Assembly: GCF_004376175.1 (NCBI RefSeq)
Contig: NZ_SNUY01000038.1
Coordinates: forward strand, 1-32,000
Direction: 5' to 3'
From: Halalkalibacterium halodurans
Lineage (GTDB): Bacteria; Bacillota; Bacilli; Bacillales; Bacillaceae_D
Length of the DNA stretch: 32,000 bases
A program made the position numbers and the translations under genes. The notes under the pieces were generated by a model. That model saw nothing but the letters and a program-made list of their open reading frames with translations, was not told the origin of the DNA and ran no database searches. Each line of letters starts with the position of its first letter. Positions within the stretch are counted from its first letter, which is position 1. Shown here piece by piece: positions 1 to 32,000 of this stretch.

Positions 1-580
1 CGGTTAGTTCTTCTTTACTTTCTCGTTCTATCGCTGGGATAATTTCCTTTTCCAATAATTCATCATACAGTTGGTTGGACTTTTCTATTAATTTTTCACT
101 ATATTGTTCGACGGATTTTCTCCATACAAAGGTAAATTTGTTTGCGTTCGCTTCAATCTTCGTACCATCAATAAAAATTGCTTCTTCTTCAATCAACTCC
201 TTTTCCACGAGTTGATTACGGAATTGGACAAAACATTCGCGCAGTAATTTTTCAATAAGTGGATTGGAACGGAAACGATTAATCGTCCGATAGCTCGGCT
301 CATTTCCTTGGGCTAACCACATCATCCGAATACTGTCTTGGAGCAACGCTTCTATCTTACGACCAGAAAACACAGATTGTGTATACCCACACAAAATAAC
401 TTTTAACATCATACGAGGATGATAGGCAGGACGTCCAGTTTGGCGTAAGAAATCTTTGAATGCTTCCTCTGGTATGCTCTCTACAAGGTCATTAATCGCA
501 AAAGCAATATCATTTTCTTGTAATTTTATTTCTAAATCTAGCGGCAAAACAATTTGATTCATGGTATACTGTTTAAACAT
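1..580 (-). mobile_element. IS1182-family (IS5-superfamily) transposase, N-terminal part; the gene continues beyond the window start
   Basis: Absent from the ORF track because it runs off the edge. Minus-strand ATG at 580..578 follows GGAGGTG. Translation reads MFKQYTMNQIVLPLDLEIKLQENDIAFAINDLVESIPEEAFKDFLRQTGRPAYHPRMMLKVILCGYTQSVFSGRKIEALLQDSIRMMWLAQGNEPSYRTINRFRSNPL..., which I recognise as the conserved N-terminal domain of IS1182/IS5-type transposases. The IS terminus on this side is not resolved; it lies somewhere in about 640-744. Confidence 0.7.
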
Positions 581-637
581 AAGGACACCTCCAAAAATTA
601 TTGTTTAGTCACTTTAATTTTATCAAAAGGTGTCCTT
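581..637 (-). promoter_or_regulatory. Inverted repeat able to sequester the transposase ribosome binding site
   Basis: aaggacacct (581-590) is the perfect reverse complement of aggtgtcctt (628-637). On the minus-strand RNA the upstream arm would pair with GGAGGTGTCCTT, which is the SD plus the bases just before the ATG. Confidence 0.45.
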
Positions 638-660
638 TTGGTTTACACAAAATACGAATA

Positions 661-710
661 AAAAGGCGTGAAGCCTACACTTTTTAGTGTAAGCTCCTAC
701 GCCTTATTTT
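661..710 (-). terminator. Intrinsic terminator downstream of ezrA; the hairpin is flanked by T-runs on both strands
   Basis: Stem 665-680 / 687-703 (16 bp with one bulged A), loop ttttta. On the minus strand it is followed by TTTTTATT. It begins 41 nt after the ezrA stop. Confidence 0.7.
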
Positions 711-744
711 TTTATTTCCTGGGGTTTTGTCCCAGCCCCTCTTG

Positions 745-2430
745 TTAGCCTGCAAGGTGCTGAACCTTTTCAAGTACGTCTTTTTCAAATGGTTCGATCG
801 CCTGCACAGCCATTTCAATCGCCTCATCATATTCAAAGGCGCGAAATAACTCTTCTGCATTAGATAAGCGCTTTTTTACTTCAGCGGAGCGGCTTCGATA
901 TCGGTTGCCATATTGAATGACATGCTCAGCTAAACGTGCCTTCTCGATCGTTTCATGAAGAATACTGCTGTTTTCGTGGATTAACGCTTGAGCTTCATCC
1001 ACAAGGGCAGTCACCCTTCCCATTTCCAAAGGAACGTCACTTAGCTTGGCAATCGCTTGTGCCAGCTTTTGCTCTCCATCTTCTAACCGATGGAGAAGAG
1101 TCTCAGGTAAGCCTGGTATGTTGCTTTTTTGCACAAGGCGCTTATCTTCTAACAGCTTTTCTTTAAGCTGTTTCAATTCCTCTTTCGCCTTGAGCTCGTC
1201 TTTCCTTAATGAGTTTAATGATTCTTGGGCTTGTTCGATTTTATTCTGACAAGCTGTTAACCCTTCACGCCATTCCTCAAGCATAGAACGCACGGAGGAG
1301 AACGTTTGTTTTTGTTCTTCTGTTACCTCATCAATGACCTGAAGCTGTTGCCTTAACTCTTTCAGTTCTTTTCCTAGCTTTTGTTGGAAAACGAGTTCTT
1401 CCTCCGCCAGCCGGTAACTGAGCTGCACTGATTCGGTCTCTTCCTTTAAATGAGTTAATTTTTCTTCTGTCTTTGTTAAATCCTCTCGCAGGTTTGGCAG
1501 AAGGATCGTAATTTCGTTTTTCGCTTCAACTTCCTTCTCGAGCAGTTCAAACATTTGCTCCATGCTCTCTTCTATGAAATTAATCTCCTCTTCCATTCCA
1601 TTACATTCGAGCACGGTTAATTGTTCGAGCAATTCAACACGCTTCTCTTCCAACCGTTCCATTTGTGAATCGATGGCAAAAGTCTCAAGGAAGAAGCCAG
1701 CTTCCTCCATATCTCGTAAACCATTTTTTAAATTGGTCAGTTCCGCCGGGATATTTGTCTGTAATTCAACGAACAAGCCTGGGACAATTTTAAGCAAATG
1801 CTCGATTTGTCCTAATAATTCTTTCGCCTCCTCTAACACTTCTGAAGCTTGAATATAATTTCCTTTCTCTGTACGTTCATCAAACGCTTGCAAAAGCTCG
1901 TTCGCTTTTTCAAGCTTTTCGTCAAACACTTTTGCACTGCTCGAAAGGGAGCCTCTTCTCGTAATGGCTTCCTTGATCAGCTTTTGCTGCAATTCTCGTA
2001 CAGATCCGATTTCCGTACGATTTTGCTCTTCACTTTGAACGAGGACCTGAATGTCATCGACCATGATCTTTAACTGTTCTTCAATGCTATGCAGTCGCTG
2101 TTCGATCGTATCCAGTAACGCTTTCGCTTTTTGAAAGCGATATTTATTTGCGAAATCCTCAACGTCAAATAATTGTTCCTCTACATTCGGTAAAATGACA
2201 CCAACGATGTCGTCCCAGTCACTACGCCACACCTCAAATTTTTCCTCGGTTTCTCCCGACATGGTGAGCCCCTTTACCTTACCAATCTCATCAGGTATTG
2301 GACGCTGTAAAATGTCATTTTTCCAATCTTCCAACTTGTCTACCCGTTTATAAAAGGCCTTTCTCCTTAAAGCTCCGTAAACAAAGAATGTAACGGTAAG
2401 CACAAGCAAGCTAAAAACTACGATCCACAT
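745..2430 (-). CDS. ezrA: Septation ring formation regulator EzrA
   Basis: 561 aa. N-terminal transmembrane anchor (MWIVVFSLLVLTVTFFVYGAL) followed by a long coiled-coil, E/K/L/Q-rich protein. Length and position next to hisJ/refZ/rpsD match B. subtilis ezrA. Confidence 0.9.
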   Translation of the reverse strand: MWIVVFSLLVLTVTFFVYGALRRKAFYKRVDKLEDWKNDILQRPIPDEIGKVKGLTMSGETEEKFEVWRSDWDDIVGVILPNVEEQLFDVEDFANKYRFQKAKALLDTIEQRLHSIEEQLKIMVDDIQVLVQSEEQNRTEIGSVRELQQKLIKEAITRRGSLSSSAKVFDEKLEKANELLQAFDERTEKGNYIQASEVLEEAKELLGQIEHLLKIVPGLFVELQTNIPAELTNLKNGLRDMEEAGFFLETFAIDSQMERLEEKRVELLEQLTVLECNGMEEEINFIEESMEQMFELLEKEVEAKNEITILLPNLREDLTKTEEKLTHLKEETESVQLSYRLAEEELVFQQKLGKELKELRQQLQVIDEVTEEQKQTFSSVRSMLEEWREGLTACQNKIEQAQESLNSLRKDELKAKEELKQLKEKLLEDKRLVQKSNIPGLPETLLHRLEDGEQKLAQAIAKLSDVPLEMGRVTALVDEAQALIHENSSILHETIEKARLAEHVIQYGNRYRSRSAEVKKRLSNAEELFRAFEYDEAIEMAVQAIEPFEKDVLEKVQHLAG

Positions 2431-2722
2431 GTTTGGGTCTCCCTTCTTCTTAACAATCTGAAGGCCCCTTTTTTCTGTGCTACTTGAAAAGTTGATTATG
2501 TAGCAACCTGTTCTCCTTGGGCTGTTTCTTCTCTATGTATTGTGTATACTATAACGATAGTAATTTATTTCAATAGGTCAAGGCGAAAATCCTTTGTTAT
2601 TCAACAAAATTTTATCTATTTTTCACAAATCGATCTATGTCATATGATACCATGAAAATGTGTATTTTGTATCGTTTTATTCGCGATCAATTCGAACAAA
2701 GTTAACGAGAGGGTGTCGAAAG

Positions 2723-3544
2723 TTGGGAAAGCATGACGGGCATGTCCATACCCCTTTTTGTCCACATGGTACGAAGGATTCATTCGATGCTTATTGCGAG
2801 CGGGCCATTTCTCTTGGGTTTACGAGCCTGTCTTTCACCGAGCATGCCCCTTTGCCTAAAGGATTTACAGACCCGACCCCTGCGCAAGACAGCAGTATCG
2901 GGTGGAATGAGTTGGATGATTATATTCATACACTATCGTCAATAAAAAAAGCTTATCGGGACCAGCTAACGATTTATATCGGTTTGGAAGTGGATTTTAT
3001 TGAGGGATTTGAAGAGGAGATTTGCACGTTTTTAAATGAATATGGTCCATTGCTCGATGATAGTTTGCTCTCGGTTCATTTTTTGAAGCATTCTGATCGA
3101 TATTTTTGCATTGATTATAGTCCTGATGTGTTTGCAGTGGCCATCCGAACGTTCGGATCAATCCAAGCGGTTTATGATGCCTACTACCGTACATTGGAGC
3201 GTTCGATTACTTCAGAACTTGGACCGTACAAGCCAAAGCGAATTGGTCATATGACCCTGGTGAACAAATTTCAAAAAAAATTTCCAGCGCCTTCTACGGA
3301 ACACCAGAAAAAAAGCCAGCTCGAGATCCTCCATTTAGTAAAAAAGCACGGCTACAGTCTTGATTATAACGGGGCTGGCTTTATTAAACCATTATGCGGT
3401 GAATCTTATCCACCTGAATCCATTGCAAAAGAAGCCGTCGCTTTAGGCATCCCGCTTATCTATGGGTCTGACGCCCACCAAGCAAAGGCACTTGCAACCG
3501 GATGGGAACAAATGAACGCAACGCTCAAGAGTCAAGGTGAATAA
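2723..3544 (+). CDS. hisJ: Histidinol-phosphatase, PHP family (HisJ/HisK type)
   Basis: [13 protein letters not shown]...FTEHAPLP...GSDAH are PHP-domain metal-binding motifs. I place the start at TTG 2723 behind GAGAGGGTG rather than the ORF-track GTG 2660. Position matches B. subtilis hisJ (ytvP). Confidence 0.8.
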
Positions 3545-4178
3545 CAAGCCTGGACGAGGCTATTGGTTTTTTCAGTAAGCATGCAGCCATCCAGTCGTTC
3601 ACATGAACCATATAGCGCTTAATAAAAGATGGATCGTTCACCGATAGCTGGTACAGTTCTCTTAAATAGTGAGGTTGTAAAAATGGCATTGTCATCATCG
3701 TCCGAATGTGAAGCAATAGTAAATCAAGTGGTTGCTTGCGAAACTCCTGATTCCCCATGCCTTGACGAAGAATCGTTTCTAGCAAATGTTTTTCCTTTCT
3801 CATATAGGTGCTCATAATTTCCCGCACCAAAGTGGAATCAAGGGTCATTTCTCGGAGAACAAGGCGAGCGAGCGAAGGGGCTTGCTGTTCATAAAGCAAG
3901 ACTTGCTCCATGACAGCGAGCAACTTCTCGTGACTCGATTGACCCAATCGTTCCTCAGTCGCCTGTTCCATTGCCTGAATATATCCTTCTAAAAACTGAA
4001 CATTTAACTGTTCCAATAATCCCTGTTTACCGCCAAAATAATAAGAGACTAACGCAACATTCACATTGGCCTTAAGTGCAATATCACGCACCGATGTCCC
4101 GTGAAACCCTTTGACTTGAAACAATGTAATCGCCGCCTCTAGCACTTTTTCCTTTGAGGATGAAGAAACTACGCCCAT
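3525..4178 (-). CDS. refZ: TetR/AcrR-family regulator, probable RefZ (regulator of FtsZ) by position
   Basis: N-terminal TetR HTH: [60 protein letters not shown]. Sits between hisJ and the GAF gene, as yttP/refZ does in B. subtilis. Its 3' end overlaps hisJ by 20 bp in convergent orientation. Confidence 0.6.
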
Positions 4179-4344
4179 CGTACACTCCCCTTTCCAGACA
4201 CAATTCTACTGACGGTACGACTTCCCTCAACAACTCTTTTCGTGATGGGCATACCTGCCTCCTCTGAAAACCGCTCGACAATGAAGCAAAATGATTTTAC
4301 AAAACACGCCATCAATCGCTAAAATGGGAAAGAGCGAAAGGAGA

Positions 4345-4833
4345 ATGATGATGTTTCAACCCGAATCTTACCAAGGAACATTAGAGGAAAAGTATAGTCT
4401 CGTCACGAAACAATTGGCAGCCTTGCTCAAAGGAGAGTCTGATGCCATCGCCAACTTAGCGAATGCGTCAGCCTTGTTATATCACTTTTTAGAAGAGGTT
4501 AACTGGGTTGGCTTTTATTTAATGAAAGAAGGAGAGCTGGTACTTGGGCCGTTTCAAGGCTTACCAGCGTGCGTCCGCATCCCAATTGGTCGCGGGGTAT
4601 GTGGAACCGCGGCGAAAGAAGAGCAGACCGTGCGAGTGGAAGATGTCCATCAATTCCCTGGTCACATCGCCTGCGATGCCGCCTCCCGCTCGGAAATTGT
4701 CATTCCTCTGTTCCAAAACGGAGTACTCTATGGTGTGCTCGACATTGATAGCCCATCCTTAAACCGTTTTAGCGAAGAGGAACAGGCACTGCTCGAATCG
4801 TTTGTCGACGTGCTATCGAAAAACCTTAAGTAG
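4345..4833 (+). CDS. GAF domain protein (YtsP / free methionine-R-sulfoxide reductase family)
   Basis: The sequence ...GFYLMKEGELVLGPFQGLPACVRIPIGRGVCGTAA...HIACDAASRSEIVIPL... is the single-GAF fRMsr-like pattern. AAAGGAG at 4337-4343 precedes three ATGs at 4345-4353, so the start is uncertain by up to 6 nt. Confidence 0.7.
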   Translation: MMMFQPESYQGTLEEKYSLVTKQLAALLKGESDAIANLANASALLYHFLEEVNWVGFYLMKEGELVLGPFQGLPACVRIPIGRGVCGTAAKEEQTVRVEDVHQFPGHIACDAASRSEIVIPLFQNGVLYGVLDIDSPSLNRFSEEEQALLESFVDVLSKNLK

Positions 4834-4847
4834 CCAGGGATATCTCC

Positions 4848-4877
4848 TTGACTTCAATTGTTTGTGGAGGTTATAAT
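4848..4877 (+). promoter_or_regulatory. SigA-type promoter of rpsD
   Basis: TTGACT (4848-4853), 18-nt spacer, TATAAT (4872-4877). Confidence 0.65.
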
Positions 4878-4884
4878 GGACTCT

Positions 4885-5092
4885 GTGTGAAATAAGACAG
4901 CCAAGGTGAACTTAACATGTACACCCTTCGGCATTTTGTTCCTCAAACCAGCGGCTGAACTTGTTTTGAGGTGTACCACGTAACCTCTAGCTGTCGAGGC
5001 GAAGGTACAGAACAACAAAATGAGCATGTTAAAGGATTGCCAAACTGTTGTTATTTTGCATCATTCAAAATAACAAAGGAGGAGTCGATTTT
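4885..5092 (+). promoter_or_regulatory. Long structured rpsD 5' leader (candidate S4 autoregulatory target)
   Basis: About 210 nt of untranslated leader between the consensus promoter and the rpsD ATG. B. subtilis rpsD is known to be autoregulated through its leader. I did not fold this sequence. Confidence 0.4.
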
Positions 5093-5695
5093 ATGGCTCG
5101 TTATACTGGACCAACTTGGAAAATCTCTCGCCGCTTAGGAATTTCTCTTAGCGGAACAGGTAAAGAATTACAAAAACGCCCTTATGCACCTGGTCAACAT
5201 GGACCAAACCAACGCAAGAAATTGTCTGAATACGGATTACAGCTTCAAGAGAAACAAAAGCTTCGTCACATGTACGGAGTAAACGAGCGTCAATTCCGTC
5301 GCATTTTCAACGATGCTGGAAAAATGGCTGGAATCCACGGTGAGAACTTCATGATCTTGCTTGAATCTCGCCTTGACAACCTTGTATACCGCATGGGTCT
5401 TGCTCGCACTCGTCGTGCAGCTCGTCAGCTTGTCAACCACGGTCACATCACAGTAGATGGTCAACGTGTAGACATTCCATCTTACCGTGTAAAACCTGGT
5501 CAAGTGATCGGTGTTCGCGAAAAATCTCGCAACCTTCAAGTGATCAAAGAATCTCTTGAATCCAACGACTTCGTACCAGCATACGTGACATTCGACGCTG
5601 ATAAGCTAGAAGGAACATACTCTCGTTTCCCTGAGCGTTCTGAGCTTCCAGCGGAAATTACAGAAGCGTTAATCGTCGAGTTCTACTCACGTTAA
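5093..5695 (+). CDS. rpsD: 30S ribosomal protein S4
   Basis: [37 protein letters not shown]..., 200 aa. RBS AAAGGAGGAG. The ORF-track start at 5048 is upstream of the true ATG. Confidence 0.97.
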
Positions 5696-5719
5696 TTCTT
5701 CTAGCCAAGTTATATGTTA

Positions 5720-5769
5720 AAACCCTCAAACCTTTGAGTTCTTTCAAGGATTTGAGGGTTTTTGTTTTC
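5720..5769 (+). terminator. rpsD intrinsic terminator
   Basis: aaaccctcaaa (5720-5730) pairs with tttgagggttt (5751-5761), followed by TTTGTTTT. Confidence 0.8.
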
Positions 5770-5874
5770 TTTCAGCTTTGATTTCTGAACAGAGCCTCTA
5801 CGCCCTTCCCCTTCAAGGAACCTTCCAATTCAGGCTCTTCCCCGTCTACTATTGCATTTGGATCAATAGGCCAA

Positions 5875-6831
5875 CTAATGAAAAAATGGTATACTTATTG
5901 CTATTGACAATCCTATCATAGCAAAGGTGTAGACCTTGCCCCTCATCTCTTGCGTAACATCCACTTTTGTTTGTAAAAAGATAAAGACAGCGGCAATGAT
6001 CATTGAAAAAAAGGTACAAACGAGAGGGAGAAGAAGATTATTGAATTCTAACCCCGTCTGCATCGTAGCAAATCCAGCAACTAATAATAAAATCGGAACA
6101 ACTTCACAAAAGGCCACCCCGATAGAAAATTTTGTTAGACCATGAACAACTGTCGCTAGTAAGCCACCGAATAAAAATAAGAGCAGCACACGATCACTTT
6201 GAATCGCTTTGAAAGCACCGGCTAAATTCACATGCTCTTTTTCCCCGATCGAGATCTCTTGGACGCCAAAGGCACGGAATAACCATTGTAGAAAAAGAGC
6301 GTAAGCAAGGAGAATCGTCGACATAACGATAAAAGGTAGTCTACTACTTGCCGTCACGCCAGCTACTATACCAATCAATGGACCAATCGCAAAACCGATG
6401 TTGGCTCCAATGTAACGTAAAGAGAATTCGCTTTTTACTCTCTGTCAAATCTGCCATTAGTGCTTTTGCGCAAGGTTCAAAAAAAAAGTACAGAAGCCCA
6501 TCACTAACGTTAAGCATACTAGTAGAAGGGCATAATCTTGGAGCATAAACCCAGCATAAATGGCAGAAGCAACAACAAGAGACACGAGCATGATCTTTTT
6601 TCTTCGAAATTGGTCTGATAATGTTCCTCCTAAAAAACCGCCCACCAAAGAGCCAATAGATGTGGTGCCTACAATTAAGCCGATCGAGACAGGGTCTAAA
6701 CCTGTATACGTCCCTAGATAAATCGCGAAATATGGGACAACCATTCCGAAGCCAATGTTCATGCAAACACTTCCAAAAATCATCGAATATACGATTGGAT
6801 GAAATTCTGTAAACCTGTTTCGTATTCGCAT
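5875..6831 (-). pseudogene. MFS transporter interrupted by two frameshifts
   Basis: The reading frame passes through three ORF-track frames. The N-terminus is 6831..~6488. The segment EPCAKALMADLTESKKR is in the frame of ORF 6344..6766. The segment EFSLRYIGANIGFAIGPLIGIVAGVTASS... is in the frame of ORF 5875..6378. The shifts lie at a T9 run (plus-strand A9, 6479-6487) and at an A5 run (6432-6436). Confidence 0.7.
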
Positions 6832-6834
6832 GAG

Positions 6835-7737
6835 CTAGTCCCCTTTTACATACCTAAAAAGAACGTCTTGTAATTGAACCAATGACTCATCTCTCAGACT
6901 ATATTTTTCCACTCTTTTGCTATTGTGATGAGCGCGAATAAATCCAGCGGTCCGTAACAATTTTATGTGGTAATGGACATTTCCTTTTGCCAAGCCTGTA
7001 AACTGTTGGATTTCGGAAAACGTTCTTGGTTTCTCCTGCAAATAACGAAGGATCTTTAATCTCCTCTCATCAGCTAAACTTTTCATTTGTCTTTCAAGTT
7101 TTTTAGGAGGCTCTCCTTTCAACTCTTGGTCAACAGGATATAAGCATGTAATCAAACCATCAAAATAATCAATCACACTAAATGGGGATTGATGAAACTG
7201 AGGAACTAAAAGTAGCGTGTCAACATTCTCAGCCATAATGTGCATTCCATTCGTACATTGCTCCACAAGGTCCACCGGATCTATCTGTGAAGTGAGAACC
7301 TTTTTTTTTAACGCATCTTTTTGGAGCATCTCTAAAATATCTTCTGATAAATGACAAAAATACTGTTCGTTCCACCTTCTTAACAACGATACAAAGTACG
7401 TTTGAATCTGGATCATATCCTTAGATATTTGCTGCACCCATGGCACAAGTAATTCATAAACTTTTTCGGACGGAAGCTGTTCAAGCCAATATAAAAAACC
7501 CGTAATGGTCTCCTTGTGTGGACATTGCCATACAAGCAAACTTAAGCGATGCAACACTTCTAATTTTTGATCTTTCAACTCGTTTGCAAAGTCAGCGTTA
7601 ATGCTTTTTTCCACTTGTTTCACCCACTTTGTCCCAAGCTCAGAAATTTGCCTGTTAGAAGAATCTAAATAAGTGTACAGGCTTGTAATAAGTTCATAAG
7701 CAGGGGAATAATCTATTTCGATTTTATACAAAAGCAC
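6835..7737 (-). CDS. Two-domain regulator: roughly 200 aa N-terminal domain of unknown function plus a C-terminal ArsR/SmtB-type winged HTH
   Basis: C-terminus RRLKILRYLQEKPRTFSEIQQFTGLAKGNVHYHIKLLRTAGFIR is an ArsR-type HTH. Its stop lies 3 nt before the MFS start codon, so the two form an operon. The start (GTG 7737 or TTG 7731) is uncertain. Confidence 0.65.
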   Translation of the reverse strand: MLLYKIEIDYSPAYELITSLYTYLDSSNRQISELGTKWVKQVEKSINADFANELKDQKLEVLHRLSLLVWQCPHKETITGFLYWLEQLPSEKVYELLVPWVQQISKDMIQIQTYFVSLLRRWNEQYFCHLSEDILEMLQKDALKKKVLTSQIDPVDLVEQCTNGMHIMAENVDTLLLVPQFHQSPFSVIDYFDGLITCLYPVDQELKGEPPKKLERQMKSLADERRLKILRYLQEKPRTFSEIQQFTGLAKGNVHYHIKLLRTAGFIRAHHNSKRVEKYSLRDESLVQLQDVLFRYVKGD

Positions 7738-7779
7738 CAGCCCCTTTGTTCAATATTTTCAAAACTTAATGTTGTTATA

Positions 7780-7808
7780 ATTTTATTAAACAAATAAAGT
7801 ACTGTCAA
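7780..7808 (-). promoter_or_regulatory. SigA-type promoter of the ArsR-like/MFS operon
   Basis: Minus strand: TTGACA (7808..7803), 17-nt spacer, TAAAAT (7785..7780). Confidence 0.55.
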
Positions 7809-7851
7809 ACAAAAACCATTCGCCCCCGCCTTTGGCGGAAACGAATGGTTT
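7806..7851 (-). terminator. Intrinsic terminator (minus strand)
   Basis: aaccattcg (7814-7822) pairs with cgaatggtt (7842-7850), with an inner ccgcc/gcgg helix. The minus strand then reads TTTTTGTTTG. Confidence 0.65.
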
Positions 7852-7853
7852 CA

Positions 7854-8039
7854 TTAATTAGAACGAATTTCTTGTCGCATGAATAAAACATAAGCAATGG
7901 CAAAGCAAACAAGGATCGCCGCAATTAAGCCTGTTAGTGTGGCCAAATGAACAATAAGCTTTCCTTTAAAACAAGCGGACTTACGATTTTACCGACAACA
8001 ATATTCAAGGAGCGATCCTCCCGATTCAAGAAGGTTCAT
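7854..8039 (-). pseudogene. Possible small membrane-protein gene interrupted by an in-frame TAA
   Basis: Minus strand ATG 8039 gives MNLLESGGSLLEYCCR, then TAA (7991..7989), then in the same frame NRKSACFKGKLIVHLATLTGLIAAILVCFAIAYVLFMRQEIRSN, with the stop at 7856..7854 two nt before the terminator. There is no convincing RBS. Confidence 0.2.
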
Positions 8040-8149
8040 CTAGTTTTTATTGAAGGATGGATGTGAAGACACTTACATTTCAAAGCGCGATAGCCACATC
8101 CCTACAGGCCCAGAGACATTTATAGTCGAGATTAAAAACGAGTAAACTA

Positions 8150-8180
8150 CGAAAAGCCTCCCTGTTACTGCTAGGGAGGC
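8150..8180 (-). terminator. Terminator of the sigma/VOC/GyrI-like operon
   Basis: gcctccct (8156-8163) pairs with agggaggc (8173-8180). The minus strand then reads TTTTCG. It lies 18 nt after the GyrI-like stop. Confidence 0.6.
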
Positions 8181-8197
8181 TAGATTCATCATGACAA

Positions 8198-8677
8198 TCA
8201 ACGAATAGCCACATACACGTCAATTTCGTTCGTCGCTTCGTCAGGCTTGTACCGTTCATCCCACACTTCAAAATCATAGCCAGCTGGTTGGTATGGCTGT
8301 TTTCCCATCCATGTTCCATAGAGTGCATCATACGTTTTGTAAAGTTCAGCTTCCAGCCCTCGGTGGGTCGCCATTACATATTGGTGGCTTGGAACCGTAT
8401 GTACGATCATTTCCGCTGGTACATCTTTCGGTTCTGCCACTTTATAGCCGATCACTTGCGTAAAACGATCCACATTCGGATTAAAGTTTGGCTTCATGTC
8501 ATAAAGCTGAATCAAATAGATTTCTTCCCCTACCCTTTTCTGAACCAATGATTGATTTTCAAGCAATCGGTGTAACGTCTTTTTCCCGAGCTGCTGTTCC
8601 TCAATTTCTTGTAAATTAGCTTTCAATTGATATCCTATAACCGTAAAAGCATCGATTGATTTTAGTTGAGGGTTCAT
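8198..8677 (-). CDS. GyrI-like small-molecule-binding domain protein (AraC effector-binding / SbmC fold)
   Basis: 159 aa. The pattern ...FTVIGYQLKANL...IYLIQLYD...QVIGYKV...VPSHQYVMATHRG...YDFEVWDERY...NEIDVYVAI is typical of GyrI-like duplicated beta-alpha-beta-beta modules. The start overlaps the upstream VOC stop (ATGA). Confidence 0.65.
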   Translation of the reverse strand: MNPQLKSIDAFTVIGYQLKANLQEIEEQQLGKKTLHRLLENQSLVQKRVGEEIYLIQLYDMKPNFNPNVDRFTQVIGYKVAEPKDVPAEMIVHTVPSHQYVMATHRGLEAELYKTYDALYGTWMGKQPYQPAGYDFEVWDERYKPDEATNEIDVYVAIR

Positions 8678-9060
8678 CCTTCTCCCACCTTTACATCACA
8701 TTGAACATTAAATAAATTCCCATCTAGATCGTAAAAATCTAAAAAAGCATTCCCTTCCCCATCTTCATGAATCTCTTCCACTTGAACATCATGCTTCTTT
8801 AAGTGACCGTATAGCTTATAAATGTCATCCGTTTGAAAGCCAATCACCCCATGAGGCTTGTAGTTATAGGAAAAAGTAGCGGTCGTGTCATGGCTTGTTT
8901 CGCGCAAAAAGACCATTTGCCCAGAAGGGAGGTTCATTTGAGCCAAGTCCTCATCTTCACTATGCCAAATGAATTCCATACCTAGCACATCCGTATACCA
9001 ACGAATCGCCCGATCCATCGACTTGACTGGGACGATCCCATAGATGATCTGTTGTAGCAT
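8674..9060 (-). CDS. VOC-family protein (glyoxalase/bleomycin-resistance fold), paralog D
   Basis: 128 aa. IVPVKSMDRAIRWYTDVLGMEF...GFQTDDIYKLYGHLKKHDVQVEEIHEDGEGNAFLDFYDLDGNLFNV. RBS AAGGGGGAAG. Confidence 0.7.
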   Translation of the reverse strand: MLQQIIYGIVPVKSMDRAIRWYTDVLGMEFIWHSEDEDLAQMNLPSGQMVFLRETSHDTTATFSYNYKPHGVIGFQTDDIYKLYGHLKKHDVQVEEIHEDGEGNAFLDFYDLDGNLFNVQCDVKVGEG

Positions 9061-9078
9061 AGAACTTCCCCCTTCGGA

Positions 9079-9448
9079 TCACTTATCGACGATCACCCCA
9101 AACCGATTGCCATCCACATCGAAAAAATCAAAGCCTTCAATCGGCCCATGCTCATATATGTCAGTGACCTCAACACCTTTGTCCTTTAAGGATTAAATGA
9201 TAAGCTACTAAATCGTCCGTAGTAAAATTGTAGTAGCTGTTTTTGTACGTATCCGTTACCGTAAATTCAAGTGGTTGTTTCTCTTTCACCGTCACTAAAC
9301 TTACATATTGCTTATGCTCCTCAAAATAAAAGTCTGCTCCCATCTCCTCTGGCCAAGTTCCCACATGATTTAACTCGAGCACATCTCGATAAAACGCAAT
9401 CGACTTTTGCAAATGAACGACCGGTACGAACACAGCACCAATTCTCAT
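9079..9448 (-). pseudogene. VOC-family paralog C with a frameshift near 9187-9195
   Basis: The N-terminal part MRIGAVFVPVVHLQKSIAFYRDVLEL...TTDDLVAYHLI is in the frame of ORF 9170..9511 (true start ATG 9448 behind AAAGGAGAGGTG). The C-terminal part LKDKGVEVTDIYEHGPIEGFDFFDVDGNRFGVIVDK (9189..9079) is in another frame. Confidence 0.6.
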
Positions 9449-9467
9449 CAGCAGCACCTCTCCTTTT

Positions 9468-9863
9468 TTATTCCTTCGGCCAGCCTTCCCAAATATAAGA
9501 CCGATGTCCATCTAAATCTTTCACGATAAAGCTATAACCTCCCCCTTCTTTATAAACCATTTCCCCAACGGGTACGCCTTTATCTTTTAGGTCCGTATAA
9601 AAAGCATGAATGTCGTCGACGCGAAACGTTAACACCGCCTTCAGTTCCCCATTCTTATTTCGAAACGACAGATTGGGGACGTCGTCGCAACGAATTAACC
9701 CTAGCCCAATGCTACCATTCACGTTCAACCATGCTTCATCGTCGCCTTCTTGAAATGGAAAAGTAAACGCCAAACCAAGCATCGATTGATACCATTCGAC
9801 TGCTTTTTCAAGATTGGAAACAGGCAATTGGATCACTGGAATGTCTAGTGCTTTTCTTGACAT
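9468..9863 (-). CDS. VOC-family protein, paralog B
   Basis: MSRKALDIPVIQLPVSNLEKAVEWYQSMLGLAF...FRVDDIHAFYTDLKDKGVPVGEMVYKEGGGYSFIVKDLDGHRS. The start is moved to ATG 9863, since the ORF-track start overlaps the upstream gene. Confidence 0.65.
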   Translation of the reverse strand: MSRKALDIPVIQLPVSNLEKAVEWYQSMLGLAFTFPFQEGDDEAWLNVNGSIGLGLIRCDDVPNLSFRNKNGELKAVLTFRVDDIHAFYTDLKDKGVPVGEMVYKEGGGYSFIVKDLDGHRSYIWEGWPKE

Positions 9864-9888
9864 CTTTTTTCGTGTCCCCTTTCTTCGA

Positions 9889-10263
9889 TCATGTGACGAC
9901 CCCAAAATGATTTCCATCTAAATCGATTAGATCGAAGCCGCGAACCTTTCCATAATCGTGAATCTCGCCAACATTGGCACCTTTTGAGGAAAGAAGTTGG
10001 TGAGCCTTTCCTACATCATTCGTATGAAAGTTAAAATAGACATTCACCTCATAATCGTTCTGCGGAAACTTAGGTTGTTCGATGTCTTCACATGTCACGA
10101 GACAAAACGTCACCGTCCCATCGCCCACTTTTAACACATTGGCAGCTGGGCTATCATCGTGAATCATTTCAAAGCCTAGCATCTCTTTGTACCAATCCGT
10201 TGCTTTTGCTAAGTGACGCACAGGTATGAAAATGCCGACACCGTAAAGTAAGTCTATGTTCAT
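9889..10263 (-). CDS. VOC-family protein, paralog A
   Basis: 124 aa. GIFIPVRHLAKATDWYKEMLGFEM...FHTNDVGKAHQLLSSKGANVGEIHDYGKVRGFDLIDLDGNHFGVV. RBS AAAAGGAGGGG. Confidence 0.7.
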   Translation of the reverse strand: MNIDLLYGVGIFIPVRHLAKATDWYKEMLGFEMIHDDSPAANVLKVGDGTVTFCLVTCEDIEQPKFPQNDYEVNVYFNFHTNDVGKAHQLLSSKGANVGEIHDYGKVRGFDLIDLDGNHFGVVT

Positions 10264-10338
10264 AAGCCCCTCCTTTTTTCCGTTCTACTCATATAAACGA
10301 AGGGATGAAGCAATACCTTACACCACATGGTAAAAAAA

Positions 10339-11067
10339 TTATGTACAAATCATTAGCACATGACCGTCTGGATCAATCACTTGAAAACAAAGGGTGTAAC
10401 CAATCGAACGCCCTTTTCTTACTTCAATCCCCGCCCGGCTTAGGGCGCAATAGGATTCATAGATAAGTCTCGGGTTTTTTGTACGAAACCCTTTGAGGAA
10501 TTGTTCGAACATCGTGGAATCGATTTTTTCAGCACGAACCGATGGACCGATCTGCGGTTCCATATCTGAATAAGAGCGAACTTGTAAATAACGCTGGAGC
10601 TTTTTCTTCGCACGATGCAACGTCGTATACACGTTCGACTCAGATTCATTCATTAAGGTCGCCGTCTCTTTCGCGGTAAAAGCAAATACGTTAGATAGTA
10701 AAAGAGCAACGAATTGTTTTATTGTTAAATACTCCGCGAGCACTTCTAAAAGCTCTCGACTCTCATATTCTTCGTGAAAGTGTAGCTCCTGCATCACATC
10801 GTCTATTGGTTCAACCTGTAGCTGCCTTTTACGTTTTCTATCAATCCACGTATGTTTAATGATTCGATAGAAGAAGGTTTTCGTCATTTTTCGATCAGGT
10901 TGCTGTTTCATCGCTAGGTAGATTTTTATAAGGCTATCCTGAAATAAGTCCTCAGACTCCCATTTATTATGAGTTAACCGCTTACAATACCATTTCATCT
11001 CATAAAAAAATGGGGAGACTTTTTTCTCAAACTTCGACTCATCAAGAGGCTCCTGTTCATCTCTCAT
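10339..11067 (-). CDS. Sigma-70 family (ECF-like) sigma factor with a roughly 80 aa C-terminal extension resembling a single VOC module
   Basis: Region 2-like: ESEDLFQDSLIKIYLAM...FFYRIIKHTWIDRKRKR. Region 4 HTH-like: FTAKETATLMNESESNVYTTLHRAKKKLQRYL. The tail ...YCALSRAGIEVRKGRSIGYTLCFQVIDPDGHVLMI matches the terminal helix and beta-strands of the neighbouring VOC proteins. The start is placed at ATG 11067 behind GGGTGAGG. Confidence 0.6.
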   Translation of the reverse strand: MRDEQEPLDESKFEKKVSPFFYEMKWYCKRLTHNKWESEDLFQDSLIKIYLAMKQQPDRKMTKTFFYRIIKHTWIDRKRKRQLQVEPIDDVMQELHFHEEYESRELLEVLAEYLTIKQFVALLLSNVFAFTAKETATLMNESESNVYTTLHRAKKKLQRYLQVRSYSDMEPQIGPSVRAEKIDSTMFEQFLKGFRTKNPRLIYESYCALSRAGIEVRKGRSIGYTLCFQVIDPDGHVLMICT

Positions 11068-11104
11068 TTCTGCCTCACCCATTCCATCATTTTTTTAAAG
11101 GCAC

Positions 11105-11299
11105 TTATTCTTTGTTTTTTGATTTTCTAAATTGTATGACACACTCTCTACAAATGCATGATTTCCCTACATGCTCTGGTGGAACTAAAAGAAAGATTCC
11201 ATTCGGAAACACTTCGTCATTGCACCAGCAATCACCATATCCGCAGTTGTTTCCTTTGCCACAAATCGGGCAATGCTTGTTTTGTTCGCTCTTGGGCAT
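11105..11299 (-). CDS. Cysteine-rich CWC-family small protein
   Basis: MPKSEQNKHCPICGKGNNCGYGDCWCNDEVFPNGIFLLVPPEHVGKSCICRECV, giving the pattern CPxCG...C...CWC...CxCxxC. The start is placed at ATG 11299 behind AGCAGGGAAA. The ORF-track ATG 11335 falls inside a TATAAT box. Confidence 0.6.
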   Translation of the reverse strand: MPKSEQNKHCPICGKGNNCGYGDCWCNDEVFPNGIFLLVPPEHVGKSCICRECVIQFRKSKNKE

Positions 11300-11333
11300 G
11301 AGATTTCCCTGCTTTCTGTTCGAATCTTCTCTC

Positions 11334-11362
11334 ATTATAAGAAATAAAGTGGTTGTAATCTA
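11334..11362 (-). promoter_or_regulatory. Candidate SigA promoter for the CWC/sigma operon
   Basis: Minus strand: TATAAT (11339..11334), preceded after a 17-nt spacer by a weak -35, TAGATT. Confidence 0.35.
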
Positions 11363-11383
11363 TATGGAGCTTCTAGTAAATGA

Positions 11384-11414
11384 AAAACCAGGTAAAAGAT
11401 CCACCTGGTTTTTG
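11384..11414. terminator. Bidirectional hairpin terminator
   Basis: aaaaccaggt (11384-11393) pairs with acctggtttt (11403-11412). A-runs and T-runs flank it on both sides. Confidence 0.6.
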
Positions 11415-11622
11415 ATTCAATATAAGAAATCACTAACAACATACCCAATATGAAATAAAAGGACGAAAATGAGCAGTGGTCCAAGGACGGATACGTACAG
11501 TGCCATCTGGCCATACCGAATGTTTTTATCTCTCCCGTACATCTTGCTTATGAGCACAATGGCTAGTGTTATCACGGCAACATAACAATCCCATCTGATG
11601 TAAATATTGTTTTTTCATATAA

Positions 11623-11652
11623 ACGAACAAGAGGGGATTCCCCGTTGTTCGT
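11623..11652 (-). terminator. Hairpin immediately after the mgtE stop
   Basis: acgaacaa (11623-11630) pairs with ttgttcgt (11645-11652), with an inner GGGG/CCCC helix. The T-tract is weak (TTTAT). Confidence 0.45.
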
Positions 11653-11653
11653 T

Positions 11654-13018
11654 CTATAGATAGGTTGCTAGCGATGAAGCAATCGCAAAATAGAGGAGTA
11701 GACCGACTATGTCATTAATCGTTGTAATGAATGGGCCTGAAGCAACGGTAGGATCTATACGTAATTTATGAATAATGATCGGGATGATTGTGCCCGTCAT
11801 TGTTGAGATGACGACCGTGCCAAAAAGCGCTGTTCCAACGATCAGCCCAAGAGCCATGTTGCCAAAGCCATAAAATTGAGCTAGCAACGCGGCAAAGAGT
11901 CCGCACACGATCCCCATAATAAGCCCGGTCAACAGCTCTCGTTTAATCATTCGTCGACACGTTGGATGTTTCAGCTTTTCTAAGGTTAACTGCCTGACGA
12001 CAACCGCTAATGACTGCGTCCCTGTATTCCCTCCCATATCGGTTATGAGTGGGATGAAAATGGCAAGTAACGCAAGCTGGGCAAGTGTGTCTTCAAAGTG
12101 TTGAACGACGCTTGCAGTCGCCATCCCAAAAACCATTAATAGAAGAAGCCAAGGTAAACGTTTCATTGCTGCTTTGATTGGATGAACTTCTAGATTGATC
12201 GAACCCTTTGCCCCTGCCAGTTCCTCAAAATCTCCGGTTACTTCATCCTCCACAACGTCCATGACATCATCTACTGTCACGATCCCGATCATTTGATTGG
12301 TCTCTGTTGTGACGGGGATCGCGACAATGTCATAGTCACGTATCAGTTGTACAACCTCCCGCTGATCTGTATGGGGAAAAACAGAGATCACGTGCTTTTT
12401 CATTAGCTGTCGGACCGTTTCATGTAATGAAGAGGTTAAGACATCTTTTAACGAGAGGACACCCATCAGTTGATTGTTCTCGTTTACAACATAAAGGTAG
12501 TAGATCATTTCGGCATCTTTGCCCTCGGCGCGAAGCGTTTCGAATACATCTGCCACCGTTTTTTCTTGCTGAATGGTCAAATATTCAGTCGTCATCAAGG
12601 AACCAGCTGTCTTTTTCTCATAAGACATTAAACGCTTGATGGCATGGGCCTCCTGTTCATCCATACGATCTAAAAAATAGCCGGTCAAATGATTAGGAAT
12701 CTCCTCAAAAAAGTCGGTCATATCGTCTGGTGCCATTTCTTCGAACATTTTAATCGTGTAAGACTCTTTCAGCTCTGTGACAATCTGTTTTTGTTGGTTC
12801 CGTTCCATCCCTCTAAATATAGGAGCAAACTCTTTCGGCCCAATCCATTCATACACTCGCTTCCGCTTTTGAACGTTCAACTCCGAGAAAATCTCCACTT
12901 GATCAATAGGATGTAATGCAAGAAAATCATCGCGAAATTTTTCTCGTTCTTGTTCTTTTAAATACATGTGTAAGTAAAAGGTATACTCTTCTCTGTTTTT
13001 GAAGTCCAGCATCATCAT
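11654..13018 (-). CDS. mgtE: Magnesium transporter MgtE
   Basis: 454 aa from ATG 13018 behind AAGGAGG. It has an N-domain, tandem CBS domains (...VVNENNQLMGVLSLKDV..., ...TETNQMIGIVTVDDV...) and a C-terminal 5-TM domain with GNTGTQS. The ORF-track start 13069 overlaps mgtC. Confidence 0.92.
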   Translation of the reverse strand: MMMLDFKNREEYTFYLHMYLKEQEREKFRDDFLALHPIDQVEIFSELNVQKRKRVYEWIGPKEFAPIFRGMERNQQKQIVTELKESYTIKMFEEMAPDDMTDFFEEIPNHLTGYFLDRMDEQEAHAIKRLMSYEKKTAGSLMTTEYLTIQQEKTVADVFETLRAEGKDAEMIYYLYVVNENNQLMGVLSLKDVLTSSLHETVRQLMKKHVISVFPHTDQREVVQLIRDYDIVAIPVTTETNQMIGIVTVDDVMDVVEDEVTGDFEELAGAKGSINLEVHPIKAAMKRLPWLLLLMVFGMATASVVQHFEDTLAQLALLAIFIPLITDMGGNTGTQSLAVVVRQLTLEKLKHPTCRRMIKRELLTGLIMGIVCGLFAALLAQFYGFGNMALGLIVGTALFGTVVISTMTGTIIPIIIHKLRIDPTVASGPFITTINDIVGLLLYFAIASSLATYL

Positions 13019-13037
13019 GAGAAATCCTCCTTTCCTT

Positions 13038-13736
13038 TTACAAATGTTCCACATCAACGGTGAGAACATGGTCGATCTTTTTGATGAGGTAATAAATTTC
13101 CGTCGTATATTGTTTTTCTGGAGCCGATAAAATCAGTTCCACTTGCTGATTACCGTTCTCTAAATCTTTTAATTTCAGATGGCGAATGCGGATGTCGCTC
13201 CCTTTTTTAGCCATGCTCGTTTTTCGTTCAATCGATTGGATTAGTTCCGTCATTCTCATATTCGGCTCCATGACCATCTTGACCGCCACATCTCGTTGCC
13301 GAAGAGAAGAAGGCCCCACTTTTTTCACGAGTTGAGGAAAGACATTTATCGCTAGCATTAAAAGGACTACCATATACCCTGCTTCAATGTAGAAGCCTGC
13401 GCCAACAGCAATTCCTAATCCTGACGCTGCCCAAATCATTGCAGCTGTCGTCAGACCGGAAATGACATCATTTCGTTTTCTTAAAATAACTCCCGCCCCT
13501 AAAAAACCGACACCGCTCACAATTTGCGCCGCTAAGCGCATTGGATCCATATTATTAAACATCGGGGTCGCAAACCTGTGAAACGATTCGACCGACACGA
13601 TCGTTACTAGACAGCTGGCAACACAAATGACCATGCTCGTCTTTAATCCTAAAGGTTTGTGCTTTAACTGACGGTCAATACCAATCAATAATCCGAAAAA
13701 TAATGCGATGCTTAATTTCATTAACAGTTCTGTCAT
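13038..13736 (-). CDS. MgtC/SapB-family membrane protein
   Basis: LLMKLSIALFFGLLIGIDRQLKHKPLGLKTSMVICVASCLVTIV...AQIVSGVGFLGAGVILR...GLTTAAMIWAASGLGIAVGAG is the MgtC signature. A soluble C-terminal domain follows. The start is ATG 13736 or GTG 13745. Confidence 0.85.
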   Translation of the reverse strand: MTELLMKLSIALFFGLLIGIDRQLKHKPLGLKTSMVICVASCLVTIVSVESFHRFATPMFNNMDPMRLAAQIVSGVGFLGAGVILRKRNDVISGLTTAAMIWAASGLGIAVGAGFYIEAGYMVVLLMLAINVFPQLVKKVGPSSLRQRDVAVKMVMEPNMRMTELIQSIERKTSMAKKGSDIRIRHLKLKDLENGNQQVELILSAPEKQYTTEIYYLIKKIDHVLTVDVEHL

Positions 13737-13825
13737 TTCGTTCACCTGCTTTCCTCACTTATGGTTAGAAAAATGTTTTATAGCAAAAACCGTTGTTCGT
13801 CACAAAAGCTAAACTTCCTTAAAGT

Positions 13826-13860
13826 GCAAAAAGCCTACCTTCTACAAATAAAGGTAGGCT
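13826..13860 (-). terminator. Expression-platform terminator of M-box 1
   Basis: Minus strand: AGCCTACCTT-loop-AAGGTAGGCT followed by TTTTTG. The 5' arm can alternatively pair with the aptamer segment AGGTGAGGCT, which would form an antiterminator. Confidence 0.75.
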
Positions 13861-13898
13861 CCCCAAACACACTCATGTTCTATGAGCGAGATTCCCTT

Positions 13899-14047
13899 CA
13901 TTCGTAGAGCTTTAGCACTGTATGGCATAGGACATTGCCAGCTACATTAAAAATCACCTTATGTCGATGATTTCTGTTGACCCATTGGCGTCTCTGGACG
14001 TTTTTGGGCAGCAGCATATCTCCATACAGGAGCCTCACCTAACGAAG
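13899..14047 (-). promoter_or_regulatory. M-box (ykoK leader) Mg2+ riboswitch aptamer, copy 1, controlling mgtC-mgtE
   Basis: The minus strand reads CTTCGTTAGGTGAGGCTCCTGTATGGAGATATGCTGCTGCCCAAAAACGTCCAGAGACGCCAATGGGTCAACAGAAATCATCGACATAAGGTGATTTTTAATGTAGCTGGCAATGTCCTATGCCATACAGTGCTAAAGCTCTACGAATGAAG. As I recall it, this is nearly colinear with the B. subtilis mgtE M-box. Confidence 0.9.
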
Positions 14048-14060
14048 TGGTTGTACGTAT

Positions 14061-14153
14061 TTACTTGTCCGCTATCATCGAAAAGGCAGCGATGGTTACC
14101 GTTGCGCCAATTGAGATAAACATGTTCCCTTGATCATGTGACTCACTGTCCAT
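14061..14153 (-). CDS. Unannotated 30-aa hydrophobic small protein between the two M-boxes
   Basis: GGAGGTG, then 7 nt, then ATG (14153). Translation is MDSESHDQGNMFISIGATVTIAAFSMIADK with stop TAA at 14063..14061. It has one predicted TM-length hydrophobic stretch. It is too short for the ORF track. Confidence 0.5.
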   Translation of the reverse strand: MDSESHDQGNMFISIGATVTIAAFSMIADK

Positions 14154-14192
14154 CTCTTACCACCTCCACTGCTTCTAAGAAAGGGATAGCTC

Positions 14193-14225
14193 AAAAAAAA
14201 TCACCCTCATACGAATGAAGGTGAT
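14193..14225 (-). terminator. Intrinsic terminator downstream of M-box 2
   Basis: Minus strand: ATCACCTTCAT-TCGT-ATGAGGGTGAT followed by T8 (14200..14193). The 5' arm is complementary to the aptamer segment AAGGTGAT. Confidence 0.75.
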
Positions 14226-14351
14226 TACGTCATGTTTCCATTGTTCAAAAAACGAAAGCCTGATGCCAAGACGATCATAAGAAACGCACACTATAATCGT
14301 AAAGATGCCCCTTTATCGGGCATAGCGATGGCAATGGCCACTGTTGTCCCC

Positions 14352-14494
14352 CATTCGTAGAGCTTTAGCACTGTATGGCATAGGACGTTGCCAGCTACAT
14401 TAAAAATCACCTTATGTCGATGATTTCTGTTGACCCATTGGCGTCTTTGGACGAGCAGCAGCATATCTCCATACAGGAGCCTCACCTAACGAAG
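14352..14494 (-). promoter_or_regulatory. M-box Mg2+ riboswitch aptamer, copy 2
   Basis: Same sequence as copy 1 apart from two substitutions and one short replacement (7 nt in copy 1 against 1 nt here, in the GCTGCTGCC-CAAAAA segment). The P1 3' strand differs but can still pair (GTCTTCG with CGAATGGGGGAC). Confidence 0.85.
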
Positions 14495-14521
14495 ACATTT
14501 ATGAAATTTTTTACAACTCAT

Positions 14522-14550
14522 AGACTACATGAAGATATTTTACCTGTCAA
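14522..14550 (-). promoter_or_regulatory. Candidate promoter of the M-box/mgtCE transcript
   Basis: Minus strand: TTGACA (14550..14545), 17-nt spacer, weak -10 TAGTCT (14527..14522). Confidence 0.35.
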
Positions 14551-14555
14551 TAGGC

Positions 14556-14585
14556 GAAAAGCCGGAGGATTGCATTCCTCCAGCT
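14556..14585 (-). terminator. Terminator of the DAACS transporter gene
   Basis: Minus strand: GCTGGAGGA-ATGCAA-TCCTCCGGC followed by TTTTCG. It begins 5 nt after the stop. Confidence 0.6.
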
Positions 14586-14589
14586 CTCT

Positions 14590-15732
14590 TTACCCTTTAT
14601 TGGATATTTTATCGATAAACAAGGCGATCGCGCCATCTCCTGTCACATTGGTTGCTGTGCCAAAGCTATCTTGGGCCATATAAAGAGCAATCATTAAACC
14701 GATAGCTGCCTCACTAAAGCCGAGCATCGAGGCTAACACTCCCGTGGCGGCCATTACAGCTCCTCCAGGAACGCCTGGTGCTGCGATCATGATGACTCCT
14801 AGCATTGCGATGACGGGGAGCATTGTGAAATAAGTTGGTGTCGCAAGCCCCTCCATCACCATCATGACTGCTAATGAGCAGCTGACGATCGTAATCGTAC
14901 TCCCTGATAAATGAATCGTTGCACATAACGGGATCGAGAAGTTGGCAATATCTTCTTTGATCCCATTTTGTTTTGCTTGCCTTAATGTAACTGGAATCGT
15001 AGCCGCACTACTCATCGTACCTAAGCCGGTAAAATAAGCTGGGAGCATTGTTTTCAACAGAGCGAATGGATTTCGGCCAATATAGGAACCAGCCGCGACA
15101 TATTGAATCGTAATCCAGACCCAATGGGTGAGAATCGCGACCACTAACACGACGCCAAATACTTGCAATGTGGCGAAGACGGTTCCTTCTGCCGCAATCC
15201 CTGCAAAAATACCAGCGATGTAAAAAGGCAATAACGGAATGATCGCTTTCACAATGATTAACTCAACAACTGCTTTTCCTTCATCAAAAAAACGGATCAA
15301 GGTATCGCTTTTCAACATCGTCATACTTATACCGAAAGCAAATGCTAAAACTAATGCAGTCACTACACCCATGATCGGTGCAATTTCAAAATCAATAAAA
15401 CTTGCCAGACTAGCCCCTTCCTCTGGAACGCCTCCATCTTTTGCGACATACGGCATGACAAATGAGGCCACAAAGAATGCTAACGTGCCCGCTAGTAGTG
15501 TAGATACATAAGCTGTTCCTACCGTAAGACCAACCATCTTCCCTGAACCATTTCCTAGCTTCGTCACCCCTGAAGCAATAAAAAACAAAATAATGAGCGG
15601 GATCATAAAGCGAATAAACTGACCGAGAATCACCTCAACGGTTAAAAAGATCCGTGTGATCCAATCAACACCTAGGAGACCGACGATAATTCCGACAATG
15701 ATTCCTGCAAGTAACTTGAGAATAAGCTTCAT
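14590..15732 (-). CDS. Dicarboxylate/amino acid:cation symporter (DAACS/SDF family) transporter
   Basis: 380 aa polytopic membrane protein. Family-like motifs: ...GTMSSAATIPVTL...SIPLCATIHLSGSTITI...AAPGVPGGAVMAA...AQDSFGTATNVTGDGAIA. The substrate cannot be assigned from sequence. Confidence 0.7.
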   Translation of the reverse strand: MKLILKLLAGIIVGIIVGLLGVDWITRIFLTVEVILGQFIRFMIPLIILFFIASGVTKLGNGSGKMVGLTVGTAYVSTLLAGTLAFFVASFVMPYVAKDGGVPEEGASLASFIDFEIAPIMGVVTALVLAFAFGISMTMLKSDTLIRFFDEGKAVVELIIVKAIIPLLPFYIAGIFAGIAAEGTVFATLQVFGVVLVVAILTHWVWITIQYVAAGSYIGRNPFALLKTMLPAYFTGLGTMSSAATIPVTLRQAKQNGIKEDIANFSIPLCATIHLSGSTITIVSCSLAVMMVMEGLATPTYFTMLPVIAMLGVIMIAAPGVPGGAVMAATGVLASMLGFSEAAIGLMIALYMAQDSFGTATNVTGDGAIALFIDKISNKG

Positions 15733-15915
15733 GCTCCATTCCCTCCTCTATTGATTAAGCGAAAAACGTTTCTCTTCCCCTGTCCCTTACCATAGCGTAA
15801 GCTTTTCTGCCTCTCTCGATGAAAGGCTTTTCTATTTCTATATTTTCCACTTACCAAAAACATTCATATTGTTCTGACATCGGTAGAAGAAGGGAAGCAA
15901 ATGTCCCCTTTCTTT

Positions 15916-17154
15916 TTACCGAACAAGCTTTTTAAATTTCCGTTTGCCCACTTGTACGATGAGGCCATCCTCTATTTCCACTTGTAACTGGACGTCTTCG
16001 ATTTTTTCACCGTTAAGCTTCACTCCGCCATTTTGCACCATTCGCCGTGCTTCACCTTTTGATGGCAATAAATCGAGGGTCACAAGCAAGTCCACAATCC
16101 AAACAGAGGATTCGCCATCCCACTTCACTTCTGGAATGTCCGTTGGCAAATCTCGCTTTTGGAAGACCGTTTTAAAGTAATTTACGGCTTCTTCAGCTTC
16201 GTTTTCGCCATGATACATTCGAACAAGCGTAGCGCCAAGCTTCATTTTCGCATCGCGTGGATGGACACTTCCATCTTCTAGGCCTTTTGCGATCGCTTTT
16301 ACTTCATCCATTGATAAATCGGTCGCTAACTCATAGTATTTCACCATGAGCTCATCTGGAATCGACATGGCCTTTCCAAAAATCTCATTTGGCGCCTCAT
16401 CAATACCAATGTAATTGTTTAAGGATTTAGACATTTTTCGTTCTCCATCCAATCCTTCGATTAACGGCATCGTGATCGCAACTTGCTTATCGTTTCCATA
16501 AGCTTCTTGAAGCATGCGCCCCATCAGCAGGTTGAACTTTTGATCCGTTCCGCCTATTTCAATATCCGACTCTAACGCTACCGAGTCATACCCTTGCATG
16601 AGCGGGTAGAAAAACTCATGGATGGAAATAGGCTGACCTGACTTGTATCGCTTTTCAAAGTCATCCCGTTCAAGCATCCGAGCGACGGTCATTTGACTCG
16701 CAAGCTTAATGACATCTTCAAAGTTAAGCGCGCTTAACCATTTTGAATTATAATGTAACGTTGCTTTTTCCATATCTAAAATTTTTCCGTACTGCTCCAC
16801 ATACGTCCGAGCATTCGCTTTCACTTGCTCATCGGTTAGCTGCTTTCTCGTCTCAGATTTACCAGATGGATCCCCAATTCGCCCGGTAAAATCCCCGATC
16901 AACATTTGCACCTCATGGCCAAGATCTTGGAATTGTCGCAGCTTATGAAGGACAACCGTATGACCGATATGAACATCAGGGGCTGACGGGTCCATCCCTA
17001 GCTTTACTTTTAACGGCTTACCTGTCCGAACCGACTTTTCAATTTTTTCTCGTAAAGCTTCTTCAGGGACAATTTCCACTACCCCACGCTTTAGAATTTC
17101 AAGCTGTCGCTCCACCTCTTGGGTTTGCTCTGGCGTTAACGCTTTTTCCTCCAC
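15916..17154 (-). CDS. tyrS: Tyrosine--tRNA ligase, bacterial type 2 (TyrZ/Thermus-like) with a C-terminal S4 domain
   Basis: HIGH motif (DVHIGHTV), KMSKS motif, [18 protein letters not shown], and a C-terminal S4-like segment [24 protein letters not shown] start behind AGGAGGAA. Confidence 0.9.
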
Positions 17155-17190
17155 GGTACATTCCTCCTGTATTGAATGTTAGATCGTTTA

Positions 17191-17445
17191 TAAAAAAATA
17201 AAAAAACCCCTCCCACATAAGGGACGAGCTTACTCGCGGTACCACCCTTTTTGGAGAAATAGTAGCATTTCTCCCAACTCCAACATGATAACGGCATGCC
17301 CCGTTTCTTCACCAAAATAGCAAAGAAAAAGCTCCAAGCTGTACTTCACGAGTCGCCTTTGTACTGATTTGCACCAACCACCAGCTCTCTTTTTACAGGG
17401 AGACGTTCGCTACTGTCACTCTTCAACGCTCAATATTGATTCCAT
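17191..17445 (-). promoter_or_regulatory. T-box leader (tyrosine specifier UAC) with terminator/antiterminator
   Basis: On the minus strand: an AGAGAG element; a specifier-loop candidate GAAGUACA (UAC is the complement of plus-strand gta 17341-17343, followed by the usual purine); the T-box AAAAAGGGTGGTACCGCG (plus-strand cgcggtaccaccc, 17235-17247); then the hairpin CTCGTCCC/GGGAGGGG and a long T-tract (17206..17191). Confidence 0.85.
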
Positions 17446-17448
17446 TCG

Positions 17449-17477
17449 TTTTTATCATACTGCCTCATAAAAGTCAA
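17449..17477 (-). promoter_or_regulatory. tyrS promoter
   Basis: Minus strand: TTGACT (17477..17472), 17-nt spacer ending in TGA, then TAAAAA (17454..17449), which is an extended -10 type. Confidence 0.5.
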
Positions 17478-17528
17478 GAATCGCCTTTAGACAAGCTTTA
17501 CGAAATCATATCGACATTCGACAGTTTG

Positions 17529-17537
17529 TGCTATAAT
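17529..17537 (+). promoter_or_regulatory. Extended -10 promoter element upstream of the PBP gene
   Basis: TGcTATAAT (17529-17537). There is no good -35. Confidence 0.4.
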
Positions 17538-17582
17538 GACTCATGATATTATCCCTTCTTCGTTCACAAAAGGAGGCTGAAC

Positions 17583-20522
17583 ATGAAGAACGCCCTTTCG
17601 CAAATCCGTTCTCGCATTCAAACGATTATTACCATATTGCGAGAGAAGAAGATCTTTCGAGGGATTGGCGTAACCTATTTAGTTGCTTGGAACTTAACCC
17701 TTGTCTTTCTCGTTGGCGCCCTTGTCCTTTTCGTGTTTATCGGAAGTGCAGGCGCTGGCTATTTTGCTTCTCTCGTCCGGGATGAGCCTCTCCGCTCGGC
17801 AGATGAGATGAGGCAGGATATTTTTGATTATGAAGAAACGAGTCAAGTGTTCTTTGCAAACAATGTCTATCTCGGGGAACTTCCCGCAGAAGTAGAACGC
17901 CATTACGTTGCCCTCGACGACATCTCAGAACATCTCATACACGCGATTATCGCCACCGAGGATGAATACTTCTACGAGCATGATGGCATCGTTCCAAAAG
18001 CCATCCTACGCGCAACCTATCAAGAATTTGCTGGCTCTTCTGTCCAAACGGGAGGAAGCACGCTTACTCAACAGTTGATCAAAAACCAAATTCTAACGAG
18101 TGACGTTTCTTTTGACCGAAAAGCGACTGAAATTCTTCTCGCCATGCGCCTTGAACATTTTCTCGAAAAAGAAGAAATTCTTGAAGCTTACTTAAATGTT
18201 GTACCATTTGGACGGAACGCCTCAGGCAGGCAGGTCGCAGGTGCTCAAGCAGCGGCAAAAGGCATTTTCGGCGTTGACGCCAAAGATTTAAACCTGCCGC
18301 AAGCTGCTTTTATTGCTGGTCTTCCGCAAAGCCCATTCGGCTATACACCGTTTACGAGCACAGGGGAAGTAAAGGAAGATCTAGAGCCTGGACTTAGACG
18401 GATGAAAACCGTTTTAAACCGTCTTTACACCAATGGATACATTACAGAAAGTGAGCTAGAGGAAGCGCTAGACTATGACATACGTGAAAACTTAACAAAC
18501 CGTAAAAAATCGCCTATTGAAAAGTATCCATACTTAACCTATGAAGTGATGAAACGTGGAGAAGAAGTCCTCTACAACTTAAAATTAAAAGAGCTTGACG
18601 TTGATTTAGATGAGTTAGAGGAAGAAGAACGGCAATCACTTTTAAACAATCTTAGAGAAGAAGCGAAACATGAATTACGCCATAATGGCTACCGCATTCA
18701 TACGACCATTGACAAAAACATTTATGAAGCGATGAATAATGCAGTCAAGGACGACTCCCTTTTCGGACCGACGATTGCAGGGGAACAAGAACAAGTCGGT
18801 GCTCTCTTACTGGAAAATTCGACAGGGGCGATCAAAGGGTTCGTTGCTGGTCGCGATGAAGGAAGTGCAGAAGACCAATACAACCACGCGACGCAAGCGT
18901 ATCGTCCAAACGGATCAACGATGAAGCCGCTTTTAGCTTACGGTCCAGCGATGGAGATTGGTGCCGCTCAACCAGGTTTCGTCATTCCTGATACACCTGC
19001 AACGTATCCAGGCACTTCAACACCTATTAACAACTTTGATCGTACGCATATGGGACTCATCTCTGTTCGTGAATCGCTTGCCCGCTCTCGTAACGTTCCT
19101 GCCGTGCGTGCCTTTTTACAGGTGCCACATGAACAATCACGGGAAACGATGCGTAAGCTTGGTTTTCAGCTAAACGACGGAGAACCGTACCCTGCAGCAG
19201 CGTTAGGAGCAACCGATCACAACGTCACAGTAGAGCAAAACACGAACGCATTTGCTACGTTTGCAAACGGTGGTCAATACGTCGAATCCTATATGATCGA
19301 AAAAATTGAAACAGCAGACGGAACCGTAATTTATGAGCATAAATCAAAGTCAGTTGACGTGTTCACCCCACAGACATCGTACTTAATGATCGATATGATG
19401 CGCGACGTGCTCCGCGGTGTCGGAACAGCGAATTCTTTACCAGGACGAATGAAATTTTCTGCCGATTGGGCAGGAAAAACAGGAACATCAAGTGAGGTTA
19501 AGGATTCTTGGTTCGTTGGACTAAATCCGAACGTCACCTTGGGCGTATGGATCGGTTATGATACACCGAAAACGATTCAAAGCCCATGGAATGGCTTACG
19601 CTACGGGCCGCGTACGCAACAAATTTGGGCGCGAATTGCCAATGCTGCTTATGATGAAAATCCTGAGCTGATGGCACCGAATCAGTCGTTCGAAATGCCT
19701 GAAGGAATCGTCCGTCGATCCGTTTGTAGCATCACAGGAACCGCACCATCAAAAGCGTGTGAGCAAGCAGGGCTTGTGACATCCGATTTGTTCAACGCAA
19801 AGTTCTTGCCGAAATCTGGAGATGATGGTTTAGAATCTGCTCGTTACGTCACGATTAATGGAAAAAACTATTTAGCTCTTGATTCTACGCCACAAGAGTT
19901 CACAGAAGCTGGGCTACGGCTATCATCAGGGGCTTGGAACATGGACAACATAGGTAAATATTTGCCAGATAACCTAAAAGGATTAATTCCTGACAAAAAA
20001 GCACCGAATAACGGAAAAACGCCTGGTCCTGTCTCAAATATCCGCTTAAACGGCACGACGCTTCAATGGGATAAACATACAGCAGGTGACATTGTCGGGT
20101 ATCGAATCTATCGAGTGAATGGTGGCTCGACAGAACGGGTTGGCTCTGTTAAAGGAAACGAAACGACATCTTATAACGTCAGCAACGGTAACCATTCTTA
20201 TTATGTAACAGCCGTTGATTCGGTTGGTCGTGAATCTAGCCGCTCCTCAGCCGTTGATTCGGTTGGTCGTGAATCTAGCCGCTCCTCAGCCGTTCAAGGA
20301 AAAACTGCGAGCGTCTCATCAAAGAGTAGCCAGACATCCTCAGATGAAAAGAAAGAGGAGAAGAAAAAAGAAGAGAAGAAGGAAGAAAAGAAAGAGGAAA
20401 AGAAAGACGATAAGAAGAAGCAGGAGAACGAGCAAAACAACAAACGCGAAGACGATAAACCAGATGACGACGGAGGATCCGACGATGGGGATGATGATTC
20501 TTCTTCTGACGATGACCGTTAG
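17583..20522 (+). CDS. Class A (PBP1A-family) penicillin-binding protein: glycosyltransferase plus transpeptidase, an FN3-like domain and a low-complexity charged tail
   Basis: 979 aa. N-terminal TM. GT51 motifs EDEYFYEHDG, GGSTLTQQ, RKATE. Transpeptidase motifs STMK, SRN, KTGT. The FN3-like segment LNGTTLQWDKHTAGDIVGYRIYRVNG...YYVTAVDSVGRES. A K/E-rich then D-rich tail. RBS AAAGGAGG. Confidence 0.9.
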   Translation: MKNALSQIRSRIQTIITILREKKIFRGIGVTYLVAWNLTLVFLVGALVLFVFIGSAGAGYFASLVRDEPLRSADEMRQDIFDYEETSQVFFANNVYLGELPAEVERHYVALDDISEHLIHAIIATEDEYFYEHDGIVPKAILRATYQEFAGSSVQTGGSTLTQQLIKNQILTSDVSFDRKATEILLAMRLEHFLEKEEILEAYLNVVPFGRNASGRQVAGAQAAAKGIFGVDAKDLNLPQAAFIAGLPQSPFGYTPFTSTGEVKEDLEPGLRRMKTVLNRLYTNGYITESELEEALDYDIRENLTNRKKSPIEKYPYLTYEVMKRGEEVLYNLKLKELDVDLDELEEEERQSLLNNLREEAKHELRHNGYRIHTTIDKNIYEAMNNAVKDDSLFGPTIAGEQEQVGALLLENSTGAIKGFVAGRDEGSAEDQYNHATQAYRPNGSTMKPLLAYGPAMEIGAAQPGFVIPDTPATYPGTSTPINNFDRTHMGLISVRESLARSRNVPAVRAFLQVPHEQSRETMRKLGFQLNDGEPYPAAALGATDHNVTVEQNTNAFATFANGGQYVESYMIEKIETADGTVIYEHKSKSVDVFTPQTSYLMIDMMRDVLRGVGTANSLPGRMKFSADWAGKTGTSSEVKDSWFVGLNPNVTLGVWIGYDTPKTIQSPWNGLRYGPRTQQIWARIANAAYDENPELMAPNQSFEMPEGIVRRSVCSITGTAPSKACEQAGLVTSDLFNAKFLPKSGDDGLESARYVTINGKNYLALDSTPQEFTEAGLRLSSGAWNMDNIGKYLPDNLKGLIPDKKAPNNGKTPGPVSNIRLNGTTLQWDKHTAGDIVGYRIYRVNGGSTERVGSVKGNETTSYNVSNGNHSYYVTAVDSVGRESSRSSAVDSVGRESSRSSAVQGKTASVSSKSSQTSSDEKKEEKKKEEKKEEKKEEKKDDKKKQENEQNNKREDDKPDDDGGSDDGDDDSSSDDDR
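20211..20288 (+). repeat. Perfect 39-bp tandem duplication inside the PBP gene
   Basis: gccgttgattcggttggtcgtgaatctagccgctcctca occurs at 20211-20249 and again at 20250-20288, followed by a partial third start (gccgtt). It is in frame and duplicates AVDSVGRESSRSS. Confidence 0.95.
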
Positions 20523-20552
20523 GAATACGATAGGGACCCTTAATTAATATGA

Positions 20553-20602
20553 TACCTATAGATAGGACACTTGAAAAAGAGTGTTCATCTATAGGTATTT
20601 TT
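20553..20602 (+). terminator. PBP gene terminator
   Basis: atacctatagat (20553-20564) pairs with atctataggtat (20587-20598), with an inner acact/agtgt helix, followed by TTTTTA. Confidence 0.75.
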
Positions 20603-20882
20603 ATACACTTACATTTAGAGGGGCATGGGTAGAAGATCATTTTCAACGCGGTCTCTTAGGCGTAAACCTAACCTTTAGAATGCATTTTCCCCTTTTTCCT
20701 AGAGCCTGTGACAAAGTTAAAAATCAACCTTTTTCAGACTCTTTTTCTCCATAGGATGCTTTTTACGGTTTTGCTAGAATCATCTGTCTGTTATAAAACG
20801 CTCACTCACTTCTAAAAGACATATCTCCTTTACAAGAGGCCGCTTTATCCAATAATCTATTTCACGATTATCATCTCTATCT

Positions 20883-21748
20883 TCAAAACTTGCCTTGAAT
20901 CCTTTTGCACGACCCTCTATTGATTAAAGTCGCATTTATTTTTTCTACAATACCAAGCTGTTCTTTTCCTTCTATCGATTTAATTAAAAGTGTTGTTGCT
21001 CTCTTTGCTATGTCTACAAATGAAATATCTATCGTTGTCAAAAGAGGGGATAAATATGAGGCAAAAAACGAATTATCAAAACCTACAATCGAAATGTCCT
21101 CTGGAATATTCAATCCTAACTCTGCAATGGCTTTGTAAGCTCCAATAGCCATTGTGTCGTTACTGATAAAATGGCCGTGGGCTTATTTGACCCATTGAGT
21201 ATAGACTTTATCCCTTCGTACCCGCTATCCTCAGTGAAATCTCCTTGAAAAATGTGGTCTTCACTAAGCTTTAATCCATGATAACTTAATGTCTCTTTAA
21301 ATCCATCTAGTCTTTCTTTAGCAGATACTTTATTTAGATTCCCTGTTATAATCCCAATTTTTTTATGTCCGAGTTCAACTAAATGATTGACTGCTTTCGC
21401 ACTACCCTCATAGTTATCTGGATTAATATAAATAGCATTATGTTCTTTACTATATACTTCGCTTGTATCAATCATGGCTATCTTATATCCTTGTTTAATG
21501 AGCTTAAAAATAAACTCATTTTCATCTTCTTGTGTTCCAACAAAAATGGCACCTTCAATCATTTTTTGATTGAAAATACTCTCGACCTTCTTTAAGTCCT
21601 CTTTCGAATAAACAATCGATATGATGACATAATAATCTAATTTGTTGGCTTGATCACTTACTGCATTAATAACGGGAGCAAAAAAGGGGTTGTTGTAGAT
21701 TAATGTATCGTCAGTCGTTTTGAGATGATGTGTGCCATCGTTCTTCAC
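20883..21748 (-). pseudogene. LacI-family regulator remnant: HTH-less, frameshifted, AT-rich
   Basis: A sugar-binding core (...NPFFAPVINAV...IGIITGNLNKVSAKERLDGFKETL...) continues in another frame as FISNDTMAIGAYKAIAELGLNIPEDISIVGFDN...LTTIDI...LINRGS. The frame shifts at a T4 run (plus strand 21168-21171). The roughly 60 aa N-terminal HTH is absent. The region is visibly more AT-rich than its flanks. Confidence 0.7.
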
Positions 21749-21909
21749 AAAGAAAAAACAGAAATGAAAACTAAATATTTACTTTTTACCATCTTCCATC
21801 CTCCTTATAGGGATCATTTTGTTACTATCCGTTAACTAACGCGTGTTAGTAAACAGCGAAAAATTTGTTGTTACTTTTTCGGTAACAACTTTAAAAAATT
21901 CGGAATTTT

Positions 21910-21923
21910 CGAAAGCGCTTTCA
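21910..21923 (-). promoter_or_regulatory. cre-like / LacI-family operator palindrome
   Basis: The minus strand reads TGAAAGCGCTTTCG, a 13 of 14 match to the cre consensus TGWAANCGNTNWCA. The core gaaagcgctttc (21911-21922) is a perfect 12-bp palindrome. Confidence 0.45.
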
Positions 21924-22164
21924 ATCCTATTATAAATGAATCTTAAATAAATTCAATCTTTTTCACTACTTTTTCTATTAACTGCAAAAAGTCAGGTTAT
22001 CATACAGCGCGTAGAAAAAATATTATTTTCCGAGGGTAAAATCCCCCAAAATCAACTGAAATAGCTAAATATCGGAGAATTCGATTTATGCTACTTTTTG
22101 TAACGATTCTTTTCTCAATAAACAATTTTGCCTCATTCACTACCTCAACATTTGATTAAGTGCT

Positions 22165-22201
22165 AAAATAAAGCCCCTACAGGATTGGTTCCATAGGGGC
22201 T
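22165..22201 (-). terminator. acsA terminator
   Basis: agccccta (22172-22179) pairs with taggggct (22194-22201). The minus strand then reads TTTATTTT. Confidence 0.75.
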
Positions 22202-22209
22202 GGATGCTT

Positions 22210-23925
22210 TTAATCTTCCATTGTCGAAAGGTCTCCCGTAGGTAAGTCTAGCTCCCATGCTTTTAACACACGACGCATAATTTTACCGCTGCGTGTTTTT
22301 GGTAGCTTATCCTTAAACTCGATCTCTCTTGGAGCGGCATGGGCAGCAAGACCTTCCTTCACAAATGTGCGAATATCTTCTTTTAACTCGTCGGTGAGTT
22401 CATATCCATCGCGAAGGGAGACAAATGCCTTGATAATTTCGCCACGAACTGGATCAGGCTTTCCGATAACTCCCGCTTCAGCTACAGCAGGATGCTCTAC
22501 TAGCTTGCTTTCTACCTCAAATGGACCGACTCGTTCCCCTGAGGTCATAATGACATCATCAATTCGGCCTTGGAACCAGAAATAGCCATCTTCATCCATA
22601 TAAGCCGAATCACCAGAAACGTACCAGCCATCAATTTCAAAATAGCTGTTATACTTTTCTTCATTTTTCCATATGGCACGCATCATCGAAGGCCAGCCTT
22701 TGCGGATCGCTAAATTCCCCATCCGATTCGGTGGTAGCTCATTCCCTTGATCATCGATGATGGCCGCTTTAATTCCTGGCAACGGTTTTCCCATTGAGCC
22801 TGGGCGAATGTCCATTGATGGATAGTTACAAATTAATTGCGCTCCTGTTTCTGTCATCCACCACGTATCATGAATACGCAAATCAAACACTTTCATCCCC
22901 CAGCGGACAACTTCTGGATTTAATGGTTCACCCACGCTTAAGATGTGGCGCAAAGACGATAGATCGTACTTTTTCACGAGCTCATCCCCGGCGCTCATTA
23001 ACATTCGGAATGCGGTTGGTGCACTGTACCATACGGTTGCCTTATATTTTTGCAATGTCTCATACCAATCTGCTGGGCTAAAGCGACCACCGCGAATTAC
23101 ATTTGTCGCTCCACATAACCACGGGGCAAAAATCCCGTACGACGTCCCTGTTACCCAGCCAGGATCAGCAGTACACCAATAGACGTCATCCTCTTTTAAA
23201 TCTAACACCCATTTTCCTGTTTGGTAGTGTTGAATCATCGCATTGTGGACGTGTAATACTCCTTTTGGCTTCCCGGTAGATCCTGAAGTATAGTGTAAAA
23301 TCAAGCCGTCTTCACGGTCCACCCATTCAATTTCTAAGTCATCCGATGCTTGAGTTAACTTAGAGAGAAAATCACGATAAGGCCCTTCTTCTTCAACATG
23401 ATCACCGACGATAAATACCGTTTCCAAATGTGGCAATTGGTCGACTGGTACACGTTGTAACAGATCTGGAGTTGTGATGAGAACTTTTGCTTCACTATCT
23501 TCTAAGCGATCTCTGACTGCCCCTTCCATAAAGGCTTCAAAAAGAGGTCCAACGATCGCACCAACCTTCACTGCGCCAAGCAATGCAAAATAAAGTTCAG
23601 GTGAGCGTGGCATGAAAATAAAGACCCGATCCCCTTTGCTGACTCCAGCATCGCGAAGAACGTTGCCAGCTTTATCTGTATACTTCTTCATATCAGCAAA
23701 TGTATACTGCTCATCCCTTGTTGCGTCACTATAATAAAGAGCCACTTTATCTTGTCTGTTTGATTCTGCATGACGGTCAATGGCTTCATAGGCGAGATTC
23801 ACTTTCCCTGTCTCATACCATGAAAACTGTTTTTCAACAGAAGACCAATCAAAGGTAGAGACAGCTTCATTGTAATCTTTTAGATTATGGTTCCCCTCTT
23901 TTGTTGGAAGCGCTTGCAAGTTCAT
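22210..23925 (-). CDS. acsA: Acetyl-CoA synthetase (AMP-forming)
   Basis: MNLQALPTKEGNHNLKDY... It has the AMP-binding motif YTSGSTGKPKG and the C-terminal PKTRSGKIMRR, which contains the lysine acetylated by AcuA in B. subtilis. The start is placed at ATG 23925; the ORF-track ATG 23934 abuts the SD. Confidence 0.93.
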   Translation of the reverse strand: MNLQALPTKEGNHNLKDYNEAVSTFDWSSVEKQFSWYETGKVNLAYEAIDRHAESNRQDKVALYYSDATRDEQYTFADMKKYTDKAGNVLRDAGVSKGDRVFIFMPRSPELYFALLGAVKVGAIVGPLFEAFMEGAVRDRLEDSEAKVLITTPDLLQRVPVDQLPHLETVFIVGDHVEEEGPYRDFLSKLTQASDDLEIEWVDREDGLILHYTSGSTGKPKGVLHVHNAMIQHYQTGKWVLDLKEDDVYWCTADPGWVTGTSYGIFAPWLCGATNVIRGGRFSPADWYETLQKYKATVWYSAPTAFRMLMSAGDELVKKYDLSSLRHILSVGEPLNPEVVRWGMKVFDLRIHDTWWMTETGAQLICNYPSMDIRPGSMGKPLPGIKAAIIDDQGNELPPNRMGNLAIRKGWPSMMRAIWKNEEKYNSYFEIDGWYVSGDSAYMDEDGYFWFQGRIDDVIMTSGERVGPFEVESKLVEHPAVAEAGVIGKPDPVRGEIIKAFVSLRDGYELTDELKEDIRTFVKEGLAAHAAPREIEFKDKLPKTRSGKIMRRVLKAWELDLPTGDLSTMED

Positions 23926-23964
23926 CAACCTCATCTCCCTCTCTTATTTTCAAATTCTCGTACT

Positions 23965-23993
23965 ATTATAGTACAGTTAGAAAATTTTTTCAA
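23965..23993 (-). promoter_or_regulatory. acsA promoter
   Basis: Minus strand: TTGAAA (23993..23988), 17-nt spacer, TATAAT (23970..23965). The -10 lies inside a 15-bp palindrome (23960-23974). Confidence 0.6.
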
Positions 23994-24166
23994 TTTCAAA
24001 TTGTGTATTGGTTTTACTTATGAGAAAATTATCATGTGGCAATCCGCAGAACAAACAACAATTTGGGGCAACATCATGTATACTATGAATAGATATACAA
24101 CCAAGGAAACAGAAAAAAGCGCGAGCGTAAATACGAGCGCTTCGATCATTAAAGGTGGTTCAAGTG

Positions 24167-24799
24167 ATGATTCATAAAAAAACGTACTATGCGGTAAAGC
24201 ACGAAGCCAACGGATTTTCCCTCGTCCTTGAAGGTCCTTTATCAGGAAAACAGCTTTCGGAGCTCGACTTTCATGAAGGGCTCGTCGCTTTTCGTCCACC
24301 TAAGGAACAGAGAAAGGCCTTAATTGAAATAGCCGATTTACCCGAGGGCCGAGTGAATATTGTCCGTCATGAGCAAATGATCGTCGGCTATGTGACCTTT
24401 GTGTACCCAGATCCGCTGGAACGTTGGTCACAAGGACAAATTGAAAATTTAATTGAGCTTGGTGCGATCGAAATTGCCCCTGAATATCGCGGAGCTCAGG
24501 TTGGAAAAAACCTTCTTAGACTATCGATGAAAGACGATGCAATGGAGGATTACATCATTATTACAACGGAGTATTACTGGCATTGGGACTTAAAAGGGAG
24601 TGGTCTCAATGTATGGGAATACCGAAAAGTGATGGAAAAAATGATGAACGCTGGCGGTCTGGAATGGTATGCGACAGATGACCCTGAAATATGCTCCCAT
24701 CCGGCTAACTGCTTGATGGCCCGAATCGGGAAAAGAGTGGCCCCAGAGTCGATTCAGGCGTTCGATCAGCTGCGCTTCCAAAACCGGTTTATGTACTAA
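24167..24799 (+). CDS. acuA: Acetoin utilization protein AcuA (GNAT acetyltransferase acting on AcsA)
   Basis: ...VGYVTFVYPDPLERWSQGQIENLIELGAIEIAPEYRG...TTEYYWHWDLKG...SHPANCLMARIGK... closely matches B. subtilis AcuA as I recall it. RBS AAAGGTGG. ATG 24167 is preferred over the ORF-track GTG 24155. Confidence 0.88.
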   Translation: MIHKKTYYAVKHEANGFSLVLEGPLSGKQLSELDFHEGLVAFRPPKEQRKALIEIADLPEGRVNIVRHEQMIVGYVTFVYPDPLERWSQGQIENLIELGAIEIAPEYRGAQVGKNLLRLSMKDDAMEDYIIITTEYYWHWDLKGSGLNVWEYRKVMEKMMNAGGLEWYATDDPEICSHPANCLMARIGKRVAPESIQAFDQLRFQNRFMY

Positions 24800-24838
24800 T
24801 TCTACTCTATAAGACACTCAAAAGAGGTGATCGTTTTC

Positions 24839-25486
24839 ATGCTCATCGAAGAGATTATGAAACGTAACGTCGTCACAATCCATGAACAAACAACGATCAA
24901 AGAAGCTTATCAGACGATGATTCTAGAAAAATTCCGCCACCTCCCTGTCATTACCAAATCAAAGGACGTTATCGGCATCGTAACAGATCAAGATATACGT
25001 GATGCTAGCCCGTCCATATTCCATCGTGATGAACATCAAGAGGACTTGCAGAAACCCGTATCTTCCATCATGACAAAGGATGTGATTACCGTCCATCCTC
25101 TAAATTCAGTCGCAGAGACCGCGAGACTTCTTTATGAAAATCGCATTAGTTGTCTGCCAGTGACAGAAGGGGAGCAGCTTGTCGGGATCGTAACAGACAC
25201 GGATGTTCTGCATACGCTCGTAGAATTGATGGGAGCTCACCAGCCGAGTTCACAAATTTATGTGCGCGTGGAAAATAAAGCTGGCCAATTAGCAGATGTA
25301 GCAGCAATTATGAAACAGCGGCAAATGAATATCGCAAGCGTCCTCGTCTACCCAGATAGGGAAGATGAACGTTATAAAATTTTAGCTTTTCGCATTCAAT
25401 CGATGGATCCAAGGGGAACAATTAGTGACCTCCAATCAAAAGGGTATCACGTGCTGTGGCCCAACATTCCAGGGATCGCCACATGA
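24839..25486 (+). CDS. acuB: Acetoin utilization protein AcuB (tandem CBS plus ACT domains)
   Basis: IMKRNVVTIHEQTTIKEAYQTM...HLPVI, then a second CBS, then an ACT-like C-terminus. RBS AGAGGTGA 8 nt before ATG 24839. Confidence 0.85.
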   Translation: MLIEEIMKRNVVTIHEQTTIKEAYQTMILEKFRHLPVITKSKDVIGIVTDQDIRDASPSIFHRDEHQEDLQKPVSSIMTKDVITVHPLNSVAETARLLYENRISCLPVTEGEQLVGIVTDTDVLHTLVELMGAHQPSSQIYVRVENKAGQLADVAAIMKQRQMNIASVLVYPDREDERYKILAFRIQSMDPRGTISDLQSKGYHVLWPNIPGIAT

Positions 25487-26652
25487 AAAAAGCAAGCTTT
25501 GTCTACTCAGAAAACCAGCTGTCGTATCAATTTCATTCGACCCACCCCTTTAACCATCAACGTTTGCGATTAACTTATGATCTGTTAAAAAGCATGGACG
25601 CTTTGGATGATTCAGAAATTGTAGCCCCTCGTGTAGCCACAGAGGCTGAACTCCGCCTCATTCACGATCAAGCGTTTATCGATGCAGTGAAGGCTGCCGG
25701 TAATGGAACGTTAAGCGATGGGGTCGCATTGAACTATGGTCTCGGAACGGAAGACACTCCGATATTTAAAAACATGCATGAAGCCGCAGCCCTTCTTGTC
25801 GGGGGCACGCTAACTGCTGTCGATCAAGTGATGGAAGGTCATGCCGAGCACTCCTGCCACCTAGGCGGCGGCTTACATCACGGGTTTCGTGGGAAAGCTT
25901 CAGGCTTCTGCGTTTACAATGATAGCTCAATCGCGATCGAATATATGAGACGCAAATTTGGTGCACGTGTTCTTTACATTGATACAGATGCCCATCATGG
26001 TGATGGTGTCCAATGGGCGTTTTATGAGGAGGACGATGTTTGTACATTGAGCATTCACGAAACCGGTCGCTACCTTTTCCCAGGAACAGGGAACTTTAAT
26101 GAAAAAGGGCAAGGCGAAGGATATGGTTATTCGATTAACATTCCTCTCGATGCGTTTACGGAGGATGACTCCTTTTTATTCGCCTACGAACAGGCCGTTA
26201 CAAACGTCGTGAAATTTTTTAAACCAGACGTCATTTTAACGCAAAACGGGGCTGACGCTCACTTCCATGATCCGTTAACACACCTTTGCGCCTCAATGCG
26301 AACGTTCCGCTACATCCCTCAGCTTGCTCACGCCCTTGCCCATGAATATTGTGAGGGCCGATGGATTGCTGTCGGTGGTGGCGGCTATGATATTTGGCGA
26401 GTGGTTCCACGGGCATGGGCTATGATATGGCTTGAGATGACCGATCAATTGCAAAAAGCTAACGGGCCGTTACCTGAGCGATGGCTCAGTAAATGGACCA
26501 CATATGCTCAGCATCCTTTGCCTTCACATTGGGAAGATGAAAATGAAGAGTTACCTACCATTCCGCGCCGTGATGAAATTACAGAGAAAAACAAGAAAAT
26601 TGTCGAGAAGGCATTGTATCACATTTACACAGAATTGAAAACGCAAACATAG
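25483..26652 (+). CDS. acuC: AcuC, histone-deacetylase-family protein deacetylase
   Basis: HDAC fold motifs HPF, GGGLHHG, DTDAHHGDG. The start ATG overlaps the acuB stop (ATGA). Confidence 0.88.
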   Translation: MKKASFVYSENQLSYQFHSTHPFNHQRLRLTYDLLKSMDALDDSEIVAPRVATEAELRLIHDQAFIDAVKAAGNGTLSDGVALNYGLGTEDTPIFKNMHEAAALLVGGTLTAVDQVMEGHAEHSCHLGGGLHHGFRGKASGFCVYNDSSIAIEYMRRKFGARVLYIDTDAHHGDGVQWAFYEEDDVCTLSIHETGRYLFPGTGNFNEKGQGEGYGYSINIPLDAFTEDDSFLFAYEQAVTNVVKFFKPDVILTQNGADAHFHDPLTHLCASMRTFRYIPQLAHALAHEYCEGRWIAVGGGGYDIWRVVPRAWAMIWLEMTDQLQKANGPLPERWLSKWTTYAQHPLPSHWEDENEELPTIPRRDEITEKNKKIVEKALYHIYTELKTQT

Positions 26653-26690
26653 ACAGTTTATGAAAACATGTCTAGTTGTCGTATATGTGC

Positions 26691-26728
26691 CGAGAGACTG
26701 GAGATAAACTTGGCATTCCAGTCTCTCG
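26691..26728. terminator. Shared hairpin between convergent acuC and mtnN
   Basis: cgagagactgga (26691-26702) pairs with tccagtctctcg (26717-26728), a perfect 12 bp stem. The T-tracts are weak. Confidence 0.5.
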
Positions 26729-26731
26729 TTC

Positions 26732-27433
26732 CTATGTAAGCTTTTTGAGCATCCCACTTACAATTAATTGTGATTGCTCACTGGCGATTTTCGTAAATTC
26801 AGCAAAGGATATATTCGCTTCCTCGTTCGCTTTATCAGAAATCGAACGAATTACGACAAACGGAATCTGATTCAGCGCTGCCACTTGAGCAACAGCTGCC
26901 CCTTCCATCTCAACACAAACAGCATCAAATTTCTCAGCAAGCTCTCTCACCCTATGGCGATCAGCAATAAATTGGTCACCGCTCACAATTCGTCCCTTAA
27001 CAACCTTTCGTCCCGTCTCGTTTGTCGCTACATCATAAGCTACAGATGCAAGCCATTCATCTGCTAAAAAGTCAGATGATCGTTCAAACATCGGAATTTC
27101 TCCTCGCTTGAATCCAAGAGGGGTACCATCCATGTCATGATGCTGAAGTGATGTAGAGATGACAAGGTCTGCAACTTCAAGTGAAGGAGATAAAGCTCCA
27201 GCAACCCCAGTAAAAATGATGGCGTCTACATGAAAGTGGTCAATTAATAATTGGGTTGTCATCGCGGCGTTCACTTTACCCACACCTGATTTAACGAGTA
27301 CGACTCGTGCCCCATGAATGGTCCCTTCATAAAAACAAACGGTCGCTAAAGTCGACTCGCTGATGACATCCATTTGCTCTTTTATTAATGCTAGTTCTTC
27401 CTTCATTGCGCCAATGAGACCAATTGTTTTCAT
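26732..27433 (-). CDS. mtnN: 5'-methylthioadenosine / S-adenosylhomocysteine nucleosidase
   Basis: MKTIGLIGAMKEELALI...VVLVKSGVGKVNAAMTTQLLI...IFTGVAGAL...CVEMEGAAVAQV...VVIRSISD. The start is placed at ATG 27433 behind AAGGGGGAAG. Confidence 0.88.
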   Translation of the reverse strand: MKTIGLIGAMKEELALIKEQMDVISESTLATVCFYEGTIHGARVVLVKSGVGKVNAAMTTQLLIDHFHVDAIIFTGVAGALSPSLEVADLVISTSLQHHDMDGTPLGFKRGEIPMFERSSDFLADEWLASVAYDVATNETGRKVVKGRIVSGDQFIADRHRVRELAEKFDAVCVEMEGAAVAQVAALNQIPFVVIRSISDKANEEANISFAEFTKIASEQSQLIVSGMLKKLT

Positions 27434-27551
27434 GGTCTTTTCTTCCCCCTTTGGAAAATAAGTAATCATTTCTTTGTCAAACAACAGATTGCCACCGTTA
27501 GTATGTCACAAGTCAATCCTCTGCCATTATCCATGTGCTTCCTAGATTGTA

Positions 27552-27582
27552 GAAAAAAACAACCCTCATGCAAGAGGATTGT
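27552..27582 (-). terminator. motS terminator
   Basis: Minus strand: ACAATCCTC-TTGCAT-GAGGGTTGT followed by T7. Confidence 0.7.
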
Positions 27583-27594
27583 TAAGTTGCTGCA

Positions 27595-28347
27595 TTAAAA
27601 CGTATCATCTGGATTTGTGGTAGGGTCTGAGATAACGATAATAACCCTACGGTTTTGCTGCAGATTTTCTTCTGTTGTGTTCGGGACAACAGGCCTTGTA
27701 TCACCGAAGCCTGTAGCGATAAACCTACTAGGGTCAACATTATGATGATCGATAATATAACGAATGACACTGCTCGCTCTCGCACCTGATAATTCCCAAT
27801 TTGAAGGGTAACGGTACGTCGAGATCGGCCGGTTATCGGTATGACCTTCCACTTTGACGATATTCGGAATTAATTCTACTAAGGTTCCGACCTTATCAAG
27901 AAATGGTCTTGCTCCTGGTAAAACCTCAGCTTCTCCTGTCTCAAAGAGAGCTTGTTCTTGCAAAATGAGAACAACCCCTCGATCATCCCGGGTGGCAGAA
28001 ATTTGTTCTGTCAATTCATTCTCTTCTAAGAACTCTTCCACCTCAGCTAGCAGTTCATCAAGATCCACTTCATCCTTTTGCTCATCGCCATACTCTCCTT
28101 CATCGAACGGTTCTTTCCGCTCTTCTCCCCGATCTTCTTTTGGACTTTCAAAATCGATTGCAGAGGGAAGGAATTCAAATACTTGTCGCTGTTGAAACGA
28201 CTCTGCAATGGCTCGAAACTTTTGCGCATCAACTACAGACATGGAGAACAAGAGGATGAAAAAGACGAGAATGAGCGTCATCAAATCAGAAAAAGTAACC
28301 ATCCATCTTGGTGCTCCTTTTTCTGGCTGACGTTTTCTACGCTTCAT
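27595..28347 (-). CDS. motS: Flagellar stator protein MotS (MotB family, OmpA-like C-terminal domain)
   Basis: GAPRWMVTFSDLMTLILVFFILLF is the MotB plug/TM region with the conserved Asp. A C-terminal OmpA-like segment follows (VEGHTDNRPI...SNWELSGARA...NRRV). It overlaps motP by 11 nt. The MotS call over MotB rests on its position downstream of ccpA. Confidence 0.8.
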   Translation of the reverse strand: MKRRKRQPEKGAPRWMVTFSDLMTLILVFFILLFSMSVVDAQKFRAIAESFQQRQVFEFLPSAIDFESPKEDRGEERKEPFDEGEYGDEQKDEVDLDELLAEVEEFLEENELTEQISATRDDRGVVLILQEQALFETGEAEVLPGARPFLDKVGTLVELIPNIVKVEGHTDNRPISTYRYPSNWELSGARASSVIRYIIDHHNVDPSRFIATGFGDTRPVVPNTTEENLQQNRRVIIVISDPTTNPDDTF

Positions 28348-29146
28348 TCGCTTCGTCCCCCGTTTCTTCGTCTGCTTCCTTATCTTTCTTCGTAATAAAT
28401 GCGCTTAGTTTCTCTTCAAGGATTTTCGGGTTCTGACCTGACTGAACACCGATTACTCCTTCAATAATAATCTGCTTCACAAACACTTCGCTGTCTGTTT
28501 TGTTCATGAGCTTGGTGGACATCGGTAAGAAGACAAGGTTTGCTAACACCGTTCCATAGAGAGTTGTCAACAAAGCCACCGCCATGTTTGGTCCAAGAGT
28601 TGATGGATCATTTAAGTTTTGCAACATTAACACGAGTCCGATTAATGTACCGATCATTCCCCAGGCTGGCGCATACTCTGCCGCCTTATCAATCAGCGCT
28701 CGGCTCTTTGTATGCCGCTCTTCCATCGCGGTCACTTCAGCCATCATAATGTCTTTAATCACATCTGGTTCAATACCATCGACAGCAAGAAGGATCCCTT
28801 TCCGAATAAACGGATCTTCCACCTCTTCATCAAGACCGGCTTCTAATGCTAGTAGCCCTTCTCTTCTTGCCTTTCCTGACAGATTCACGAATGTCTGTAC
28901 AAGTTTCCCCAAATCGTGATCTTGCGTTCGAAAGGCCTCCATTAGTACTCTTGGCACTTGTTTTAACTCGGTAAAAGAAAAGGTAATAACGAGTGCCGAT
29001 ACGATTCCTCCAATAACGATAAGAACGGAGGAAATCTGGATGAAGAAGACGATTCCTGAAGGACCAGAGTTTGAGAACACAGCTAATAATAGAACTGTAA
29101 TTCCAAGAAAAAGACCCACAGGTGTTAAAATATCAAATTTTTTCAT
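28337..29146 (-). CDS. motP: Flagellar stator protein MotP (MotA family)
   Basis: MotA/TolQ/ExbB-type channel: ...YAPAWGMIGTLIGLVLML...ALLTTLYGTVLANLVFLP. The start is placed at ATG 29146 (MKKFDIL). Confidence 0.8.
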   Translation of the reverse strand: MKKFDILTPVGLFLGITVLLLAVFSNSGPSGIVFFIQISSVLIVIGGIVSALVITFSFTELKQVPRVLMEAFRTQDHDLGKLVQTFVNLSGKARREGLLALEAGLDEEVEDPFIRKGILLAVDGIEPDVIKDIMMAEVTAMEERHTKSRALIDKAAEYAPAWGMIGTLIGLVLMLQNLNDPSTLGPNMAVALLTTLYGTVLANLVFLPMSTKLMNKTDSEVFVKQIIIEGVIGVQSGQNPKILEEKLSAFITKKDKEADEETGDEANEA

Positions 29147-29193
29147 ATCCCTCTCCCTGCCTATCACGTGATGAATCTAGATGTCACGGAGAG

Positions 29194-30195
29194 CTAGGGT
29201 CTTGTCGATTGGCGAAACTCAATGCGGTGCGGAAGTTCGACGATATGCTCACTTACCTCTTCTTTGTTCATATACTTAGTCAATAACCGCATGGAAACAG
29301 CCCCTATATCATAAATAGGCTGGACTACTGTTGAAAGGGTTGGGCGAACCATTGTCGCTAGGCGGGTATTGTCAAAACCGATGACTTCAATATCATCCGG
29401 GATATTAAGTCCATGATCCTGAGCCCCATGAATAATACCTAACGCCATTTCATCGGTTGCTACAAAGATCGCGGTCGGTCTTTTCTCTAGCTTCGTAAAG
29501 ACGTTCATCGCATCAATCCCTGAATCATATGTATAATCGCCGATGACGACCATCGATTCATCGAATGCAACGCCTCTCTCTTCCAACGCTTCCCGGTAGC
29601 CTGCATATTTTTGATAGCCATTTACAGGATCCTCTAACGACCCAGAAACCATGCCAATGGAAGTATGTCCTTTTTCAATTAAATAGGTGACAGCATCGAA
29701 AGCAGCTTGTTTGTAATCGATGTTTACAGATGGGATTTCTTTTTCTGCATCTAAAGTTGCTGCTAATACAACTGGAACATGCGCCCGCTTGAATTCTTCT
29801 GCATGCTCATTTGTAATTTCTCCACCCATGAAGACAATACCATCCACTTGTTTCTCTAAAAGAGTGTTGATGAGATGGATTTCCTTTTCTTTGTTTTGAT
29901 CAGAGTTACAAAGAATGATGTTATACTTGTACATCGTCGCGATATCTTCAATCCCCCGTGCAAGTTCTGCAAAGAAGATACTTGAGATATCTGGAATAAC
30001 CACCCCAACTGTCGTCGTCCGCTTACTCGCCAATCCTCTTGCTACAGCATTTGGTCTATACCCAAGTCGTTCGATGGCTTCCAGCACCTTTTTTCGCGTC
30101 GCTGGTTTTACATTTGGATTGCCATTGACCACTCGGGATACCGTTGCCATAGATACCCCTGCTTCACGTGCAACATCATAAATCGTAGTATTCAA
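29194..30195 (-). CDS. ccpA: Catabolite control protein A
   Basis: [92 protein letters not shown] is near-identical to B. subtilis CcpA as I recall it. TTG start behind AGAGGAGGA. Confidence 0.95.
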
Positions 30196-30245
30196 TGTGA
30201 TCCTCCTCTATCTAAAGGAATAATTTTTCATATGAATGTATTGTT

Positions 30246-30274
30246 ATCATACGATACTATGAGGAGGTCCGCAA
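30246..30274 (-). promoter_or_regulatory. ccpA promoter candidate
   Basis: Minus strand: TTGCGG (30274..30269), 17-nt spacer, TATGAT (30251..30246). Confidence 0.45.
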
Positions 30275-30325
30275 TGTCTTACTCTACTTATATCGACATT
30301 AATGAAAAAACTTTCAACATTTTTT

Positions 30326-30360
30326 CATAAAAGGCGAGTTCTTTTTGATCGTAACTCGCC
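30326..30360 (-). terminator. Intrinsic terminator between aroA and ccpA
   Basis: ggcgagtt (30333-30340) pairs with aactcgcc (30353-30360). The minus strand then reads TTTTATG. Confidence 0.6.
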
Positions 30361-30467
30361 CTATTTCAACACGAACCTACTCCTATTTATACCTTTCCCA
30401 TTTTTTAGCTTATCCACTCTATGTAGATGTATTTTTTGGCCATAGCCGATCGTTATCAGATAACAGC

Positions 30468-30495
30468 GAAAAACTCCTCATTATTGAGGAGTTTT
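30468..30495 (-). terminator. Hairpin overlapping the aroA stop codon
   Basis: Minus strand: AAAACTCCTCA-ATAA-TGAGGAGTTTT followed by TCG. The TAA stop lies in the loop. Confidence 0.5.
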
Positions 30496-31575
30496 CGTTG
30501 CATCTTTGTATAGTCCTGATGCAATAAGATCATCGACAAATGCATGGAATTGCCCGATGTCCATTTGTTGTGCTGAGTCTGACAAAGCAACAGCAGGATC
30601 TGGATGCACTTCAGCCATTACCGCATCGGCGCCGATAGCAAGAGCTGCCTTTGCTGTCGGGAGAAGCAGATCACGTCGGCCAGTAGAGTGAGTCACATCT
30701 ACTAGAACCGGTAAATGCGTTTCTTGCTTCAAGATTGGTACCGCTGAAATATCGAGTGTGTTTCTCGTTGCTTTTTCGTAAGTGCGAATGCCACGCTCAC
30801 ATAGCATGATCTGCCCATTTCCTTTTGAAACGATATACTCTGCCGCGTGAATGAATTCAGAAATCGTTGCTGATAGACCTCGTTTTAATAGAACAGGTTT
30901 GTTCACAGACCCGGCAGCTTTCAACAGTTCAAAGTTTTGCATGTTACGGGCTCCAATTTGAATCACATCGATATAATCGATTGCTTCTTCAAGGTCCGCT
31001 GGCGTTACAATTTCACTAATGACCGCTAAGTCGAACTCATCTGCCACACGTTTTAAAATTTTTAACCCTTCAAGTCCTAATCCTTGGAAGTCGTAAGGCG
31101 ATGTTCTTGGCTTGTATGCACCACCACGCAATAGTTTAAGTCCTCTTGCTTTTACTTCCTTTGCTACAGCCGCTACTTGCTCGTAGCTTTCAACTGCACA
31201 AGGTCCCATAATAAGACGTTGCTCGCCATCGCCAACTGTTTCCCCTTTCACGTTGACAATCGTGTTCTCAGGGTGTTTTTTCCGTGAAACAAGTAGCGCT
31301 TTACGGTTATCATCTTCTTGAAGTTCGAGGCTTGCTTTGAAAATTTCCTTAAAAATATGTTGGAGGGTCGATGTTTCAAACGGCCCTTTATTGTTTTCTG
31401 CGATATGGTTCAACATATTTCGCTCGCGAACAGGGTCAAAACGATTAACGCCTTGCTTGCTCTTTAGCTGACCGATTTCCTGCACGAGTTGCGCGCGCTC
31501 ATTAATCAATTCAAGAAGCTTTAAGTTTACCTCATCTAACTTATCTCTTAACAAATCTAGCTGCTCATTGCTCAC
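30481..31575 (-). CDS. aroA: Bifunctional chorismate mutase / 3-deoxy-7-phosphoheptulonate (DAHP) synthase, AroA(G) type
   Basis: N-terminal chorismate mutase helix ([33 protein letters not shown]). A KDO8P/DAHP synthase barrel follows (MGPCAVES...[19 protein letters not shown]...[13 protein letters not shown]...CERGIRT...[12 protein letters not shown]). Confidence 0.92.
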
Positions 31576-31793
31576 TATTCTCCACTCCTTCGTTTTGCTT
31601 GGCTTCTATCGATTACGGACTATTATAAACGATCCTTTTTCAAATGTCACGAACTTTTTCTTTATTAATTAGACGCTTTTAAGCACTAAAGTAAAAATAG
31701 TACGAAAGGATGACGCCCAAGGTAAATTTCGCTAAAATAGAAGAAGCGGTATACGTTTGCCGCCTTTATTTTGAACAAGTAGGTGATCGATCC

Positions 31794-32000
31794 ATGACAC
31801 AGAATACCGCTTCGCCTGTTTTCGCTCTTGATATTGGAACGCGTACAGTCGTTGGTCTTCTATTAAAAGAGGAGAACAACGGCTATGAATTGCTCGATAT
31901 GGAAGTCATGGAGCATGCGGAACGCTCCATGCTTGACGGTCAAATCCATAACGTGCCTGCCGTCGCCCAAGTCATTGGTAAAGTCAAGTCAACGTTAGAA
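31794..32000 (+). CDS. Actin-like ATPase superfamily protein (FtsA/PilM/EutJ-like), N-terminal part; continues beyond the window end
   Basis: RBS AGTAGGTGAT, then ATG 31794. Translation is MTQNTASPVFALDIGTRTVVGLLLKEENNGYELLDMEVMEHAERSMLDGQIHNV... ALDIGTRTVVG is the phosphate-1 motif of FtsA-like proteins. Confidence 0.55.
   Translation, partial: MTQNTASPVFALDIGTRTVVGLLLKEENNGYELLDMEVMEHAERSMLDGQIHNVPAVAQVIGKVKSTLE

Follow-up and report, generated by a model that had tools for sequence, protein, structure and literature searches.

ECF sigma factors that have an extension fused to their C-terminus are one-component regulators, and the signals that they receive are mostly unknown, even in the large ECF41 and ECF56 groups. 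Members of ECF41, such as SigJ of M. tuberculosis and Ecf41Bli of B. licheniformis, carry a fused SnoaL_2/NTF2-like extension at the C-terminus. In this group the sigma factor has a single target, the neighbouring gene, which is recognized through the promoter TGTCACA-N16-CGTC; distal truncation of the extension increases the activity 20- to 120-fold, its complete deletion leaves none, and the neighbouring target protein has no role in signalling (PMC3426412). The sigma factors of ECF56, including SigG of M. tuberculosis, SVEN_4562 and SigG1 of S. tsukubaensis, also bear an extension. They control glyoxalase-domain genes (bioRxiv 10.1101/2020.01.30.927608), and glyoxalase/VOC-domain proteins are listed in the regulon. 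For ECF125, the supplement to the ECF classification describes a soluble glyoxalase-domain protein encoded at the +1 position, which is proposed to be the anti-sigma factor (bioRxiv 10.1101/2019.12.11.873521).

No VOC-type or glyoxalase-type extension of an ECF sigma factor was found in the literature searched, nor is one present in the searchable parts of the ECF classification text and supplements. In the group descriptions and summary tables among these parts, the passages on "glyoxalase" concern ECF56, ECF125 and ECF239 only, and no Firmicutes group is described there with such an extension or with a VOC gene as its neighbour. An earlier note on this DNA knew of no such extension either, in agreement with these sources.

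The protein presented here is encoded in a window of 32,000 nucleotides (the whole stretch of DNA that was analysed) from Halalkalibacterium halodurans. It is an ECF sigma factor and belongs to a family that appears to be undescribed, in which an apparently mosaic SnoaL/VOC mini-domain of about 65 residues probably modulates the sigma factor that carries it, and the sigma factor probably drives the adjacent VOC operon.

The sigma factor gene and its core domains

The gene of the ECF (group 4) sigma factor is located at positions 10339..11067 of the minus strand and codes for 242 amino acid residues followed by a stop codon. The longest open reading frame (10339..11082, minus strand) corresponds to 247 residues; the start at ATG 11067, which gives 242 residues, is preceded in the sequence by an RBS-like GGTGAGG-N5-ATG, and the database protein P0001 matches this 242-residue version at 100%. 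The protein scores 62.7 bits with the sigma70-ECF model TIGR02937, for which the cutoff is 42.9. Sigma region 2 spans residues 25-82 (10822..10995, minus strand; Pfam PF04542, E 4e-11) and sigma region 4 spans residues 105-157 (10597..10755, minus strand; Pfam PF08281, E 2.5e-10). They correspond to residues 30-87 (Sigma70_r2) and 110-162 (Sigma70_r4_2) in the numbering of the 247-residue frame. These two regions, already recognized in the earlier note, are the only sigma domains detected by Pfam, as befits a member of the ECF (group 4) class. Region 4 contains the motif VFxFTAKETA, which is conserved across the family.

In the AlphaFold2 model of the full-length protein (pTM 0.50), the sigma-2 helices at residues 10-31, 35-55 and 63-83 have pLDDT values above 90, and residues 85-90 of the linker have values below 50. 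The linker has the sequence RKRQLQVEPIDDVMQELHFHEEYESRE, and its columns are variable in the family alignment. The top Foldseek matches of the full-length model are ECF sigma factors, with sigma factors only among them, including structure 7qh5 of SigG1 (ECF56).

The downstream operon and its predicted promoter

The earlier note placed four VOC genes directly downstream of the sigma factor gene. All four are present by Pfam, the third being frameshifted. VOC1 (9889..10263, minus strand), the +1 gene, codes for 124 residues and matches Pfam Glyoxalase (E 1.3e-7) and Ble-like_N (E 8e-5); the Glyoxalase domain occupies residues 12-119, with no extra N-terminal segment. It is kept in close relatives: Evansella clarkii and Sutcliffiella cohnii also have a Glyoxalase gene of 124 residues at +1. 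VOC2 (9468..9863, minus strand; Glyoxalase E 2.6e-9) has about 131 residues from ATG 9863, a start codon that was read from the sequence together with its RBS; the longest frame begins at 9917. In VOC3 (9079..9448, minus strand) the translation of the N-terminal part ends with HLILKGQRC and a stop codon, and the C-terminal part lies in another frame, so that Pfam Glyoxalase matches the N-terminal half only and the protein is shortened in the VOC alignment. VOC4 (8674..9060, minus strand) has 128 residues (Glyoxalase E 2.5e-14). Its stop codon is overlapped by the start of the last gene of the operon, which codes for a GyrI-like/Cass2 small-molecule-binding protein of 159 residues (8198..8677, minus strand; Cass2 E 8e-18, GyrI-like E 9e-18). 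Homologues of this protein are encoded downstream of the sigma factor in seven related loci (L001, L005, L023, L024, L035, L041 and L049). The VOC and GyrI-like proteins seem to bind or detoxify small molecules, because the usual metal-binding His and Glu positions are missing from the VOCs. A terminator-like hairpin, GCCTCCCT ... AGGGAGGC followed by TTTTC, is found in the sequence 3' of the GyrI-like gene (8151..8180, minus strand). This hairpin is absent from the list of the automatic terminator scan.

A predicted ECF-type promoter of the VOC operon is located at 10294..10324 on the minus strand. It consists of the -35 element TGTAAGG (10316-10322), a spacer of 16 nucleotides and the -10 element CGTTTA (10294-10299), and begins 17 nucleotides past the sigma stop codon. 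Such a bipartite motif with a CGT-type -10 element close to the sigma factor's own locus is what is expected of an ECF promoter. The close relatives L001, L002, L006 and L008 carry the same motif at this position, and in L005 it is placed upstream of the sigma-VOC operon instead. More generally, TGTWWGR-N15-18-CGTT begins within 45 nucleotides of the sigma stop codon in 31 of 63 loci of the family, mostly at +7 to +22. In the window two matches are found against 0.12 expected. In 16 of the 63 loci a variant, CCGTATC-N15-19-CGTTA, occurs no more than 800 nucleotides upstream of the sigma start, and in the VOC-sigma operons inspected it precedes the upstream VOC gene. Because the ECF-type motif follows the sigma stop codon and recurs there across the family, the VOC operon is the probable target of the sigma factor, in parallel with ECF41 and ECF56. 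The window has this motif before the VOC operon and not before the sigma factor gene.

No conserved anti-sigma gene is found near the sigma factor in 83 related loci, which were gathered with a 10-sequence alignment. The observation in the earlier note that no anti-sigma gene is evident nearby thus holds for the family as well. A Cys-rich CWC gene upstream of the sigma factor (11105-11335) was considered as a zinc-type anti-sigma factor and rejected, as it is confined to the window and none of the 83 loci has a homologue of it.

The VOC-like half of the tail

The C-terminal half of the tail comprises residues 201-242 (10342..10467, minus strand), a predicted helix and three β-strands ending in DPDGHVLMICT. 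Comparison of sequence profiles indicates that these last 42 or so residues are homologous to the C-terminal αβββ of VOC proteins. Pfam gives no family for the last 85 or so residues and NCBIfam none for the tail; the window's own tail has no Pfam match, PF00903 included. Pairwise similarity to the local VOCs is weak as well: BLASTP of the tail against VOC1 gives a marginal 28% identity over 39 residues (E 0.004), and against VOC4 there is no match (E 8.7). With profiles the resemblance is clearly stronger than chance would give. An hhalign comparison of 52 tails with the four local VOCs gives a probability of 95.7% (E 8e-9) and covers the last helix and the strands. An HMM built from 119 neighbouring VOC open reading frames matches about 50 sigma tails with E-values from 5e-9 to 2.5e-4, and these matches occupy only positions 87-126 or so of the 130 in the profile. 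For the claim of homology, only a VOC profile free of sigma sequences was used.

In the opposite direction, the tail profile finds Pfam-confirmed VOC proteins in a library of 1.84 billion proteins (E 1.9e-8 to 1e-3), and the VOC chains 3ey7, 3hnq and 1npb of the PDB match its positions from 33 or 41 to 67. Turns of the DPDGN type also draw giant repeat proteins into this search. Seven of 52 isolated tails match PF00903 at E of 0.01 or better, and no other Pfam family recurs. The tail region of protein P0027, a natural fusion of sigma-4, tail and VOC domain, scores 41 bits on PF00903 (cutoff 20.6). The earlier statement that the end of the tail mirrors the VOC proteins is therefore sound at the level of profiles and poorly supported at the level of pairs, and the tail check that it proposed gives nothing with Pfam and a VOC match of the last helix and strands with hhalign and HMMs.

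The AlphaFold2 model of the tail alone (pLDDT 86) has the order helix-helix-strand-strand-strand, with helices at tail residues 9-20 and 24-36, followed by strands at 40-43, 52-56 and 62-66. Foldseek with this model gives nothing significant (best E 0.21), although VOC chains are at the top of the list. This predicted structure is consistent with the VOC fold in its ranking, and it does not present the whole VOC-like module that had been proposed. VOC domains have paired βαβββ modules, while the model and the coverage of the VOC profile indicate a single αβββ unit after the first helix. In comparison with the VOC superfamily (PF00903), the VOC-like residues align with the final helix, the three strands and the DPDGN turn. 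The tail thus amounts to roughly one third of a VOC domain with its two modules, here fused to a sigma factor, and lacks the first strand of the module, the second module and the metal ligands. The Glu residue of enzymatic VOCs is not found after the DPDG turn, neither His nor Glu is conserved within the tail family, and no ligand-type pattern of Cys, His or Glu is kept family-wide. The conserved residues are at positions of the hydrophobic core and the turn (F, I, Y, F, D, G).

The family, its sister clade and the origin of the tail

The tail profile has 92 matches in the library, among which 43 cluster representatives are full-length sigma factors of 223-268 residues with the tail at the C-terminus. 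The tail-bearing sigma factors (T class) are found in 63 non-redundant genomic loci from Paenibacillus, Cohnella and Bacillaceae, and this appears to be a widespread and apparently undescribed ECF family of the Bacillales. A VOC gene on the same strand directly adjoins the sigma factor gene in 52 of these loci, and all ten adjacent VOC genes sampled are above the Pfam Glyoxalase cutoff. The co-occurrence of this architecture with VOC genes, which had been suggested as a check, is thus evident. The adjacency is explained more simply as that of a regulator and its target, because a conserved ECF-type promoter lies between them.

In a neighbour-joining tree of the sigma cores, the T class and an unnamed S class form sister monophyletic clades. 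The S class, which is ECF41/ECF56-like, consists of Bacillaceae sigma factors of 311-356 residues with a SnoaL-like extension (found, for example, in Bacillus infantis, Peribacillus and Pseudalkalibacillus) and is represented by 13 loci (L058, L065, L067-L069, L071-L073, L075 and L077-L080). A VOC gene is directly downstream in seven of these and within 4 kb in four more, with a similar promoter-like motif ahead of it. The S class differs from the T class in keeping an NTF2-like extension of about 150 residues (Pfam SnoaL_2 E 1e-4, below the cutoff), but the first extension helix is common to both. The nearest NCBIfam models to the sigma factor of the window, PRK08241 and TIGR02960, are also SnoaL-bearing.

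This shared helix is found in the N-terminal half of the tail, residues 176-200 (10468..10542, minus strand), which contains a short linker and the first helix FEQFLKGFRTKNP and is matched by the SnoaL/NTF2-like extensions of the sister clade. An hhalign comparison of the tails with these extensions gives a probability of 94.3% (E 1e-7) with tail columns 7-59 aligned, and BLASTP of the tail with the L069 extension aligns residues 1-51 (E 6e-5). The top six matches of an HMM of the N-terminal half, outside the tail-bearing sigma factors, are at the same position in sister-clade sigma factors, and de novo NTF2 chains match positions 6-28 of the tail profile. The SnoaL models of Pfam match none of 52 tails. 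Taken by sequence, the tail and the sister clade's SnoaL/NTF2-like extension have homologous first helices. The earlier note had mentioned the SnoaL-extension group as a contrast; with this helix homology, the family is better regarded as a derivative of that lineage. The junction between the two halves is ambiguous, because the S-class extension aligns with tail residues 27-51 or so as well, across a 5-residue gap. The SnoaL-derived part of the tail could therefore be longer, and the part derived from a VOC could be limited to the last 16-27 or so residues.

The VOC proteins most similar to the tail are not those of its own operon. The HMM of the C-terminal half gives a median of 33.8 bits on seven VOCs beside S-class sigma factors and 15.5 bits on 58 VOCs beside T-class sigma factors. 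The tail therefore does not specially mirror the four adjacent VOCs, in contrast to the description in the earlier note. BLASTP of the tail with the partner VOC of L069 gives 36% identity over 42 residues (E 1e-7). The S-class partner VOCs end with ...KDPDGHIIMICTG / ...FSFFNVKDPDGHIIMICTG, the closest match to the tail, and they share with it the ending KDPDG[NH]-h-h-M-I-C-T, located 0-1 residue from the C-terminus. These partner VOCs are intact, and the sequence at their end is the one that forms the end of the T-class tail; neither DPDGN nor a similar ending is present in the S-class extensions. This similarity points to an old fusion between a SnoaL extension and a neighbouring VOC. A single ancient in-frame fusion or deletion may have brought together the start of a SnoaL-type extension and the 3' portion of the VOC gene beside it. 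The first helix and the K-N-P loop would then come from the SnoaL/NTF2-like extension that the S class still carries, and the last 42 or so residues from the C-terminal αβββ of a VOC, most closely of the subfamily beside S-class sigma factors. Since the tree has no bootstrap and no ECF41 or ECF56 references, the direction of this change, with SnoaL as the ancestral state, rests on parsimony.

Comparison with the described ECF groups

The T class resembles ECF41 in several respects. There is no anti-sigma factor, an extension of regulatory type directly follows sigma-4, the first extension helix is retained, and the neighbouring gene, upstream or downstream, has a group-specific promoter whose -35 element reads TGT... 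and whose -10 element reads CGT.... However, the promoters differ in the -35 element (TGTCACA-N16-CGTC in ECF41, TGTWWGG-N16-CGTTWW in the T class), and the extension is shorter, with about 65-80 residues compared with about 100-120 in ECF41. Only its first helix is NTF2-like, the remainder being apparently VOC-derived. The neighbouring gene codes for a VOC protein, while in ECF41 it codes for a carboxymuconolactone decarboxylase, an oxidoreductase or an epimerase. The linker motif WLPEP of ECF41 is absent, so that the intramolecular contacts of ECF41 are not simply transferable to the T class. The models of SnoaL-type sigma factors give scores of 51.5 bits for TIGR02960 (cutoff 264.75) and 61.7 bits for PRK08241 (cutoff 240), and cover the sigma core only. 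Membership of ECF41 proper was rejected on the linker motif, extension length, neighbouring gene, promoter sequence and model scores.

The ECF56 group shares glyoxalase-type targets with the T class as predicted here. It is actinobacterial, however, and has a full SnoaL_2 domain with no VOC fragment fused to it, and its member SigG1 has a separate anti-sigma factor, RsfG. In ECF125, as described in the supplement, the sigma factor likewise has a VOC-domain protein at +1, but the group is actinobacterial and lacks a C-terminal extension. Its partner protein has, in that same description, an N-terminal anti-sigma-like segment followed by several VOC domains; VOC1 is a bare domain of 124 residues, with no such segment.

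Proposed mechanism and alternative explanations

By analogy with ECF41 and ECF56, the sigma factor would act as a one-component regulator without an anti-sigma factor. It would recognize TGTAAGG-N16-CGTTTA past its own stop codon and transcribe the operon of VOC1-VOC4 and the GyrI-like gene. The tail most likely modulates the sigma factor's activity intramolecularly. The proximal helix, which is retained, may be the part needed for activity, as it is in ECF41, and the VOC-derived sheet may replace the distal part of the SnoaL domain, which would be inhibitory or sensing. A more far-reaching version is doubtful: the regulatory domain would be a fused fragment of the sigma factor's own target gene, in which the VOC sheet still recognizes VOC proteins or their ligands, and the sigma factor would be titrated or activated by the induced proteins or by their toxin. 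If the VOC piece does sense the same compound or the same proteins as the regulon, the family would show clearly how a target gene can give rise to a regulatory domain.

It is important to compare this reading with other explanations of the tail. VOC folds are built by the pairing of modules through their sheets. The tail, predicted to be an unpaired αβββ piece with free sheet edges, might dock on an adjacent VOC protein or exchange strands with it, a pairing that the earlier note had put forward, the VOC being an anti-sigma factor, a co-activator or a ligand-dependent partner, for example in feedback by a product of the regulon. The VOC gene next to the sigma factor in 52 of 63 loci and the natural fusion in P0027 are in favour of such docking, and the proposed anti-sigma role of the +1 glyoxalase-domain protein in ECF125 is a precedent (bioRxiv 10.1101/2019.12.11.873521). 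However, the ECF-type promoter ahead of the VOC gene already accounts for the adjacency, the tail is closer to another VOC subfamily than to the adjacent VOCs, and it folds confidently alone in the tail-only model. With 124-131 residues, the local VOCs already contain both modules, so that their pairing needs are satisfied, and they have no N-terminal anti-sigma domain. In ECF41, moreover, the neighbouring target protein played no signalling role (PMC3426412). Docking is unlikely on this evidence. Pairing could also take place between two tails through their three-stranded sheets, as VOC modules generally pair, so that, before any signal comes, the sigma factor is kept in a dimer that is inactive (or active). 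The tail as mainly a self-association element would agree with the conservation of core and turn residues and the lack of conserved ligand-type Cys, His or Glu. The monomer model of the tail is nevertheless compact and confident, and we know of no ECF sigma factor that is regulated by tail-tail dimerisation, which makes this quite improbable.

The origin of the tail may also be read differently. The whole tail could be a truncated SnoaL/NTF2-like remnant that resembles a VOC by convergence on a strand-turn-strand motif (F-x-F-x-DPDGN). The S-class extension does align with tail columns 7-59 by hhalign and with residues 1-51 by BLASTP, the DPDGN turn is promiscuous by itself, as the giant repeat proteins in the library search indicate, and Foldseek finds no significant VOC match. 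On the other hand, the VOC match spans 40-50 residues including the helix, well beyond the turn, and the KDPDG[NH]-h-h-M-I-C-T ending common to the tail and the S-class partner VOCs is at the very end of both and without equivalent in the S-class extensions. The second helix of NTF2 folds is short, whereas a helix of 13 residues followed at once by a strand, as predicted here, corresponds to a VOC half-module. Pfam Glyoxalase is matched by 7 of 52 tails and SnoaL by none. A SnoaL remnant is thus rather unlikely. Finally, the fusion might be an artefact of this genome only, produced by a frameshift, the loss of a stop codon or a misassembly, and one VOC gene of the same operon does carry a frameshift. 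This is refuted by the same architecture and length in 63 loci from various species and among 43 cluster representatives of the library, with clear conservation of the tail residues, and has practically no probability left.

As a mosaic in which the VOC fragment modulates its own sigma factor, the tail would present a natural experiment: the proximal helix essential in ECF41 is kept, and the distal SnoaL part is exchanged for a fragment of a neighbouring VOC. The two ECF clades and their VOC/GyrI-like operons are without names in the current Pfam and NCBIfam models. The proteins of the T class are compact (about 240 residues) and widespread in Paenibacillus, Cohnella and Bacillaceae, and with a clearly predicted single target promoter right past the sigma stop codon, truncation and reporter tests in B. 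subtilis would be straightforward.

The sigma factor gene and its operon

The longest form of the sigma factor reading frame (10339..11082, reverse strand) encodes 247 amino acid residues. The gene starting at the ATG at 11067 (10339-11067, reverse strand) is preceded by a GGTGAGG ribosome-binding site and encodes 242 residues; the same 242-residue protein was found in a word-indexed search of the library (P0001). Residue numbers refer to this protein, except for the Pfam ranges of Sigma70_r2 (residues 30-87) and Sigma70_r4_2 (residues 110-162), which follow the 247-residue numbering. The only NCBIfam model above its cutoff is the generic ECF model; the protein belongs to the ECF family.

Four Glyoxalase/VOC genes (VOC1-VOC4) and one GyrI-like/Cass2 gene, assigned by Pfam, are located 3' of the sigma gene on the same strand. 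The usual metal ligands are absent from the local VOC proteins, and VOC1 touches the Pfam bleomycin-resistance N-terminal model. Together with the GyrI-like protein, these features of the sequences suggest that the operon may bind or detoxify a small toxic molecule. VOC3 (9079-9448, reverse strand) is frameshifted by a one-base indel near AAAGGACAAAGG: its frame closes ...HLILKGQRC* at 9170, and the remainder (DKGVEVTDIYEHGPIEGFDFFDVDGNRFGVIVDK*) runs on in another frame to 9079. The gene may be a genuine pseudogene, or the indel may be a sequencing error.

A gene for a small Cys-rich CWC protein (PF14375; 11105-11335, reverse strand) terminates 37 nt before the start codon of the sigma gene. 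It is found in the window alone, with a homologue in none of 83 related loci, and is therefore placed outside the conserved system. No anti-sigma factor is conserved among the related loci, in agreement with the earlier note, which saw no obvious anti-sigma gene nearby.

The tail defines a family

Twelve relatives with the conserved tail were found in a word-indexed search, with the consensus FExFLxGFRxKNPxxIYESY...G.E.....LCF..DPDGNVLMIC[TS]. A profile of the tail only gave 92 matches at E <= 1e-3 among 1.84 billion representatives; 43 are sigma factors of 223-268 residues with the matched segment at the extreme C-terminus, and the remainder includes many fragments of these sigma factors. Scanning of species-representative genomes yielded 80 loci. 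With the window included and duplicates removed, a sigma factor of this tail-bearing family (T class) is present in 63 loci, chiefly from Paenibacillus and Cohnella, plus one Bacillaceae clade, that of the window (Evansella, Salinibacillus, Sutcliffiella, B. caseinilyticus and B. litorisediminis). The tail is covered by no Pfam or NCBIfam model. A local artefact as the origin of the fusion is excluded by the family-wide conservation.

A same-strand VOC gene directly adjoins the sigma gene in 52 of the 63 loci (36 downstream, 11 upstream, 5 on both sides); all ten sampled neighbours exceed the Pfam Glyoxalase cutoff.

The two parts of the tail

The earlier note described the tail as a single VOC-like module whose end mirrors that of the adjacent VOC proteins. 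Pairwise comparison by BLASTP is marginal for VOC1 (28% over 39 residues, E 0.004) and finds no similarity to VOC4, so that profiles are needed to judge the likeness. Comparison of the tails with the four local VOC proteins by hhalign gives a probability of 93.6% with 10 tails and 95.7% (E 8e-9) with 52, spanning the last helix and strands. An HMM of 119 VOC reading frames from related loci, built before any sigma sequence entered, matches about 50 sigma tails in a database of 3,891 reading frames (E 5e-9 to 2.5e-4) at profile positions ~87-126 of 130. In the reverse search of the whole library, the tail profile retrieves the true VOC proteins P0058 (1.9e-8), P0075, P0078, P0098 and P0102, all five assigned to Glyoxalase by Pfam. 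Among PDB chains, the VOC proteins 3ey7 (2.3e-4), STM3117 (4e-3) and FosA (0.011) align at tail-profile positions 33/41-67.

The last ~85 residues of the full-length window protein have no Pfam match, but 7 of 52 isolated tails match PF00903 (E <= 0.01), the sole family to recur. The tail region of P0027 reaches 41 bits on PF00903 (cutoff 20.6). In this 307-residue metagenomic fragment, one reading frame joins sigma region 4 and the tail, via a 7-residue linker, to another VOC-like domain. Either a sigma gene has been fused naturally by read-through to its +1 VOC gene, or the assembly has lost a stop codon.

The full-length AlphaFold2 model (mean pLDDT 84) has helices at 184-195 and 199-212 and strands at 215-222, 225-231 and 237-241, and the tail modelled alone retains this order (pLDDT 86, pTM 0.68). 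Foldseek gives no significant match for the tail model (best E 0.21); among the top 45 rows, all non-significant, about ten belong to glyoxalase/VOC chains, with alignments of ~40 columns at 2.6-3.5 Å. We conclude that the last ~42 tail residues are a VOC-derived alpha-beta-beta-beta unit, an incomplete beta-alpha-beta-beta-beta module. Thus the VOC relationship holds for the end of the tail, but not as a whole module.

The start of the tail, as judged from sequence comparison, is related to SnoaL/NTF2. Thirteen loci (L058, L065, L067-L069, L071-L073, L075 and L077-L080) encode sigma factors of 311-356 residues, some shortened by assemblies, with an extension of ~150 residues opening ...MLEGFRRKDPDMIASLL... 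(S class). Their cores are 38-42% identical to the window protein, the level of distant T-class members. The extension matches Pfam SnoaL_2 weakly (E 1e-4, below cutoff, profile positions 1-32). The tails align with it by hhalign at 92.9-94.3% probability (E 1e-7 to 4e-7), driven by the first helix, and the window tail matches the L069 extension by BLASTP (E 6e-5). The six best matches outside the T class to an HMM of tail residues 1-25 lie at the equivalent position in S-class sigma factors, and designed NTF2 proteins in the PDB align at tail-profile positions 6-28. The S class itself looks like an under-annotated ECF group of its own.

Origin of the tail

In a neighbour-joining tree of the sigma cores, calculated without bootstrap values or outside reference sequences, the T (62 sequences) and S (12 sequences) classes are sister monophyletic clades. 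For all 52 T members the nearest curated models are the SnoaL-bearing sigma factors PRK08241 and TIGR02960. In S-class loci a VOC gene lies directly 3' of the sigma gene in 7 of 13 cases, sometimes overlapping its stop codon, and within 4 kb in 4 more. These partner VOC proteins terminate ...FSFFNVKDPDGHIIMICTG or ...VSFFNFKDPDGNVLMICEE, with the pattern ...KDPDG[NH]IIMICTG. They score a median of 33.8 bits with an HMM of the C-terminal half of the tail (7 of 7 at or above 25 bits), while the 58 T-class-adjacent VOC proteins, the window's included, have a median of 15.5 bits. The window tail aligns with the L069 partner VOC protein over 42 residues (36% identity, E 1e-7 by BLASTP), ending no more than one residue short of either C-terminus. 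The resemblance to the adjacent VOC proteins is real at the profile level, but the S-class partners are closer.

The simplest reading, and a likely one, is that the tail arose by one fusion or deletion with a neighbouring VOC gene: a single in-frame event would have joined a SnoaL-type first helix to the 3' third of that gene. The junction is ambiguous, since the S-class extension is alignable up to tail residue ~51. It is improbable that the tail is wholly SnoaL-derived with a convergent DPDGN turn; the VOC match takes in the last tail helix as well as the C-terminal ending that both share.

Promoter motif and proposed function

The stretch from the sigma stop codon to VOC1 contains a promoter-like motif, TGTAAGG-N16-CGTTTA (10294-10324, reverse strand). 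Chance would give 0.12 matches in the window, which has two; the other, at 21134, is probably fortuitous. The motif occurs 14-59 nt past the sigma stop codon in Evansella, Sutcliffiella, B. caseinilyticus and B. litorisediminis, and upstream of the sigma-VOC operon in Salinibacillus. In 31 of 63 loci the form TGTWWGR-N15-18-CGTT begins no more than 45 nt from the stop codon (mostly +7 to +22), and a related motif is present in S-class loci. For 16 of 63 loci, the 800 nt ahead of the sigma start contain a variant, CCGTATC-N15-19-CGTTA, which directly precedes the upstream VOC gene in the VOC-sigma operons inspected. The VOC-upstream subclade (L015, L020-L022, L026-L028, L031, L032, L034-L037 and L042) has CCGTATCT-N16-CGTTA[AT]TAG. 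The changed -35 and constant -10 elements suggest autoregulated VOC-sigma operons in which sigma-4 may co-evolve with the -35 element.

An ECF41 sigma factor has its neighbouring gene, up- or downstream, as sole target via TGTCACA-N16-CGTC; without the distal extension it is 20- to 120-fold more active, and without the whole extension it is inactive (PMC3426412). Genes for glyoxalase-domain proteins are also among the targets of ECF56 sigma factors (bioRxiv 10.1101/2020.01.30.927608). The T-class gene and promoter layout is that of ECF41. However, the window protein lacks the WLPEP linker motif and a full SnoaL_2 domain, the characteristic ECF41 neighbour gene is absent, and the curated model scores are under cutoff; ECF41 membership is ruled out on these grounds. 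By analogy, the window sigma factor most likely works like ECF41 and ECF56. It would drive the VOC operon from the predicted promoter 3' of its own stop codon, and the tail, with the proximal SnoaL-type helix kept and the distal part replaced, would modulate sigma activity intramolecularly. We prefer this mechanism, with moderate confidence only, because of the ECF41 truncation effects and because the T class keeps exactly the proximal helix.

The earlier suggestion that the tail pairs with an adjacent VOC protein has a precedent in ECF125, where a VOC-domain protein is proposed as the partner of the sigma factor (bioRxiv 10.1101/2019.12.11.873521), and P0027 may be a natural sigma-tail-VOC fusion. 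We consider such pairing unlikely, though slightly less so than a wholly SnoaL-derived tail: the predicted promoter accounts for the gene adjacency, the local VOC proteins form whole domains and carry no anti-sigma segment, and their likeness to the tail is weaker than that of another VOC subfamily.

The accessible text of the ECF classification paper, group descriptions, reviews and full-text searches describes no VOC-type ECF extension, consistent with the earlier note, and no ECF group of Firmicutes encoded beside a VOC gene, groups being compared by description. We place the T class among the extension-regulated one-component ECF sigma factors, its unusual feature being an extension apparently derived from a neighbouring gene.

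Other features of the window

Two complete tandem M-box (magnesium) riboswitch aptamers (13890-14053 and 14342-14500, reverse strand; 149 and 124 bits) lie upstream of genes for a 235-residue membrane protein (13038-13745) and an MgtE-like transporter (11654-13069). A short reading frame at ~11400-11575 (reverse strand), read by eye, encodes a hydrophobic peptide, probably of two-helix membrane type; the frame is flanked by the MgtE terminator and by another terminator-like hairpin (~11375-11410). A T-box leader (17217-17435, reverse strand; 123 bits) is located upstream of a 412-residue reading frame at 15916-17154.

Follow-up and report, generated by a model that had tools for sequence, protein, structure and literature searches.

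Two M-box Riboswitches in Series Upstream of mgtC-mgtE in Halalkalibacterium halodurans and Their Likely Origin by Loss of an Intervening mgtE Gene

In the Mg2+-homeostasis locus of Halalkalibacterium (Bacillus) halodurans, two M-box aptamers lie in series on the minus strand ahead of mgtC and mgtE. They were found in the window, by which we mean the whole stretch of 32,000 nucleotides analyzed here (NCBI RefSeq assembly GCF_004376175.1, contig NZ_SNUY01000038.1, positions 1 to 32,000); the upstream copy is called M-box_A and the downstream copy M-box_B, and all features described below are on the minus strand. The joint explanation that we favor, and that we consider probable, is that the two aptamers act as serial OFF switches on one transcript, that they came to lie side by side through the loss of an mgtE gene (mgtE_a) which relatives keep between them, and that M-box_A of the window genome has undergone gene conversion and a small deletion.

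The M-box or Mg2+-I riboswitch corresponds to Rfam family RF00380, the ykoK leader, and is represented by the leader of Bacillus subtilis mgtE (Dann et al., 2007, as cited in PMC7266159). The original prediction regarded a serial M-box arrangement as undescribed, which is not so, because tandem Mg2+-I riboswitches appear in Table 1 of Sherlock et al. (2022; PMC9481103, citing Sudarsan et al., 2006), where "four representatives" are given, and because relatives of H. halodurans carry two or three M-boxes per operon. As a tandem M-box the locus thus adds little, both the class and the tandem logic having been published. It does provide a worked example of a tandem riboswitch that likely came about through loss of the gene between two switches and not through duplication for sharper control. 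The genome itself has featured in riboswitch surveys for two decades.

Aptamers, expression platforms, and downstream genes

A cmscan search against Rfam 15 returned two full-length RF00380 matches on the minus strand, both covering model positions 1-169 and both above the gathering score of 44 bits: M-box_A at 14342..14500 (124.4 bits, E 1e-27) and M-box_B, directly ahead of mgtC, at 13890..14053 (149.0 bits, E 3e-34), with a gap of 288 nt from M-box_A to M-box_B. Two significant matches, and not one, agree with the two complete aptamers of the original prediction, although "complete" is slightly generous for M-box_A: in M-box_B the P1-P6 architecture is intact, and its P4 has a full basal stem, the A-rich internal loop, and the L4 tetraloop, whereas M-box_A lacks 6 nt of P4. 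The repeat core runs from 14494 to 14352 and from 14047 to 13899, exactly as had been given. Its copies differ by an A/G substitution in the L4 loop, a C/T substitution in the L6 loop, and TGCT------CG in place of TGCCCAAAAACG; the two substitutions had been recognized correctly, while what had been described as a short replacement proves to be a deletion of 6 nt and a single substitution, both in the upstream copy. In the pair counts over 12 aptamers, 96% of the cells were paired.

Each aptamer is followed by a terminator of its own. Terminator A (14191..14226) consists of a 12-bp hairpin at 14226-14199 and a T8 tract (-15.6 kcal/mol, z -4.6), and terminator B (13828..13860) of AGCCUACCUU ... 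AAGGUAGGCU, forming a hairpin at 13860-13832, and then a U tract (-23.5 kcal/mol, z -5.2). In both units the 3' strand of P1 is the antiterminator strand in the predicted folds. The M-box_A strand UACGAAUGGGGG (14348..14359) pairs with the 5' half of terminator A, CCUUCAUUCGUA (14221-14210), over 12 bp including two G-U pairs (-15.2 kcal/mol), and the M-box_B strand CUACGAAUGAAGG (13895..13907) pairs with CCUUUAUUUGUAG in terminator B over 13 bp (-14.8 kcal/mol). For unit A the global minimum free energy (MFE) structure contains the terminator and not the antiterminator, and a constrained fold placed the antiterminator structure (-48.8 kcal/mol) less than 2 kcal/mol from it (-50.7 kcal/mol); for unit B the antiterminator becomes the MFE structure once the 5' part of the aptamer is omitted from the fold. 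A core, ACCUUyAUUyGUA, is common to both terminator hairpins and can pair with the P1 3' strand; the earlier description of the terminators as unrelated is only partly right. The RF00380 matches, the z values, and the antiterminator duplexes together support the proposal of two riboswitches of the same class, each with its own predicted antiterminator/terminator platform. At high Mg2+ the aptamer would compact and hold the P1 3' strand, allowing the terminator hairpin to form (OFF), and at low Mg2+ this strand would pair with the 5' half of the terminator, allowing the polymerase to read through.

The genes directly downstream of both aptamers are those of Mg2+ transport, as predicted. The mgtC gene (13038..13736) encodes 232 residues from its ATG start and belongs to the MgtC/SapB family (PF02308); NCBIfam MgtC/SapB models also match the product (best E 1.7e-33), under their curated cut-offs. 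An exact-product look-up of the version starting at GTG was empty, while the ATG-start version was matched, and about 20 H. halodurans contigs encode an identical MgtC. The mgtE gene (11654..13018) encodes a Mg2+ channel of 454 residues (TIGR00400, 425 bits), which is 54.5% identical to MgtE_b and 46% identical to MgtE_a of a related locus (L001); judging from these identities, it is the ortholog of mgtE_b of the relatives. The locus therefore shares with known M-boxes the full model match, the switching of terminator and antiterminator on the P1 3' strand, and the Mg2+ transport genes downstream, but differs from the B. subtilis mgtE M-box in that the regulated operon begins with mgtC and not with mgtE.

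Promoter, transcript, and the ORF between the aptamers

The upstream SstT-like transporter gene ends in a terminator-like hairpin (14562..14588; GCUGGAGGA...UCCUCCGGC, then UUUU), read from the sequence, which is predicted to isolate the M-box unit from upstream transcription. The complementary hairpin at 14564-14581 was also flagged by the scan. A putative sigma-A promoter follows at 14522..14550, with a -35 hexamer TTGACA (14550-14545), a 17-nt spacer, and a -10 hexamer TAGTCT (14527-14522). It was not flagged by the promoter scan because its weak -10 hexamer matches at only 3/6 positions. In seven related species (including loci L001, L058, L060, L061, L062, and L063), the first M-box is preceded at the same position by the pattern TTGACA-N17-TAnnnT. 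The copy in L062 was flagged by the scan.

As had been proposed, this is the sole recognizable promoter of the unit, and the scan of the spacer ahead of M-box_B (14199 to 14053) found no promoter-like site with at least 9/12 matches. Because the spacer has no such site, the simplest reading is that mgtC-mgtE is attenuated serially. Co-transcription, which we infer from this absence, would place M-box_A, terminator A, an ORF of 30 codons, M-box_B, terminator B, mgtC, and mgtE, in this order, on a single transcript started by the sigma-A promoter (about 14550-14522). Serial, multiplicative attenuation from one promoter is in our judgment the best reading: the two read-through probabilities would multiply, and the shut-off of mgtC-mgtE would be tighter and steeper than with a single switch. 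Such tandems, in which aptamers for the same ligand have separate expression platforms, are termed pseudo-cooperative, as observed for the TPP riboswitches of B. anthracis (Welz and Breaker, 2007; PMC9481103). Like them, the H. halodurans copies belong to one class and stand in series with their own terminators and with no recognizable promoter in the 288 nt between them, so that a steeper, tighter response would be expected; unlike them, they are separated by an ORF with a Shine-Dalgarno (SD) sequence, and the arrangement as a whole looks like a by-product of gene loss. The survey of Sherlock et al. accepted gaps of up to 300 nt and no intervening ORF (PMC9481103), the latter being a survey filter and not a mechanistic requirement; the present tandem falls within the former limit and departs from the latter.

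Alternatively, the two M-boxes may head independent units, M-box_B having a promoter in or near the 30-aa ORF, so that a short Mg2+-regulated RNA or peptide would be made upstream and the operon would pass one checkpoint only. This is unlikely in our view. In L062 and L063, a -35/-10-like motif seen by eye (TTGCCA or TTGCAA-18-TATAAA) runs across the mgtE_a stop immediately ahead of M-box_B, which may therefore once have had a promoter of its own; L062 also has a promoter-like site, CTCACA-17-TATAAT, between its first leader ORF and its second M-box. However, the TATAAA motif has no counterpart, again by eye, before M-box_B of H. halodurans, where the spacer was empty in the scan, and promoter-like sites in the region are no more numerous than in shuffled sequences. 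We therefore keep to the single transcript.

The 30-aa ORF (MDSESHDQGNMFISIGATVTIAAFSMIADK, 14061..14153) has a GGAGG sequence 9 nt before its ATG, and the annotation of BA000004.3 has a gene call here. Its stop lies 13 nt from the repeat core, as originally counted, and 7 nt from the Rfam match. Its start, GGAGGTGGTAAGAG followed by ATG GAC AGT (14167-14145), aligns with that of a leader ORF which precedes mgtE_a in eight relatives and which we define here by the SD sequence GGAGGTG, a start codon, GAY AGY, and the product M-D-S-x-P-E-P-D/E-S. We found no description of this conserved leader ORF in the literature. The H. halodurans ORF shares its SD sequence, start, GAY AGY, and position after the M-box_A terminator; its product, however, begins MDSESHDQGN and lacks the P-E-P-D/E-S motif, no mgtE gene follows it directly, and mgtE_a is absent from the window apart from a 20-nt fragment. 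This fragment, a likely remnant (14092..14111; ATTGGCGCAACGGTAACCAT), matches the codons of the transmembrane segment IGATVP of the L058 mgtE_a in 19/20 aligned columns with one gap, a score reached by 0/200 shuffles, and the ORF reads it as IGATV, the same residues as in the matching MgtE_a segment. The remnant is only 20 nt long, and at the protein level the match was not significant; BLOSUM62 local alignment of the ORF tail with six MgtE_a proteins did no better than with shuffles, and a derivation of this tail from the MgtE C-terminus was rejected at that level. Most likely, judging from these alignments, the ORF is a vestigial relic, composed of a derived leader ORF and mgtE_a debris.

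In the original prediction the ORF was a coding unit behind one checkpoint, with mgtC-mgtE behind two. A functional small membrane peptide in such a designed two-threshold circuit is very unlikely, we think, even though the ORF has a strong, well-spaced SD sequence, a stretch of 17 hydrophobic residues, a gene call, and an intact frame in 8/8 genomes with one conservative I/M polymorphism. MgtR and MgtS are small membrane regulators of Mg2+ transport of comparable size; the likeness is in size and hydrophobicity alone. What the ORF has in common with the leader ORF of the relatives is limited to the SD sequence and five initial residues, and the remainder has no homolog in the compared loci save for the mgtE_a fragment: blastn of 13000-14700 against 42 loci gave no homologous sequence for the spacer, nor for the linkers that follow the two aptamers. 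No NCBIfam model matched the product up to an E value of 0.01, and an exact-product look-up gave no match. Furthermore, the species is too uniform for dN/dS, and descent from the leader ORF plus gene debris explains the ORF, which we continue to read as a relic.

Relatives and the origin of the tandem

Comparison of the regions upstream of mgtC and mgtE in relatives, which had been suggested with the original prediction, revealed two or three M-boxes per operon. Alkalihalophilus marmarensis (L063) and Halalkalibacter alkaliphilus (L062) have the order M-box, leader ORF, mgtE, M-box, mgtC, mgtE, the second of these M-boxes lying between mgtE_a and mgtC. In H. krulwichiae (L060), mgtE_a lies directly before mgtC, with no M-box_B; both H. 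krulwichiae and H. alkaliphilus carry two M-boxes in direct series before mgtE_a. Like the operon of H. halodurans, these have the same type of promoter, an M-box_A module complete with its terminator and leader ORF, the order mgtC-mgtE_b, and (in L062 and L063) an M-box directly before mgtC; they differ in keeping a full mgtE_a where H. halodurans has only the 30-aa relic between its M-boxes. Judging from gene order, the positional ortholog of M-box_A in relatives is the M-box ahead of the leader ORF and mgtE_a, and that of M-box_B is the M-box which L062 and L063 have between mgtE_a and mgtC.

The tandem thus most likely arose through loss of mgtE_a between two operon-internal switches. The order of events inferred from these comparisons would start with an ancestor having M-box_A, the leader ORF, mgtE_a, M-box_B, mgtC, and mgtE_b; the two switches were probably not put together as a tandem from the outset, and the loss of mgtE_a in H. 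halodurans would have brought the switches within 290 nt of each other, where the copies now appear to exchange sequence through gene conversion. A recent duplication of M-box_A had served as a working model for the origin of M-box_B and was displaced by the finding of an M-box at the same pre-mgtC position in L062 and L063. A lineage-specific duplication giving M-box_B from M-box_A is nevertheless possible, because the B copy of H. halodurans is a mosaic and closer overall to A-type aptamers (90-92%) than to the B-type aptamers of relatives (85-89%).

Operons of the type mgtE-mgtC-mgtE in Halalkalibacter, Alkalihalophilus, and Halalkalibacterium have one to three M-boxes each and would lend themselves to tests of graded, multi-threshold control by Mg2+. 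We have also considered, as a decidedly speculative and rather improbable idea, that M-box, terminator, translated leader ORF, and an anti-SD:SD hairpin ahead of mgtE form a composite module in alkaliphilic Bacillaceae, which would supplement Mg2+ sensing with a translation-dependent input and be stacked one to three times per operon. Stacked modules, if real, would switch on mgtE_a and then mgtC-mgtE_b at successively lower Mg2+. The H. halodurans leader ORF ends 13 nt before M-box_B, and a terminating ribosome could therefore influence the folding of the second aptamer. The leaders of Salmonella mgtA and mgtCBR carry the leader peptides mgtL and mgtP, which resemble the leader ORF of the relatives in that a short ORF with proline codons follows a Mg2+-sensing RNA within the mRNA leader of a Mg2+ transporter; the composite module, if true, would be a Gram-positive counterpart. 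The riboswitch class and the phylum are different, however, both the PEP motif and the cargo gene are gone from the ORF of H. halodurans, and the likeness is one of layout. A consensus fold of the region from the leader ORF to mgtE_a gave only a weak anti-SD:SD helix.

Apparent gene conversion and a P4 deletion in M-box_A

The window was compared with seven other H. halodurans assemblies, including BA000004.3 (eight genomes in all). The layout is the same in 7/7 of the other assemblies, and both aptamers are kept in 8/8 genomes with compensating differences in P2, in line with the original view that both are maintained. The near-identity of the copies, which had been taken as a feature of the arrangement, is private to the window genome, the two aptamers being about 92-94% identical in the other strains. 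Columns private to the window number 21 in the 8,111 aligned (8.1 kb), and 19 of these 21 fall within 14190-14500 (311 nt).

Part of this cluster looks like gene conversion, by which M-box_A of the window would have been partly overwritten by M-box_B. Within a minimum tract at 14375..14472, four M-box_A sites that are A-type in the seven other assemblies are M-box_B-like here; three of the four equal the M-box_B state, while the L6 block is one base off (CAACG vs. CAATG). These sites include both strands of helix P2. The cluster also contains the private 6-nt deletion and C-to-T change at 14453..14454, which deprives P4 of two basal pairs and of its conserved A-rich internal loop, a segment that varies little or not at all among the 14 other aptamers compared. 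The T tract of terminator A is T8 in the window and T5AT4 in the seven other assemblies, a private change at 14197; these assemblies have an M-box_A aptamer without the private changes of the window, and their terminator and antiterminator strands are otherwise identical.

An assembly or polishing artefact within the repeat would account for both the near-identity and the deletion. Three independent short-read assemblies do break within the repeat, exactly at window position 13967, and the private columns are tightly clustered; an exact search of a metagenome contig collection found no copy of the deletion allele. On the other hand, the T-tract change falls outside the repeat, the deletion matches neither copy and would not be made by read mis-mapping between them, and the rest of the window is at the normal level of strain divergence, with 99.0-99.7% identity to the other strains. 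We consider an artefact quite unlikely and treat the conversion and the deletion as properties of this strain.

Structural work on the M-box describes docking of the L4 tetraloop on the base of P2 and a contact of A117 with the P4 pair C57-G83 (PMC3764141). From what this source reports, the deletion probably weakens Mg2+ sensing by impairing L4-loop docking, and control in the window genome would therefore probably fall mainly on M-box_B. The two platforms of the proposed two-checkpoint control are present, but in this strain control may be cut to roughly one. M-box_A still scores 124 bits with the deletion.

These features raise the question of whether M-box_A is simply a decaying leftover with no selected tandem function, M-box_B alone effectively controlling mgtC-mgtE. 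On this view it has had no cargo gene of its own since the loss of mgtE_a, and the deletion and conversion seen in the window genome would reflect relaxed constraint. Relatives have a whole mgtE gene after M-box_A, the private deletion brings the Rfam score down to 124.4 bits from the 139.7 bits of strain C-125, and the 30-aa ORF is without the conserved PEP motif; all of this would fit decay. We nevertheless find this reading unlikely, because the C-125 score and the seven assemblies without the private changes speak for an undamaged aptamer elsewhere, and because a working terminator A would gate everything downstream and so keep M-box_A under selection. The serial M-boxes of H. krulwichiae and H. 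alkaliphilus indicate that such arrangements are seemingly tolerated or favored in the clade. Serial control by both switches, weakened at the first of them in one strain, is thus the reading that we retain. Adjacent paralogous aptamers appear to exchange sequence at this locus, and one strain has apparently been caught just after conversion, with a natural P4 deletion allele whose comparison with the wild-type allele could show the contribution of the first checkpoint.

Two M-box riboswitches in series ahead of mgtC-mgtE

The whole window was scanned with cmscan against Rfam 15, and three matches scored above the gathering score, namely two M-boxes (RF00380) and one T-box. Both M-box matches are full-length and lie on the minus strand, M-box_A (the upstream copy) at 14342-14500 with 124.4 bits and M-box_B (the copy directly ahead of mgtC) at 13890-14053 with 149.0 bits, which confirms the two aptamers in series of the original prediction; the repeated core, 14494-14352 in M-box_A and 14047-13899 in M-box_B, also agrees with it. 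The cores differ as it stated, by A/G in loop L4, C/T in loop L6, and TGCT------CG vs TGCCCAAAAACG, although in this last difference, read originally as a short replacement, the upstream copy has lost 6 nt and carries one substitution. The deletion takes out two basal P4 stem pairs and the A-rich internal loop of M-box_A, and the pairs so broken, which were flagged by cmscan, are the reason for its lower Rfam score. Beyond the core, the outer P1 strands are unlike between the copies (GUCUUC/GGGGAC and CACUUC/GAAGGG), and each still pairs with its own partner, as had been claimed.

Each M-box is followed by its own terminator, terminator A at 14226-14199 plus T8 (minus strand; 12 bp, -15.6 kcal/mol, z -4.6) and terminator B at 13860-13832 plus a T tract (minus strand; -23.5 kcal/mol, z -5.2), but these are not unrelated as supposed, because ACCUUyAUUyGUA, complementary to the P1 3' strand, occurs in the two of them. 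The antiterminator duplex of the upstream unit joins UACGAAUGGGGG to CCUUCAUUCGUA at -15.2 kcal/mol, and its fold lies less than 2 kcal/mol above the MFE; that of the downstream unit joins CUACGAAUGAAGG to CCUUUAUUUGUAG at -14.8 kcal/mol, and folding without the 5' part of the aptamer gives the antiterminator as the MFE structure. Judging from this terminator and antiterminator complementarity, each unit is predicted to be a riboswitch complete in both aptamer and expression platform.

The genes downstream are mgtC (13736-13038, minus strand; PF02308) and mgtE (13018-11654, minus strand; TIGR00400, 425 bits), while on the upstream side an SstT-like transporter gene, with its end at 14590, precedes a hairpin that carries a U tract. 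A putative promoter, -35 TTGACA (14550-14545), a 17-nt spacer and -10 TAGTCT (14527-14522) on the minus strand, was read from the sequence where the original prediction had placed one. In six other species TTGACA-N17-TAnnnT stands at the equivalent position ahead of their first M-box, but the -10 is weak and the promoter scan did not flag it. The same scan found no promoter-like site from terminator A to aptamer B, in line with the predicted absence of a promoter between the small ORF and M-box_B.

High Mg2+ is described as compacting the M-box aptamer (PMC7266159; tertiary contacts in PMC3764141), whose L4 tetraloop docks on the P2 base beside the antiterminator nucleotides, with A117 contacting the P4 pair C57-G83 (PMC3764141); the compaction is described as holding the antiterminator strand, so that the terminator forms (PMC7266159; PMC3764141). 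With two such units in series the read-through probabilities would multiply, an arrangement to be compared with the "pseudo-cooperative" type, of which TPP is a described case and Mg2+-I a listed one (PMC9481103). In the window, P4 of M-box_A is shorter by 6 nt on one strand and C57 is changed; judging from this, its L4 would be unable to reach the receptor and unit A may be leaky or constitutively open, in which case M-box_B with its stronger terminator would be the main control in this genome.

Tandem M-boxes as a class are already known, against the novelty suggested for a serial arrangement with a coding unit between the copies: Mg2+-I is listed under multiple expression platforms with four representatives, citing Sudarsan et al. 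2006 (Sherlock et al., 2022; PMC9481103), and for tandem M-boxes PMC4759541 refers to Barrick 2004 and Dann 2007. Of greater interest than the tandem itself, it seems, are operons with one to three M-boxes, a conserved leader ORF and a natural allele with a deletion in P4.

Probable sequence exchange between the copies

An identical MgtC (ATG start) is encoded on H. halodurans contigs including BA000004.3 (strain C-125) and CP040441.1; these contigs are 99.0-99.7% identical to the window, and the layout is the same in seven other assemblies spanning the region. In an 8,111-column alignment of the window and six strains, 21 columns were private to the window, of which M-box_A has 17 and the T tract of terminator A two, and this clustering indicates that the near-identity of the two copies is private to the window genome. 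The predicted near-identity thus stands for this genome but not as a species feature, since identity between the C-125 copies (139.7 bits for M-box_A and 147.9 bits for M-box_B) is only ~92-94%, varying with the choice of columns.

Relative to the other strains, M-box_A of the window has CUGUA-UGG for CUGUGCUGG in the P2 5' strand, GAUAUGC for GAUACGC after P2, CAACG for AUGAU in loop L6, GCCAUACAG for GCCGCACAG in the P2 3' strand, and the 6-nt deletion in P4, which those strains do not have. It carries the exact M-box_B state at both P2 strands and at the site after P2, and its L6 is one base apart from that of M-box_B (CAACG vs CAATG). The M-box_B-like sites include both P2 strands, 97 nt apart, and one gene-conversion event spanning 98 nt or more (14472-14375) would explain them. 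We allow for an assembly artefact behind these private changes: the private columns are clustered within a repeat context that could yield a chimeric consensus, the contigs of three independent short-read H. halodurans assemblies (L049, L050, and L055) start at window position 13967, inside M-box_B, and a search of metagenomes did not turn up the P4 deletion allele. Against an artefact stand the T-tract change and the 6-nt deletion, which match neither copy.

The tail of terminator A is T8 in the window and T5AT4 in seven other assemblies (window 14197). C-125 is without 18 nt between the promoter and M-box_A (window 14498-14515), and ACA directly after the aptamer (window 14345-14347) is missing from three assemblies.

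Operons of relatives and the origin of the tandem

The closest MgtC outside H. halodurans is 79% identical, so there are no close intermediates. One M-box, with a terminator and a small ORF after it, precedes mgtE_a (the mgtE before mgtC), mgtC, and mgtE_b (the mgtE after it) in three species of Alkalihalobacterium, Caldalkalibacillus mannanilyticus, and Bacillus sp. FJAT-45350; mgtE_b is the ortholog of the window mgtE. Evansella clarkii has a single M-box immediately ahead of mgtC-mgtE, and Halalkalibacter krulwichiae has two in direct series (L060, 2634-2800 and 3026-3192), then a small ORF and mgtE_a. The order in Alkalihalophilus marmarensis is M-box, small ORF, mgtE_a, M-box, mgtC, mgtE_b (M-boxes in L063 at 1897-2065 and 3731-3893, the second beginning 7 nt past the mgtE_a stop), and Halalkalibacter alkaliphilus has three M-boxes (L062, 1431-1596, 1979-2143, and 3739-3900) in the order M-box, small ORF, M-box, small ORF, mgtE_a, M-box, mgtC, mgtE_b. 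Two or three M-boxes per mgtE-mgtC-mgtE cluster thus occur in related alkaliphiles, and the one beginning 4-7 nt past the mgtE_a stop is therefore an operon-internal riboswitch. Read by eye, a motif of TTGCCA/TTGCAA and TATAAA, 18 nt apart, overlaps the mgtE_a end before the internal M-box (L063 ~3690-3725, L062 ~3700-3735), possibly a separate promoter for the mgtC unit in these relatives; with A as the final base of its -10, it escaped the scan.

From these gene orders we infer that the H. halodurans layout is that of A. marmarensis without mgtE_a. A short aptamer-terminator linker, common to the M-boxes preceding mgtC, fits this proposed origin by mgtE_a loss. In the spacer, ATTGGCGCAACGGTAACCAT (14111-14092) matches codons of FJAT-45350 mgtE_a for IGATVP, a transmembrane segment, in 19 of 20 aligned columns (one gap); the 30-aa ORF between the M-boxes reads it as IGATV, the same residues as in mgtE_a, and none of 200 shuffles scored as high. 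This remnant of a lost mgtE_a is suggestive only, because a protein-level test of the 30-aa ORF against MgtE_a was not significant.

M-box_B itself is mosaic: it resembles the mgtC-proximal M-boxes of relatives in distal P2 and the P1 5' strand, and the first M-boxes in its centre and 3' end, and owing to this it may instead have arisen by duplication. Both H. halodurans aptamers share P1 CUUCG and a compensatory P5 pair, U-A, which is C-G in all relatives of that comparison. Loss of mgtE_a followed by repeated sequence exchange between copies turned close neighbours would fit, with the window as the latest event.

A conserved leader ORF and neighbouring genes

Eight relatives have, past terminator A, an ORF with a conserved SD, ATG or TTG, GAY, AGY, and then codons for x-P-E-P-D/E-S, giving a leader ORF with SD GGAGGTG and M-D-S-x-P-E-P-D/E-S (L001 4372-4494; L002 4409-4525; L004 1722-1841; L005 4481-4597; FJAT-45350, L058, from 3390; H. 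krulwichiae, L060, 3299-3418; H. alkaliphilus, L062, 1772-1861 and 2239-2361; A. marmarensis, L063, 2229-2351). Changes among relatives are synonymous at CCC/CCT, AGT/AGC, and TCG/TCT/TCA, and H. krulwichiae has an in-frame 6-nt insertion, which is the pattern that a translated leader ORF would show. It was found only ahead of mgtE_a, with none after the mgtC-preceding M-box and none in E. clarkii, and no description of it was found in the literature searched. Just past its stop, an anti-SD UCUCC pairs with the mgtE_a SD GGAGG (L001 ~4495-4520 and equivalents in L002, L004, L058, L060, L062, L063, and L005; consensus energy weak), a hint that translating the leader could free the ribosome-binding site of mgtE_a.

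The 30-aa ORF of H. halodurans (14153-14061, minus strand; GGAGG 9 nt ahead of ATG) stops 13 nt from the repeat core, the distance originally predicted. It retains the SD and M-D-S-E-S and then diverges, and it has no family match in NCBIfam; we read it as the start of the leader ORF running, probably, into debris of the lost gene. It could also work as a small hydrophobic peptide, for which its intactness is the sole support. A relic is thus a better explanation than the supposed coding unit between the copies. Relatives place whole genes or leader ORFs between M-boxes.

Further upstream, the T-box leader (17217-17435, minus strand; 123 bits) is followed by tyrS (15916-17154, minus strand) and, 183 nt after it on the same strand, by the SstT-like SDF-family transporter gene (14590-15732), which may be co-regulated with tyrS. 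Elsewhere in the window, four consecutive glyoxalase/VOC-family paralogs (PF00903; 8674-10263, minus strand) have upstream of them an ECF-type sigma factor gene (10339-11082) and a Cys-rich CWC gene (11105-11335). A class A penicillin-binding protein (17583-20522, plus strand) has a low-complexity C-terminal tail with a duplicated SVGRESSRSSAV unit, KKEE repeats, and an acidic end.

Follow-up and report, generated by a model that had tools for sequence, protein, structure and literature searches.

The 30-codon open reading frame (ORF) lying between the two M-box riboswitches upstream of mgtC in Halalkalibacterium halodurans belongs to what is apparently an undescribed family of short, probably translated leader ORFs, found behind the M-box terminators of alkaliphilic Bacillaceae. 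We favour, with middling confidence, the view that in H. halodurans this ORF is a cis-acting translated leader element of the tandem M-box, possibly vestigial in part. The M-box riboswitch is regarded as a Mg2+ sensor sufficient in itself; if the conserved ORF is indeed translated, a second and translation-dependent layer of control would be placed on MgtE, the main Mg2+ channel, in these bacilli. The family also accounts for the presence of a micro-ORF with a strong Shine-Dalgarno (SD) sequence between the tandem M-boxes of H. halodurans.

The tandem M-box leader of H. halodurans and its 30-codon ORF

The window, namely the whole 32,000-nt stretch of H. halodurans DNA that was analysed, carries on its minus strand the following features, given from 5' to 3' of the leader.

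14522..14550, minus strand: probable leader promoter, read from the sequence (TTGACA at 14550..14545, 17 nt, then TAGTCT preceded by TG)
14342..14500, minus strand: upstream M-box aptamer, termed M-box 2 (Rfam RF00380, 124.4 bits, E = 9.6e-28)
14191..14226, minus strand: intrinsic terminator of M-box 2, AATCACCTTCATTCGTATGAGGGTGATT followed by a T-run (terminator scan, 12 pairs, stem 14226..14199)
14161..14167, minus strand: SD sequence GGAGGTG, 7 nt 5' of the ATG
14061..14153, minus strand: 30-codon leader ORF (BH3226, allele I27), MDSESHDQGNMFISIGATVTIAAFSMIADK, with ATG at 14153..14151
13890..14053, minus strand: downstream M-box aptamer, termed M-box 1 (Rfam RF00380, 149 bits, E = 3.4e-34)
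~13828..13860, minus strand: terminator of M-box 1, AGCCTACCTT-tatttgtag-AAGGTAGGCT followed by TTTTT, read from the sequence
13038..13736, minus strand: mgtC, giving 232 aa when started at the ATG (13736); a GTG at 13745 opens the longest ORF
11654..13018, minus strand: mgtE (454 aa), the mgtE2 of relatives, with MgtE_N, CBS and MgtE domains; a called gene in L043-L049

The leader is a bona fide tandem riboswitch, in which two RF00380 aptamers and two terminators follow one another with no promoter between them. The TTGACA element at its 5' end would be the leader promoter; the consensus promoter scan did not call this site, and the same TTGACA-17-TG-TAnnnT arrangement is also present ahead of the first M-box in three loci of relatives (L001, L063 and L068). 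The 5' arm of the M-box 2 terminator is complementary to the 3' strand of the aptamer P1 (antiterminator), and the terminator itself is homologous to those of relatives. The terminator of M-box 1 was missed by the scan because of its 9-nt loop; the P1 5' strand of the same riboswitch begins at 14049. The M-box 2 aptamer carries a 6-nt deletion private to the window strain, the aptamer scoring 140-142 bits in other strains, and gene conversion homogenising the two M-box aptamers was observed in the window strain as well. Further downstream, the window MgtC is 100% identical to an H. halodurans MgtC/SapB protein (P0001, PF02308), and mgtE1, the additional mgtE of several relatives, is absent from the H. 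halodurans locus.

Since no promoter-like site was retrieved by the scan between the M-box 2 terminator and the M-box 1 aptamer (14198 to 14054), the ORF would be transcribed only by read-through of the first riboswitch. Two proposals of the first-pass annotation are borne out by this arrangement: the location of the ORF between the M-box 2 terminator and aptamer 1, now placed by Rfam and by the terminator scan, and its expression exclusively at low Mg2+, in that its placement requires read-through of M-box 2. The near-ideal SD noticed at the same time was also confirmed, as GGAGGTG-N7-ATG has a single match in the 32 kb, where shuffles lead one to expect 0.04. The complete start region reads GGAGGTG-N7-ATG GAC AGT GAG TCA CAT GAT and would give the N-terminus MDSESHDQ. 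An open frame of 30 codons is in itself unremarkable, with 16% of composition-matched shuffles staying open (p = 0.16 for the window copy); what lifts the ORF above chance is the SD together with the start codon and their conservation in relatives.

Within the species the ORF is intact in 8/8 sequences, i.e. the window and loci L043-L049, the latter consisting of six genome assemblies and one JGI metagenome contig, all from H. halodurans and with the same leader. A single polymorphism was detected among the eight copies (ATA/ATG, leading to I27M), which is non-synonymous and conservative; with 1 SNP in 93 nt, a within-species dN/dS on the ORF is powerless. The M27 allele (...SMMADK) is the hypothetical gene BH3226 (BAB06945.1 / Q9K7Y1) of the original C-125 GenBank record. 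The first-pass annotation had noted that the ORF is absent from the ORF track; it is thus annotated in the C-125 record, and in most later annotations an antisense ORF is called instead. This nearby antisense ORF is 41-42 aa in length. In exact look-ups neither the window peptide nor the 235-aa MgtC translation of the longest ORF was on record, and a search for literature on the ORF, on tandem M-boxes, on M-box leader peptides or on relevant H. halodurans work found none.

Leader ORFs behind M-box terminators in related genera

M-boxes were located with Rfam in the mgtC loci of relatives, which were retrieved from a genome collection and by exact-protein look-ups and comprise seven other genera and one unclassified Bacillus isolate. 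In Evansella, Anaerobacillus, Halalkalibacter and Bacillus sp. FJAT-45350 the order is M-box(A)-terminator-short ORF-mgtE1-[M-box(B)-terminator]-mgtC-mgtE2. Desulfuribacillus presents this same order with a third mgtE added, and Alkalihalobacterium and Caldalkalibacillus the order M-box-terminator-short ORF-mgtE-mgtC. Two A-type M-boxes in tandem were found in Halalkalibacter alkaliphilus, Halalkalibacter flavus and Halalkalibacter krulwichiae. Outside H. halodurans, an equivalent ORF follows 11 of the 12 promoter-proximal (A-type) M-box terminators (loci L001, L002, L004, L005, L053, L061, L062, L063 with two copies, L064 and L068) and none of the internal (B-type) M-boxes (0/3). The tandem M-boxes of Halalkalibacter krulwichiae have no ORF between them, indicating that an inter-aptamer ORF is dispensable.

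The ORFs of the family are 29-45 codons long, the window copy having 30. The distance from the T-run of the M-box terminator to the ORF is 39 nt in the window and 16-69 nt in relatives. All 11 related ORFs are preceded by an SD of sequence GGAGGTG, GGGGGTG or GGGAGTGGTG, with a spacer of 6-8 nt, and ATG, GTG and TTG are all in use as start codons, without any invalid codon at that position. After the start come the codons GAT/GAC AGT (Asp-Ser) and a stretch rich in acidic residues, Ser and Pro, the N-termini being MDSSPEPDS, MDSYPEPS, MDSGPEPES, MEK-DSGPEPES, MDSDPLSEQ, MDSDSSREP, MDSDSSSS, MDEESSS and MDSSCRCS. The motif DS-x-PEP-(D/E/S) stands directly after Met in 6/11 relatives and the window copy is without its PEP part.

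At the DNA level, the block from terminator to start codon in the window is homologous to that of Bacillus sp. FJAT-45350 (L053; blastn E = 8e-6) and to that of Caldalkalibacillus (L005), and the window ORF is thus placed in the M-box leader-ORF family. It shares with the other members its position, the SD, start codon and following GAY AGT codons, and the frame length. Its stop codon does not lie 12-32 nt before mgtE1, as those of most members do, and the same applies to the copy situated between tandem M-boxes in L063 (L063a). Among the mgtC-derived loci, the pattern GGTG-N7-DTGGAYAGT was found solely at leader-ORF sites; its other matches were in six loci that a metagenome pattern scan had itself selected. 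The pattern used in that scan, terminator-SD-ATGGAYAGT, gave 6 matches, all attributed to chance, with no M-box nearby. A search with the family profile returned matches limited to four sporadically annotated hypothetical proteins, four of the family ORFs having been called as such by annotators.

Several observations argue for translation of these frames. Openness, evaluated against shuffles, gave p = 0.016-0.16 per instance and a combined Fisher p = 5.6e-6 over 10 instances, a value to be read as optimistic because the instances are phylogenetically related, with their unalignable tails effectively independent. Apart from one exception, a stop codon interrupts the two alternative frames after 1-19 codons. 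In the Halalkalibacter krulwichiae copy, 6 nt are inserted behind the ATG without loss of frame (MEK-DSGPEPES), and both CCC and CCT serve as synonymous proline codons in the PEP motif. The pair Halalkalibacter flavus and Halalkalibacter alkaliphilus is too close for a substitution test (~98% identity).

Constraint is unevenly distributed along the ORF. Past ~10 codons the peptides are unalignable between genera, and within Alkalihalobacterium one change was observed in the first 16 residues, against many changes and indels in the last ~24. A conserved start followed by a variable tail points to constraint on the initiation region and the N-terminus and not on the whole product. The first-pass annotation had proposed conservation of the reading frame as a check on the ORF, and the answer is divided: the start and the openness of the frame are kept in relatives, the peptide as a whole is not (tblastn E >= 2.4, 42 loci). 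Codons 2-3 are also near-invariant at synonymous sites (GAT AGT in 9/12 copies, GAC AGT in 2/12), and a GGGAAC(C/A)TGTT block aligns the window with the Caldalkalibacillus locus in different reading frames; taken together, these two features make some constraint at the RNA level possible.

The hydrophobic tail of the H. halodurans peptide

As had been described from the sequence, the window peptide is composed of an acidic N-terminus and one hydrophobic stretch of transmembrane (TM) length. The best 17-residue Kyte-Doolittle (KD) mean is 1.98 (residues 11-27), which is TM-grade, and a single TM helix is predicted. None of the related ORFs shares this property: their maximum KD(17) is <= 0.45 in 11/11 and the encoded peptides are hydrophilic or mostly net basic.

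Searches with the 30-aa peptide gave concordant results. Nothing below E = 2.4 was obtained by tblastn against 42 mgtC loci, and no match to Pfam or NCBIfam was found at E <= 10. Against 1.84 billion representative proteins, phmmer retrieved BH3226 itself and a spurious repeat protein, with no other homologue. The latter (P0126, E = 2.7e-12) is an 1820-aa protein with ~17 repeats of DDQGNxGIAYGTTVTYGPYPI and is not considered homologous, because its score is a sum of weak repeat matches. The idea that the tail derives from the C-terminal-most TM helix of a lost mgtE1 (IYFSIATALLDYL* compared with MFISIGATV) was rejected as unsupported, local alignments of DNA and protein against shuffles giving p = 0.09-0.96.

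On these sequence comparisons the tail is lineage-specific, unlike a conserved helix regulator of the MgtR/MgtS kind. The membrane-like tail being confined to H. halodurans, a cis-acting leader is likelier than a conserved micro-protein of MgtR/MgtS type. The suggestion of such a regulator, advanced in the first-pass annotation, is therefore not upheld, the hydrophobic stretch occurring in H. halodurans alone and the 11 related ORFs being hydrophilic or basic; the comparative data agree better with the alternative offered alongside, namely a translated leader element. The hydrophobic tail of the ORF should hence not be taken as a conserved micro-protein.

Possible roles of the ORF and comparison with known Mg2+ leaders

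In 8/10 relatives the stop codon lies 12-32 nt ahead of the mgtE1 start and adjoins the mgtE1 SD. In relatives a hairpin is present in the 3' half of the ORF. Its 3' arm, which is CU-rich (TTCTCC, AATTCCT, GCCTCCT and similar), is positioned just 5' of the mgtE1 SD and has two alternative partners in minimum-energy folds, namely a GGGAG-rich arm within the ORF and the SD of mgtE1. The anti-SD:SD pairing is recovered weakly by RNAalifold (-3.9 kcal/mol), from an alignment that is unreliable. In the window, the inter-aptamer RNA shows no structure above random (fold z = +0.18 against shuffles), and Rfam retrieved from this region a sub-threshold ncr982 alone (21.9 bits, the gathering score being 50). 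There, 13 nt separate the ORF stop codon from CTTCGTTAGG, the P1 5' strand of M-box 1. This gap mirrors that of three relatives, where the mgtE1 stop lies 8-9 nt before the internal M-box, and an ORF ending just 5' of an aptamer is maybe a retained feature. A ribosome halted at the TAA of the ORF would reach the P1 of M-box 1 marginally.

The cis-acting leader element that we favour could operate as follows. At low Mg2+, with the riboswitch ON, read-through of M-box 2 would place the ORF on the transcript, where it would be translated. What matters would be that the ORF is translated, and possibly also how its first ~8 residues behave on the ribosome, but probably not the finished peptide. In relatives, ribosome traffic on the ORF might set the exposure of the mgtE1 SD via the CU-rich anti-SD element, so that a translational control in cis would come on top of the transcriptional one exerted by the M-box. 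As mgtE1 is absent from H. halodurans, the start of the ORF there would now run into species-specific sequence that is hydrophobic by chance. Several findings count against this reading, namely the chance-level length of the window ORF (p = 0.16), its lack of a PEP motif and the z of +0.18; the missing mgtE1, which is the presumed ancestral target, and the inter-aptamer gap of Halalkalibacter krulwichiae without an ORF; the weak RNAalifold consensus for the hairpin and the invariance of codons 2-3. Transcription and translation are uncoupled in Bacillus, which counts against any influence of the ribosome on whether the second riboswitch terminates.

Some of the same findings would be expected if the ORF were a relic, that is, a conserved start reading into unrelated sequence after loss of mgtE1 or duplication of a riboswitch unit, still translated and devoid of function. 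We regard this as possible, though on the whole unlikely. The C-terminal two-thirds of the peptide have no homologue in the searches, the ORF length and the absence of a PEP motif or of any special inter-aptamer RNA structure are as a relic would have them, its sole polymorphism is non-synonymous, and the inter-aptamer ORF has been lost altogether in Halalkalibacter krulwichiae. A perfect 7-mer SD at optimal spacing speaks, however, against loss of function, and the stop codon 13 nt before the aptamer, in resembling the mgtE1-M-box spacing of the three relatives, hints at a retained geometry; the integrity of the ORF in 8/8 sequences points in the same direction, with little weight given the low diversity. 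The hydrophobic tail would instead be functional if the ORF encoded a membrane micro-protein with one TM pass, peculiar to the species and produced at low Mg2+, that binds MgtC or MgtE so as to modulate their stability or activity and is in this respect functionally analogous to MgtR or MgtS. TM-grade hydropathy extends across 17-19 residues, I27M leaves the position hydrophobic, and the ORF would be co-transcribed with mgtC-mgtE at low Mg2+ only. MgtR and MgtS are themselves narrowly distributed, and the missing conservation is thus not fatal to a membrane micro-protein. Nonetheless we consider it quite unlikely, in that the hydrophobic segment is missing from all 11 homologous leader ORFs, no family match and no homologue beyond the repeat artefact emerged from the 1.84e9 representatives, and the conserved part consists of the hydrophilic N-terminus and the initiation region, which is the opposite of what a TM helix predicts.

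A non-coding function would dispense with the peptide entirely. The block GGAGGTG...TGGATAGT could be an RNA element, for example a ribosome-binding "stabiliser SD" shielding the read-through mRNA from a 5'-exonuclease, or a pairing partner of the terminator arm, with the ORF being incidental. It would agree with the near-invariance of GAT/GAC AGT at synonymous sites, with the GGGAAC(C/A)TGTT block shared by the window and Caldalkalibacillus in different frames, and with the complementarity, read from the sequence, between the 5' arm of the M-box 2 terminator and the SD region. It is nevertheless improbable in view of a frame that no instance closes before 29-45 codons, at the combined Fisher value given above, of a start position holding valid start codons only, of the in-frame 6-nt insertion and synonymous variation of the Pro codons, and of stop codons that adjoin the mgtE1 SD in 8/10 relatives. 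The translated leader element thus remains the reading that we prefer.

Among known systems, the enterobacterial mgtA leader, which pairs a Mg2+-responsive RNA with the leader ORF mgtL, comes closest in its logic. In E. coli, the N-terminus of MgtL, MEPDPT, causes translation to abort when Mg2+ is low, through intrinsic ribosome destabilisation (10.1101/2021.02.02.429294). Like mgtL of the mgtA leader, and mgtM/mgtP of mgtCBR, the ORFs described here are short and lie in the 5' leader of a Mg2+ transporter gene together with a Mg2+-responsive RNA. Residues D, E and P are likewise abundant directly after Met (MDSSPEPD, MDSGPEPE, MDSYPEP). The same study gives as a criterion an enrichment of D/E/P, with small side chains, in the first six residues after Met. 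Here, where ~1/6 is expected from composition, D/E/P account for 3/6 in the window copy (without Pro), 4/6 in L001, L002, L004, L053 and L063a, 2/6 in L062 and L005 and 1/6 in L064; overall, they fill 3-4 of these positions in 8/12 copies, the window included, a resemblance that serves as a lead. The alternative RNA pairings beside the ORF in relatives could, moreover, couple its translation to the downstream gene.

The differences from mgtL are equally clear. The sequences are not homologous, and neither Pfam nor NCBIfam gave a match; the family ORFs have 29-45 codons whereas mgtL has 17, follow a complete M-box with its intrinsic terminator instead of lying inside a Rho-dependent attenuator, and belong to Firmicute hosts, in which transcription is uncoupled from translation, and the window copy has D, E and D but no proline. 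By their conserved N-terminus rich in D/E, P and Ser (MDS-x-PEP-D/E...), the leader ORFs may be Firmicute counterparts of MgtL, with low Mg2+ aborting or slowing early elongation and thereby altering ribosome traffic over the anti-SD switch or up to the second aptamer, a proposal we hold to be rather unlikely. If it were true, a ribosome-based Mg2+ sensor would stand downstream of the RNA-based M-box sensor, giving two mechanistically different Mg2+ sensors in series that evolved independently of the enterobacterial mgtA leader. The combination of a translated leader ORF with an M-box would parallel the enterobacterial design of leader RNA and mgtL with unrelated parts, and the 12 natural variants form a compact and tractable set for studying acidic/proline N-termini as ribosome-based Mg2+ sensors outside Proteobacteria.

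With MgtR and MgtS (YneM), the H. halodurans copy has in common a size of ~30 aa, one hydrophobic segment of helix length and co-expression with Mg2+ transport genes at low Mg2+, as predicted from its read-through position. It differs in having no sequence similarity or family match to them and in a helix that is not conserved in the homologous leader ORFs. MgtR is encoded 3'-terminally in mgtCBR, and MgtS by a gene of its own, whereas the H. halodurans ORF lies in the leader, 5' of the operon. On every sequence criterion, the predicted product of the ORF falls outside the MgtR, MgtS and MgtL families.

Two complete aptamer-terminator units of the same class in series, as in the H. halodurans leader, recall the tandem TPP riboswitches of Bacillus anthracis tenA, which are tandem complete riboswitches of one class; H. 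halodurans differs by the strong-SD ORF, predicted to be translated, between its units. The M-box leader of B. subtilis mgtE (ykoK) likewise belongs to RF00380 and follows the same antiterminator/terminator logic, its P1 3' strand being complementary to the 5' arm of its terminator. To our knowledge, no leader ORF has been reported in the described B. subtilis leader, whereas the loci examined here add an ORF after the terminator; several genera also have a further M-box within the operon, placed immediately behind the stop codon of mgtE1.

Possible exchange between the tandem aptamers

The elements of the leader lie in the window as follows.

14342-14500 (-), upstream aptamer, M-box 2
14232-14360 (+), antisense ORF, 41-42 aa, MFPLFKKRKPDAKT...
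14216-14225, 5' arm of terminator 2, ATCACCTTCA
14158-14167, short-ORF SD region, TGGAGGTGGT
14061-14153 (-), short ORF (BH3226)
14049-14063, junction of the short-ORF stop and the second M-box
13890-14053 (-), downstream aptamer, M-box 1

At least 10 positions of the upstream aptamer differ between the window strain and seven other H. halodurans sequences, including the four stretches below.

Upstream-aptamer differences (window; other H. halodurans)
GTA-T; GTGCT
ATATGC; ATACGC
GGCAACGTCC; GGATGATTCC
GCCATACAG; GCCGCACAG

At every such differing position the downstream aptamer of the window carries the same state as the upstream one, a pattern suggestive of gene conversion within the tandem pair of this strain. 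A 6-nt deletion in the upstream aptamer, with the Rfam score falling from about 142 to 124 bits, is private to the window strain.

Expression platform of M-box 2 and the short-ORF boundaries

The expression platform of M-box 2 is about twice as long as that of relatives, owing to an insertion of ≈85 nt between the aptamer and terminator 2 that is specific to H. halodurans. Within this insertion sits the antisense ORF, which most H. halodurans assemblies annotate in place of BH3226; we consider it probably spurious. As read from the sequence, 10 complementary pairs, two of them G.U, link the 5' arm of terminator 2 with the short-ORF SD region; in full-length transcripts the arm could in principle mask that SD.

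At its other end, the short ORF stops 13 nt before the start of the second M-box. In three relatives the stop of mgtE1, their first mgtE, precedes the internal B-type M-box by 8-9 nt (L061, 3214-3225; L062, 3234-3245; L063, 3235-3247), so that an ORF always ends just 5' of the internal aptamer.

Gain and loss of Mg2+ modules

Two A-type (promoter-proximal) M-boxes in tandem 5' of mgtE1 were also found in Halalkalibacter alkaliphilus (L063, 931-1861), H. krulwichiae (L068, 1134-1918) and H. flavus (L069, same region). An MDS-ORF (leader ORF beginning Met-Asp-Ser; TTG start, 29 aa) is retained between the tandem aptamers in H. alkaliphilus and H. flavus, and none is present between those of H. 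krulwichiae.

The compared loci, including the whole loci of H. flavus (L069), Desulfuribacillus (L064) and Bacillus sp. FJAT-45350 (L053), show that Mg2+ modules have been gained and lost. The M-boxB-mgtC-mgtE2 module is absent from H. flavus, mgtE1 is missing from H. halodurans, and three mgtE genes are present in Desulfuribacillus. In FJAT-45350, Desulfuribacillus and H. krulwichiae the order is mgtE1-mgtC-mgtE2, with no internal M-box.

Other leader RNA in the window

Rfam also identified a T-box leader (RF00230, 123 bits) at 17217-17435 (-), 5' of the tyrosyl-tRNA synthetase gene (15916-17154), an ordinary arrangement.
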